DNA of 64,000 nt. Source: Zygnema circumcarinatum SAG 698-1b (taxonomy: Eukaryota; Plantae; Zygnematophyceae). Below the pieces are notes generated by a model, which ran no database searches, was not told where the DNA came from, and was given only the letters and a program-made list of their open reading frames with translations. The stretch spans positions 124,001 through 188,000 of the forward strand of contig CM074815.1 of NCBI GenBank assembly GCA_037447605.1, written 5' to 3'. Shown one piece after another: positions 1 to 64,000 of this stretch; the stretch's first letter is position 1, and every line of letters begins with the position of its first letter. The position numbers were made by a program, and so were the translations under genes.

Positions 1-215
1 AAAAAAAGGGAAAAGTCGATACCAACTTATTGATAAGGACAAGGTCGGTGAGGGCAAGCTACTTTTTTGCCACGTGGTTGCTTACGATTGACCCAAGAAC
101 CTTAGTATCCACAACACTAACAACTTACCTTAATCCCTAATATTAACACTCCTCACAACTCTACCCTTCACTCGTCCCCATTCTCTTTTTTTTCAAATTG
201 CATGTTCACCTGCAG

Positions 216-2960
<2,745 letters not shown>

Positions 2961-4452
2961 GCCAAGTTCTCCCTTTGCTTGACTGTTGGATGGGAAAAAA
3001 TCTGTGCTTTCTGGGCTTAGGACGGACTAGAGGGAGGCGGAGATGAACGAGGCTACGAAAGTGCATCGGGATAGGGCGGGAGAGGGAGAGGGAAGGGGAG
3101 AGGGAGGAAAGTAGGGAGAAAATGGGAGGCGAAGAAAGGTAGAGGTGGGAAAGATCGAAGAGGGGAGGGAGAGAGGGAGAAGGGGATAGATTGAGGGATG
3201 AATCTGAGTTGAGACTTTGAATTCGCTACAAACTCTTCCATATTTTCACGATGAGCTGATTTTTCATCATTGAAGTAGAGTGTGATTGTGAACTGAGCTT
3301 TAGTGATTCGATGTATTGACAATTCAGGGAACGTCTTGTTCTGGATGATGTTTGTGGCCAGGTGCGATATATCGCCCCACATGGGCGCGACTCACAATCA
3401 TCACCAGCATTGAAAACTCACCTTTCTACAGAAAGCAGTCTAAGCATGGCCTGCGTCTCTCTCCCTCACTCTCGCTCTCACATACACAATCGAACTCGTG
3501 TGTTAGAAAAAACACATAGGTGTGCTCTGTACATACAGTATGCCATATATCTACCATTAAGCTCAATTTTTTAAACTCTTGAGCTTTCTGGAGGGCAGTT
3601 GCTTTCCCCTCTAATTGAATAAATTTGAAAGCGAAATTACAAAGGTAGCTTTCCCTAGTGGAGCATCTGAAATTCGTTTCGTACTGTTTTTATGCTTGAT
3701 CTTCTACTCAAATGTGCCATTCCAACTCAGATCAGCCCAAGCGTTGAACAATCGATTAACCGAATCTATCTAGGCTGTTTGAGAAAATCAAATGACAAGA
3801 AGCAAACATATTTTTATGTAAGGTGCATCTTTTGATCCATTTATTGTCTGCAGGTCACGGCTCTCCGCAGGGAGAGAGGGAAGGGGGCAGAAAAGGAAAT
3901 TGCAAAAAGAGCGGAGAGAGAGAGGGGGTGAAGAGAGGGGAGGGAAAGTGGAGAGAGGGAGAGAGAAAGAGGGGTACAGGGAAAATGGCGGAACCAAGGA
4001 GAGTGCGGGGGAGATCGCAGAGTGAGATAATGGGGTTGGAGGCTGAGGTGAGAGTGAAAGAAATAGGGGTAGAGAGGGAGAGAGAGAGGGGTAGATACTA
4101 TCGCGTAGAGGGATGTGGAAAGGGGGAGGGAGTGTGAAAAAGAGAGACAGCATGCCGTATGTCATAGCATGTTACCAAGATCTCAACCTTCTCTTTATTT
4201 AAAAAAAAAAAAAGATATCAAAAACAGAAATGAAATTCCTTTTCAATCAAACCCCACTCCGCTATTGCCCTGAATTGACCATCGCTTCCCCGCCGCCTCG
4301 CTTGCGACTACTACGGTCTAAAAATGTTAAAAAATCTGCGCGGACTCCGCTCATATTAGAACGCGAACCTTCCTTCCTCTGTACAGCACACTGCAAACTA
4401 TCACTGTATATATAACCTGTCACTGTAAATGTAACTGCAGCGGCGTGTGGCC

Positions 4453-6561
4453 CTACTTCTGCTCGTCCTCTATTTCCAGCCCCTCTGCCGCCAGCAGGTC
4501 CTGCACGAGGAGCTTTCGGGCCGAGTCCTCCGCCCGCCTGCGTACAATGTCGCGCTTCTTCAGCACCAAGTTGTGACGCTTCAAAGTCGTCTCAAAGCTT
4601 TGAAGGCTCGCCTGCCTCTGCCTCTCCATCAGCCGCCTCTCCTCCTCAGGGTCCATCTGAACACACCGCACTCCCAAACATGACAAGATAAGAACATAGG
4701 TCCTAGACGAATGCGAAGGGAAGAGTCCCTCCCTCTCTCCCTCTCTCTCTCTCCGTCCCTCTCCGTCTCTCGCTCGCACTCTCTCGTGTCGGCCTCTCTC
4801 ACCTTGGCTTTGGCAAGGTTCCGTGCGCGCATACTGAGCTCTCTCTGCTGCTGCTCTGCCCAAGCGGAGACTGCGAGGTCGCCTCTCTGCTCAAAGGCTC
4901 TCCGCTTCTTCATCACCCACTCCATCCACGCCTTCGAGGCCTGCGTAAGTGGTCAGTTCTACAGTCAGTTGTACCGTCAACTGACCGCATGTACCGTTAT
5001 ACAGGTACATGCATGGACATGAATAGCCACATCACAAGGGGTTAAATGTACACTACAGGGCATGCGGGTCGATTGCTGCTTGTCAATTGGAGCATGGGCG
5101 AGTCAGACTTAGGTGGTCTGACGGCGGGAGAGGAGGAGGAAAAGGGGGGCGGGAGACTGGGGAAAGCAAGGGCGAGTGGGGAGAAGTAAAGGGGGTAAGG
5201 GAGAGGGAGTGTGGGGAGGGAGGGGGACACGGAAAGGGAAAGGGAGACGAGAGGGAGAGGGTGAGGGAGAGCACCTTCATGGGGTTCTCCCTGTTCTCAA
5301 AGTCATACTTGCGCCTTTCGTCGGAGTCCATAAGCAGTTCGTAGGCAGCCTGCACTTGGATGAACCGCGACTCTGCCGTCTCGCCCTCTGACAGTTCCGT
5401 GCTGCCATCGTACACTGAGCTCCGTTGCACGGAACGGAGCAACAGAGAGAGGGCGTTAAGGAAGTCGAGCGGACCCTCTCAGCTGCTCAGCTGCTGCTGA
5501 TCCGATTCAATAATTCACAGAAGTTTAAATTGCATGACAAGGAAACGTTCAGCATCAATAGTTCGGATGAAATAATGCCAGCAGTGACAAGAAAATAAAC
5601 GAAAAAAACTCAATAAGAGAGAATCAATGCGTGTGATGCTATTTGGGCGGTTATTGGAATTCACCATCTGGGTGAAATCTTTTGGCCATTTTCCGATATG
5701 CAACTTTCACTTCTTCTTCCGTCGCACCGAAACCAAGTTCTGCACAGGAAAGGAAGTTAGGTCAGAGGCAGTTTTTTTTATAGTAATATTTTTTAAAAAT
5801 TGTAAAGGTGAGACTATTATGGTGTTTTAAAATGTCCTTAGGCCTAAACGGAAAACAAAGATCGTGGCTTTGACAGAGAAAACGAAACGAGAAGGAAAAA
5901 AAACGAACGAAGTGGAATTGTGCGAGAGATTGATGAAAAAGTAAGTCACATAATAAAGCTATTTATAACAAAAAAAACTTGATTCTACACTTTTCACTAT
6001 ACTTAATAGAAGAATTGATAACTCACAGTAAAGAATTAAGACCAAGCATGCATTGCATTAAACGCCGAAGTCGGAAGAAATCACACAAACCAATCCTAAC
6101 CTTAAACCTAACCCGCCTCAATTTTAAATGAAAAGGCTTGGCGTGTTCCAAATCCCGATGAATAAATTAGGCACAATGCTTCAATTCGCCGGAACATATC
6201 CGCTCAGTTCCCCCAAAACATGCAATCATAAAGAAATTAAAAAAGGCCAAAACATGGAATACATACCGAGAGTTTCATACGGCGATTTTTCGCTCGTCCA
6301 TTGCGTTGCTTGACAGCGAACCCCCAGCTGTCGCCGTGAGCCACTCCCACGCTGCCAGCTGTCCCGGTACAGTCCTGCGACTCCTCTGCATTCGACACGT
6401 GTCAAGCAGCGGGAGATAGATTGTCTCTCTCTCGTTCTGTCTGATTTTATGCAGGGAATGATTGAATTAGGGTTTGCGCCAAAACTGGGGTTACATGGGC
6501 AACGCCGTAACAGCGGATTTCTTAGCACAATTGACGACCGGGGAAACAGAAAAGAGGTCAT
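4453..6561 (-). CDS. Plastid-type DnaJ (type III J-domain) protein, resembling Arabidopsis At1g77930/DJC65 as recalled
   Basis: Exons 6561-6267, 5739-5665, 5414-5275, 4940-4803, 4656-4453, all phases compatible. Ser/Arg-rich N-terminus, then WTSEKSPYETL|ELGFGATEEEVKVAYRKMAKRFHPD|VYDG...QAAYELLMDSDERRKYD...NPMK|ASKAWMEW...DLLAAEGLE. HPD motif intact. Confidence 0.9.
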
Positions 6562-7384
6562 TTTTGAGAAAAAGTAAGTCTGGCAAAAAAAATGCAATAT
6601 AAATTCTCGGGAATTGAGCCAAAAATCTGTACATTCGGTGAAAAAATGAGACCAATATTAGGGTTTCGCCATGTGGGGGGGGAGATCCGCCTCTCCTTGC
6701 AGGAGAAAGAGAGGCGAGGGGCTAAGCGACACGTGGCGCCAATGAAAGGAATATGGCCAATCAGAGGCGTTCCTGGCACGTGCAAAGCCGCGTGGAGGCC
6801 TCCGATTGGCCACTGCGGTACCTCGTGGCAGGCGGGAGGCCACGCGGGCCGGGACCCGCCCGCGGGAGGGGGCCGGTTGCGGGGCACAAACTGGGGCTCA
6901 AAAGTTTGCAATTGTCTGATGTCACATGACGTCATTAGTGCAGTTACCGACGGTAACCAGGAGCTCACATTTTCCAAATTTCGCCAAACTTCAGCATAGA
7001 ACTCCTGGCTTTCGTTGTACGGTCTGCTTGTCCCCCAAAAGATGAGCGGCTCAGAATGTGCCACGTGTCCTTGTCTCACTTTGCCACGTCACTGAAATCC
7101 GTACTCTCGCTTCCCCCCTTCCCCTCCCCCCTCTCGCTCTGCCCGCCACGTGGCGCGCCTCGCTTCCCGTTGCCACGTGGCTCCCTTCCATCCCGCCACG
7201 TCGACACCGCTCTCAGGTCAACCAGACATCGCCACGTGGCACCATGCTGTTGAATCCTGGCGTCATCAGCCACGTGTCAAGCGCTCCCTCCTTCCCCCCT
7301 TCTCCCTCAGGGAAGCCCTCCGGCAGCCATGGCTGCTGCTGCTGGCGGAGGGTCGCACGCTCGCACCCTCCTCCCTCTTCCGCC
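6562..7384. promoter_or_regulatory. Bidirectional promoter between DnaJ and ABCD with a G-box/ABRE array
   Basis: CACGTG at 6730, 6777, 7062, 7147, 7174, 7233, 7271; further GCCACGTC copies; TGACGTCA near 6928. Confidence 0.6.
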
Positions 7385-10300
7385 ATGGCTGGAGCTTCTG
7401 CTGCCACGTCATCGCCAAGTGCACGTCAGCTCAGCCACGTCAGCTGGGCGTTCCGTGTCACCTTCCAGGGCGGTCGAGCCGCTGCAAACTGCGGGGCTCA
7501 TGGAAACCCTAATTTTGTCCGAAAAGGGAACCTGAATGTGCTCCTTTGTCGCTCGGCGAAGGCGGAGAGAGCGTCTTCGAGGGGGAAGGCAGAATGTGGG
7601 ACAGGGGGGATGCACCGCTGTCCCAATTGTGGACTAGGGGGGTTGAATCTGATTTCCAGGAAGGGGTTGAGGGGAGGACGGAGTCACCGGGAGCGCGCAT
7701 TTGAGTGCAGAGGGAAGCCATGGACCGGCAATGAGTCGCCGTACGAGGCGCTCGGTGCGCACATTTCTACTTTTCTCGTGCTTTTTTTCTTAAGATTTGG
7801 GCAAATGCTTGAAGGAAGGTGCAAACTGATTTAAAACTGGTTTTGGGGGAGAAAAATGCAATGGGGTTGGTTGCAGTGTCGGCAGAAGTTTACTCACTGT
7901 GCATTGTTAACTGCCTTTCCATTCGACGCATACTTCGCCGTTGACTGAATCTGCTGAAACGAAACCGTACTAAATTCTGGCTTAAATTTTCGCTCAGTCA
8001 TTTGTTTACTTTTTAATAAACGTGAAGTTGGTGTTGATGCTTGATTTCAGAAATCGGAGGCGATGCCTCCGAGGAGCAAGTGAAGGCCGCCTATGAGAAA
8101 CTGAAGCAGAATTTGGGCAATGGTGAGGTACTGAGCAACCGATGAAGTTATTGAAAGTAAAAGTAATAAAATGTACTGAAAAACAGACAGGTAGGGAAAG
8201 CGATAAGGGAATCTACACGCCTGATGGTGGGAATCATGTTGTGATTCTCATGTCAAGAACGTACTGTTTCAACCATTCCTTGCGCATGTGCGCTCATGCT
8301 GACATCGTCACAGGACCAATCGGTGCAACAGGGGACGCGGAAAATGCGGACTCGCGAATGTCCCAAGTTGAAGCGGCGTACGAGCTGCTGACAGACGCGG
8401 AGGAGAAAAAGAAATATGATGCCGAACACCCGCAAGACTCCCAAAAGGTGTTTTTTTTCACATGACTCCGATGTGCTTTGTACATGGCATGCATCGCCCT
8501 CATCACCATGACCATGCCCATGACCCTCATGCCTCCATGGCCGGCAAGTGCATGACCCCATGACCCATGACCCATGCATGGGCGCGCGTGCAGACGGGGG
8601 GCGGCGGGTCGGACCTGGGGACGCTGGTCCGGCGGTTCGTCCAGGTGGCGGCGCCCTACTGGCGGTCCCCGGACCGCGCGCAGGCCCGGTCGCGCGCGGC
8701 GGGCGTGTTCGCGCTCACGCTCGCGACCACGGGCGTCAGCGTCGCGTTCAACTTCCTCGGCCGCGACTTCTACAACGCGCTCGCCAGTGCGCGCCAAACC
8801 CGCCACCGCCCGCCGGCATGCATGCATGCATGCAACCCCATGCATGCATGCACCTGCATGCACGCGCCAGAAGATGGGTGCATGCACGGATCTTTGTTGA
8901 GGTCATGAATGGGCTTCGACATGTGTGCGGGCACGATTGCATGCAGAGATCTGCGGATGCATGGATGTATGCATGGTGCAGGCATGTTTTTGTGGCTAGA
9001 TAAATGCATTGCATGGGTGTAAGGTATGTATCTGTGTGCATGCATGAATGAGATGTATCTTCTCATCGCAAGCATACTTGTAAGCTCAAAAACAAAAATT
9101 GTCCTTGTTAATTTTGTCACCTCTCCCTCTCTGTCACTCACACACTCTCTCTCTCTCTCTCTCTTAAGTCTCTTTGGTCCTCCATTTCTTTCGTCATCAT
9201 GAAGCTGATGTTATTGAGCTCGGTTTTCAGGCAAGGATGAGGAGGCCTTTTTCCGACAGCTCCTCTACTACTTGGCGGCTTTTGTGGGAGGCATTCCGGT
9301 ACAGCCACCGCTTCAATCTCTCTCTCTCTCTCTCACTCTCTCGCTCGCTCTCCCCCCCTCTCCCTTCCCCTTGCCACCCTCGCTCTCTTTCCATCAGTCG
9401 CAAGCCTACCGCCCATTGGTTACTTTAACTCCAACTGACTCGAAACTGAACGGCACCATGTAACGCCATCGCCACTGGAGTTCTATGCAGGTTTTTGTTC
9501 TCCGTGATTTCTCGCGTGACACGTTGGCTCTCCGTTGGCGAGCATGGATGACCTCCCGCTACATGGACCGTTACTTCCAACATAGAACCTTCTACAGCAT
9601 CCAGTCCCAGTCCCTCATAGACAATCCTGACCAGCGAATAGTCGACGATTTGAACGCGTTTACGGGCACAGCTCTGGCCTTCTCTTTGGCTCTGTTTAAC
9701 GCCACCATTGACCTCATCTCCTTTAGCGGAATCCTGTACGGCATCTACCCTCCCCTGTTTGCTCTCCTTGTGGTCTACTCCTTGGGAGGAACAGCGATCA
9801 GTGTCGCCCTTGGAAAGGTGGGTGTTCGTTTTTTCAAATGTCTTGCTAAAGCCTAACCCTTAAGAGACTGAAAAAAGATTCGAAATGTAAATAATTAAAT
9901 AAGAAGCCCTTCCAAACGTGATGAAAACCATAAGCTCTCTCCACTCTCGATTTCACTTTTTCCATCAAAATTGTCCCCTTTTTCTTCACGTTTCCTGTTT
10001 GCTTTTCCATTGGGCAGAATCTGGTGGCTATAAACTTTTTGCAAGAAAAGAGAGAGGCGGATTTTCGGTACGGCTTGGTCCGAGTGCGCGAAAATGCGGA
10101 ATCCATCGCTTTTTACGGCGGGGAAAAGTCAGAAATTCAGCTTCTACTGCAGCGATTTAAGCTATCGTTTGAAAATTACACGGCAAGCTTGATTCCCATT
10201 CATTCATTATTCGACCCTTTCCTCTCTTCTAATCCACCATTTTCTTCATGCCGTAGCGACCAATGACCCCCTTATTTCTTATTTTTTGGGTTTTTCTCTG

Positions 10301-13300
10301 CAGCAACTGTTGTTAAGTACGCGAAATCTGGAATTTTTCACATCCTCATATCGGTACCTAATTCAGCTACTCCCGGCGGCGGTAGTGGCGCCGCTTTATT
10401 TCTCGGGGAAAATCGAGTTTGGGGTTATAAACCAGTCCTTTTCTGCATTCAATCACGTGTTGAGCGATTTCTCGATTATTGTGTACCAATTTCAAGCCCT
10501 AAGCACCTTTTCTGCTGTGGTCGATCGATTAGGTACTACAAAACCCATTCATACTTTCCAGCTTAATCTCCTTTCCCCCTCCTCCCNNNNNNNNNNTCCC
10601 CCTCCCTCCCCTGTGTACACTAGGTAGAAATCACTGACTTATGTTAGTCTATATAACTGCAGGAGAGTTTAATGATATCCTCGATAATGTGCCGGGCACT
10701 GCGGCCGATAAGGTGACGAAAGAAGATGGGTCTGAGACGGAAAAGACTTCAAAGGAGGCTGCGCCGATAGTCGCCCTCATTGATATTCCGGTTTTGAAAA
10801 GAAAGGAAAACTTAGAAAATGAGGTTACATTTTTGCAAGAAATGGGCCATAACGGAACGGAAACAGAGAATATTCCACTCTTAGAGATTCAAGACTTGAC
10901 GCTATTTACGCCCCAATATTCGCTCGCTCTTGTCAACGAACTCAATTTAACCGTACGAAAGGGGGAGCATCTATTGGTGAGTTGATTCAAAGGTGGTCAG
11001 AAATGTAAATTAGACTACCATTAGTGGATTAGTCAACTTCTCTTTAGGCTTAAGGTTGAAAGGGAAGGGTTGAAGTCGGGTTGCTTGAGGGCTCTCATTT
11101 TGCTTAGCCTTTGTTTGTTTTAGCTCATGTCCTCCTCCCCATTCCACTTCGTCTCTCTCCCATCGCTTCTCGTCTCTCGTTTTCCCCTGCCCCCCTCTCT
11201 TTCTCCTCCGCTCCCTCTGCCTTTTCTCCTTCCTCCCCGTTCCCCCTCCCCACGTTGCCTCTCCCCTTCATCTTTCCCTGCCCTTTCACTTTCCTCTCCC
11301 TTCCCCCCTCCCCCTCTCCTCTTCCTCCCTCTCCCTCCCCCCATCCCGTCTCTCCCTCTTGTCTTCTCCTCCCTCGTCCCCTTCCCTTTCCTCCAATCTC
11401 TCTCTTCCTTCACCCCTTCCCCTTTTCCCTCTCGTCTATCACTCGCCCCCTTATCTCCTCCTCCCCCTTCCCCCTCTCCCGCCTTCCCCTTCCTCTCATT
11501 TATCGCTTTTAGGGTTTTTAGGGTTCCCCTCTACCCCCTTCCGTCTCTCTCATCTCACCCTGCCCCGCCCCTCTCCCTGCTCCCCTCTCCCGCTCTCACT
11601 CTCTTCCACTCCCTCCCCTCCCTCTTACCCCTCCCTCCCCCTCTCCCATAGATCATGGGTCCAAGTGGCAGCGGCAAAACGTCCCTTCTTCGAGCCATCG
11701 CCGGCCTGTGGCGCAGCGGAGAAGGGAGCATAAAGCGCTATATTGAGGCTCCGAGTTCAACTTTACCCAACGGATCCACTCATGGCCCGGGATCCACCGC
11801 AGAGCTCAAGAGCGAACCCAATGGGGCAGTGACAAGTGTCGAGCACTCGGGTGCGGATGAACAGACCGACCTGTCGGAGGGAGGGGCCATATTCTTTGTT
11901 CCACAACGTCCGTACATGGTGCTGGGCGACCTTCGGCAACAGCTGCTCTACCCGACGTGGAGCGACGAGATGCTGCCACGTGGCAGCACTGAGGAGGAAG
12001 TCAATGGTGAGCGATAATTATCGATTTGATTGGGCTTCCACGCCAACCAAAACTTCTCCCCCCCCCCCCCCCTTTCCCTCCTCCTTTCCCCTCCTTTTGT
12101 AATTCGAAATTTCTTCACCCCCTTGTCATCAGGATTCCCCGACATATCGCCCTCTGCGTCCGCACCTTCAACATCCCCAGATGCAACAGACATCAACGGC
12201 GCATCATCCACCGGTGGATCTGACGGATCAGGCAATCAATGCCACCAACCCAACGCCCCGGGCAGGGCGGCGACCGGCGACGCTGTGGCAGCGTCGCCCA
12301 CAGTGCGCTCCGCCGCGTGGCGGCACGGAGAAGGCGGGCTGAGGCAGCCGTGGGAGTGGGCGGGCGTGCTGTGGATGACGGGCAGGCGCGATGGCGGTGG
12401 CAGGCTCCTGCTCTCAAGGCCGCTGCTCGCGCTAATGGACGAGGCCACAAGCGCACTGGACGAGGACAATGAGGTGTGGGGGGGGGGAGGGGGAGGGGGA
12501 GGGAGGGAGGGAGGGAGGGAGGGAGGGAGGGAGGGAAGGGAGGAGGGGGAGGGAGGGAGGGAGGGAGGGAGGGAGGGAGGGAGGGAGGGAGGGAGGGAGG
12601 GAGGGGAGGGGCGAGGGGAGGGAGGGAATGGGAAGGGGAGGGAGGGAGAGGGAGGGGAAGGGGAGGGAGAGAGGGAGGGAGGGGAGGGGGAGGGAGGGAG
12701 GGAGGGAGGAAGGAGGGAGAGGGAGGGGAGGAGAGGGAGGGAGGGAGAGGGAGGGAGAAGGAGAGGGAGGGAGGGAGGGAGGGAGGGAGGGAAGGGGAAG
12801 GGAGGGGAAGGGAGGGGGAGGGAGGGAGGGGAAGGGAGGAAGGGTAAGAAGGGAGGGGAGGGAAGGGAGGAAAGGCAGGAAGAGAAAGAAGGGAGGGAGT
12901 GGGGGGGGAGTGGGAGGGGGGAGGGAAGGGGGTGAGGGGAGGGAGGGAGGTGAGGAGGGGGCTGGGCGGAGGGGCGGAGAGGGCGGAGAGGGCGGGAAGG
13001 GGCGAGAGGGCGAGAAGGGCGGAGAGGGCGGAGAGGGCGAGGAGGGCGGAGGGCGGAGGGGCGAGAGGGCGAGAGGGGCGGAGAGGGCGAGAAGGGGGAG
13101 GGGCAAAGGGCGGAGGGGCGGAGAAGGGCAAAAGGGCGAAGGACAGAGAGGCGAGAGGGCGGGGAGGGCGGAGGGCGGGAGGGGCGGAGAGGGCGGAGAG
13201 GGCGGAGAGGGCGGAGAGGCGGAGGGGCCGGAGAAGGGCCGAGAAGAGGCGAGAGGGGCGGAGAGGGCGAGGAGGGCCGGAGGGGCCGGGAAGAGGCGGA

Positions 13301-13748
13301 GAGGCGGAGGGGCGAGAGGGCGAGAGGGGCGAAGAAGGGCGGAGGGGCGAGAAGGGCCGAGAAGGGCGGAGGGGCGAAGGGGCGAGAAGAGGCAAAAGGG
13401 CGAAGGGGCAAGAAGGGCAGACGGAAGGGCGAGAAGAGGGCAAAGAGGGCGGAGGGGCGAGAGGACGGAGGGGCGGAGGGGCGAGAAGAGACAGAGGGCG
13501 GAGGGGGCGAGAAGGACGGAGGGACGGAGGGACGGAGGGGGCCTCAAAGTAACCTTCTGCTTTTTGCTTTGTTCTTTTCCACGTCTCAGGCGTACCTGTA
13601 CGAGCTGGTGGAGGCTGCGGGAGTGACGGTTGTGAGCGTTGGCCACAGGAGCACTCTCAAGCGTTTCCACCAAAACATTTTGCACCTGCAGCCCGCCGAG
13701 GGCGGGCTGAAAGGGAAAAATTGGGCCTTTTTCCCTACGGAGACTTAG
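7385..13748 (+). CDS. ABCD2: Plastid ABCD2-type half ABC transporter with N-terminal transit peptide and J-like domain
   Basis: Exons 7385-7754, 8051-8122, 8314-8447, 8594-8786, 9231-9298, 9491-9817, 10018-10182 (GC donor), 10304-10532, 10663-10976, 11652-12006, 12133-12473, 13590-13748. TMD motifs AFNFLGRDFYNAL, DNPDQRIVDDL, EADFRYGLVRVRENAESIAFYGG; Walker A GPSGSGKT; Walker B ALMDEATSALD; H-loop SVGHR. Signature region is garbled (see findings). An alternative in-frame ATG lies at 7244. Confidence 0.9.
12478..13541. repeat. G-rich intronic tandem repeats (GGGA tetramer, then ~9-10 nt GAGGGCGGA-like units)
   Basis: Visible periodicity filling the last ABCD intron; source of the long Gly/Arg/Glu and Pro/Ser/Leu ORFs. 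Confidence 0.9.
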
Positions 13749-14944
13749 CGTGCTGAATGACACCCCGTCGGCATTGTTATTGTTCCGGCTATCCAAAGAG
13801 CTGTGCGTGCACCGTAAAGCAGAACGAAGGTAGAACTATATGCTTGTTTATAAATGTGTTTCTTTCTATCGGGTTTAAAGTTAGGGTTAAGATAAGACAT
13901 TAAATTGGTCAGAGAATTGGAGATTCGTTTGTTTTGTTTGACTATTCGTAAGGATCCGGATACCAATCCCAACTGTTGGATGAATTCGATAGCGAACAGG
14001 TATTTTTTTTTTTTTTTGGTTCAAGCAATGTTCTCCTTGAGCTTTAGTTGAACAATTTAATATTCCTCCCTTGCAATATCTCCGTGGCTCTGCCCGTCTC
14101 TTCCTCCCTTCTCTATCTCTCGACCTTCCCGCTGTCTTCTCCCATCCTCTCCTCGTTGCCCGACACTCTCCTTGCCTCCCTCTCCCCCTCACTCTCTCTC
14201 TCCCAACACTCCTTTCTTGCAGTTCCCTTTTCAGCCCCCCTCTCCTCTCTCATCCTGCAGTCTCTTTCGCACACTGTTTCTCCCTCGTGCCTCCCCCCCT
14301 CACTCGCCCCGTCGCCGTCCCACCTCTTTTCTTTTCCTATCTCTCTCTCTCTCACCCCCTCAATATCCCCTCTACTTCTGCTCTCCCACCTCCCCCCCCC
14401 CCGCCCCCCACCACCACTCACTCATACCAGACCCCTCTCTTTTCCACACTCCTCCCTCTCCCCTCTCCCCGTCTGCTCTTTCTTCCACTCTCCTCCATCT
14501 CCACTCTCCCCCTCTGCGCTTTCTTGCGCACTCCTTATGCCTCCACCTCTCCTTCTCGCGCCTCTTTCCCCATCCTCTCGCTCTCTCCCTCTCGTCCCCC
14601 CGTTCGAAAGAAATGACCATCATTCAGAAAACCAAACAGGACATTCAAATAAATCCCGGTAACCAAACTAAAAAAATTGCAGAAAAAATACACAAATATG
14701 CACTGTTGTTTCCTCGAATGCTTATTTACACATGTTCAGGCTCCGGCTCATTGGCTTCTTCATATACGGAGGTGACACTCAAAAAGCATCCATCAAAACT
14801 TCCTACACTGGGAATCGCCCATCTTTGCCATCCAATTTTTCATATTGGTCCTGTGCCATCATCAAATTATCTATCAAAAAAAGTGAACCGCAGACCTTTA
14901 TTTTCTTTCGCATAGGAACAAAATTCCAAAAATGCCATGAAATT

Positions 14945-17858
14945 CTACGATTTATTTTTTATTTCCAAGGAGCATCTTGGATATTTTTGCAAACCCAGAA
15001 CGTTGTTCCGCTCCTGTTTTCTTCCTCTCTTCTCGTCCATCCTCCCCCCTTTCCTTGCGCCCTGTTCCCTGCTCAGTTCATTCTCTGCCGCTTGCAAGTA
15101 CGCCGCAACGGGAGACAACTTTTGAGAACCATCTGAGGATGAGTTCGAATTACGGAACGGAATTCCGTTCAAAGACGCGCATGGAACATCAGAGGCCACT
15201 GACTCGAACGAGCTCCTTCCAAGAGGAGAAGGTCTAGAGATGAGGGTGGGAGGGGGTGGGGGATCGCAAAACGACGGATTAGGCGAGAGACTGATATTGA
15301 GAGCAGAGGGTTCGGATGATTTTGAAGCTGGGCATGACTCGAAGATGCATGGCACCGTCTGCAAGAGGGCACAAGATCAAGGATTGTGAGAGAGAGAGAG
15401 GATTATGGACAGGGTACAATAGAGTATTGGTAGAGGAAGTTATGTGAAGGGGCAGTGGCCACAGGGTGGTGGGTGGGAGAGGAGGAGAGTGGGAAGGGGA
15501 AGAACACCAAAGAGAGAGAAAGAAAGAGAGAGAGAGAAAAAGAAAGAGAGATAGAGAGAGAGGGATGCAAAAAAGTAAAAATGATGACGGAGAGGAGCCC
15601 ACCTGATCGCGTGGCGACGCAGTTCTCTGCCGACCACAACTCCCCTCCTTCGTCGCTCCTCCTCCAGACCTCTCCACGCAGCCGGGCTCTATTTCAGGAG
15701 GCCCGGGACTGCAGTTCCATGTCTGCCTGCATAACTGAAAATGTCGCCGATTCGTCTGCCGATTCGAAGTATTCTTGTCTTCAAAATCATCATTACCACT
15801 GCGACCCTTGAGCCGCTGCTCTTCTCCTTCGCCTCCCACTTTCCGTCGCCTCTTCTGAGACTGAGACGGTTGCTCATGGAACGGCGACCCCGACGGTGGC
15901 ACCCTCCGTTCCTTGTAACTGAACGGATGTCTCCTGTCCGAGTCGCAATCTGAACTCGAATTTGGATTTGAGGGTACTCCGCGATCGCGTTCTTCGACCT
16001 CAAACTCCTTCTCGAGCTTCTCCTGCGCTTCCAGAATCTCCTGCTTCAAAGTCTTCTGCCTCTTGTGCATGTACCATCCTGGATCCGTAAAACAACACAA
16101 AGGAACAAACCGTTTTCAGTTGCGGTTCCAGTTTCAGTCTCACAAGGACTGCGCTCCTTACATCTCGTTCCTTACACAACCAACCTTGCCCTCTCTCTCC
16201 CCTCTCAATCCCTTCCTCCCAGTCCCAGTCCCACAGCTTCCATCACCCTCCCACTCCTCACGTCTCCCTCTGTCCCCTACTGCCCCCCTCCCTCCACTCC
16301 CACACTCCCACTCCCACCCTTGCTCACCTGCATAGTGCTCTTCCGTCCTTCCAGGCGTTTTCTGCATGACAGCTGTCATGAGCGCACCCCTCCCCTCCCT
16401 CTCCCTCCCTTCCCAAACATCGTCCCACACCCCTTCTCTCTCTTCACACACCTCCTCTCCACCTTCCTCCTCATCCCTTTCTCCCTCTCCGTTCACTGCC
16501 CTCCTTTGCCAGTGCTGAATCCAGGGGCTGTTTAAAACCCCTGGAATCGACTCCAAAGGTCTTTTCTCCCTCTTCTCCCTCTCTCTCGTCCCCGCCACTC
16601 CCCCCTCCACACTCTCTCCACTTCTCCCCACTCTTCTCATCTGCCTCTCTCTCTCCTGTCCATCCTCTCTCTCTCTGTCCCACCCCGCTTCCCACTCTCC
16701 GTCCCCATCCGTCCCATTCATCGCGAGCATCGACCCCTCCGCCGAACTCAGGTCCCCTCCGGAGCTGCCAGGTGTCATCCAACTGTTGAACGTCACACAG
16801 ACCGGCCCACTTGGCGCGAACGGATACTGGAACGGTAACTGAAACGGTGACGGCCGAGAGGGCATGTAGGGAATGGTGGAGAGCGGGGTAAGCCCCTCTG
16901 GCTGAGGAGCCATGTACGTGAATCTGGAGGATGAATTGGGCTTTTCCGGCGGGCCATGTTTGTAATATTCCTCTCCGCTTCTTTCGGGGGAGCCAGCATC
17001 CAAGTCCACGTTCGTAATCTGCATAACATGCCAATACAGAATGTGAGCGATCCAGTTCATGATCTTCACTCTAGCTCTCTCACTCCCTCCCTCTCTCTCT
17101 CTCTCGTGCACACGCGCTCTCTCTATCTCTCTCTTCCCACTTTCAATCCCCTCAAGCTGTTCTGCCCTGACGCCATTCTCCCCCTACCGCACACTTTCCT
17201 TCCTGTCCTTCTCTTCCACGCTCCCTCTTCCCTCCCCTCTTTCGCCACCTCGATCTCTGCTCTCCCTCCCTTTTCCCTTTCTCTGCATGCTTGCACAACA
17301 AATCTCCGACCCGCCCTCCCGCCCTTGTACCCCGTCCCTCTCTCCTCCCTGTCCATCCCCTTCATCAAACCCACTCCCACCACTCTCCCCTCGCTCACTC
17401 CCTCCTCTCCCCACCTACCAATCGCCATACTCTCACTCTCCACCCCCCTATCTCCCCCTTTTCACCCCTCTCTCCCTCCCTCCCCCGTTGTTCCCTCTGT
17501 CTCCCCCCTCCCTCCCTCACCTCGCTTTCGCCCGCCGTGCCCTCGGAGAGCTCCTCCTCCTGGCCGCTCCCCCCCTGCTCCGCGCCGCATATGTCCACGT
17601 GGCAGTACCTCCGCGCGTAGAGACCGCGCGTGAACAGTCCCTCCATCCCGTCCAGGTACGCGCCGTGCTCCGCGTCCGTCCACGCCGACCCCGCCTGAAT
17701 CCCGGCCCGCTCCCACCGCGCCTCAGCATGCATGCACGCATACATACATACATCCACACACCCATGCATGTGCGGGCAGGGAGGGAGGAGGCTGCGTGAG
17801 AGACAACCACTCAACTCACCTCGTCAGAGAACGCGTCCAGCTCCTCCCTCGCAGACAT
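14945..17858 (-). CDS. Cold-regulated protein COR27/COR28-like
   Basis: Exons 17858-17820, 17694-17521, 17018-16328, 16078-15603, 15358-14945 with compatible phases. WTDAEHGAYLDGMEGLFTRGLY matches the COR27 motif WTDEKHSLYLKSMEASFVDQLY as recalled; NSPWIQHW matches the SPWIxHF motif. The remainder is low complexity and internal boundaries are less certain. Confidence 0.65.
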
Positions 17859-18146
17859 GGCTGATCCCTCTCTTCCTTCCTCTCCTCTCTCACTCCGTCT
17901 CTCTTTATATCTCTCCTCTCTCTCCTCTCTCTCCTCTCCCTCTCTCTCGCGCTCTCTCCGATCCCGCTCTCTCTCTCCCTATCTCTCCCTCTCTCTCTCC
18001 CACCCTTATCCTCGTCCCCCCGCGGCTTAAAAATCAAACCGCCGTTCGCCACAGCGCGCCGGCCCGTCCGTACATCCTTCGCACGAGCGAGCCGTGGCCA
18101 TCCTCGTGACTCATCCGTACGGTGGCCCGAGTCTGTCGGGGGCGCT

Positions 18147-18959
18147 GCCACGTCTCTCAGCGCCACGTCAGGTGGTCCCCGCTCGGCCGTACCGCCCTTG
18201 TCCGCACTCGGCGGGCGCTTTTTCCAAGGCGGCAGCGCGGCAGATATTTTCACTTTGTCGGTTTCTGGGACACGTGGCGGTCATCCCGCGCAGCGCGGGC
18301 TCAGGGCCGTCTGATATTTTGAGGGCGGAAGATATTTGCGACTTTTTCGGGGCCAGCGCGGCGCGGATGCAGAGCATCTCAGCCGTCGAATGGAGAAATC
18401 GGACGGCTGTGGAGCGCGCTGAGGATCTTGGGCCTTGGAAGGGTGGGAACAAGTTTGATATTATTAGTGGATAGTTTTTTTTGGGCAGATGATTTTTTGT
18501 TCTGGAACTTTGGGCAGGGGACCGAAATGTTTTACGTTTTCGCCTGTCTACTGTAAACTTGGAGGTGACAGAAGCAACGCGATTGGTGGGTCTGGATATT
18601 TTTCACCCTATCGAAACATTGATTATCTGCCCGATGTGAAGGTATTTTCTGCCAGGATGGGATTGAGGGCTTGAAAAGCGGCAGAAGCGCTGTTATCGAT
18701 GCCGTACGGTTGAAGTCAAGTTGGTCAAGCAGTACTGCCACGTCGGATCCCACGCTGGATAATATCGCCCGCTTTTGCCAGCGTGGCAGGAAAAGCGCGC
18801 TCAAACACTCGCCTCGTGCGAGCTCCTGCGTCGGTTCGGCCCACTCACATGCCGCCACGTGGCGTAATGGATATTGACCGGCACGCCTGCCCAGTGCTGA
18901 CACTTGATGGGCGGCCGCGATATTTACACAAAACGACAAGAATGTGCCCGAGATATTTT
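18147..18959 (-). promoter_or_regulatory. Evening elements plus ABRE-like/G-box motifs upstream of the COR27-like gene
   Basis: AAAATATCT on the minus strand at 18242-18250 and 18951-18959; AAATATCT at 18330-18337; GCCACGTC at 18147 and 18162; CACGTG at 18271 and 18856. Confidence 0.55.
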
Positions 18960-20076
18960 TGTTTTGAACCCTTTTTGCCAGCGCCGACAGGCGGGGACTG
19001 TCCGTACATTTGGTCGGTACGGATTATTGCAAATACCGTACATGTGCCGTACGCAGGAGCTCACATGGCGTCATTTTGCATCGTACGGTATATGTACTTT
19101 GTACCGTATGGAGCGCTGCCGGACCGTACGAGGGAGAGCGTTCACATGTACCGACACGCCGGCTGTTTGCAGTGTGAGCACGGCGCAGTTTTTTCGGGAC
19201 TGGGAACTGAACAGCGTGGAACAGCCATAGAACTGCGATCGGCGGCGGGCATGCATGCATGGCGGGGGTCGAAGAATCTCTGCGAGGGGTCGGGGCTTGC
19301 CCTAAGAAAACAAAGGCCATGGTTTACTTCTCGCCTTCAGCTGACTTCCTTCATAGAAGCGATGAGCGGCATCGCAGCAGCTCGATTAAAGGCGTGACGT
19401 GACATCACCCTGTTTGGCTTAGTGACCAAGTCCTTGACATGCTGTTCACTTTCTTGAGAAGCTCGCAGACATGAACCATGCTCAGCGATGTTGGGGACTC
19501 CCACGCCATGTCTGGGCGGCATTTTTTTTGTCTTACTGTGCGCGAAAAAGAAGAGAGCGAGAGGGAGAAGGGCGGATGCTTGAGAAGGCGGCGCACGGGG
19601 GAGAGGGAGAGGGAGAGGGAGAGGGAGAGGGAGAGGGAGAGGGAGAGGGAGAGGGAGAGGGAGGAGAGGAGAATGTAGAGACAGGTGGCAGCTTTGGAAT
19701 CCATCGACCAGCCATCAAATGACGGACGCGGTTTACCTCACACCTTCTCTCACATCAAACTTTAGAAAGATTCCAATCTTCTTTGTCTTGGTAACAAGCA
19801 GCGTCAACGCGCCAACACCGCACACTTCCGGCCATTCTCTCTCTTCGCCATCTTTGCCCAAACCACCCTCTCGCTCTCTCACTCGTGTCCGCACATCCTC
19901 TGCCTTTCTAACGCCTACACTAGGGAACCCTAAAAGCAGCTGAACCCCAATGAACCCTAATGCCTCTAGCGTCCAGCCCTTGAGCAGGATGATGCCTTCT
20001 TATTCTCCAAGCCATCCCTGTCCTGTACACCTAATACCTAATTTTCAATGCCTTACAAGATATCAATTTACATCTG

Positions 20077-20985
20077 CTAATCTCGTGACGGCAAATCATC
20101 ATATATGCGATCTGCACGTATCCAGAGCGCTTTCACAAACCGCAGCAACGCGAGAACCAAGTCCGTAACAGACCTCGCAATTCCAACCGCAACGCATCCC
20201 GCTGTAAGAATGACGAGCGGGGAGACACGTAGCAAATTTCCGGCACCGACGCTGACTTGCAGTTCCGAGCCTCGAGCAAACTTGAGCATCATTTCCACCT
20301 TTTCATTGCTCGAAGTCAAAAGCACAAAGAGCTCCCACGCTTTCTCCAAGCACCACCCGAGGAACATCATGGCCCATGCGAAACAGAGCAAGAACCCGAC
20401 ATTGAATGAAATTCGAAAGACCGGCGGGACAGAGGAGGGCTCTCTCCGCAAAGTTTTGGCTTCTTGATAGTACTCAATTTTTGAAGAGGACGAGCGATCA
20501 TAGACTACTACCATTCCATTCCTGCTTCCTTCCGTCTCCATCACCCCCTCCTCGAATTCAGAGTCTCTCCCACGCCTCACACAAACGGCACTAAAGAGGC
20601 GTACACACAGCAAGAACGCCACTGCTTTGAAAATGAGCCCAGTCAAGGGCGGTAGACAGACGGTCTCAGGAAGGAATGCTGCGGTCAAGGCAGCCTGAAC
20701 AGCCGTTGACTTGGTTGACTTCGGCGACTTCTGCGACTTCGTTGACAGAAGCACCACTGTTGACTTATTCAGAGCTTGTAGCCTTTGCATGGTGTGGAGG
20801 AAGGCGCCATTGGAGGGCTTCTTGGCATAAGGAGCAATCCTGTTTATTGCCCTGTTTTGCATGGAATTCGTGACATTTTTAGGTGAAATAGGCACTGTGG
20901 TTTTAATAGCATAGAAATGATCTTGCGTCATGTTTATTGCCCTCACAAGGGCTCTGGGATAAGAAGATCGTCGAATATTGTCCAT
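20077..20985 (-). CDS. Hypothetical intronless 302-aa membrane protein
   Basis: Uninterrupted non-repetitive ORF with about three hydrophobic segments (LIFKAVAFLLCVRLF, VGFLLCFAWAMMFLGWCL, LVILTAGCVAVGIA); no family recognised. Confidence 0.55.
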   Translation of the reverse strand: MDNIRRSSYPRALVRAINMTQDHFYAIKTTVPISPKNVTNSMQNRAINRIAPYAKKPSNGAFLHTMQRLQALNKSTVVLLSTKSQKSPKSTKSTAVQAALTAAFLPETVCLPPLTGLIFKAVAFLLCVRLFSAVCVRRGRDSEFEEGVMETEGSRNGMVVVYDRSSSSKIEYYQEAKTLRREPSSVPPVFRISFNVGFLLCFAWAMMFLGWCLEKAWELFVLLTSSNEKVEMMLKFARGSELQVSVGAGNLLRVSPLVILTAGCVAVGIARSVTDLVLALLRFVKALWIRADRIYDDLPSRD

Positions 20986-21607
20986 AGCTGCACATATAAC
21001 AAAACAAAAAGCAAATTTAAACTTTAAACTTCAGTAACATAAAAAAAAACAACAACAATAAAGTTAGCTAAAGTGAGAGAATGAAAACAGTCGAATGTCA
21101 TGCAGAAAAAAAAACACGCAGAACTAGAAAATCTGCAGACTCCCCCACAAATAAAAGCATTACGCTGAGCATACTTGCCTTCTGTTTTTTTTCCCTTCGC
21201 TATCCCCCCCATAAAGGGAAGCTGGGCGACGTTCAAACCGTGGCCCGTAGCAGCCATCGCTCGTCAAGAAAGAATTCCGATGGCTGCTATAGTAACAGTT
21301 ACTGAAAACGGTTAGCGGTTAACGGTTAACGGTTAAGTGGTGACTGAGAAATTTCAGAAGGGTACCTTTCCTGATGCCAAGCCGCAGCAGCCGACAGATA
21401 CCAAGTTTGAGTATGAAGACAGAGACAGTCAGAAAGACAGACAGCAAAAAGTAAAAAGTGAGAACAAAGAGAAAAATAGCGACGAAAACATGTAGTCAAA
21501 AGTAATTCACATGCGAAAAGAAGCACTAAGAAAGAAAGGGGAGGAATAATATTCCACCCACGTGTAACTCAAGTTTTTCACTGAATACACTTTTTTTTTA
21601 TTATCCT

Positions 21608-21648
<41 letters not shown>

Positions 21649-22071
21649 CACTCTACAACACTCGCGCCTCAAGACTATTTCTCCTCTTGTTGATCCTTGA
21701 AACTCCAGGCTCACTCCTTATATTCCTAGTTTCGTCCTCTCTCCCTCATCAACATCCGTCGTTTCTTTCTCTTTACTTTCCCACACGTTTTCTACCTTCC
21801 ACCACATTACCGTATCTTTCTTCTCTTCCTCCCACCGCCTCCCTTCCTCCCACCTCTCCAAAGCAGTACATCACCTTCCCCTTCCTCCTAGGGCCTCCTG
21901 CCCCCCCAGTGTCTCACCCTCCTCCCTCGCCCCCCGACTTCCCTTCCCAACCCCGACCCTCGGTAATCACCCATAGCAGGTAATATATATCAAGAAAAAG
22001 TAAAATCAGTAGCAATTCGAGATATTTCGTTCAATCGATTTCCATGTTTGGTATTTATGATTCCCGTTAGG

Positions 22072-22266
22072 GAAGGGCTGCACCGACCTCGGAGGTAGTG
22101 CCATACCGAGGCGACGCTGAAGGACCCGGCCAGCAAGCTGGCCTTTGGACCCTCCGCCCTGAAAAATTAGGTTAATATCGTGTGGTCCGATGGACCACGT
22201 ATCAGATAATAAACTGATAAGAACAGATACTACACTTGATCTTAGCCAAAAGGCCGAGAAAGGTAT
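22072..22266 (-). ncRNA. U2: U2 spliceosomal snRNA
   Basis: Minus strand reads ATACCTTTCTCGGCCTTTTGGCTAAGATCAAGTGTAGTATCTGTTCTTATCAGTTT (plant U2 5' end with branch-point pairing GUAGUA), Sm site AATTTTTCAG and stem IV loop ATGGCACTA. The 3' end is approximate. Confidence 0.97.
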
Positions 22267-22324
22267 ACCTTCAATGTGGTTGGAGTTTGGTTAAGAAAGT
22301 GGGGATGGTGAGAGCGGAAAATGT

Positions 22325-22334
22325 CGATGTGGGA
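22325..22334 (-). promoter_or_regulatory. snRNA upstream sequence element (USE)
   Basis: TCCCACATCG, an exact match to the plant USE core, 59-68 nt upstream of the U2 start. Confidence 0.85.
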
Positions 22335-23413
22335 GAATTTGGCAGCCCGCTATTGCAACGCCAGGAGGGCCTTTAAATATGTACGGCTACCACGTGTGAA
22401 GAGGCGTCCGCCAATCAAAGGCAAGATTTCGGCGTGCGGAACGTACGTTTTTGGGGAGATTGTTCGTACTGTTTCGTACGTGCCACTTTGTCAGCATTTG
22501 TGCCGTACGTTTATTGGTACCAAATGTTACTGTTCTGTTTGTCTAACTGTAACAGTACACAGTTCACCGCTTAAAACTACATGGAACCTCAGAAGGAAGG
22601 CTCGCAGTTTACGGAACTAATGACGTGTCAGCCCATCATGCTGCCAAGTGGCAACCATTGTCGGCTAGACTCCCGAGCAGCCGCATAGAACCGCGATGGG
22701 CAAAAATCCGAAAGGTTTCTGGTGGGTTCCGTACAAACCAAACGGCCAAAAACCAGCAACCAGGTTTGCAACTTATTGGGAAGTTTCTAGCAGGAGCAAC
22801 AACCCGCAACGACGCTTTCGCTCAAAGTCGCGCGCAGGATTTGAAAGTTCTTCTCCTTCGCCGAGAGGAACCGGCAGACCTTCGCAGGGGGACAGCCCTT
22901 CAGATTTTGACCCCCAAGGCAACGCTCGCTACATTTCTAGGCCCACACAATGGTCATGCTTTAGGAAGCAAATATTTCCATTTCGGAGAAATACATACAG
23001 TATTTACACATGACATATTATTCACAACTATGTACCGCCATATACATACGAGAGAGAGAGGGAGAGGGAGAGAAAGAGAGGGAGAGGGGGAGAGAGAGAG
23101 GGAGGGAGAGGGAGAGAATGAGAGGGAGAGGGGGAGAGAGAGAGGGAGGGAGAGGGAGAGAATGAGAGGGCGAGGGCGAGGGAGAGAGAGAGAGGGAGGG
23201 AGAGAAAGAGAGGAAGAGGGAGAGAGGAAGAGAGGGAGAGGGCGAGAGAGAGAGGGAGAGAAGGAGAGAGAGAGGGAGAGAGGGAGAGGGCGAGAGAGAG
23301 AGGGAGAGGGAGAGAGAGAGGGAGAGGGAGAGAGAGAGAGAGGGAGAGAGCGATGCAAATCCTCGAGCTCGTCCCTACCAAATCCCCCCCCTGCACCCAA
23401 AACTATAAACCCC

Positions 23414-25312
23414 TCACCAAATAGCAACCTCCCATTCCCTCCCCTCCCTCGCACACGCTCGGAACATCCCCAACGTGTTGAACTCCATGCAGACCTCTCC
23501 GTTCCGTGCAACGGCAACAAGACCGCATGTACCCGCCGGCAACTGCTCAACACGAACTTCACCGCCTCCTCCAATTTCATATTTTTGTATTCCATCGCAG
23601 CCGCCACATTCCGCCCCACAGAGGATCTGATTATGACTTCTCCAACTCCGGTAGCCGACACCGCGCATAAAGAGTTTGCATAATTCCCCGCCCCAATGAT
23701 GGGCGTGTCTCCGATCCTGCCTACCATCTTATTTGTTCTGCCGCCTGTCGACGTGGCGGCTGCACATTGGCCAACGGAGTCCACCACAACGCATCCAACA
23801 GTTTCTGTCTGCGGTCTTTCTGTTGCCGTTGCAGTTTCCGTTTCCGTTTCCGTTGCCGTTACTGTGTGGGAGCCTTCGTTGACCTCCTCTTCTTCACTGC
23901 CTTTGTCGTTGAAATTGTGGTCCATCTGCAACAAACCAAACGTTCCTTCAGAAAGAATGTGCTTCTCTCCCTCTGTCTCTCTACTCTCCGTTTCTCCCTC
24001 TCTCTGCCTCGCTTTTTAAGTTTCCTTTTTCCATTCCTTCTCCTTTTTCTTTTACCTCCTTCTTCCACATTTTATCTCTACCCAACAGCTCCTCTTTGTT
24101 TGCCCCCCTCTCCCCTCCTCTCTCTCCCAGACCCCCCCCGGCTCCCTATCTCACTACAGCTAAATCGTGATAATTGCGGAAAGTTATGTCAAGTCTGCTG
24201 TACCTGAATCCGGTTGTTTCTTTGCGCATCTTCCCATTGTTTCCGACGCATATCTGTAATAAACCACTCGTTCTGCTGTCGCTCCACCTCCTGCAAGGAG
24301 CGAACAACGCTGAATCAGTTCAGACTTACTGAACTGTAACAACATCGAACCAACCCCATGCATTGTGTTTAAGACAAAAACATGTTCACAGTAAAAAAGC
24401 AATTCACAGTTTTCTCAGAAAAAGCCCATCGAGCATCCTCACCACACCTCTGAAAAGCAATGAATGGTCCAACGCCTTAAGGTCAACTTTGCCCCCCTTG
24501 AACCGCCCATTCACACACAACGACGAGATAAGGAAGACCTCCTTACCCCTCCATCTCGCCAATCAATCAATAATCAGTTCACACAATTCTTAGGATGAGT
24601 TTGCCCTATACTTGCTCCTTAGCAAATTCCTCCGCTCCATCAAAAGCCAAATAAATGTGCGGCGTTTTCTCCATAACAAGTCGAGCCAATGAGATCGGAT
24701 GCACGACAGTTGTCAGCCCCGAGACAGCGCCACATGTCACCGCCCAGTCGGCGCCACGTGGCTCCACACCCGCGGCAGAGGTCGCAGAGGAGGGAGGGAG
24801 CGACGCCATGATGCACGCCTCCATCTCCACTGTGGCCGCATGGGTGAGGACGGAGCCTCTGCCGGCGTTGAAGAGGGGGTCGTCTTCCAGGGCTTTGACC
24901 TTGGCCACATGGGGAGGGAGGGAGGGAGGGAGGGAGGGAGGGAGGGAGGGAGGGAGGTGAGGTGGGAGGAGATGGTGGTCAATAGGGGACATATAAATGT
25001 CTCCGTAAACGGCGAGAGACGAGGAGACTTTGACATTTCGGTTCCATATGGAACCTATAAAACTTGAATCCCTGAACTCTACGACAGAATCCCTCAACCC
25101 TGTGTGCGTGCTTGAAGGCCTCCATCCCTCACCACAAGCTCTGCGACGTCCAGAGCAGAGGCGCCATGGCCGCCCTCGAGAGCGTTCACACCGAGCGCCA
25201 AAATGCGGCGGAGAGAGTCGAGGTAGAGCTGCTTGGTGGCGGTGTCGATGGCGGGGGAGATGGGCCCCGCCCCGCCGTGCAGCGCGATGGCCCACGGACC
25301 GCGCGGAGCCAT
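23414..25312 (-). CDS. Isoaspartyl peptidase/L-asparaginase (Ntn hydrolase), with a frameshift in the last exon as assembled
   Basis: Exons 25312-25133, 24899-24612, 24290-24204, 23925-23414. [20 protein letters not shown], nucleophile region [35 protein letters not shown]. The conserved end [11 protein letters not shown]...EVAIW is in another frame after ~23548. Confidence 0.9.
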
Positions 25313-25349
25313 GGCGGGCCCGGGAGGGTGCAGAAGTGGGATGGGAATA

Positions 25350-25499
25350 TTAGGGTTAGGGTTAGGGTTAGGGTTAGGGTTAGGGTTAGGGTTAGGGTTA
25401 GGGTTAGGGTTAGGGTTAGGGTTAGGGTTAGGGTTAGGGTTAGGGTTAGGGTTAGGGTTAGGGTTAGGGTTAGGGTTAGGGTTAGAGTTAGGGTTAGGA
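25350..25499. repeat. Interstitial telomere-like (TTAGGG)n array
   Basis: 22 perfect TTAGGG units (25350-25481) followed by TTAGAG, TTAGGG, TTAGGA. Confidence 0.97.
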
Positions 25500-26060
25500 T
25501 TGGGGTTAAAATTAGGGTCTGGGTTAATGATTGGCGGCCATCGGGGTGTTGAAAATGTTAATACCCATTGCCAATGGTTGCTAGCATTGGTCGCCAATGG
25601 TTGTCAACCATTCAGCGTTTCGCAACCATTGCCAATGGTTGACACCTTTGTCAATGGTTGCAACCGTGGTTTCCAATGGTTGGAGCCGTTAGTTGGCCGA
25701 CCAGCCAACCACCGCCAATGGGTGCAACCATTTGGTTTTATTGTACAATGTAAAAATGGAATTCACAAGACAAACCAATCATAGCCAATAGTCCATGTTG
25801 GGACCTTGATTAACCCAACCCTTCACCGTTGAAACAGGTTTTTAAATGGAGAGGAACAATGCCTTCAAGCAGACACCCCCCCAACAAGTCTCAACACATG
25901 TTGCAAGTGCTTCCATCAACACAGTGTCCGTGTAAGTGTCCACCCTGTTCCTTCAACACAAAAAAAAATGGCTCAAAATAACATGGTGATGATCTTTTGT
26001 TGAACAAGCGGTCCATCTTTTGAGAGCCGTGCTCGACCCCAAACCAGTCCCAGCCTGACT

Positions 26061-28745
26061 CTATGTCTTCCCCCTCCTCGCCGCCAGTATGGTGGCGAGG
26101 AGCACAATTCCGCCTCCAAAATACCCTAACGGAGCGATCCTTTCGCCAAGGAAACCGGCAGCAAACAGAGCGGCCCATACAGGCTGCAAGGAGTACAGGA
26201 CCTGAGGGCACAGAAAGTCAACAAATCTTAAATCAGCATAAATCTTCGAGAAAGGGAATGAAAAAAAGAAAAACTTTCGAAGATGTGAAGTAGCAGGAGT
26301 GGCAATGGGGCTCATTCAGTACAATATATATATATATAGATTTTATGTTTTAGATTTACCTGCGCTTCCGCTGCGGGCACAACGCTTTGCCCCAACGTTT
26401 GAAGCAGCGCCGCTATGGCTCCGCACCCGATAGCAGAAAAAGCTACGGCCAATAGCACACTGCCATCTGTCCAACTCTCCCACAACGTGCCAAGCTCCTT
26501 CCCTGCACTCGACCCAAAACAAGAAAAAATAAGGCTATGTAAAAACAAAGAGGGGAGGGGGAGGGGGAGGGGGGAGGGGGAGGGGAGGGGGGAGGGGGAG
26601 GGGGAGGGGGGAGGGGGAGGGGGGAGGAGGGGAGGGGGAGTGGAGGGGAGGGGGGAGGGGGAGGGGGAGGGGAGGGGGAGGGGGAGGGGGAGGGGAGGGG
26701 GAGGGGAGGGGGGAGGGGGAGGGGGAGGGGAGGGGGAGGGGGGAGGGGGAGGGGGAGGGGGAGGAGGGGAGGGGGAGGGGGAGGGGGAGGGGGAGGGGGA
26801 GGGGGGAGGGGGAGGGGGAGGGGGAGGGGGAGGGGGAGGGGGGAGGGGGAGGGGGAGGGGGAGGGGGAGGGGAGGGGGAGGGGAGGGAGGGGGGAGGGGA
26901 GGGGGAGGGGGGGGGGACGCAAGCCACTGGGTTGGGAGAGGGAATGACCGACTCGCTCTCTTCCTCTCTCGCACTCTCTCGCCCCCTCTCCCTCTCTCTC
27001 TCCTCTCTCGCAGTCTCACCCCACGACTGACTAAAATATTTCGCCCAACAGATTCAGAGAGAGGGTAAGTAAAACTGACGAATCAAAATTTTGGGATTTT
27101 GAACGGCCCCCAAAGGGAACATGCCCTTACCTTGAGCGGCCATGGCCCAGAGGTCAACTCCGGTCCACGCTCCGGACAAGACGAGTGCGACAAACATATT
27201 AACGGTCGTCAAACGAATGGCGGGAAACTTTCTCGCATGAGAGCCGAGTCGGACAGTTGTGAGGGCAAAAAAGAATGCAGCCGAGAGCACTCCCATGTCG
27301 CCCAATAGCGTGTCTTCAGAAGGACAAGGGGCGCCTCTGCCATCCAATTCAGGAGTGACACGTGGCAGAAAAAAAAAATCAGCAAGGAGAGTGACAAAGG
27401 AAGGGAGTGAGGGCAACCAAGGGGGAAAAAGAGCTGAGGGTGTATAGAGGGAGAAAGGAGGGCAAGGGAGAGAAAAACGACAAGGGGAGTAAGGGAGAAG
27501 TGGGAGAGAGTTGTAGATAGGAGCGGGACGGGGGAAGGCGGAGAGGGAGAAAGAGAGAGTGTGAGAGAGAGAGAGAGACACGAACTTCGCAGGCAAACGA
27601 TGTACTTTGAAAATTTTCAGATGAATTTTTAGATGGAATGAAGTGAGTTACAGAAGCAAAGATGAGGCGAATAACAAAAGACCAGAGGAGGCCGACTGCC
27701 TGACCACTCACTTACACATGTCAGTAGTTGCCAGTTCCGTATTCTCTGCCACGTCAGCAGTGCCGAGACTGGTGGAGGAGGCCAGCAGGGCGATGCCGCC
27801 GAGTGCCAGCGAGGCAGCTGCCCACGTGGACGCAGGAATTTCCTCTCCAGAAAATGCGGATAGGAGGGGGACCAAAATATTCGAAATTTGAACTTCAAAA
27901 CCAGCACGGGTGGCAGTGGTGTATTCGAGTGCTGACGTCTGCGAAAGCAGGAGGGAGAGGAGGGAGAGGAGGAGGGAGAGGTTGGATGTTTGGAGAACGG
28001 GAGAGGGAGAGAGGAGGACGAGGAGAGGGAGAAGGGGAGGGAGAGGGGAAGGGAGAAAGAGAAGGAGAAGGAGAAGCGAGGGACAGAAAGGGTTGATGAG
28101 AGAGAGAGAGAAGGCAAGGAAAGAGCGCGTGCACTCTCTCTCTCTCTCTCTCTCCCTCCCTTCCTCTCTCGCTTTCTTCTACTCACTTGCAATGATGCCC
28201 CTACGAATGACCACACCCCGAGATCGATTCCGGCTGCCCACACCGAGCGGTCTCCCAACCACTCCCACCAATTTTCATTGGATGCAATGTTTACTCTCTC
28301 CTCTTGATTCGTTGAGTCCTTAGAAGAAATGGAGGCCATGGCTTGCTCCTCAAATGGGAGGAGGAGGAGGAAGAATGTGACGGAGATAGCTGCAGTTACA
28401 TTCACGATAACGGATTACAGGAGTTCAAGTTTTCATTCACAAGGTGCTCTCTGCCGCGGTCAGAAAGAAGCTGATGAGAGAGAGTTTTACCACACACAAC
28501 AAAAGCATGACCTAAAAGAGCGGAAGACTGAGGCTTTAGGAATCATTGAGCGTGTATGCGTTGATCCAATTAAGGTTTGCTTTGAGCCAACTGTTACGCA
28601 CAGTCGAGAGATCAAGATTATGGAATAGTTCAAGTATAAATAGGAGACTAAACACAATTAAGGTCCAAAATCGACCGAACAAATGTAGATGACCATTGAA
28701 AAACGGGAGCGGTGGGGGAGAGAGAGAGAGAGGGTGGGAGAGGGA

Positions 28746-28813
<68 letters not shown>

Positions 28814-29429
28814 GGAAGGAGGGAGAGAGAGAGAGAGAGAGAGCAGTCGAATCACCTTTGCGGACGAATGTGAGAACACTTGCATGAGGTGGCCCCGGCT
28901 GAGAATAAATATACCGCAAGAGCACACCGTATACGCCCCATAACACCGTCACTCCGAGTAGCAAAATCCTCCCTAAGGGAACTCCAATGGTACTCAGTTC
29001 ATCTTTATCCCTCTCCCGTGCACTACCACCCTCCCTCCTTTCATCCCTCTCGCCCTCCCCTTCTCCTCCTCTACCGATTCCTTCTTCTCCTCTACCCTCT
29101 CCCTCTTCGCTCAAGCCTTCTCCTTCCCCTGCTCTAGATAATCCCTGCCTCCTCTTACAACAAACCCTAATACTGCCGCCATACATGTCATGCATATCTC
29201 CATGTCTATGCATGACTCCACAATGACCATCACTCACATTCCCATCCCGACCCATAGAGGTCTTTGCAACCCTAATGCCCCCCTGAACCCTAACCCTGAC
29301 TCTAACCCTAACCCTAATTTTGGAATCCCAGGCATCCCCTCCAGAAAGTCCCATGGCCTGGCTTCGCCTGCATGTGCGCGCATGGCCTCCGTCCCGCCGC
29401 AGAGAACACGCCCAAGGGCTTTGCAACAT
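26061..29429 (-). CDS. EamA/DMT (drug-metabolite transporter) family membrane protein; start codon uncertain (29429 or 29255)
   Basis: Exons ...-28856, 28389-28187, 27938-27712, 27336-27131, 26502-26360, 26201-26061. GRILLLGVTVLWG, ALEYTTATRAGF, LLGDMGVLSAAFFFA, LQTLGQSVVPAAEAQ|VLYSLQPVWAALFAAGFLGE: two EamA repeats. Confidence 0.85.
26550..26915. repeat. (GAGGGG)n hexamer array in an EamA intron
   Basis: Visible GAGGGG periodicity; G-quadruplex-type composition. Confidence 0.9.
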
Positions 29430-29784
29430 GGGGTAGGGCAGATTCGGGGTTTCAGATCAGGATCAAGATAGTGAAGGAATTGAATACCGAAGGAGGCGAA
29501 CAGGACAGCTTCAACTTGCGGAATTTATAAAGTAAAAATTCTGCGCAAGTGAGGGGTCGCGTTCACTGTTTCGTTGACGTTGACTCCACAAGGGGCCGCC
29601 ACGTGACAAGTCTGACACGTGTCGATCTGCCTGCAAGCCACGTGTACCGTATGTGAGGAATCTAAACACTCAACCCTAACCCTAACGACAAAGCCCAAGC
29701 CCTGACCTAAAGAACCTCGTCCCTTAGCTAGAGTATCAGCATGCGCGAGTGCAGAAAGAAAACAGAAAGGGAGCTCTTCCAGCC

Positions 29785-31144
29785 ATGGCGGAGGGCGGCG
29801 GAGTCCCCGAGGAGACCGTGGAATGCGCCGTGATTGGCGCTGGCGTGGTGGGGCTCGCTGTAGCGCGCCACGTGGCGGAGGGCGGGCGGGAGGTGGTGCT
29901 GCTAGAGGCGGCGGGCGCCATAGGGACCGCAACGAGCTCCCGCAACAGCGAGGTCGTCCATGGCGGCCTCTACTACCCGCCGGGGAGCCTCAAGGTTTCG
30001 GCCTCATACTGGAGGGTGGAGTGAGGCCTTAGGAGGGGAGTCTTTTCGATGGGGTATGGAGCAGTATGCATATTGTTTTATTTGTTTATTTGTTTGTTGT
30101 TTAGTTGTTTTTGGTCGGGAGATCTTTAGGGTTGGTGATGGGTCGAAGGTGAGAGCTGTCATTGATTTGGACAGTGGGCCAAACCCTTTACTTTGGGTGT
30201 TGGGCAAGGAGCCCGAAAGGTATCTCTGCAGGGCTCGGATCTGCGTTTGCTTCAATTCTATTGTTGAATCGAAGTTCAATCTCATCGAAAGTAATTGAAG
30301 TTAGACTGAATCTGGAATTCAATCCATCACATTGTGCTGTTCCCTTGCGCAGGCGAAGCTGTGTGTGGAAGGAAGGCGCGAACTGTATCGCTTCTGTGAA
30401 GAGCATGGAGTTGGTTACAAGAAAACGGGCAAACTCATCGTAGCCACAAGCCCCAAGGAGCTTCACAAACTCGACGACCTCATGGTATGCATCTCCTCAT
30501 CATCGCACTTAGCACTTTCCAACATGTATGCACTTCGTCCAAGCTTTCAAACATCGAAATCATTTCTAAACCAGCACATTATGTAAACCAGTCTAGAGGC
30601 AATCAGAGGGAGAGAGGGGGGAAGGGGGAGAGGGAGAGACAGAGACAGAGAGGGAAACGGAGAGAGAGAGAGAGGGAGAAATGGGTAGGGGGGCGGGAAC
30701 GCGTGGAGGGGGGAGGGGGACGGCCCACGGGAGGGGAGAGGCTAAGTGGGAGCGAGATGGGGAGGAAGTGGGAGGCGGGGGCCTTGGGCTGCGGGACGGG
30801 GACAGGAGGAGGGGGAGAGGGGGAGGGGAGCGGGAAAGGGGGGGGGGGGGGGTGGTAGGGGGAGAGGGAGGAAGGAGCGACGGGATGGCAACGGGGGGGG
30901 GGAGGAGGGAGGGGGGAGGGGGGGGGGGGCGGAGAGAGAGAGTCCTAAAGCCTGACAGTGAACCAAGGAGAGGCAGTGGCGGGCCTGCAGACGCGAGGGC
31001 TCAAAAACGGAGTGGAGGGTTTGAGGATGGTGACGAGGGAGGAGGCTGCGGAGCTCGAGCCGAATGTTGTCTGTGAGAGAGCCCTGCTCTCTCCTGAGAC
31101 CGGAATTGTGGACAGCCATGCGCTTATGCTGGGATATCTGGTAT

Positions 31145-31216
<72 letters not shown>

Positions 31217-32136
31217 GTCACTTTCTCTACCTTGTACTCACCCTTTCTCCCTCTCCCTCTCACTCTCTCTCAGCCTCACTTTCCCCTCGCTTTCTCTATC
31301 TCTCGCTCGTTCTAGTCTTCTATGTCAAGCTATTGTAGACTTTTCGTTTCCCTATCACACTCTGTATTGCTTTATTGAAACGTTTCCGACTTTCTCGCCT
31401 GGCAAACTTTCTTGCTGTGATTCCAACAAGCTTTGTCAAATGCAGGGTGATGCAGAAAGCCATGGTGCCACCGTTGCATTCAACACGACCGTGCTACATG
31501 GAAAGGCAACGGATTCCGGAATTCTGTTGGATATATGTGACACTCCTCCGTTAGACTTTGATTCCCAACCCACATCTCCATCCCCCAAAACTCACCCTTT
31601 TATGCATACCCAAACAACAGTATCCAATTCCAGTGGGAACACTTCCGAGCCCCCTAAACCCCCCCCCTCTGAACCCCCCTCCCTCCCTCCTCCTCTCACT
31701 ATGAGACTGCGCGCCAAGTATGTAGTAAATGCCGCCGGTCTTGATGCGATTCCGGTAGCCAATCGGATCGCAGGAATTCGGATCGGAGCAATCCCAAAGC
31801 GCCACCTGGCGCGAGGGTGCTACTTTACTTTATCAGGGGGCGGCCCCCCTCCCTTTCGGTCCCTGATTTATCCTTTAGCGGAGGAGGGGGGGGGCGGGCT
31901 GGGGGTGCACGTCACGGTGGACATGGGCGGGCAGGTAAAATTTGGGCCGGATGTGGAATGGCTGCCCGAACCTCCGGTCTACCGGAAATATTTTTCAAGG
32001 TGAGGGAGCTGGACTTGGGTCCTTGAAGCTTTGAAAGAACTGAAACCGAGGTTTCAGTTTCTTCAAGGTTATTGGTTTATAAGGGGAATGTAGTTTTAGG
32101 GGAAGCTTAACCTTTATTCTTGGATCTATGAATTTT

Positions 32137-32178
<42 letters not shown>

Positions 32179-32728
32179 GGGGGGNNNNNNNNNNGGGGGG
32201 AGTAGGTATGACTACACTGTGGACCCAAAAAGAGTTGAAAAATTCTACCCCGAGATTCGGAAATATTTTCCGGGTCTGCCCGATGGGAGCTTGCAGGCCG
32301 CCTATTCGGGCATCCGCCCAAAAGTTTCCGGACCCTCTCAACCTGCCGCGGACTTTGTCATTCAGGTCAGTCAGTCAGTCAGTCAGTCAGTCAGTCAGTC
32401 AGTCTGTCAGTCAGCCAGCCAGGCTCCGTGCGGTGTAACTGAAACTGTAACTGTGAAGCAAAGGGAAGAAGCTCGCATTATCTCGACTTTGGGTTACATT
32501 CCGACCTCTATTTCACATTTATTTTTACATATATTTTTTTTAGTAAATTCATCTAATTTCCTTTGAATCAGATCGGTGTGTTTTATTTTTTTTTCTTCTT
32601 TACAACAGGGTCCCGCGGCGCACGGCGTGGCCGGCCTCGTGAACCTTTTCGGGGTGGAGTCGCCCGGCCTCACCGCCGCGCTCGCCATTGCGCGCCATGT
32701 CAAGAAGCTGCTCATGGTTCTGCCTTGA
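29785..32728 (+). CDS. L2HGDH: L-2-hydroxyglutarate dehydrogenase (FAD-dependent oxidoreductase)
   Basis: Exons 29785-29994, 30353-30484, 30991-31140, 31446-31999, 32206-32365, 32609-32728. [85 protein letters not shown]. Confidence 0.93.
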
Positions 32729-34379
32729 ACCATGCATGTGCATGCATGGTTACAACATTACAACACGTTGTGCAACTGAATTTCTACTTTTGTTCGTTGT
32801 GTCATGAACTGCGACTCTCAACTTGACTTTGAAGTGCGAAACTACCTCACATAGAACCCGGACCACTCTCCGTTAAAGTTCCGTTGGAGGCCCAACAAAG
32901 ACATGGGACGCGACGCAGCCGGAATTGTGCCAACGCTCAACGGAGCAGCGCAGCACAGAACGGCACAGTACATAACGGGACAGAATGACGCAGTAGCACT
33001 GGACGGAGCGATTTTGATTTTGCCACAAGGAAAGCCGACTGAAATTTTTCCCCGAATCGCCGCCAACTAATCATTTCCCTCCGCGGCGAGTCCTTGGGCC
33101 GCACTAGCCGACGCGTCGCCACGTGGCAGTCCCGTCCTGACTCTTCACCCTTCATCGACATCGGTACGGCCCATTTCGTCGTTTACGATCTTTCTGTACG
33201 CCCGAGTGTGTCGTTTACTGCCGTTCTGTACGGCCCACTTTGCTGTTCCGGCGTTGTTTGTACGAAATATTTTGTCGTATTTAATTTGTCCGTATGGTGT
33301 CTCTCCGTGGCCGACACGACCTCCTGGAACGATCCGCGCCGCGTCTCCGGTCGTACCAAGTAGCACGTCGGTCCAAAAATTTGGACTTGTCGAGTATTGT
33401 GCAAATCGAGAAGCTGCCACGTGTCCCTTTAAAATTTGGCCGGATCTGCCCGCCCAGCGGCCCGCCGCCTCGCCTCCCCCTGACGGCTACCTGTGAGCGA
33501 CTTCAGATCTCAAAACGACAAAATTTGTACAGGGTCGACGGTTAAGATAAGAGGTCAAACACAAACGACAAAATCACAGAACATCGAAAATGTGTAACTT
33601 TTTGTCATTTTGTGGCAAAGTGTCTTTGTCGTTTATCGTCGTCTCGACCACGATGTACGAATCGTACAGGCAGGAATTGCCGCCCAGGGCCGCAGCCGCC
33701 GCGGGCAGGACAAGAGTTTTTGGACGCTAGCGTCCGCAGACGCGTCCGTACGAACGGTCCGAGTGGCCGCGCGCTCGGACAAGTGCGGCGGTTATTCCGC
33801 GCTGCCCGAAAACGAAACGATTGCCATTCAGGGCGCTGATTGGCGGAAAGGATTGTTTTGAGCTGCCCGCGGGCCTCCGCGATTGGTTCCGCGGCATGGG
33901 AAGGGGCGGCCGCCCGGCAGCCTAACTGTCGGGGAGCGGAGAGGAGCCGCGGGGGAGCGGGAGAGGGAGAGGGAGAGGGAGAGGGAGGGAGAGGGAGGGA
34001 GAGGGAGGGAGAGGGAGGNNNNNNNNNNGAGGGAGGGAGAGGGAGGGAGAGGGAGAGGGAGGGAGAGGGAGAGGGAGAGGCAGAGGGAGAGGGCGAGGCA
34101 GAGGGGGAGGAGGGAGGTGGGGGAGAGGGAGGGAGAAGGAGAGGGAGACGGGAGAGAGGAAGAGGTGGGAGACGGAGAGTGGGGGAGAGAGGGGGAGAAG
34201 GGGGAAGAGGGAGGCAGCGAGAGGGAGAGGGGGGGAGGCAGAGTTAGGTGGGTGGGTAGAGGACGAGGATAGGGGAGGAAAGTAGAAGAGGCGAGTGAGA
34301 GAGAGAGACAGAGGAAGAGAGAGACGGGGTTCAGAGGGAAGGCGGAGGAGGGCGAGAGAGAAGCGAGGGGGAAGGCGCC

Positions 34380-35434
34380 ATGGCGGCGAGCTCGCAGCTG
34401 GAGATTCTCGACCAAGTCAACGTCCCCTCCTCGAATCACGACCCGCCACGTGGCGCGACTCCCCAGAGCAGCCCCGTGCTGCACCGCCAGCAGACAATGC
34501 GCGCCGCCAGTGGCGGCGTTGGCCGCAGGGAAAACGACGACGACGACGACGAGGACGACGACGACGACGGCAATGATGATGATGATCACGAGGACGACCT
34601 TGACTTTGACCTGAACCGCTTCCGGCGCACCCTGACGGAGATCCACTACTTGAAGAAGGAGGAGGACGAGTTCTATGCGCGCGAGCGGCGCCGCTTCCTC
34701 CGCTCCGCCACGCTCGTGCAGACGTCGGCCCCGCCCCTGAACCCTAAACCCGCCGCCAAAACCCTCAAAGCCTCCAGCAAAACCTTCCGCTCCTTCAAGG
34801 CCCTCAAGGCCACGTCACAGCCCCCCCCGATGAAGTCAGCAGCAGCAGCAGCAGCAGGGACACGTGGCAGCCAGGGGCGCGGACACGTGGCAACGGAAAG
34901 GCGGTTCGGGTGGCGACAGGTGGCGCTCCCTGAGAGGCTGAAGGAGAGCCTCCACAATGACGTGGCAGCAGCAGCCGGAGGAGGGTCGAGGCTGGAAAGC
35001 TTCCGGAAGCTTCGCGCGATTCCCCTCTTCATCCCCCCCGGGGCCGCGTCCTCCGCCGACGAAAGCCCCCAAACCTTCAGGACCAGCCGCTCCGCGCCGG
35101 CCAATGCGGCGCTGCCACCTGGCGCGGGGAGGGAGCAGCCGGGGGGTGCGGCCAGCGACGGGGGCTATCGGACGGCGGTCAAAGCGGGAGGAGGGGGTGG
35201 GGGCGCAGCCACAGGCACAGGCTCGAAAAATGGAGGATTAGGGTTAGGGTTAGGGGGGGGGGTAGCGGCGGGGGGGAGGAAGAAGGCGGCGGCGCTGAAC
35301 ACTTCTCCGGCGGATGATGATGAGGAGCCTTTGAGGGGCCCCTTTCAACGGAGCAAGACGGAGAGGATCGGAGGAGGTGGGGGAGGAGGAGGAGGAGGAG
35401 GAGGAGGAGGAGGAGGAATATTGAAGTCCCCCCC

Positions 35435-35470
<36 letters not shown>

Positions 35471-37064
35471 TGCTCCGCAAGTGACGGTGCCGCCCCATCT
35501 TTTGGAGCTTCTCCACAAAGCGCCGACTCCGAGTGTGCGAGGAGGAGGGGGGGCTAATTCTGCGATTAGCAGTAACAATTGGCAGAAGGTTGGGGCTGCT
35601 AACGGTAGTGTGAATCAGGTTAAGGGGGAGGATGGTCGGTCGTTGGGGCAGCACAGGAGGTGGATCAACATGTTTGCAGGCACGAGAAGTGCTGCAATTA
35701 GGTCGCAGACTGTTCGGCTGAGCGGGGTTCATGGGGGCAATGGGGTGAATGCCACTAATATCACTAATATGATAAATGGAGTTAATGGGGTTAATGGGTC
35801 TGTTGGGGTTAATGGGGGACTTGTGAAGGAGGAGGCGGTGAAGACGAAAGAGGTGACGAGTTTGAAGGGGCAGTTGATTCGGGTGAAGAGTATAGGGAGA
35901 GATGGAGGGAGAGGGAGGGGGGAGATAGAGGCAGAAGAAGTGGCGGAGATTGAGGAGTGGGAAAATGGAAGGTCGTTTCAGAGGTCAGTGACGACGGGCG
36001 GAATAATGAGAAGTTGGGGACTGAAAAAAGGCGCCATGAAAAGGGAGGAAGCCGAAGATTGGGGTGCAAATGGGGTAGATGTGGAGGATGAGTTTGTGCC
36101 TCTCTGTGAAGTTTACGTCCCCCAAAAGATGGGTACAAATGGGGTACGCGGCGAGAAACAGAATTTTGTGGAGAATGAGAGGAAGGAGGAGGAGGAGGAG
36201 GAGGAGGAGGAGGTAATGTGGGCTTCAGTTGAATATGTCGAAGGGGGTACACATGAAGTAAAGTTGGTAGAAAGAGAAAAGTTTGACAAAAACGAGGCAA
36301 GCAGCGTTCAGATTGAAATTGAGGAGTTGGAGATTTCAGAAAGTTCCATGAAGGTGGAGGAGAAGGTGATGCTGGTAGAGGAGGGGGAGGATGTAACGGG
36401 TGTCAGAGAGAAGGAAAGCTTCCAAAGAGTGATGATGTTGGAGGAGGAGAGTGATGTTGAGGGTGTCGTCGGAGGAAAGGTGGATGTTGGCACCAAAACT
36501 GAAACTGAAACTGAAACTCAAATTGTACGCACAGAAGTGCAGTTGAAACTCGGCCCAGATGAAGCTACGGAGGTCTCCTCCACAATGGACCTGCAATTGT
36601 TGCCGCTGAGGGAAACAACGGAGAAGTGTGACATGGAACCCCGGCGAACAGCAGCTTACATGATCAACAGGGAGGACTCCTCCGGATCAAAAGACTTGAA
36701 ATCAGATTTCTCGCAGGAATCGGACGCCATTCGTTTCATGTCGAAGAGGAAGATTGGCGGCGGGTCGGAACTCGAATTAAGCACTGAAGATTCGTGGAGT
36801 GGGGAAGATTTCAACCGGTTTAATTCCATTGATTCAGCCGAAGAGATTGATCGCCAAGTGTCCTCCTCGGCAGAGAGGGAAGAAGAAAGAATGGAGAGCT
36901 CCGTTTGCCCCGTTTGTACCCATTCTGAGGGGGAGGGGAAAGAAAAGGAAAAGGTAGAAGAGGAATTTCTGGATATAAATTTGACTGAAGCCAAGGAACA
37001 AGGCGAGAGTGGGAAACATAGTCTGCGGCCCCACTACATAAGGGTAAGATATGCCTGCACTCTA

Positions 37065-37160
<96 letters not shown>

Positions 37161-37522
37161 CCCGTCTCTCTGTCTTTCTGCCTCTCTCTGTTTCTCCCAA
37201 TCCTCCCTATGTCGCCGTTCCTGTCTTCCATCTCTCCTTCTCCTCTCTCCCTATCGCTCTCTCCCAACCTTCCCTTCTTACTTTAAATTTGTCATCGTCT
37301 AAACTGACTGTATTCTTGACGTTCTGTTACATGCAGTGTTTCAAATGTGGAGAGAACTTACTTTTACCGAGAGAGACCATGGAAGCGGTTACATCTGGTT
37401 CAACGGATTCAACGGATTTCTGTTCCCTCCACTGTTCTGCCTGCTCCTTTGAACATCCTCTCACTTGCGTGGAGCAGAAGGGCAAGACGTACATGGCCAT
37501 TGTCATCGAACATGAAGTTTAA
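34380..37522 (+). CDS. Large low-complexity protein with a C-terminal CxxC...CxxC zinc ribbon (EDR4/zinc_ribbon_12-like)
   Basis: Exon 34380-37043 (888 codons with poly-D, G, Q, E tracts) joins in phase 0 to exon 37337-37522: HYIR|CFKCGENLLLP...LHCSACSFEHPL, resembling the PFITCxxCFELLQLP...LRCGAC pattern. Confidence 0.7.
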
Positions 37523-38278
37523 ACTCAGGGTCAGGGGGGTGTGCGCCTTTTGGTCGGAACTGAGGATCGAAGCATAGAAATAGCAGCATGCTTTTGTTCC
37601 GTTTTGGTGCCACGCTCCGTCCAACGGCATACATAGATAGGTGTCGCCTCGTGTTGAATTTACTGCGAGTCTTTGTCTTAATGTATTGAGAAATGGGGAT
37701 CTGCAGGAGATGTTTAACAGCAGAGAGGAATAGCAGAATGTGCATAGGGGTTGTTCTACATTTTATATCATGTCGCCTGGTGTAGATCTTGGATGCTTTA
37801 TCCGCACTTATAATGGTGCAGAATATGCAGTATGATGTAGAACAAAGCGGAGTAACGGGGCCGGATATACCTTCTTTCTTTATGTAAAGGGAATTATATT
37901 TATTTTTTCAAGGAGACCTGTTTGCTGGCTCTCACTTGCACCCAACTATTTTCGTCTTCTTCAGTACAGATCTGCCTGCTTGGAGCTTCTTTAAGGTTGA
38001 CAAAACATCTGATGTATACCAATGTGAACACGGTTGTGACCCATCTTTATAACTTTTTCGAAGGGGGTATACAAGTTCGAGCATAATAACTAGAACAAGG
38101 TTGGTTGGTTCCGTTCCAAGGTACACTTTCAACCCGTAGAGGGAACGCTCCTCTGTTTGGTGGAAATAAAAATCTTCACAACATCGACAGCTTACACGAT
38201 GGAAAAGAGGGAAGAAAAAATAATGGAAAGAAGCCGCCCTAAGCGGAACAAACCCATCTTCCGAATAATACTTTAATC

Positions 38279-38799
38279 TCATCCCTCTTTCTCCTCCCTC
38301 TCCCCCCCCTCCTCCCCCTCCCCATGCCCTACCACTGCCATGTCAACCACACCGTGTGTTCCTGTTGTTCTTTCATGCCCACCTCTATGCCCATCTTCAT
38401 GCCCATGTCCATGTCCATGCCCATGCCCATGCCCATGCCCATGCCTGGGCCTATGCCTATGGCCATGCCCATGCTCCGAGGATGATGATGGCACCGTTCC
38501 GGATGACTCTCCCATGCATGCCCTCAGCCTCTCCTCCTCCGCCTCCATCTCCTCCGCATCCATGACCTGCCCCTGAGCCATGAGCTGCTTCAGCTTCCTG
38601 TACTCGTCATAGTGCTTCCTCCGCTGCGCCTTGAACTCTTCCCTCTCCTCCTTCGACCCTTCACTGTCATCCAAACTCTCGTCCTGAAAGCTAACTTGCT
38701 CCTTTCCGGGCCTCCGGCTCCTCGTGGTTTCCTCCTGGGATCCTGCTGCGCAAATAGCAATCACCGTTCAGATGCACACCTTAAGTCAAATTTAAACGA

Positions 38800-38845
<46 letters not shown>

Positions 38846-39681
38846 GAGGGAGAGACAGAGGTGAGAGGAAAGAAACCAAGCCGTAAGAATCCTGAATCTC
38901 CTAACAAAGAATTCATTTTCTTACCACTCCTGTCATCATAATCACTGAGTTCATCCTCCGAGGAAGTCCAGCCTCCTCTCCCTCCTCCTCTCTTCCCTCC
39001 CTCCCTCTCCCCCCCCTCCCCCCCCGAGTCCTTCAAGCTCTCTCCCTCACTGCTGGAAGCCATTTGGCAGAGCGCGTTCCGAATGGCTTCCGCGTGATCC
39101 GCATCATCGCCGCTGTGCGAGTGAAAGGGGGAAAAGCCCTCTCCTGAACCCCGCCGGAAATTAGGGATAGGTTAGCCCGAAGCCCCATGAAGTTTCGGGC
39201 TTCCAATTAGGGTTAGCAGTATGGCAGCAGAGCTTCAATTTAGGGTTTCGAATTCAACTCTAGCATAGGAGTTCACATTTGGGTCGTGCATTAGGGTTTC
39301 GCATTAGATTTTTGTAAGGGGAGTTTGGTTTGAAGCTTCACATTACAGTTTAACGCCAACCCTTACAAATTAGGGCCTCTGAGGGATCTGCTGGTGATAA
39401 CTTGACTTGTTCAAAGAATCAAAGAACGGTTGTGTTTCAAGGTCTTGAAGCTGCGGGTTGATTAGGGTTTGGGGGGCGCATTAACTCGAGGTTCATTCAT
39501 TTCATCATCATCATCATCATCATTTCACCATTAAAAAAATGTCCCTGTGACATAATAGGTCTCACCGTCAGAGTCGACGGAGAGCTGATGGAACGGCGTT
39601 TTTGGTTCCGTAATTTTCTGTCGAGGCCAACGGTGGGCCTCATTGAAGTCGAGATTTTCCTCGTCCCACAGAACCTTCCTT
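38279..39681 (-). CDS. Protein phosphatase 1 inhibitor-2 (IPP-2); short first exon not located
   Basis: Exons 39681-39566, 39143-38925, 38745-38279. RKVLWDEEN (RVxF-type), QKITEPKTPFH, AEAIRNAL, GGWTSSEDE, FKAQRRKHYDEY match plant inhibitor-2 motifs. Confidence 0.88.
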
Positions 39682-41868
39682 CTGGACAAAGCAGCAGGTC
39701 ACGATGAAACAGAAGTTGGAATATTAGTTTATTACAGAGCAGACAAGACAGTAAGCAAAGATCTATGTTTGAAGATGGGTTTAAATAATGTTCCAGGATT
39801 GAGTATGAACACTCTTGAACCCCTAAGCAATTAGAAGGAAAAATCTGATTAGGAGCAGCACGCAAGGGGCCGAAGTGCAGGAAATTTAAAGTGACGATAG
39901 AGGAAATGGCGTGAAACAAATGTAAAGAACACAGGACAAAAGGCGGTATTGCCATGCAGGATGAAAATATATTTAGAATATATTAAATTATATTATTTTA
40001 TTATTTATTTATATGCAGAATGTTTCTTGCTGAGGTGTAGAATCCCTGCTTGAAGCTTGAAGCCGACTTTCGCTTCACGAGGAGAGTAAGGGGCGAGGAG
40101 AAGGAGGAGGGAGGAGGGAGGAGGAAGCTGGAGAGAGGGAATGAGAGAGGAGAGAGAGGGAGAGAGGGAGAGAAGGAGAGGGAGAGAAGGAAGAGAACGG
40201 GTTGTGAGGGTGGGAGAGAGGCGGAGAGAAGGGGTGTTTACAAGGAGGCGAGAGGATGGGAGAGAGGAGGCAGTGAGAGGGAGGAAACAGAGCGGGAGAG
40301 AGAGTGCAAGGAGAGGATGAGAGGGAGACGGAGCGCAAAACTAGGAGAGACAGAGAGAGCCCGCCCCCAGCAGTACTCCAAACCCTAATCCCTCTCCCCC
40401 TGTGACTGCACCCCTCCGCACCCTAATCTTCCAAACCCAAATCCTTGAAACCCAAACTATCCCNNNNNNNNNNTATCCCCCCCCCCCCCCCCCCACCCCC
40501 CCAAACACTCTCCGCCACATGTCATCATCCCGCCGCTCCCCCATGCATGCCGAGTGCCACGTGTCAGCTCCACAGCCCCACCCGCACCTCTGCTTCGGCT
40601 TGCTCCCCGCCTTCCGCATCGTCCCGGAGCCGTCTCTGGCCTCCACGTGGCACTCACAGGCGCTGCCACGTCAGCAGCCCACCTCCCCCCGCTCGTGCGA
40701 GCGCCGCCAGACGCTCTCCGAGGGCGCCACGCGGCGCGCTGACAACTGTCTTCACGACAACGAACTTTTGGGGCCGTAGTACGAACCGTACAATGTCGGT
40801 GCCGTACAGAGACCATTCTGTACACGTCAGTACACGACCGTATAGATTATATGTACGGTATATGTCGGTGAAGGGCCATTTTTGTATTCTTGAGAAACAG
40901 TGACCCAGGCCGTACGACAGCGCCGACCTGGGACTGTACGAAACGGATCCGTCGGAACCGGCCGGCCGGCTGGCAGGGAGAGGGTGTTCTGCCGGTGGTT
41001 GGCAATTTGGTACGGTACGGAACTCCGGAAAAATGGCCGGAAAGCTAACGGCGGGGCCGGAATCGGAGGGCGGACCCCAAGACCGGCGGTCTCTGTCGCG
41101 TTTGGCCGGTACCGTACCGTACGGCGCCGGTTATGTGCCTCGAAAGTTAGGGTCGCTTGGCCTGCGCTCGCGGCGTTTGGATTTGAAATTGGAAAAAAAT
41201 TGAAGTGCGGAATTGAGGATGCGGAATGTTGTTGTTGCTGTTGTTGTTGTTGGTGGTGGTCAACATTTGCACTGTCCGTACAGTCATTGTGCATGGCATG
41301 TGATTTGCAAGCGTTAAGTTTGCTGAGCCATTGCGTCGAGTCATGATTTCGTTAGTCAAAATAACGCAGCAGTAACACACATGCATGTGTTGTCCCCACA
41401 ATTTCATAACCAAGGAGTGGTTATGCAAAACACACTTTTGTAGTGTCTTTTTTTTTTTGTAGTAAAAATGGAAAATTTGAGTTGTGCAGCGCTCTCTCCT
41501 CGCCGCTGCGGGGACCACCCACGGGCGCTGCAAACACCACAATCGCCTCACTCTATTGGCGAGCGCTGTTGTGGAGCCGGCAAGACCCGCAAAAAACTCA
41601 TGCGACACTATTCCTTATTAGCAGTTCCTCAACTACCTCCGTCAGATGACTAATACTTTACACACCTTACAATTACATAGTTCCCAAACAAAATACATAT
41701 ATATATATTATCATAATATATCAATAGTATAAGTAAGTGCACCACCTTGTGCCTGAACCATTGCCTTCTCGACTCACCAAAGCCCTCAAATTTTGAGGGC
41801 TTTTGGTTCACAACGCAAAAGTCCACAAGACAAAAGACACAAAGGCCTCCCTTTCCTCCGTACTTCCG

Positions 41869-42975
41869 TCACCGCGGTGACTCATCGGACCTGAAACTGT
41901 CCGAGGCTGACAGCGAGCGTGACGTGACCGCCTGGCGGATCCCGTTGTCGGAAAACTCGAGGAGGGGCCGCAAGAGGTCGACGACTTCCGTCATTGTCGG
42001 CCGCTGCCGGGGGTTGAACTGCAGACATTTTTCAGCAATTTCCGCCGCAATTCTCGCCGCTTTGATGGAGTAATTTCCCTCAAGGCGCGGGTCGATGATC
42101 TTGTACAGCCGCCGCTTGTCATTCAAAAACTGCGCCGCATATTGAACCAGACTCTGCTGCCCGTTGGGCCTCGACTGGTCCATGGACTGAAGGCCCGTGA
42201 TGATTTCCAAAAGCACCACCCCAAAACTGTACACGTCGCTTCTCGCTGACAAGTGTCCTGAATTTCAAATCCGCACAGGAAACAATTTAGTCATAAAAAC
42301 CTCAAGATATTTGCAGCACGAAATGTGCTGCTCTATACAGAAGGTTGAATCGTCCATTGCAGGGTACAACTGAGTCGATGAACGGTTTAAGATGGAGCAA
42401 TCATCACCTTTCATCAAGTATTCGGGGGCCGTGTACCCGAACGTGCCCATGACAGCGGTCGTGACATGCGTGTTCTTGCCTTCAGGTTTCGCTGCCTCTC
42501 TTGCTAACCCAAAATCGGAAAGTTTCGCTGTAAAATCCTGCTCACAAACAGACACCCCATTTACGATATCTTAAAAAAAATGCTTACACAACTGCGTTAG
42601 TAGCTTCTGCTCAAGAACTGATCAGAAACTGCTTCAGCAAAAATGAGAAACATGCACAAAGTGAAGAAACGGCAAGAAAATAACTACAGAGGCAAGTGGA
42701 GGTACTAACATTATGCAGAAGAATGTTTGACGCTTTGAAGTCACGATAGATCACTTGTTGATGTTCTGAATCATCGTGGAGGTATTCGAGGCCTTCCGCG
42801 ACTTGAATTGCTATTTTCATCCGGGTCGGCCATGGAATTACCTCATCGCCAACTTCCCCTGCAGAAAAGAGAAACATTTGGTTCAGAAACATCCAAGTTG
42901 GACAGGGAGGGGGTGGGAAGAAGGAAATGGATGTGCACGAGAGAGTGGGAGAGGGAGAGAGAGAGAGAGAGCGGA

Positions 42976-43018
<43 letters not shown>

Positions 43019-44167
43019 GGGAAAGTGCGTAAGGGACTAGAAACATGTTAGTCCCCAGCTTAGGTCGTCGGATTTTATTTGAGCTTTATGACACTCACTT
43101 GAGAACAAGTAGAGCTCCAAGCTGCCTTTTGGCATGTACTCGTACACAAGCCCCCGCTCTCCGTTCTTAGTATCTAGGCAGTATCCGACTAACTGAACCA
43201 AACTATGATGCTTTAGTTGACTCAGCAACTTCACCTCCGTCTGCATCCAAGCACCAAGTCATGCGCGTCTCCATTAGACCACATAGAACAGGCCAGACTC
43301 TGAACCCGCAAACTCTGACCCATCTTGCCCAAACCCCCAAAACATCCAAATTTCAGAACCACAACCCCGCAGAACCCACAACAGTACGAACCCAAACCCT
43401 CCAAACCTCAACCCGAACCCCCGAAGTCGAGGGTTTTCAACTCACCAGCCACTCCTTGTGCCCCTGCTGCCCGCCCTGGTTGAGCCTCTTCACAGCTACT
43501 GGCTTTCCCTCCGTGCCCTTACTGTCCTCGTCCACCCACCCCATATAGACCTTTCCGAACCCTCCCTCCCCGAGCAAAAGGTCCGGTCGGAACCATCTCG
43601 TCGCCTGCTGAATTTCCTTCATCGTGAATTTTCGTACGTCGATTTTCTGCTGTTCACTGCTTGTTGAATCGACGCGTGCGATCGGCCCGCTGTTGCCTGC
43701 GCTGCGCGCGCTCGAAGATGAGCCGTCAGATGAGCTCTCGCTCCCCGTGGAGGAGTTCAGAGGGGAGGTCGAAGGGCGAGGAAGCGGCACCGCCTTCGCA
43801 AATGCAAAGTGGTCGAGGATAGATCCACTCGACTGAGTTCCACCTGTGACAGAGAGACGCGTTCAAGCGACAGAGAGACGCGTTCAAGGTTGAACTTAAC
43901 AAAGATTAATTTAAATCAACCCACAAACCCCCTTACATGAGGGGGATGAAGATGAGATTCAGAAAGTGGTGATTCTGGCAAAAGTTCATAGTTTTAGACC
44001 CATGAGTTTGACTTACCAGGCGAGTGCATGCCCGCGTGGAGCTTCTTCAGTTTAGGGCTGAGAGAGTCTCTCGGACCTGCGGGCCAGCCATCGTACGGAC
44101 GGTTTCGCTTGCCGGTCACTTCTGCGGTTTGGGGCGACTCGCCGGCGACAGAAACGCACGACCCCAT
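41869..44167 (-). CDS. Receptor-like cytoplasmic kinase, subfamily VII (PBL/PBS1/BIK1-like)
   Basis: Exons 44167-44017, 43843-43446, 43240-43099, 42858-42710, 42537-42408, 42257-41869. N-terminal [54 protein letters not shown]. Confidence 0.93.
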
Positions 44168-46395
44168 GCCGCCGTCAAACTGTGACGGCTGCTCACATAG
44201 ATCCGCGCTCCAAGCGCCTACGAATCCTAGAATGCACGCACCATCGCTTGAATAGGTGCGAAGGCGACCAGGAAGAGGGGCGGGAAAGAGGGGTGGAGAG
44301 AGAGGGAGAGAGAGAGTGAGAGAGAGAGAGAAAAGCGGGCAGTAGTGAGGCGAATGGGAGCCGGCACAGCTTCGACCTGCCGAATAGCCGAGGCAGAGGG
44401 AGAGGGAGACGGGGAGCGAGAGCTTGAGAGGGAGAGAGAGAGAGAAAGCGAGAGAGCGGGGGAGGAGAGAGGGAGAGACCCGGAGGGCGGAGGGAGGAGG
44501 GAAGGGCCGGGGCCGAAGGAGTGTAGGCGGAGGGCCGCCCGCGGGGGGGAGGGCGACGGTCGCCGGACGGCCAGAAAGGCGATCGGAAGTGTCGCGGCGC
44601 ATCGGACGGCTGCGCGCCCCGCCGTACGGATCGCGGTGTCAGGGCAGGCCGGACAAAAGGAGGAGGGCAGCCTTTTCAGGCGCAAATTTGGACTTTTGCG
44701 TTCGTCTTGTGCAAATGTTTTTACTGATGTCAACCAGTCACGTTGCGCCACGTCATCATAAATTTAAATGTTGTTCTAGCTTTGGAATTTGGACATGTGA
44801 AGTGCAATTAAATGCGTTTTTCAATTTGTGATTTCGTACGAGCGTGTACGAACAGAATCTGACACCGTGCGCCCATTATGACGGAGCGGATCAACGTACG
44901 GCTGACGGTGGATGGTAGTGTCGGCGGATCTACCCGACATTCGTACAATAATACCGATTTTGTCGTTTGCGGTTTTAACCATTGGTCGGTGGAGTACAGC
45001 GCCGTCCAATTGGAAGGGCGGTATCGTACGATGTTTGTGTCCGTGTGGTACGGCGCGGTAGCGGTACGGGCGGCGGTCGTTCGCGTCCCGCCAAGCCTGT
45101 CTAGAGTTGTGGCGGTTGGGGGCGCCAAGGGGTCGCATGGGCATGGCTCATGCGGCCGCTTGGAGTCCCAAGGCTGATCCAGGCGAACATGGTCGCGACT
45201 TTCAAGTCTTGTTGTTGTTGGGCCTATCATGGCTCCTCATGTCAATCATTTGCTTCAACGTTTCGGCATTTGTTACCTTTGCACTTTGGCTCTTCACTCA
45301 TGTACACGTGATGGTGTCGTGAGACCACTACTTTGTCATTTCGCCACCTCGGCAGCCGAGGCGGGTTCAGGATTTTAGTTCAAGGGGGGCTGACCAACGA
45401 GTTGGGAAAGAAAATCTGAAATTCGAGTGTGTATTTTTGCTGTTCAACCTTTCAAGGCGGTTAGTGGCTGACAACAACCAGTTGAATGGAGAAGTTGGGA
45501 ACTAAGTCGGAAAACCCTTCAAAGCGAAGTTACATGATTCAACTTCATTCAACCTGTTGAATGAAAACCATCCGCACTTGCGAAATTAGACCAGCAAAGT
45601 TGAACCACGTCAGCAAAGGTTGAATGAAGTTGGACCATGATTCATGAAACAAGCCTGAACAGCTCCACCGTCCGTACATTTAGCTGTTTTTTGGCAGCTC
45701 CGTTGCTCGACATGGAACAGTTCCGCACAACGAGGACGCTGCTCCGTTGAGCGTTTTAGGGTTAGGGTTCGCTCGCCATTTCATGTCATGGCTCGTCTCC
45801 TTCGAAGCTTGTCCATGTCAAACCTTGTGAAGGTTTGAAAAAAGCTCACCTCCCACAGTGATGTTCTGCACATATTATCATCTCTGCATCTGCTGCATCA
45901 CACCATTGCATCACATCTCGTCTCTGCATCACATTGCTGCTTCACATTCGCTCACATTCCCCCACACTGCGTCAGATCTGGTTCCCGCATCACATCACAT
46001 TCCATCGAATTGTGATAGCATATTGCATCAGAACATCTTCCTGCATCGCGTATTGAAGAAAGCAACAGGCAGGGAGGTGTCTAGGGCTTCAGGTGTTAGG
46101 GTTGTCAAGTTCTAGGGGATTTCAGGTTGCTCGGATTTTGGAGTTCCGAGCTGCAGAACCATGGCTTGTACGTCGAGTGCGAAGGCGGCGCTCCTGCGAA
46201 ATGATAAGGCTCTGGCAGCTCGTATGTGTGCTTAGAGCGAGTTAGAGAGGGAAGAGGAGTGAGGGAGCCAGAGAAGCAAGACGAGGGGAAAAGGGGGAAC
46301 GAGAAGGCGTGAAGGATCAGGAGCAGGAAAGAAAGCAGAGTCATTTATTCATACAAGTGCAGGATAATTGCAATTTACTTTGTATTTCGACTCGA

Positions 46396-49300
46396 ATGGG
46401 AAGCTGCATCTCGCTTCTGGCGGAGACGGATCGCTCGAGGGGCGAAGTTGAGGAGAGTGAGACTTCGCCGAGCCCTAAACCTCCAGGTGATGCGCCCTGA
46501 AACCCCAAATAAAGCAGGTTGGAAGAGAATGTGGCCTGTATGTGTAATTTCAGAACTCTCAGACCGGAGCATTCGTCGAGCCTCTTTCGTCTACGAGTTT
46601 AAGCAGGTTCATAGCTCAGTACTACGCTGCGTTTGCAGTTCTTGACGTAGGAAGATGCAACGCAGGGAGATTGATGTCTCAATTCAATTAGTTGATGGAA
46701 GGTTGTTGTTTTTCCGTTTCCTTTTCTGTGTTTTGAATAACGCCAGATGCAAAGATTAAAATGCCAAGTCAATCTCTTGGGTTGGGCCGCTCGCCGACCT
46801 TCTCCGTCCATTTTCGGGCTTTCTCATATAATGAGCTCGTCGAGGCTACAGGCAACTTCAAGTCAGTGCCTTCGTTATAATTATTTCCTAAGTTATTTCT
46901 TTTTCCATTATTTCTATCGCAAGTGTAGATTTTTTTCATTGGAATCTATTCTTTACGCTTCCCATCCATCTCCTGCTCCATTACTTTGCTATATGAAAAA
47001 AAGTTGTTGATACTCCTCTTCTATCATTTATTCATGCTGTACAACATTGTATGTAGGAGGCTCATATGACTTGTTTCAACCGCATTCAAACCGACTCTTA
47101 AAACACCCGTTACATAGCATTTGTTTGCGGGACCTCATTTATTCCCATAACTTATCCCACATACTTTTTCTGGGTCTTTCTCCTGCTCAGAAAGGAGTGT
47201 GAAATTTCCGATGGGGCGAGACAGGCTACCAATGTCGTGTACAGAGGGCAACTCACAGACGGCAGCGTTGTAGCCATCAAACGCTTCCATTTGCGCGATT
47301 GGCCCGATGCTGACACATTCATGGTAAGGAATCAAAGCAGGGGGTAAAGGGCGGGAGACGGGAGGGAAAGAAGTGAACAAATGGGAGAGGAGGTTGAAGT
47401 AGGATGGGAGGGCAGGGAGAGGAGGAAGGAGCGGAGGGAAGACCGAGGGTGGGAGAAGGAAGGAGGGAGAGCGGGAAGGAGAGAAAGAGATAGGAGAGGA
47501 GGGAAGGAGGAGGGAAGGGAAGGGAAGGGCGAGAGCAAAGGCTGCAGCAGTGCATGAGAGCCCAGGGAAGAGAGATGAGAAAGACACGGATATCTATCCT
47601 GAAGGTTGAGTTTCAGATTCCTCCTTTCTCATCACTCACAGTGATTCCCTTCCCCTCCCTCCCCTTCCTCCCTCCAGGCCCTGGCAGAGTGCATAGGCAA
47701 GGTGCGCGTAGACGGCTTTGTGAGCCTCCTTGGTGCATGTAACGAGGGTAGCACGCGTCTACTGGTGGCGGAGTACATGCCCGGCAGCCTCACCCGCCTT
47801 CTCTTCCACTGTCAGTCGCGCCCCTGAACCCTAAGGGCTTTTTAAACCTTCAAGAGATGACGTCTGCACTGCAGATTTCTGGACAGTGCACAGATGTAGT
47901 CATGTCAGGATGATGTAGTCGGCGAAGTGATGCAGCAAATGGAGAGGTGATGCAGGGGAGAAGAAGTCCATGACGTGGCTACAGCGCATCAAGGCGGCGG
48001 CAAGAGCTGCCAAGACGTTGGAAGTATTGGAGGGGGTTCAGATGCTGCCTTCCTACCACGACCTCACTGTGGATCGGGTTCTCTTCAGCTCTGTCAGTCC
48101 TCTCACTCTCTCCTCTCGCTCTCCCTCCCCCTCTCCCACCACTTCCCCCTCCTTACCGCAAGTTTGCCTCATTTGTTTCCCGAAATCGAAAGGAAAGGTG
48201 GAGAGAAACGGAAAGTATCATTTTCTCAAGCAAGGGCATGGTTACCAGAACTCCCTTTTTCCGACCCCTAAATGTGTGAAAATCTAATTATTTTCCGTTT
48301 TGGTTTTCCTCTTCTTTTGTGGTGGCAGGACGGCAGGTCCCACCTTTCATCTTTTGGAATCATGAAGGCTCAAGGAGAGGGAGCAGACTTCAGTATGAAC
48401 ATGACTGACGTTCCCCCTGAATTCATCACTAAAGGTGGCTGTGCAAACCCGAAAAATAATAAAAAAAACTTCCAAGAACATAAACGTTTGGAGGAAGCGT
48501 GGAATAGGATTGTGTTTAGATACCCTGTAAGCTTTTTTTGACCTCCTGGAAGTTGTAGAACTTTCTCGAGATTCAACTTCATTTTGTTTTCCGCCTTGAT
48601 TTTCCGATTCACCCTTTATCTCATGGTTTTATATGCAGGCACTCTCGTTAAGGCAAGCGTAGTATGGAGTTTCGGAACCCTCCTGCTTGCTCTCTTGAGC
48701 GGAAAGAGTGTCCGAGCACGACATGTGAGTGTTCCATACTCGTTCTGTTACAGTTATGGTCACTGTTTTACTCAACTACCGTCGAACTTGCTGCATAGAA
48801 ATGCTGCAAAACGTCGGCTTCGAAGGATCAAACCTCGGATCTCAAAAACTGTCTCAAACATAGAAAAAACTTGAATGCCATAGACATAGAAACGCCAAAA
48901 ACACTAACGAACATGTAGTCCCGGACGTTCCATATGCTTCCGTTCCGTTGCAGTTTACGGAACTGGTGGAGGCCCAGAAGACGTTGGATGCAGTCGTAGA
49001 CAGCACTCTGCGTGGTAGCCGAGGGATGGTAGTTGCTGACGTCATCGCTCTCGTAGCCTCCTGCCTCCAGCAGGACCCTGGACAGAGACCTGCACTTGGG
49101 ACTGTTCTCGATGTGCTTAATGTTCTGCAGGCCCGAGCCCAGGTAAACAGGATATTCTGAATGGAGGTTCAAAAGGACTAAAAGATAATGAAAGAGAGGA
49201 TATCCTATAGGAAGTAGTCTGCAAGAAGGCTGAAAGAAGTTGAAAGTAAAAAGGTCCAGAAATTTGTCTAACAAGGGCTAGTAGTAGAGTAAAGAAAGGT

Positions 49301-49748
49301 AACAGCTCCAGATTGCCTGAAGGAGAGTTTTTTGCAAAACATCGGTTTGCAGAAGGAGAGGAAAGAGGGAAGAGCATCAAAATGCAAGGGAGTCTATGAA
49401 TCTCCCGGTTTTTTGAGAAGGTTTTTCTTAGGATTTCATCGCATGGGATGCCCTGGGGTTCGCCTCAAGTCTTCTAGAAGTTCCCGTATGTACAATTAGG
49501 GTTCAAAAAGCTGAATCCCGGTATTCTAGTTTTTTACTCAATTCAACTTTCTCTGACACGTTTGTTTCTCCTTCCTTTAGGGTAACGAGAAAGAACAGAA
49601 AATGACAAGCTCCCGATTTGGACAAGCTGCGGCATCGGGAGATTTGGAGACTCTGCATGAGCTCCTTGTGAATCAAATGTACGGAACTCCACCGGAGGTG
49701 AGAGGGGCCAACCTGCCACACTCTCATCGCCTTCATCACGGAGAGCTT

Positions 49749-49786
<38 letters not shown>

Positions 49787-50740
49787 CCAGTTTTGCAGTC
49801 TGCCCCATTCAGTGGAACAAAGCTCGGATGGTCTTCTCAGTCCCTTCTTTTCGTCATTCTCATGTTTGTTTCCTTCGCAGCCTTCGTTCGAGTATTGGAA
49901 AGAACAGAACGCTTCCATGCAAGAACTGGTGAATGCCCGAAGCATGGGCGACAAGGCCTTCCGCGTCAAAAACTGGGAAGAGGCCATTTTGAACTATACC
50001 AAGGTGGGCTTCTCTTTGAATGGTGAAGACTGTCATAGGGAAAGTCTGTTAGGGGCTGGTCTTGGAGGCAAATGAAGCGCTCATTGTTGACTGTTGGTAG
50101 GCGGCCTTCCCTTGTGCTTCTAATTGGCATTTTGGGTTCCAGGATGTGTCAATTTATTCAGTAGTCACTCACATCTCAGCTAAAGTTTTGTACCTTTCAA
50201 TCCTTGAGCTTACTGCTGCTTGATCCTTAGGATCTGTAGAACGCTCTCTCTCTTTCTCTCTCTCATCCTCTCCCTCCCTCGCTGCTCCTCACCCTCCCTC
50301 CCCCCCCCTCCCTTCCGGCCTCCCCCCCCCTCGCACAACCAATCTATCATCCTCTCGTCCAAATTTCATCCTTTACTTCTCGTCCCTCCAGATGTCTAAC
50401 TTTTGGCCTTCTGTGCTGTCCTCTCTCCATGGTTGGCATATTTCAGTTCACCAAGTTGGGTACGAGTCCGTTACATCTCATGTTTGCACGGAGAGCTCTA
50501 TGCTATTTATATGTGGAGAAGTACCGTTTAGCGCTTGCAGACGCCATGACAGCGGAGTATGCAAACCCCACTTGGCCGGAGGCCTTTTACCTTCAAGCGG
50601 TTGCTTTGAACATGCTCCAAATGGGAAGCGATGCAAAGGAAATCATCGCCAAGGGGCTGAGACACGAACAGCAGAACTCAACCTCTCAGTCGGCTCTGAA
50701 CAGGCCCCAACAGTCCCAGTCCTCATCCTTTAGGTTTTGA
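46396..50740 (+). CDS. BSK: Brassinosteroid-signalling kinase-like (RLCK-XII pseudokinase plus TPR)
   Basis: Exons 46396-46486, 46747-46861, 47191-47323, 47678-47810, 47956-48092, 48329-48434, 48639-48724, 48954-49142, 49581-49697, 49881-50003, 50447-50740. MGSC, FRAFSYNELVEAT, NVVYRG, AIKRF...WPDA, YHDLTVDRVLF, LSSFGIMK, WSFGTLLLALLSGK, GDKAFR, FARRALCYL...DAMTAEYANPTWPEAFYLQAVAL. Confidence 0.9.
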
Positions 50741-51804
50741 ATGGGAGGTTTGAGTGGCTTGAGGAGCCTGTACCTTTAAACTATTGTAGGTTGTTGTTAT
50801 TGGTTGGCGACATTGTATATTTGCTGAGTGCGCATTCCGCTGAGAACGGCGGAATGTGATTGGTTGAATGGGTGGTAGAGGGTGAGGGGGTAGATGGGAG
50901 GAGAGGGAGGGAGGCAGGGAAGAGGCATAAATGATGAATGCAGCTTGCAAATAAGAGGGGATAGTAAGCATGTATAAGGACCAGCTTTGTAGAGATTTCT
51001 CCTGCAAGCACCAAGCTGCGGTTCAATTAGGAAAGGCATGACTTAGACATGCAAGGGCAGGAAAACATTGTTCGCTTTAGGGAAGGATTTGGGCAAGAAG
51101 GGCATGAAGAAAACTTGGAGGTAGCACACGTGCGGAAAAGTCCCTCGAGAGCAGGGCGTGCTCTCTTTTGGAAGGGGATTCTGTTGATGGGGTGACTTCA
51201 AAATATGGTTTCTGGATGGGCTTGTAGCGGCTGCTCGTGGTTCCCCATGTTGGCTTTTTTCCATGCACATGTGATGGCACCGCCATCGTGAGACCGATGC
51301 CAAACGCCTTCTCACTTTCTGGATGACTTCCATGTCATTAGTTGCTATAACTGCAGGAGGCGGTCTATGTGGCCGAAAATCTGAAGAATAGAAAACGAAG
51401 AAAATGTTGAACTGATTCTAACTGGGAGTTGGGACCCAACGCCACTCGTGACACATGCGATGCGCCCATTTACTATTCGTAGGCCGTGCCATGCCATGCC
51501 ATGCCATGCCCTGCCATGGGTGAGGGATGCCGCATGGCCATGGATGGCCATGGGGGCAGACCAAGTCCTTGTGCAGGCGCTCTCGAGGAGAGGGCGAGAT
51601 TAGGGTTTGGCTCTGCGGCAGGAAGGTCTCGAGCTGCTGCACGCGCCTGCGCTCTCCCTCTCTGAGGCGATATCTGTGAGACGAGCTTGGGGACACACTT
51701 GCCTCTGCCATACGAACCAAGACAGTCAAGCAACCGAACACGCTGGGCACTGTCTCATCGTTCATTAGGATCCGATCTGTGGAACTTGGAAGATATCTGC
51801 AGCA

Positions 51805-52833
51805 ATGGCGGTGCGGATGTGCCCCTCTCCTTCCTCTCTCTCTCTCTCTCTCGCTCAATCTCTCTCCCTCCCCCCCTCTCTCTCGCATGCATGCGATCTG
51901 CTTACTGCATGAACCTTCAACACGCACAACCACATGATGGCCATGCGGGGCATGTGATGGCATGGCTGCAACATGGCATGGCATAGCAGTGGATGTGGTA
52001 GCGGTGCTCAATTAGTGATCATGGTGCATGAGTTTTGAAGGAGATTAAGTGAGGCAAAGGAAACTATGACGATTCTTTTCTACAGGATGGCATGCAACAA
52101 TGCAGGCAGTCTTGAAGCGATGAAGTGTTGGCTCACAAATAAGCAATGTCAGTCAGGTTTAGTCAACTGAAAAAGGTTCCTGAAGGGATGCTTAATATCA
52201 GACCTTTGTACTGTTAGCTGAAAAACTCAAATCTCAAGTTCACAAATGCGTTTAAAGCGATTACACGAACCTGAAGGATATCTCAGAGGAGTTTCAAAAT
52301 CGTTTTGCATCTGGAGACTCAAAAACACAAAAACTGGGCCCAAATCTGAAACTGAACCACTGAAATTTCTGGTATTGATTGTCGCAGAAGGCCGTAGCGA
52401 AAGTGACCGGGTTTGGAGCAGAAGTGACAGAAAAGCAGCTTGAAGATTTTTTCGAGCATTCAGGGAAAATCGATAGCATGGAATTGAAAACTTTGTGAGT
52501 GACTCTTCTTTTTTAAAACGGAAGACATCGTTTTGCTCTAACATTGTTCCGGCGCTCAAAGACTTCTATGATTTTAGGACACATAATGTTTCAACCATTC
52601 AAGTTTTCTGCGGCGGTTATTAAGAAAAGGCTAAAACACCTGATGCTTTACCTACTTCTTGTTGTTTTCTTCAAAGTGTCAACGGATTTAGTTTTTGGAC
52701 GGCTTCTAAGATTTGCTTTGACAATGCAGGGAGGGCGAAGGCACAAGGGTGGCTCTTGTGACCTTTGAAGAGGCGGATTCGTTGCAGAAAGCCCTCATTC
52801 TGAATGTGAAGATTCGCCTCTCTTCGAACCCCC

Positions 52834-52880
<47 letters not shown>

Positions 52881-54024
52881 TTTTCTCCCTCTCTCTCTCT
52901 CTCTCGCGTATCTCCACTCCTCTCACTTCCTGTCTTTCGTCTGCCGCGCTCTGTCTCTCTCTCCTGATAAGTATTGGACGTCTAGCAAAAAAATCTGCTC
53001 CTGCTTTCTGCTTTTTGGTGGAAGGGCCGAACGAATATGGTTGCCTAAAAACCAAAAAATCGTAGGGTTGGATTTGGTCAGATGATTATTTCCTTATTTA
53101 TTTCATTGCTTAATTCTCTCATTCTACATGTTTCGGTTAATGCAGGGTTCAGAAATCGGAGGTCATAAACTTACGGTGGAAATTGCGACAGGGTTTGAAC
53201 CCCTCTCAGTGGAAGCGGCCTCGGGCAATGAAGCCCCCTCCAACGATGAGCCTTCCGATAAGGTGTGGATACCTTGATTGAAGTTAACATAAGCTATTTT
53301 AAAATTTCAATTATCTTCTACTTAGAAAAAATAGAAAAATGACCTTTCCGGTCGTTCATTTCCGAACTCTCCGCAGGTTTCCGAGGCTCCAAAAACCCGA
53401 TTCGAGCAGGCGCAGAAAATGATCGCAGATATGATGGCTAAAGGACACGTAGTGAGCGTAAATGCAATGGAAAAGGCAAAAGCTTTTGATGACAAACATC
53501 AAATTTCGAGGCAAGCTGCGGCACGTATGGCAGCCATAGGAGCGTCTGCCCGAGAATTGGGAGTAAAATCCACTACTGCAGCTTCAGAACTTGATAAAAA
53601 AGTTGGGATTTCGGAGAAGGTGGCGGCCGGGATTGAAGCCGTAAACGATAAAGTGAATGTGGTAGATGAAAAATATCAGCTTTCGGATAAGACAAGGAGC
53701 GTTTTTGAGAAGGCGGAGGTAGCGGTGGCCGGAGCTCTCTCTGTGGGGCAGCAAAAAGCAACTCAAGCGGGAGTTGCGATTGGGCCATACGTGGCATCCG
53801 GGCAGAAATGGGTGATGCGGGCAGTGGAGAAATTTAGGTCGGGTGCCCGGAAGGGGAAGGGAGAGGAGGTGGAGAAGGGGAAGGAGAGTGAGGGGGTGGA
53901 TAAGGGGAAGGGAAAGGAGGTGGTTGCGGGAGAGGGGAGTGAGGGAGAAGTGAAGGTGGAGAGTGTGGTGGACGGAGTGGGAGAGAAGGGCGAGGGAGAG
54001 GGGAAGGCGGCTGCTGTAGTATGA
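51805..54024 (+). CDS. RRM protein of the BPA1 (binding partner of ACD11) family
   Basis: Exons 51805-51810, 52388-52494, 52730-52805, 53146-53262, 53377-54024. RRM VTEKQLEDFFEHSGKI...VALVTFEE, then MMAKGHVVSVNAMEKAKAFDDKHQIS...VDEKYQLSDKT, like BPA1 MLAKGFILGKDAIAKAKSVDEKHQLT as recalled. Confidence 0.8.
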
Positions 54025-54748
54025 GAGTGGAAGGGTAAGGAGTGAGTGGGAGGGGAAGACAGAGTGAGGCTATTTTTTAGGGTTTATATGTGAAGGAATT
54101 TGGGTTTAGGGATTGATTTGTTGTAGCTGAGGTCACATGTGGAGTTAACTTAGTGGAGGGGGGAAACGGAGGGGGGAGGAGGGAGAGACTGTGTGAAAAG
54201 CACAAGTTTTAGAGAGAAAGATAGAGAGAGAGAGAGTGAGAGAGAGAGAAAGAGCAACGGAATATAGCATGTAAAAATAGTTCTCTGCTTTTGTTGGTCA
54301 GCAGAATAGTTGAAAAAGCCCTTATCAGTGTCCATTTACTGAAAATGTGTTGTTATCTACTGTCTGCCCCATCACATGCATCATTTGCATCACGCCGCAT
54401 ATCCATTGACAGAACATATGCTGATAGAAGTAAATTACAAGGGACGGGCATCAACGGCGTTTTGATGTTCCTCAGTTTCTCAGCCGTGTTTGATTCCAGG
54501 TGTGGTTATTGTGTCGCTGTCTTCTAATCCTAGAAGCCTTCGAAACCTAAAGATTCGTTTTACCCTTGAAGCCATATTATTCCTAGAACCCCCTAGAAAC
54601 CCTACAGGCCTAAGCAGGCCAAAACATTATTGTCAACCAGCTCCTGTTGGGAACGACTCACACAGTTCATCATCGCTTTATAAATCTGGACGCTTGGAAT
54701 GAAAGGGAAGCAGAGACGCAACCTCTTATAAAGGACAGCTGAACAGAA

Positions 54749-54768
54749 AGACGTCAGCGCTGACGTCC
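54749..54768. promoter_or_regulatory. ocs/as-1-type palindromic element (TGA bZIP site)
   Basis: aGACGTCAGCGCTGACGTCc: perfect 18-bp palindrome, two ACGT cores 12 bp apart with a GCGC spacer, as in the ocs element TGACGTAAGCGCTTACGTCA. Confidence 0.55.
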
Positions 54769-54868
54769 CCGAGGAGAAGATACTCCAAAAGCTACCCTTA
54801 TGTTGCTGAAGAAAAACCCGAAAATCTCACACCGTGAGGTTTTCGGGTCAATCGTGAGACTTACACCC

Positions 54869-55524
54869 CTACTTCTCCTCCCTCTCCTCCCTCCCTCCCC
54901 CCTCGCTCTCCTCCTTCCCCCCCCCACTCCCCTCTCCCTCTCTCTCCCTCTCCCTCTCTCTCAGCCCTCCATCCACCCTCTCCCTCTCCCTCTCCCTTTC
55001 CTCTCCCCCACCCTCACTCAACCCCGCCTTCGCCCCTTCCCCTTCCCCTCCCCCTTCCCCCCCTCCCCCTCCCTCCCCTTCTCTCTCCCACTCTGCCTCC
55101 TTCATCCGCTTAATATATGCCGCGATCTGCTCACTTATGGGGCTCCCCCCCCTGTAGGGCGACCTCCCCCCCTCCCCCCCGTAGAGAGCGTTGCCGTACT
55201 GCCCCCCCCCCTCCTCCACGCGCAGCTCCTGCAGGGCCTTGAGCGCCTGCACGAGGTCGCTCATGCGCGGGCGCGAGCGCGCGTCCATAAGGCAACACTG
55301 CGCGGAGAGGAGGAGCTTCTGCGCGGCCTTGTGGGGGTACCGCCCTGCGAGGCGCGGGTCCACGAGGGCGGGGAGGCTCGTCCGGTCGCTGTACTTCTCC
55401 TGCACCCACTGCACAAGACTGCGCTCCTTCGCGGGGCGGTCCATGTCCAGAGCGCGCCGCCCGCAGAGCAGCTCAAGGAGGACCACTCCGAAGGCGTAGA
55501 CATCGCTCTTGGCAGTGAGGTGGC
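54869..55524 (-). CDS. Duplicated alternative terminal exon (6b) of the second RLCK-VII kinase
   Basis: Phase-1 acceptor ccccaccag|GC, then [24 protein letters not shown]...RPRMSDLVQALK, open to the stop at 54869; no upstream kinase exons between it and exon 6a. Confidence 0.8.
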
Positions 55525-56145
55525 CTGGTGGGGGGGAGAGGGGGGGGGAGGGAGAGGGGGGGGGAGGCTCGGGGAGGGGAGGAAGAGGGTTGAGGGAGGG
55601 AGGAAGAGGTGTGAGGGGGGGGGGTTGGGGGAAAGGGAGGAGGGTGGAGGAGGGAGGGAGGGGGTACGAGGGAGAGGAGGTGAGAAAGATGAGGGGGAGG
55701 GAGAGGGAGGAATGAGAGAGAGTCTGACGTTTTGATTCAGTCCACAGTCTATTAAGGCACCAGGAAGCAGCACACATAGAACCGTGAGGCAAAACTGAAA
55801 CTGAACAGCTTAAAGCTGTACATTGTGAACATAATGAATAAATTCATAATTGAAGAACATACTCAGACGGTACACTCCTCCATACTCTTATTGAGGAGGA
55901 CCAGCTATCAATGCTTCTCGCTAGGACGAAACAGTGCTACATAAAACTGCGCTACATAGAATGGCCCTCTCTAACACCTGCCACCTCTACCCCCTGCCGG
56001 TTATAGACAACGCCCTCAATAAGACTTCAGAATCTGCTCTCTCATCAAACCGCGCAATACATACATTTGGTAGAGGGCTCATACGCCACCCCTTAACCTC
56101 TCTCTCACCCCCTCCCAACACCGCAACATGCCCTGTCTCTCTCTA

Positions 56146-59100
56146 CTATGAATCCAATCCTTCCTCTCCACTCACCCCACTCCCTCCCTCCCTCTCCCCT
56201 CCTCTCACCTCCTCTCTCTGCGCCTCTTTCTCTCGCTGCACCTCCTCACTCCTCCGCCTGGCCGCAGCCAGACCCCTCTCATCCTCCCTCTCGCCATTTA
56301 CTCCCGCCCCCCCTCCCTCCTCACTACCCCCACTACCCCCTCCCCCTCCCCCTCCCCCTCCCCCTCCTGAAGCCTGCGCTGCTGTCTCCAGCATCCACTT
56401 GTGAAGCTTCTCCCCATCCATCACAGTGAACTCCTGCACTGCTTTCAGCGCCTGCACCATATCACTCATGCAGGGCCGCGACCGGGCGTCCAGGAGACAG
56501 CACTGAGCCGAAACCAGGAATTTCTGAGCCCCCTTCACTGGGTATCTTCCCTCTAGCCTTGGGTCTATTATATGGGGAAGCCCCCTCCTCTCTACGAACC
56601 TATCCCGCACCCAATGCACGAGGCTTCGCTCCTTGGCGGGCCTGTCCATATCCACCGCCCTCCTCCCACAGAGCAGCTCGAGCAACACCACCCCAAAAGC
56701 ATAGACGTCGCTCTTGGCAGTGAGGTGTCCTGCCAGCCTCCATGCCCCTCAGCACGATCAGCTTTCGAGGGGTTTGTGGGTCCTCGGGAATGCGGGGTGG
56801 ATTTAGGGTTTTAGGGGGCAACAAGGATTTGGGGTGCAGTGATTTAAGAGGAGAGGGTCAATGAGAATAAAGATGTGGGGTGTGATAAGTTAGAGGGGAG
56901 GTTCAGGGAGAAAGCGGATTTGGGGTGAGGGTTTGGGTTTCAGGGTGAATAAGAAATTGGGGTGTAGTACCTTAAGAGGGGGAGGATCAGGGAGAAAAAG
57001 GTTTTGGGGTATGGCAATGTTTGTGGGTCTTGAAGGAGTTTGGATTTTCAGGGTGAAGGAGTTTGGGTGTAGAGGGAGAGGGCGAGCTTTCAGAGTAAAT
57101 AAGGAAATTGGGCGGTAGAAATATATAGGGGGGGTTTCAGGGTGAATGAGAATTTGGGTTCTAGTAAATTAGAGGAGCGTTTGCGGCTATAGGATGTTCA
57201 GTAGTGGCCAGTTCTGAGGCCATTTTGGCAGTGAATGGGCTTGGTAGTGCGTGCCACATCAGTAGTCTGCAGCGAATGCAGGTGCATCAGCTAAATCCGA
57301 GAAGGTACGCTTTTAGAGTTTTGTCCTGCTACACAGCAGCAGGAGCAAGCATAGGAAAGTAGCTCATAAAGATTCTGAAGGAGGGGAAATGGACTCAGGG
57401 AAGTAGAGATTTACATAGGGAAAATAAAGAAGGCTTAAAGGAGGAAAGCTATGGAGGATATCCGAGGGGACGAACTAGCCGGGAGGACTCTTGGTGACAT
57501 TGCACCTTAACTCCAAAAGGAAGGCCCTCCCTCATTCACACAGACGAAAGAGGAATACTACCGCATATACAAGGAAAGGATGCCAGGGCATCACCAAAGT
57601 ATATAAATAGCTGTTTTTTTATGGCTTTAGACACTAGGTAAATGGGTTATACTTCAACTTTTTCTAATCTTTTTCCCAGATTTTGGGACCCACTCTAAAG
57701 ACGGGGCTCCTGACATAATGCAAGGATGCCCCTAAGCAATCTTTTCCCCCTCTCTCTCTCTCTCTCATCTCATTTCTTCTATTGCTCGCCTCAGTCCTAA
57801 ATGCCCTATTCAGCCTTAACTTCACCTAAGAATTGCCTGGTAGTAAACGCATAACTACAATCTCAGTATTTTATCGCCTGTTTGAACGAAACTTCCGTCC
57901 CATTGTATACGACTAAACAAAATATTTGATTAATTAAAACTCTGAATCTAACCTACTTAAAGAAAAGTAATCACTATTTCTCAAGACATCGCAAAGTCTT
58001 CGGTAAATCAGAGCCATCACACCATACATTGTTCAGTAGTTTTGATATGAAGATAGAAGAAACTACCATTCTTATACACACCATTGATTCAAACATCGCC
58101 AGAGTGAAATACCATTATGCAGATTAATCTGCTCCCAAATTCGAACTCGGAAGGAACACATACAAACAGAAGAATGGCAGAACAATACCATCGAAAACTC
58201 ATTCACAACCTAACAAAGGAGAGCATAAACCGTTGATATGATGTAAGTTATGATAAGGACACTCCACAGAGTAGTTCTCTCTCTCTCTTCTAAATGCTCC
58301 TTCACTGAAGCAAGTCCCCACAGGTCACACTTCAAACCCATTTTCTTCAAGCACAATCAAACACAGATAGCCATCAGACTGTCGACCTGACGCAAATTAT
58401 GGAAAAAAACTTGTGAGCTGAACAATCTTCAAGGCTTAATACTTGGCCAATTCTCGGAAGCAACAAGAGCCATTCAAACGCGAGCTTGACCCAAAACCAT
58501 CACATTAAATCTTCATTGATTTCATATTTTGCTTATTTGAGGATGAGCTGCCTCCAATAACACACCTGTTGACATGTATTCTGGCGCAGTGTATCCGTGA
58601 GTTCCCACCACTTTAGTTGAGACATGCGTCTTGTCTCCGGCAGGTCCATCCTTCGCTAGACCAAAGTCAGACAGTTTTGATGTATAATCCTGCACGCAAT
58701 AGAACAATTAACATAAGCTGCCTTTTCTTCACAACGCAAAAAAGTCAAATGTGTCTCTAATGCTATCAAACCTTCCTACATCCACTACCCATTCTCTATG
58801 TCCTCCCAACTTTTTTCACAGCACCAACTTCCCAACTCCCTCTTCCCATATCTAGACCTTCGTACCTTTCCACATTTAACAAGCCCAATGCAACATCCTC
58901 ACTCACCCATGTTAGATTTCACACTAACACACGCAAACATTACTATATACTGAACCCATGTCACTGTAATCACAAAGAAGCTAGTTTTAAGGCTATAGGG
59001 TGTCTATGGTGTGACTCACATGGTCCAGCAAAATGTTCCCTGCCTTCAAATCGCGGAAAATGACCTGCCGGTCGGTCCCCTCATGAAGGTATGCCAACCC

Positions 59101-61670
59101 CATCGCAGCACCGAGAGCAATCTTCACCCGAATTTCCCACGAAAGTGGCACTTCTGAAGCTGCAGCCCACCATTCGAAAACAGTACTGTGTTAACGGAGC
59201 CACCTTTCCAACATCTGCTTTGGAGGGAGGGAGGGAGGAAGGGAGGGTGGGAGGGAGGGAGGGGAGGGAGGGGAGNNNNNNNNNNGGGAAGGGAGGGGAG
59301 GGAGGCGGGAAGGTGGGGAATGGAGGGGGAGGGACGGAGGGAGGGGAGAGGAGGGAGGAGGGGAGGGGAGGAAGGGGGGAAAAGAGGGGGAGGGAGGAGA
59401 AGGAGGAGAGGGTGGGGAGGGAAGGGAAGGGAGGGACACGAAGATAGAGAGCTGGAAGCAGAGAGACAAAGCGAGAGAAGGACAGAGGCAGAGGCGCAGA
59501 GCGGGAGGAGGCGGCAACCAGAGAAAGAGAGAGACGGAGGGTAGTGAGGACGGACGAACCATAGGCAAGGGGGGGGTGCACAGAGAAAAAGGGGGAAAGG
59601 GAGTGGAGGAGTAAGGGAGAGGGGGAGAGAAGAAAGGGACAACCTCCAAGAAAAGGTATGGAAAGCGCACGAGAGGTATGAGAGCACATACACACACCAA
59701 AGCATTAAGCCACTTACGTGAGAACAATTTATTGTCGAGTGAACCATTGGGCATAAACTCGTACACCAAGAGCCCCTCCCCGCCCTCCGTACAGTATCCC
59801 ACAAGGTGCACCAAATGTGGATGATGTAATCGTCTCAAGAAAATCACTTCCGTCTGGAAAAATGAGAATGCTCCCTGGTTAGTGCGCTGCTTTACGAGCA
59901 AAGTTGATCCACGTGAAAAAACTTTACGAGAACTACTGCAAAGCTTCACAAAAGAGCCTTTACATGATGGAGGAAAACAAGCAGTTAAATTAGACTTCCC
60001 ACATCCTTTCATTCCCTCTTCTCGTAAAAAAAACTCCACAAACTTCAAACCTAATCTGTGCGTCAGCAGGTCAAGTCCCCCAAGAATTGTCTTTTACTAC
60101 CACACAACCGCAGTTCAAGGTCTGCTTCCCTTTTCACTCTCACCAGCTTCCGTTTTCCGCTTTTTTTTTTTTCTCCATACACCCCTCCTAACTTCTATAC
60201 ACTCTTCGATCCCTCTCATGATTTCCACTCTCTCTCTTTCTCTTTCCCAGTCTCCCTCCAGCGTCTTTTTCCCTTCTTCCCTCCCTCACTTCCTCGCTTC
60301 TCTCTCTTCCCATCGCTCTCTCTCTACCTCTTATTTTCCACCCTCCAATTTCCTCCCTCGTTTCCTAGCCTCTCTCTCTCTCCTACCCTACCACCCCTCC
60401 CCACCTCGCTACCACTTCCCCCATTTTCCTCCCCCCCTTACACTCCCCTCCCCTCCCCACACTCTCCAGTCTCCGCCCTCACCAGCCACTCGTTGAAGCC
60501 CTGCAGCCCCTCCTGGTTCAGCTTCTTCACCGCCACCTGCCTCCTCATGCCCGGCTCCCTCTCCGCAATGAACCCCCCATACACCTTTCCAAAGCCGCCC
60601 TCTCCAAGGATGACGCTCTCGTCGAAGAAATCTGTGGCCTCCTCGAGCTCTGCGTAGGAGAATTCGCGCGGGGGCTCCGTGCTGAAGGTTTGCTGGAGAT
60701 ACTCGCGGTCGAAGGTCGGGTACACGGGGAAGGGCAGGACGGAGGAGCTGCTGGTGGGAGGGCCCTCCTCGTTGCCCGAGAGAGCGTTGCTGTTGGCGAG
60801 GCTCGGCGGGCGGCCATGGCCATAGCCATGGTTGCTTAAGGATTGCCGGGATTTCGCGCCGGATGTTGAGGCTGGGGAAGGAGAGCAGGGAGGAGGTGGG
60901 AAGAGAAAGGAGCGGGGGGAGATGGAGGAGGGAGGAGGAAAGAGGAGGAAAGAGGACGAGAGACAAGGGAGAAAGAGAGAGGAGGGAGAAGGAGAGAGGA
61001 AAAGGGAAGAGTAGTCGAGGAGGAGCGGGGAGGGAGGAGGAAGGAGGAGAGAGGAAGACGAGTGAGAAGGAGGCAGGAGGACAGCGGACGAGGGAGGAGA
61101 AGGGAGAAGGGGGGAGAGGGAGGAGGAGGGCGAGGAAGAGGAGGAGGAGGAGGAGGAGGAGGAGGAGGGAGGTGAAGGGAGCCAGGAGGAGGGTGGAGAA
61201 GGGAGGGAGGAGGCAGGGGGAAGGAGGAGAGAGAGGAAGAGGAGAATGCGGGAAGCCAGTGAAGATAGGGAAGAGAGAGGAGGAGGTAGGAGGGAGGGAG
61301 GCGAGGGAGAAGGAGAAGTAAAGAGGAGTGTGAGGCAATGACAGGGTCGCAGTAGAATTAGGGCTTCAGGGTGTCAGGGAAAAAGGAGACGTTTGAAGAG
61401 GCTTGAAGAAGAGAGGAGAGGAGGGTCCGAGGAAGGTCCGGATGAAGCAAATCCGAAATGCGTTTCTTGAAACAAATTTCAATTATCTCTTGGGAAAACA
61501 AGGCTGTAAGTTTTTATGAATGCAGGTCATGTACATGATTCATTGAACCCTACTTCAAAATTCGAAACCAATTATCGAAAGCATGACTCAAACAAGGCGC
61601 ATCGCTCACCTTTTCTGTCATGCAGAGACTCCTCCACTTCCAACGAGGCCCTTGAGGGGTAGCACCCCAT
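56146..61670 (-). CDS. Receptor-like cytoplasmic kinase, subfamily VII (second gene, isoform using exon 6a)
   Basis: Exons 61670-61610, 60871-60483, 59853-59718, 59159-59020, 58689-58566, 56729-56146. MGC start, [73 protein letters not shown]. Confidence 0.92.
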
Positions 61671-64000
61671 CAGAAGACCAGTTGTAAGCGCCCTCCTTCT
61701 GCTCTACTTATGCTTTCAAACCCTAAAAAAGCTTGTAACACGGATTACAAACAGAACCGCCATTCTATGCATGCTGCCGTCCTCCCACAGCGTGCCACCA
61801 AACATGACCCTCTTACATGCATCCCTTCCCTTCTGCACATCCCCTTCCCTTGCCATCCGCCATGACTGCCTCCTCCTCCTCCTCCTCCGCTCTCGAAGGC
61901 AGCCATGGATTTCAAGAGAAACTCTTCCTGGCCCCCCCTGGTCTTACCTGTGAACTGCCCCGAAAAAAGGAGCACATGTGAACGGCCATTTTCGACAACG
62001 ACGTTTCGGAACTGGATATTTGGATTTTCCAGTTTACAGTACCATAAATTTGACCTATTGAACTTTTTTTTTGGAATTGCTCAATGTTCAAATGGAAAGC
62101 CTTCAGTTTTGAACACTCGAAATGAATAGTTTTTAAATTGAACAATAATGTCATAGTTCAATTGTCATAGTTCATAGTTCGATCGGTTCGGTTACACTTG
62201 TGGATTCCACTTTTTGCCACGTAGGATTCAGGCAATCTGCGAGATTTGTTGGACTCCGGCACAATTTTCACCGTACGACTTTTTGCGCCAGATCAACGAT
62301 TTTCGTACCGGAAACGAAACGGGCATACAGTACTGTATCTTGAGAGTGCGTCGACCCAGGTCCACGCGCTTTGCGATTGCCAAGATCTCATTGTTGATCG
62401 GTGGATGCAAAGTATATTGAAATTGAACACGACCGAGAGTTAACTGTTCAATGTCCAATTGATTTCGTGTTGCATTCGAATTTGAACACGGACCGTTGTA
62501 AAAAAAAAAAAAAAAAAAAAACAGAAACCTGAAGCGGAAACAGTTCTTTTTTCTGAACACCGATTACGAATAGTTTTCTGGTTTTGAACCCAAAATCTTC
62601 AACTGTTCAATTGTTCAAATTAATGGTAGTAGGGGTACTACACTTATCGCGATAAGTGTGAACACAAAACACTAGAAGACAAATTTGGCACGCGCGAATT
62701 TTCCAGTTCTTGCGACGACGACAAAAGAACGTACAAACGGCACGTGCAGACAGCGCGAGCCAAATGAGTGTTTGTCGGGTAAGTGTACAAACTACGTACG
62801 ACATTTGTACGATTCAAGCATATAAGTACAAAATACCAGGCGACGACAAAACTCCCCCATAAACCGCCAATTCGTACGAACAGCCATCAATTCGTACGAA
62901 AAGCCATTGGCTGCCGGGCGGGATCTTTTGTCTGGATTTGCCAGGACAAGCCGGGCTTTCACATGCATCCAAGAACCGTGCAGCGCTGTAAAACGCTAAA
63001 CGACAATAAAACTTTAACAGAACTGGAGACAAAGCTGCCCGCCCGGCAGCCACCTGCCTCTCTGTACGGTTTATTTGTTTTATGGAGCCGACCTATACCA
63101 GATGTTCACCTCCTATTGGTCCACGTGAAATTCCCTGTGAGTTTAACTCTGCCTCCCGCGTGCAGCCACCGCAGGCCTTCCGCCAATCGGCAGGCGCTCT
63201 TAGCAGACCTCCAGTGAAAACTAGCCACGTGGTTGCTCACGTGTGCGTACCAGCTCGCTGGGATAGTCCGTGACTTCACATCTTGTGAGTGCATTGACCG
63301 TTGATCGCGTCCACGTGCATGCATGGAGGGATGGATGCATGGCCTATGCATCTCACGCATCCATGTCCATACAGGCATGCATGGACTAGGCATGCATGCA
63401 TCTATGCAACGTACCCATCAGACCAAATGTAAACCAAATGTTGAACACGAGAGCCCACCTAGAACAACTCTATCCCCCCACCAAGGCCTATCACCATCAC
63501 AGTGATCAAGGTAGCTCATGGCCACCAAAGCGGGTCCTGCCTTCAACTGCCCAAACATGAACGTCTTCCACACCACATGGGGCACAAGTCGTTTGCCCGG
63601 CAAAGAGGGAAGTGGACACGGCTCAGCCCAATGGCTTCATGCCATGTGGCAGACACGTGGCATAATGCAATCTGCCAAGGAGGTGTAGAATGTGTGTGTT
63701 GTGGCAGCATGAAATTTGGGAAACAAAATTGAGAAATTGTTCGACCCTCCCCGTGTTCGCAGGGCCATGCCTGAAACCGAGTTTGCAAACAAAAACCGTC
63801 AACCAGACACGCCAGATGCTGATGTCAGGAGATACTTCAGAGTATTATTAGTCCTATCTTCTATCCTATCCTATCTCTCTCTTTTTTTTTTTTTTTTAAA
63901 ATAAAAGAGAAAATCCTAAATTCGTACAACTTATATATATATGACCTTCATCCTGAGATCAACAACCTACTTTTAATTCTGGCGGCCTTCAAATTGTTAG

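Follow-up and report, generated by a model that had tools for sequence, protein, structure and literature searches.

The window, a 64,000-nt stretch of a Zygnema circumcarinatum SAG 698-1b contig, contains two genes that lie head to head, with ∼270 bp between their transcript 5′ ends (∼6856 and ∼7131). On the minus strand is a DnaJ gene (4453-6856). The plus-strand gene (7131-13748) encodes a half-size ABC transporter orthologous to the plastid ABCD2 of plants, and nests within streptophyte ABCD2 in a phylogenetic tree. Its mRNA encodes a basic presequence and a J-like domain without the HPD tripeptide, joined via a phase-0 intron to the conserved ABCD2 body.

Gene structures and transcripts

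The DnaJ gene model translates to 283 aa. Exon 1 (6267-6856) comprises a 5′ UTR extending to ∼6856 (RNA contigs reach 6804-6856) and coding sequence (6267-6561) for J-domain helix I and a presequence that is basic and poor in acidic residues. Exon 2 (5665-5739) encodes helix II and, by its translation, an intact HPD; spliced contigs from four runs bear out the introns on either side (5415-5664 and 5740-6266; junctions 5414/5665 and 5739/6267). Exon 3 (5275-5414), also placed by RNA junctions, encodes helices III and IV, ends in phase 0 on a Lys, and alone scores 27.8 bits (E = 2.7e-6) against the Pfam DnaJ profile; 510 nt of coding sequence precede the phase-0 intron 3. Exon 4 (4803-4940) is defined by junctions 4940/5275 and 4656/4803, the latter found in four runs, and the last coding exon (4453-4656) ends with a stop codon at 4453-4455, in a transcript whose 3′ end runs beyond 4420 in the RNA contigs. 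ESM Atlas look-ups gave no match for the C-terminal exon and otherwise generic DnaJ clusters only. As a lead, the protein may be like the small chloroplast J-proteins of the J8/J11/J20 type, given its 283 aa, presequence, and long post-HPD loop.

In the ABCD2 gene, exon 1 (7131-7754, with the start from record 4 of run X1) carries the 5′ UTR, presequence, and J-like helix I and is joined to exon 2 at 7754/8051; the coding sequence starts at 7385 or at an in-frame ATG at 7244, and an out-of-frame ATG occurs at 7329. Exon 2 (8051-8122; junctions in three runs) encodes helix II, and its translation has LGN where HPD would stand. Exon 3 (8332-8447; junction 8122/8332 in runs X1, X3, and X4) encodes helices III and IV and alone matches the Pfam DnaJ profile (PF00226) at 21.8 bits (E = 2e-4, profile positions 37-63). 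An earlier sequence-only reading of the window had placed exons 1 and 2 and the end of exon 3 correctly and had started exon 3 at 8314; the three runs in which intron 2 is seen all place its end at 8331. The corrected exon is six codons shorter, so that the peptide PIGATG has no place in the observed mRNA, and frame and phase are unchanged.

The fusion intron (8448-8593) is a 146-nt GT-AG intron in phase 0, located at the site of ancestral ABCD2 intron 1. It leads into the first exon of the ancestral body (8594-8786), which starts at the conserved GSDL motif and whose counterpart in Marchantia and Klebsormidium is exon 2. Spliced contigs bear out both this intron and intron 7755-8050 in four runs, and the 8447/8594 junction is present in all four, which derive from three studies. 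Thus, the proposal that the J-like exons are spliced onto the ABCD body holds at the very junction where RNA was to be sought, and the alternative of a separate transcription unit is contradicted. A single 3181-nt contig from run X1 extends from 7131 across every junction and past 10303.

RNA junctions also define exons 5 to 7 (9231-9298, 9491-9817, and 10018-10182), which encode part of the membrane domain; PF06472 (ABC_membrane_2) is found in exon 6 (E = 2.5e-18). Read evidence ends at 10400, and the rest of the gene (10304-13748) was modeled by homology to P0151, a second fused gene described below, using tblastn and a splice-site search. The modeled exons are 10304-10532, 10663-10976, 11652 to ∼12010, at least 12336-12473, and ∼13584-13748 (with the stop codon). 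In this model intron 10183-10303 is GC-AG, and between ∼12010 and 12336 the splice-site search found no in-frame splice combination.

Walker A, Q-loop, Walker B, and H-loop motifs are present. In five orthologues, ranging from Klebsormidium to Marchantia, the signature (C-loop) region is LSLGEQQRLA[FL]AR; in the assembled window (12372-12405, plus strand) it is anomalous, with LWMTGRRDGGGR at this place, and unrecognizable as the motif. Sampled words of 12345-12435 were absent from all RNA runs, and we suspect an error in the assembly; a broken ABC signature, if real, would call transport activity into question.

Transcript contigs end at 6804-6856 on one side and at 7131-7173 on the other, leaving a shared divergent promoter region at 6857-7130. 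This head-to-head arrangement agrees with the earlier suggestion that the fused gene shares a promoter with its DnaJ parent. The G-box/ABRE-like word GCCACGT occurs 51 times in the window against 3.2 matches expected for its whole length, and 13 of the 51 cluster at 7060-7440, across the ABCD promoter, 5′ UTR, and start of the coding sequence.

Similarity to the neighboring DnaJ gene

The N-termini of the ABCD2 and DnaJ proteins are 37% identical over 156 aa (BLASTP with composition correction off, E = 2e-25). For the J region alone, the Smith-Waterman score is 186 against a shuffle mean of 28 (standard deviation, 5; z ∼30), and none of 2,000 shuffles reached 186. All three intron positions and phases are common to both genes, as is a motif ahead of helix I consisting of C, four residues, W, four residues, and SPYE. 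A residual inverted repeat of 40 nt (73% complementary; arms at 6265-6304 and 7717-7756) lies across the exon-1 donor sites of the two genes, and nucleotide similarity between the J-like and DnaJ exons amounts to 67% over 91 nt. These comparisons sustain the claim that ABCD exons 1 to 3 mirror DnaJ exons 1 to 3, and the details on which it had drawn were all found in the sequence: GT-AG borders, intron phases 1/1/0, the HPD-to-LGN change, the quoted peptides, the 16/25 identity, and, in both third exons, a Lys as the 11th residue from the Y of YD. On this sequence evidence, the J-like part is clearly a paralogue of the 5′ exons of the adjacent DnaJ gene.

Upstream of the J region, in the presumed transit peptides, similarity between the two proteins was not significant (266 of 2,000 shuffles reached the score). 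The idea of a captured transit peptide, therefore, stands on gene structure and lacks significant presequence similarity. Against a small database, the window presequence also gave a weak match (E = 0.017-0.04) to the N-terminal end of P0017, a further ABCD2, which was treated as chance.

Distribution and age of the fusion

The same fusion, with the same junction, occurs in P0151, the ABCD2 of a second organism known from transcripts only; the fused transcript is present in two runs (SRR8128903 and SRR8128908), and HPD is replaced by DQD. The P0151 J-like domain matches PF00226 at 41.8 bits (cutoff, 27.8; profile positions 2-63). Against this domain, solved J-domain structures, Sec63 among them, score only 20-31 bits, whereas the DnaJ of the window scores 81 bits. 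Of the word-indexed protein searches for further fused proteins and for the DnaJ parent family, run with the P0151 J-like region, one retrieved P0151 alone and another gave two candidates, neither of which passed. In the ABCD2 tree, the window gene and P0151 are sisters (SH-aLRT, 97) within a clade that includes Mesotaenium and Spirogloea (93).

Elsewhere, the body of the gene appears without the J-like part. Arabidopsis ABCD2 (At1g54350) and its plant plastid orthologues share with the window gene a body of PF06472 plus an ABC ATPase domain, an intron before GSDL, and 79-82% identity over the membrane domain; apart from P0151, all of the listed orthologues differ in having a plain presequence exon. 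PF00226 is absent from 119 of the 120 listed ABCD2 orthologues, the exception being P0151; land-plant ABCD2 thus has no J-domain, as the earlier reading had stated for Arabidopsis. Both the J-like exons and the DnaJ neighbor are absent at four ABCD2 genomic loci (Klebsormidium, Marchantia, and two more from the Mesotaenium/Spirogloea clade). When metagenomes were scanned with P0151:100-420, J-like sequence was absent from all 80 loci obtained, most of which were ABCD-like genes of bacteria. Marchantia and Klebsormidium ABCD2 have a phase-0 intron just before GSDL, matching the fusion junction; in the Marchantia gene, GT comes directly after a 387-nt exon 1, and the Klebsormidium gene is built likewise.

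The DnaJ J-domain and the two J-like domains are nearly equidistant from one another (46-50% identity), and distance alone thus gives no proof that the J-like domains have one origin; the case for it leans mainly on the identical junction. Between the window gene and P0151, pS is 0.81-0.89, indicating saturated synonymous sites, and we therefore used raw pN and pS in place of dN/dS. The pN rises from 0.066 in the membrane domain to 0.30 in the J-like domain and 0.565 in the presequence, such that the J-like domain has changed ∼4.5 times faster than the membrane domain and at about half the presequence rate. The fusion is old and common to a second species: it is not recent, because the second organism has the same junction at saturated synonymous divergence. 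Together with the slower change of the J-like domain relative to the presequence, this argues that selection has long retained the domain, in a sub-lineage grouped with the Zygnematophyceae by the ABCD2 tree. Core residues of helices I to IV are preserved in both J-like domains, and the loop after helix II is shorter in the window copy. A single-sequence AlphaFold model of P0151:100-215 was poor (pLDDT, 53), with only its helix pattern usable.

Origin of the fused gene

Given that the junction falls at the phase-0 intron of unfused ABCD2, duplicated DnaJ exons 1 to 3 took the place of the ancestral transit-peptide exon. Where its original exon 1 once stood, ABCD2 now carries exons 1 to 3 of the head-to-head DnaJ gene as an inverted copy that has diverged. 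In the proposed mechanism, the 5′ part of DnaJ would have been duplicated locally and inverted; the phase-0 donor of DnaJ intron 3 would then have come to splice to the ABCD2 exon 2 acceptor, also in phase 0, a change that would have discarded the ancestral exon and left both genes under one divergent, G-box-rich promoter. In keeping with fusion by exon shuffling, donor and acceptor introns are both in phase 0 and the parent gene is adjacent.

If ABCD2 and the J-like exons belonged to two different genes, or if an artefact of assembly or annotation had produced the junction, the unspliced contigs that run X2 yields across ABCD intron 1 would be accounted for, and rare isoforms do drop out of assembled contigs. 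We find this scarcely credible in view of the GT-AG junction seen repeatedly across studies, RNA contigs without differences from the genome over the covered region, and the independent fused transcript in another organism. The exons might also have come from a distant J-protein gene by another route, with adjacency to DnaJ being coincidental or later. Nucleotide similarity is nearly gone, the parent family lay outside the comparison, and a closer paralogue may exist elsewhere in the genome; however, the common intron positions and phases, the shared C-W-SPYE motif, the mirror-image placement of the two genes, the inverted repeat left at their exon-1 donors, and the far lower similarity of generic J-domains make such a source very unlikely.

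A different question is whether the domain matters once fused. The fusion could be real and the J-like domain a passenger, in which case the gene gained a presequence and a promoter, and the fold is an inert spacer, or an aid to import or folding, with no partner. Its rapid change relative to the membrane domain, the loss of HPD in two ways, and the shortened loop would fit, whereas its slower change relative to the presequence despite synonymous saturation, the helix cores kept in both species, and a P0151 copy still above the Pfam threshold point the other way; we consider a passenger unlikely. We judge it probable overall that an inverted copy of DnaJ exons was fused to ABCD2 and that selection kept it for a protein-binding or regulatory role.

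Predicted role of the J-like domain

The HPD tripeptide between helices II and III is needed for stimulation of Hsp70. Its absence from both fused copies makes the domain J-like rather than a functional J-domain. Helix II has five basic residues in DnaJ, three in the window J-like domain, and two in that of P0151. Since HPD is missing and helix II is poorer in basic residues, the domain probably cannot itself activate Hsp70, and it is most likely a putative protein-binding or regulatory module. With six membrane helices in each half of an ABCD transporter, the J-like domain would lie on the ATPase side of the membrane, which presumably faces the stroma at the inner envelope. In Arabidopsis, it is to the inner envelope that the transit peptide of ABCD2 directs the protein (bioRxiv 10.1101/2024.02.14.580295).

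Several known systems offer partial parallels. Sec63, a membrane protein belonging to a transport machine, likewise has a built-in J-domain; it retains HPD, which the window J-like domain has lost, and activates BiP. In the mitochondrial import motor, Pam16 (Tim16), a J-like protein without HPD, is the partner of the true J-protein Pam18 (Tim14), again at a machine for membrane transport. By analogy, the window J-like domain and the DnaJ protein are paralogues under one divergent promoter, but they are unrelated in sequence to Pam16/Pam18 outside the J fold, the J-like domain here is covalently part of an ABC transporter, and the pairing is putative. Unlike a transporter fusion, CJD1 (Chloroplast J-like Domain 1, At1g08640) stands on its own as a membrane protein. 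It is a J-like-domain protein of chloroplast membranes, listed with proteins of acyl-lipid metabolism (PMC13381928). Full-text literature searches returned nothing relevant on an ABC transporter that bears a J-like domain, and the combination is apparently undescribed.

One option for such a module is that the J-like domain might serve as a docking site for the co-expressed DnaJ paralogue, thereby recruiting plastid Hsp70 to an inner-envelope ABC transporter, an idea that we hold to be quite improbable. If true, it would represent a chaperone-coupled ABC transporter, comparable to Pam16/Pam18 at the TIM23 channel, that arose in a zygnematophyte lineage. We know of no substrate or role for plastid ABCD2, and a conserved putative protein-binding module with a co-expressed candidate partner may provide a route to its interactors. 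In a lineage belonging to the algal group closest to land plants, the locus offers a clean and datable case of gene birth by exon shuffling, in which one can still see the parent gene, the intron that was reused, and the promoter common to both genes.

Transcription of the fused gene

The joining of a J-like domain to ABCD2 in one plus-strand gene (7131-13748), beside a minus-strand DnaJ gene (4453-6856), is real, transcribed, old, and lineage specific. We aligned contigs of four public runs (X1 to X4) from the same organism to 4420-10400; they are spliced and therefore RNA derived, with no base differences from the genome and no gaps reported over this interval. The fusion junction, 8447/8594, was seen in all four runs, so the J-like exons are not a separate transcription unit, a possibility that the sequence-only reading had set against the fusion. 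One X1 contig of 3181 nt begins at 7131 and holds all seven ABCD2 junctions as far as 10182/10304. The following intron, 10183-10303, is GC-AG, with joints in all four runs. ABCD2 has two candidate start codons, at 7244 and 7385: the in-frame ATG at 7244 in the leader would add 47 residues to the 7385 start, and an out-of-frame ATG at 7329, in strong context, opens a 68-codon open reading frame (ORF) overlapping that start.

The run contigs place the DnaJ introns at 4657-4802, 4941-5274, 5415-5664, and 5740-6266 (minus strand) and the transcript's 5′ end at 6804-6856; the product has 283 residues. In X4 only, an extra CT..AC intron (6386-6632, minus), at about one-fifth of the main depth, deletes the start codon and first 58 codons, and the longest ORF left begins within helix II. 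About 270 bp separate the 5′ ends of the DnaJ and ABCD2 transcripts. The window contains 51 copies of the G-box/ABRE core GCCACGT, often in the form of the palindrome GCCACGTGGC, versus 3.2 expected; 13 of them lie within 7060-7440, spanning the ABCD2 promoter, 5′ untranslated region, and first codons, and further clusters lie near 18147-18860, 29598-29870, and 34445-34960. Both CACGTGGC and GCCACGTGG also occur at the 5′ end (L001:1-120) of the transcript encoding P0151, a second fused ABCD2 protein from another organism.

Homology of the J-like exons and the ABCD2 body

Coding exons 1 to 3 were read in the sequence at 6267-6561, 5665-5739, and 5275-5414 (minus) in DnaJ and at 7385-7754, 8051-8122, and a third exon ending at 8447 (plus) in ABCD2, with GT-AG borders throughout, intron phases 1, 1, and 0 in both genes, and LGN in the J-like copy where DnaJ has HPD. 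The peptides and coordinates from which the sequence-only reading had proposed an inverted duplicate of the DnaJ exons were borne out, save in exon 3: its end, frame, and phase stood, but it starts at 8332, which places the acceptor 18 nt (6 codons) further downstream than originally chosen, because intron 2 ends at 8331 in all three runs showing it. The two N-termini are 37% identical over 156 residues (BLASTP, E 2e-25), and the J region alone scores 186, whereas shuffles average 28 (sd 5) and none of 2000 reaches that score. Nucleotide similarity is nearly gone (67% over 91 nt); a 40-nt inverted repeat, 73% complementary (6265-6304/7717-7756), spans the exon-1 donor sites of both genes.

ABCD2 exon 6 matches ABC_membrane_2 (PF06472, E 2.5e-18), and its best matches in an exhaustive search are streptophyte ABCD-type proteins. 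Seeding a word-indexed search with the Mesotaenium orthologue brought up proteins named "ABC transporter D family member 2, chloroplastic" throughout land plants; the window gene's membrane domain is 79-82% identical to land-plant ABCD2 and 90% identical to P0151. The transit peptide of AtABCD2 targets a cargo to the inner envelope of the chloroplast (bioRxiv 10.1101/2024.02.14.580295).

Walker A, Q-loop, Walker B, and H-loop are intact. At 12372-12405 the assembly reads LWMTGRRDGGGR, leaving the ABC signature (C-loop) unrecognisable; the corresponding segment in five orthologues, spanning Klebsormidium to Marchantia, is LSLGEQQRLA[FL]AR (L for F in Spirogloea). Either this is a cluster of assembly indels, as we suspect, or the motif has truly been lost. 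The +1 frame reads AMAVA, partly restoring the expected residues, which suggests compensating indels. No intact copy of the motif exists elsewhere in the window. Four sampled 31-mers of 12345-12435 were found in no public run, while 38-75% of words from 7300-9300 were present in six runs. A (CT)n microsatellite of >1 kb and a purine-rich GGA/GAG repeat of ~1.1 kb, which fills the last ABCD2 intron, lie at 864-1977 and 12480-13560; with these long repeats and five 10-N gaps, the assembly is fragile in repeats.

A second fusion, constraint, and distribution

P0151 (967 amino acids) is encoded on transcript contigs in two runs assembled by Logan, SRR8128908 and SRR8128903. Among the 120 listed ABCD2 orthologues, it alone carries a precomputed DnaJ domain. 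Against the Pfam DnaJ profile its N-terminus reaches 41.8 bits (cut-off 27.8; profile positions 2-63), with DQD at the HPD position. The join to the ABCD2 body is placed exactly as in the window gene, with K followed by T-G-G and GSDL. P0151 and the window gene share 50% identity in the J-like domain, against 46% between the P0151 domain and the window's DnaJ; KPW, EEQV, EKL, and YDA are common to both J-like domains and absent from DnaJ. Basic residues in helix II number five in DnaJ, three in the window's J-like domain, and two in P0151.

Synonymous sites are saturated between the window gene and P0151 (pS 0.81-0.89), so the dN/dS ratio proposed earlier for the J-like exons could not be calculated; raw pN and pS were obtained instead, and we used pN per region: 0.066 for the membrane domain, 0.30 for the J-like domain, and 0.565 for the presequence. 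Over this long divergence, constraint on the J-like domain is far below that on the transporter core and clearly above that on the adjoining presequence.

Maximum-likelihood phylogeny of 33 ABCD2 sequences joins the two fused proteins as sisters (SH-aLRT 97). They lie within a clade (SH-aLRT 93) that also contains Mesotaenium, Spirogloea, and a third lineage; this clade corresponds to Zygnematophyceae. The annotated Mesotaenium and Spirogloea ABCD2 proteins lack the J-like part. Four ABCD2 loci were inspected, in Klebsormidium, Marchantia, and two assemblies belonging to the window gene's own clade (GCA_948144035.1 and GCA_947470075.1); none has a DnaJ neighbour, and tblastn over the 10 kb upstream revealed no J-like exon. 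In the latter two assemblies (L086/L087), a same-strand Kelch-repeat gene lies upstream of ABCD2; one annotation (P0001, 1269 amino acids) joins the two, probably a gene-model error.

Origin and possible function

Exon 1 of Marchantia ABCD2 has a length of exactly 387 nt (129 codons), with GT directly after it, and exon 2 starts a single residue ahead of GSDF; the Klebsormidium gene is arranged likewise. Ancestral ABCD2 therefore had a phase-0 intron exactly at the window's 146-nt fusion intron. DnaJ intron 3 is phase 0 (510 nt of coding sequence before it). In the most economical account, the DnaJ 5′ region would have been duplicated locally in inverted orientation, the donor of the duplicate's exon 3 spliced onto the acceptor of ABCD2 exon 2, and the former presequence exon lost. 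The idea of a captured transit peptide, with the new presequence coming from the DnaJ copy, follows from gene structure, since exon 1 is a single exon with a homologous 3′ end; sequence similarity alone is insufficient for that origin, being at chance level between the two presequences (266 of 2000 shuffles reach the score). DnaJ, the window fusion, and P0151 also mirror one another in a small feature, a telobox-like AACCCT in sense orientation and read N-P, ~86-119 nt past the ATG. Of the telobox AAACCCTAA the window has 13 copies versus 0.46 expected, with sites at 6467 and 6658 (minus) and 7504 (plus); it is sense oriented in the first coding exon of both DnaJ and ABCD2, where it reads N-P-N.

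In each of the three presequences basic residues are frequent and acidic ones scarce (K+R 15-19%, D+E 3-5%), as would be expected for organelle targeting. The parent DnaJ may resemble small chloroplast J-proteins such as J20. In a six-helix half-transporter the N-terminus lies on the ATPase-domain side, and only ~15 residues separate the J-like domain from the first conserved amphipathic segment. HPD loss abolishes Hsp70 stimulation by J-domains, so a binding or regulatory role is favoured. Its most interesting version, pairing with the co-expressed DnaJ paralogue by analogy with Pam16/Pam18, seems improbable. The fusion combines two well-known parts in an architecture that, by full-text search, appears undescribed in the literature, and its mechanism of origin is readable from gene structure.
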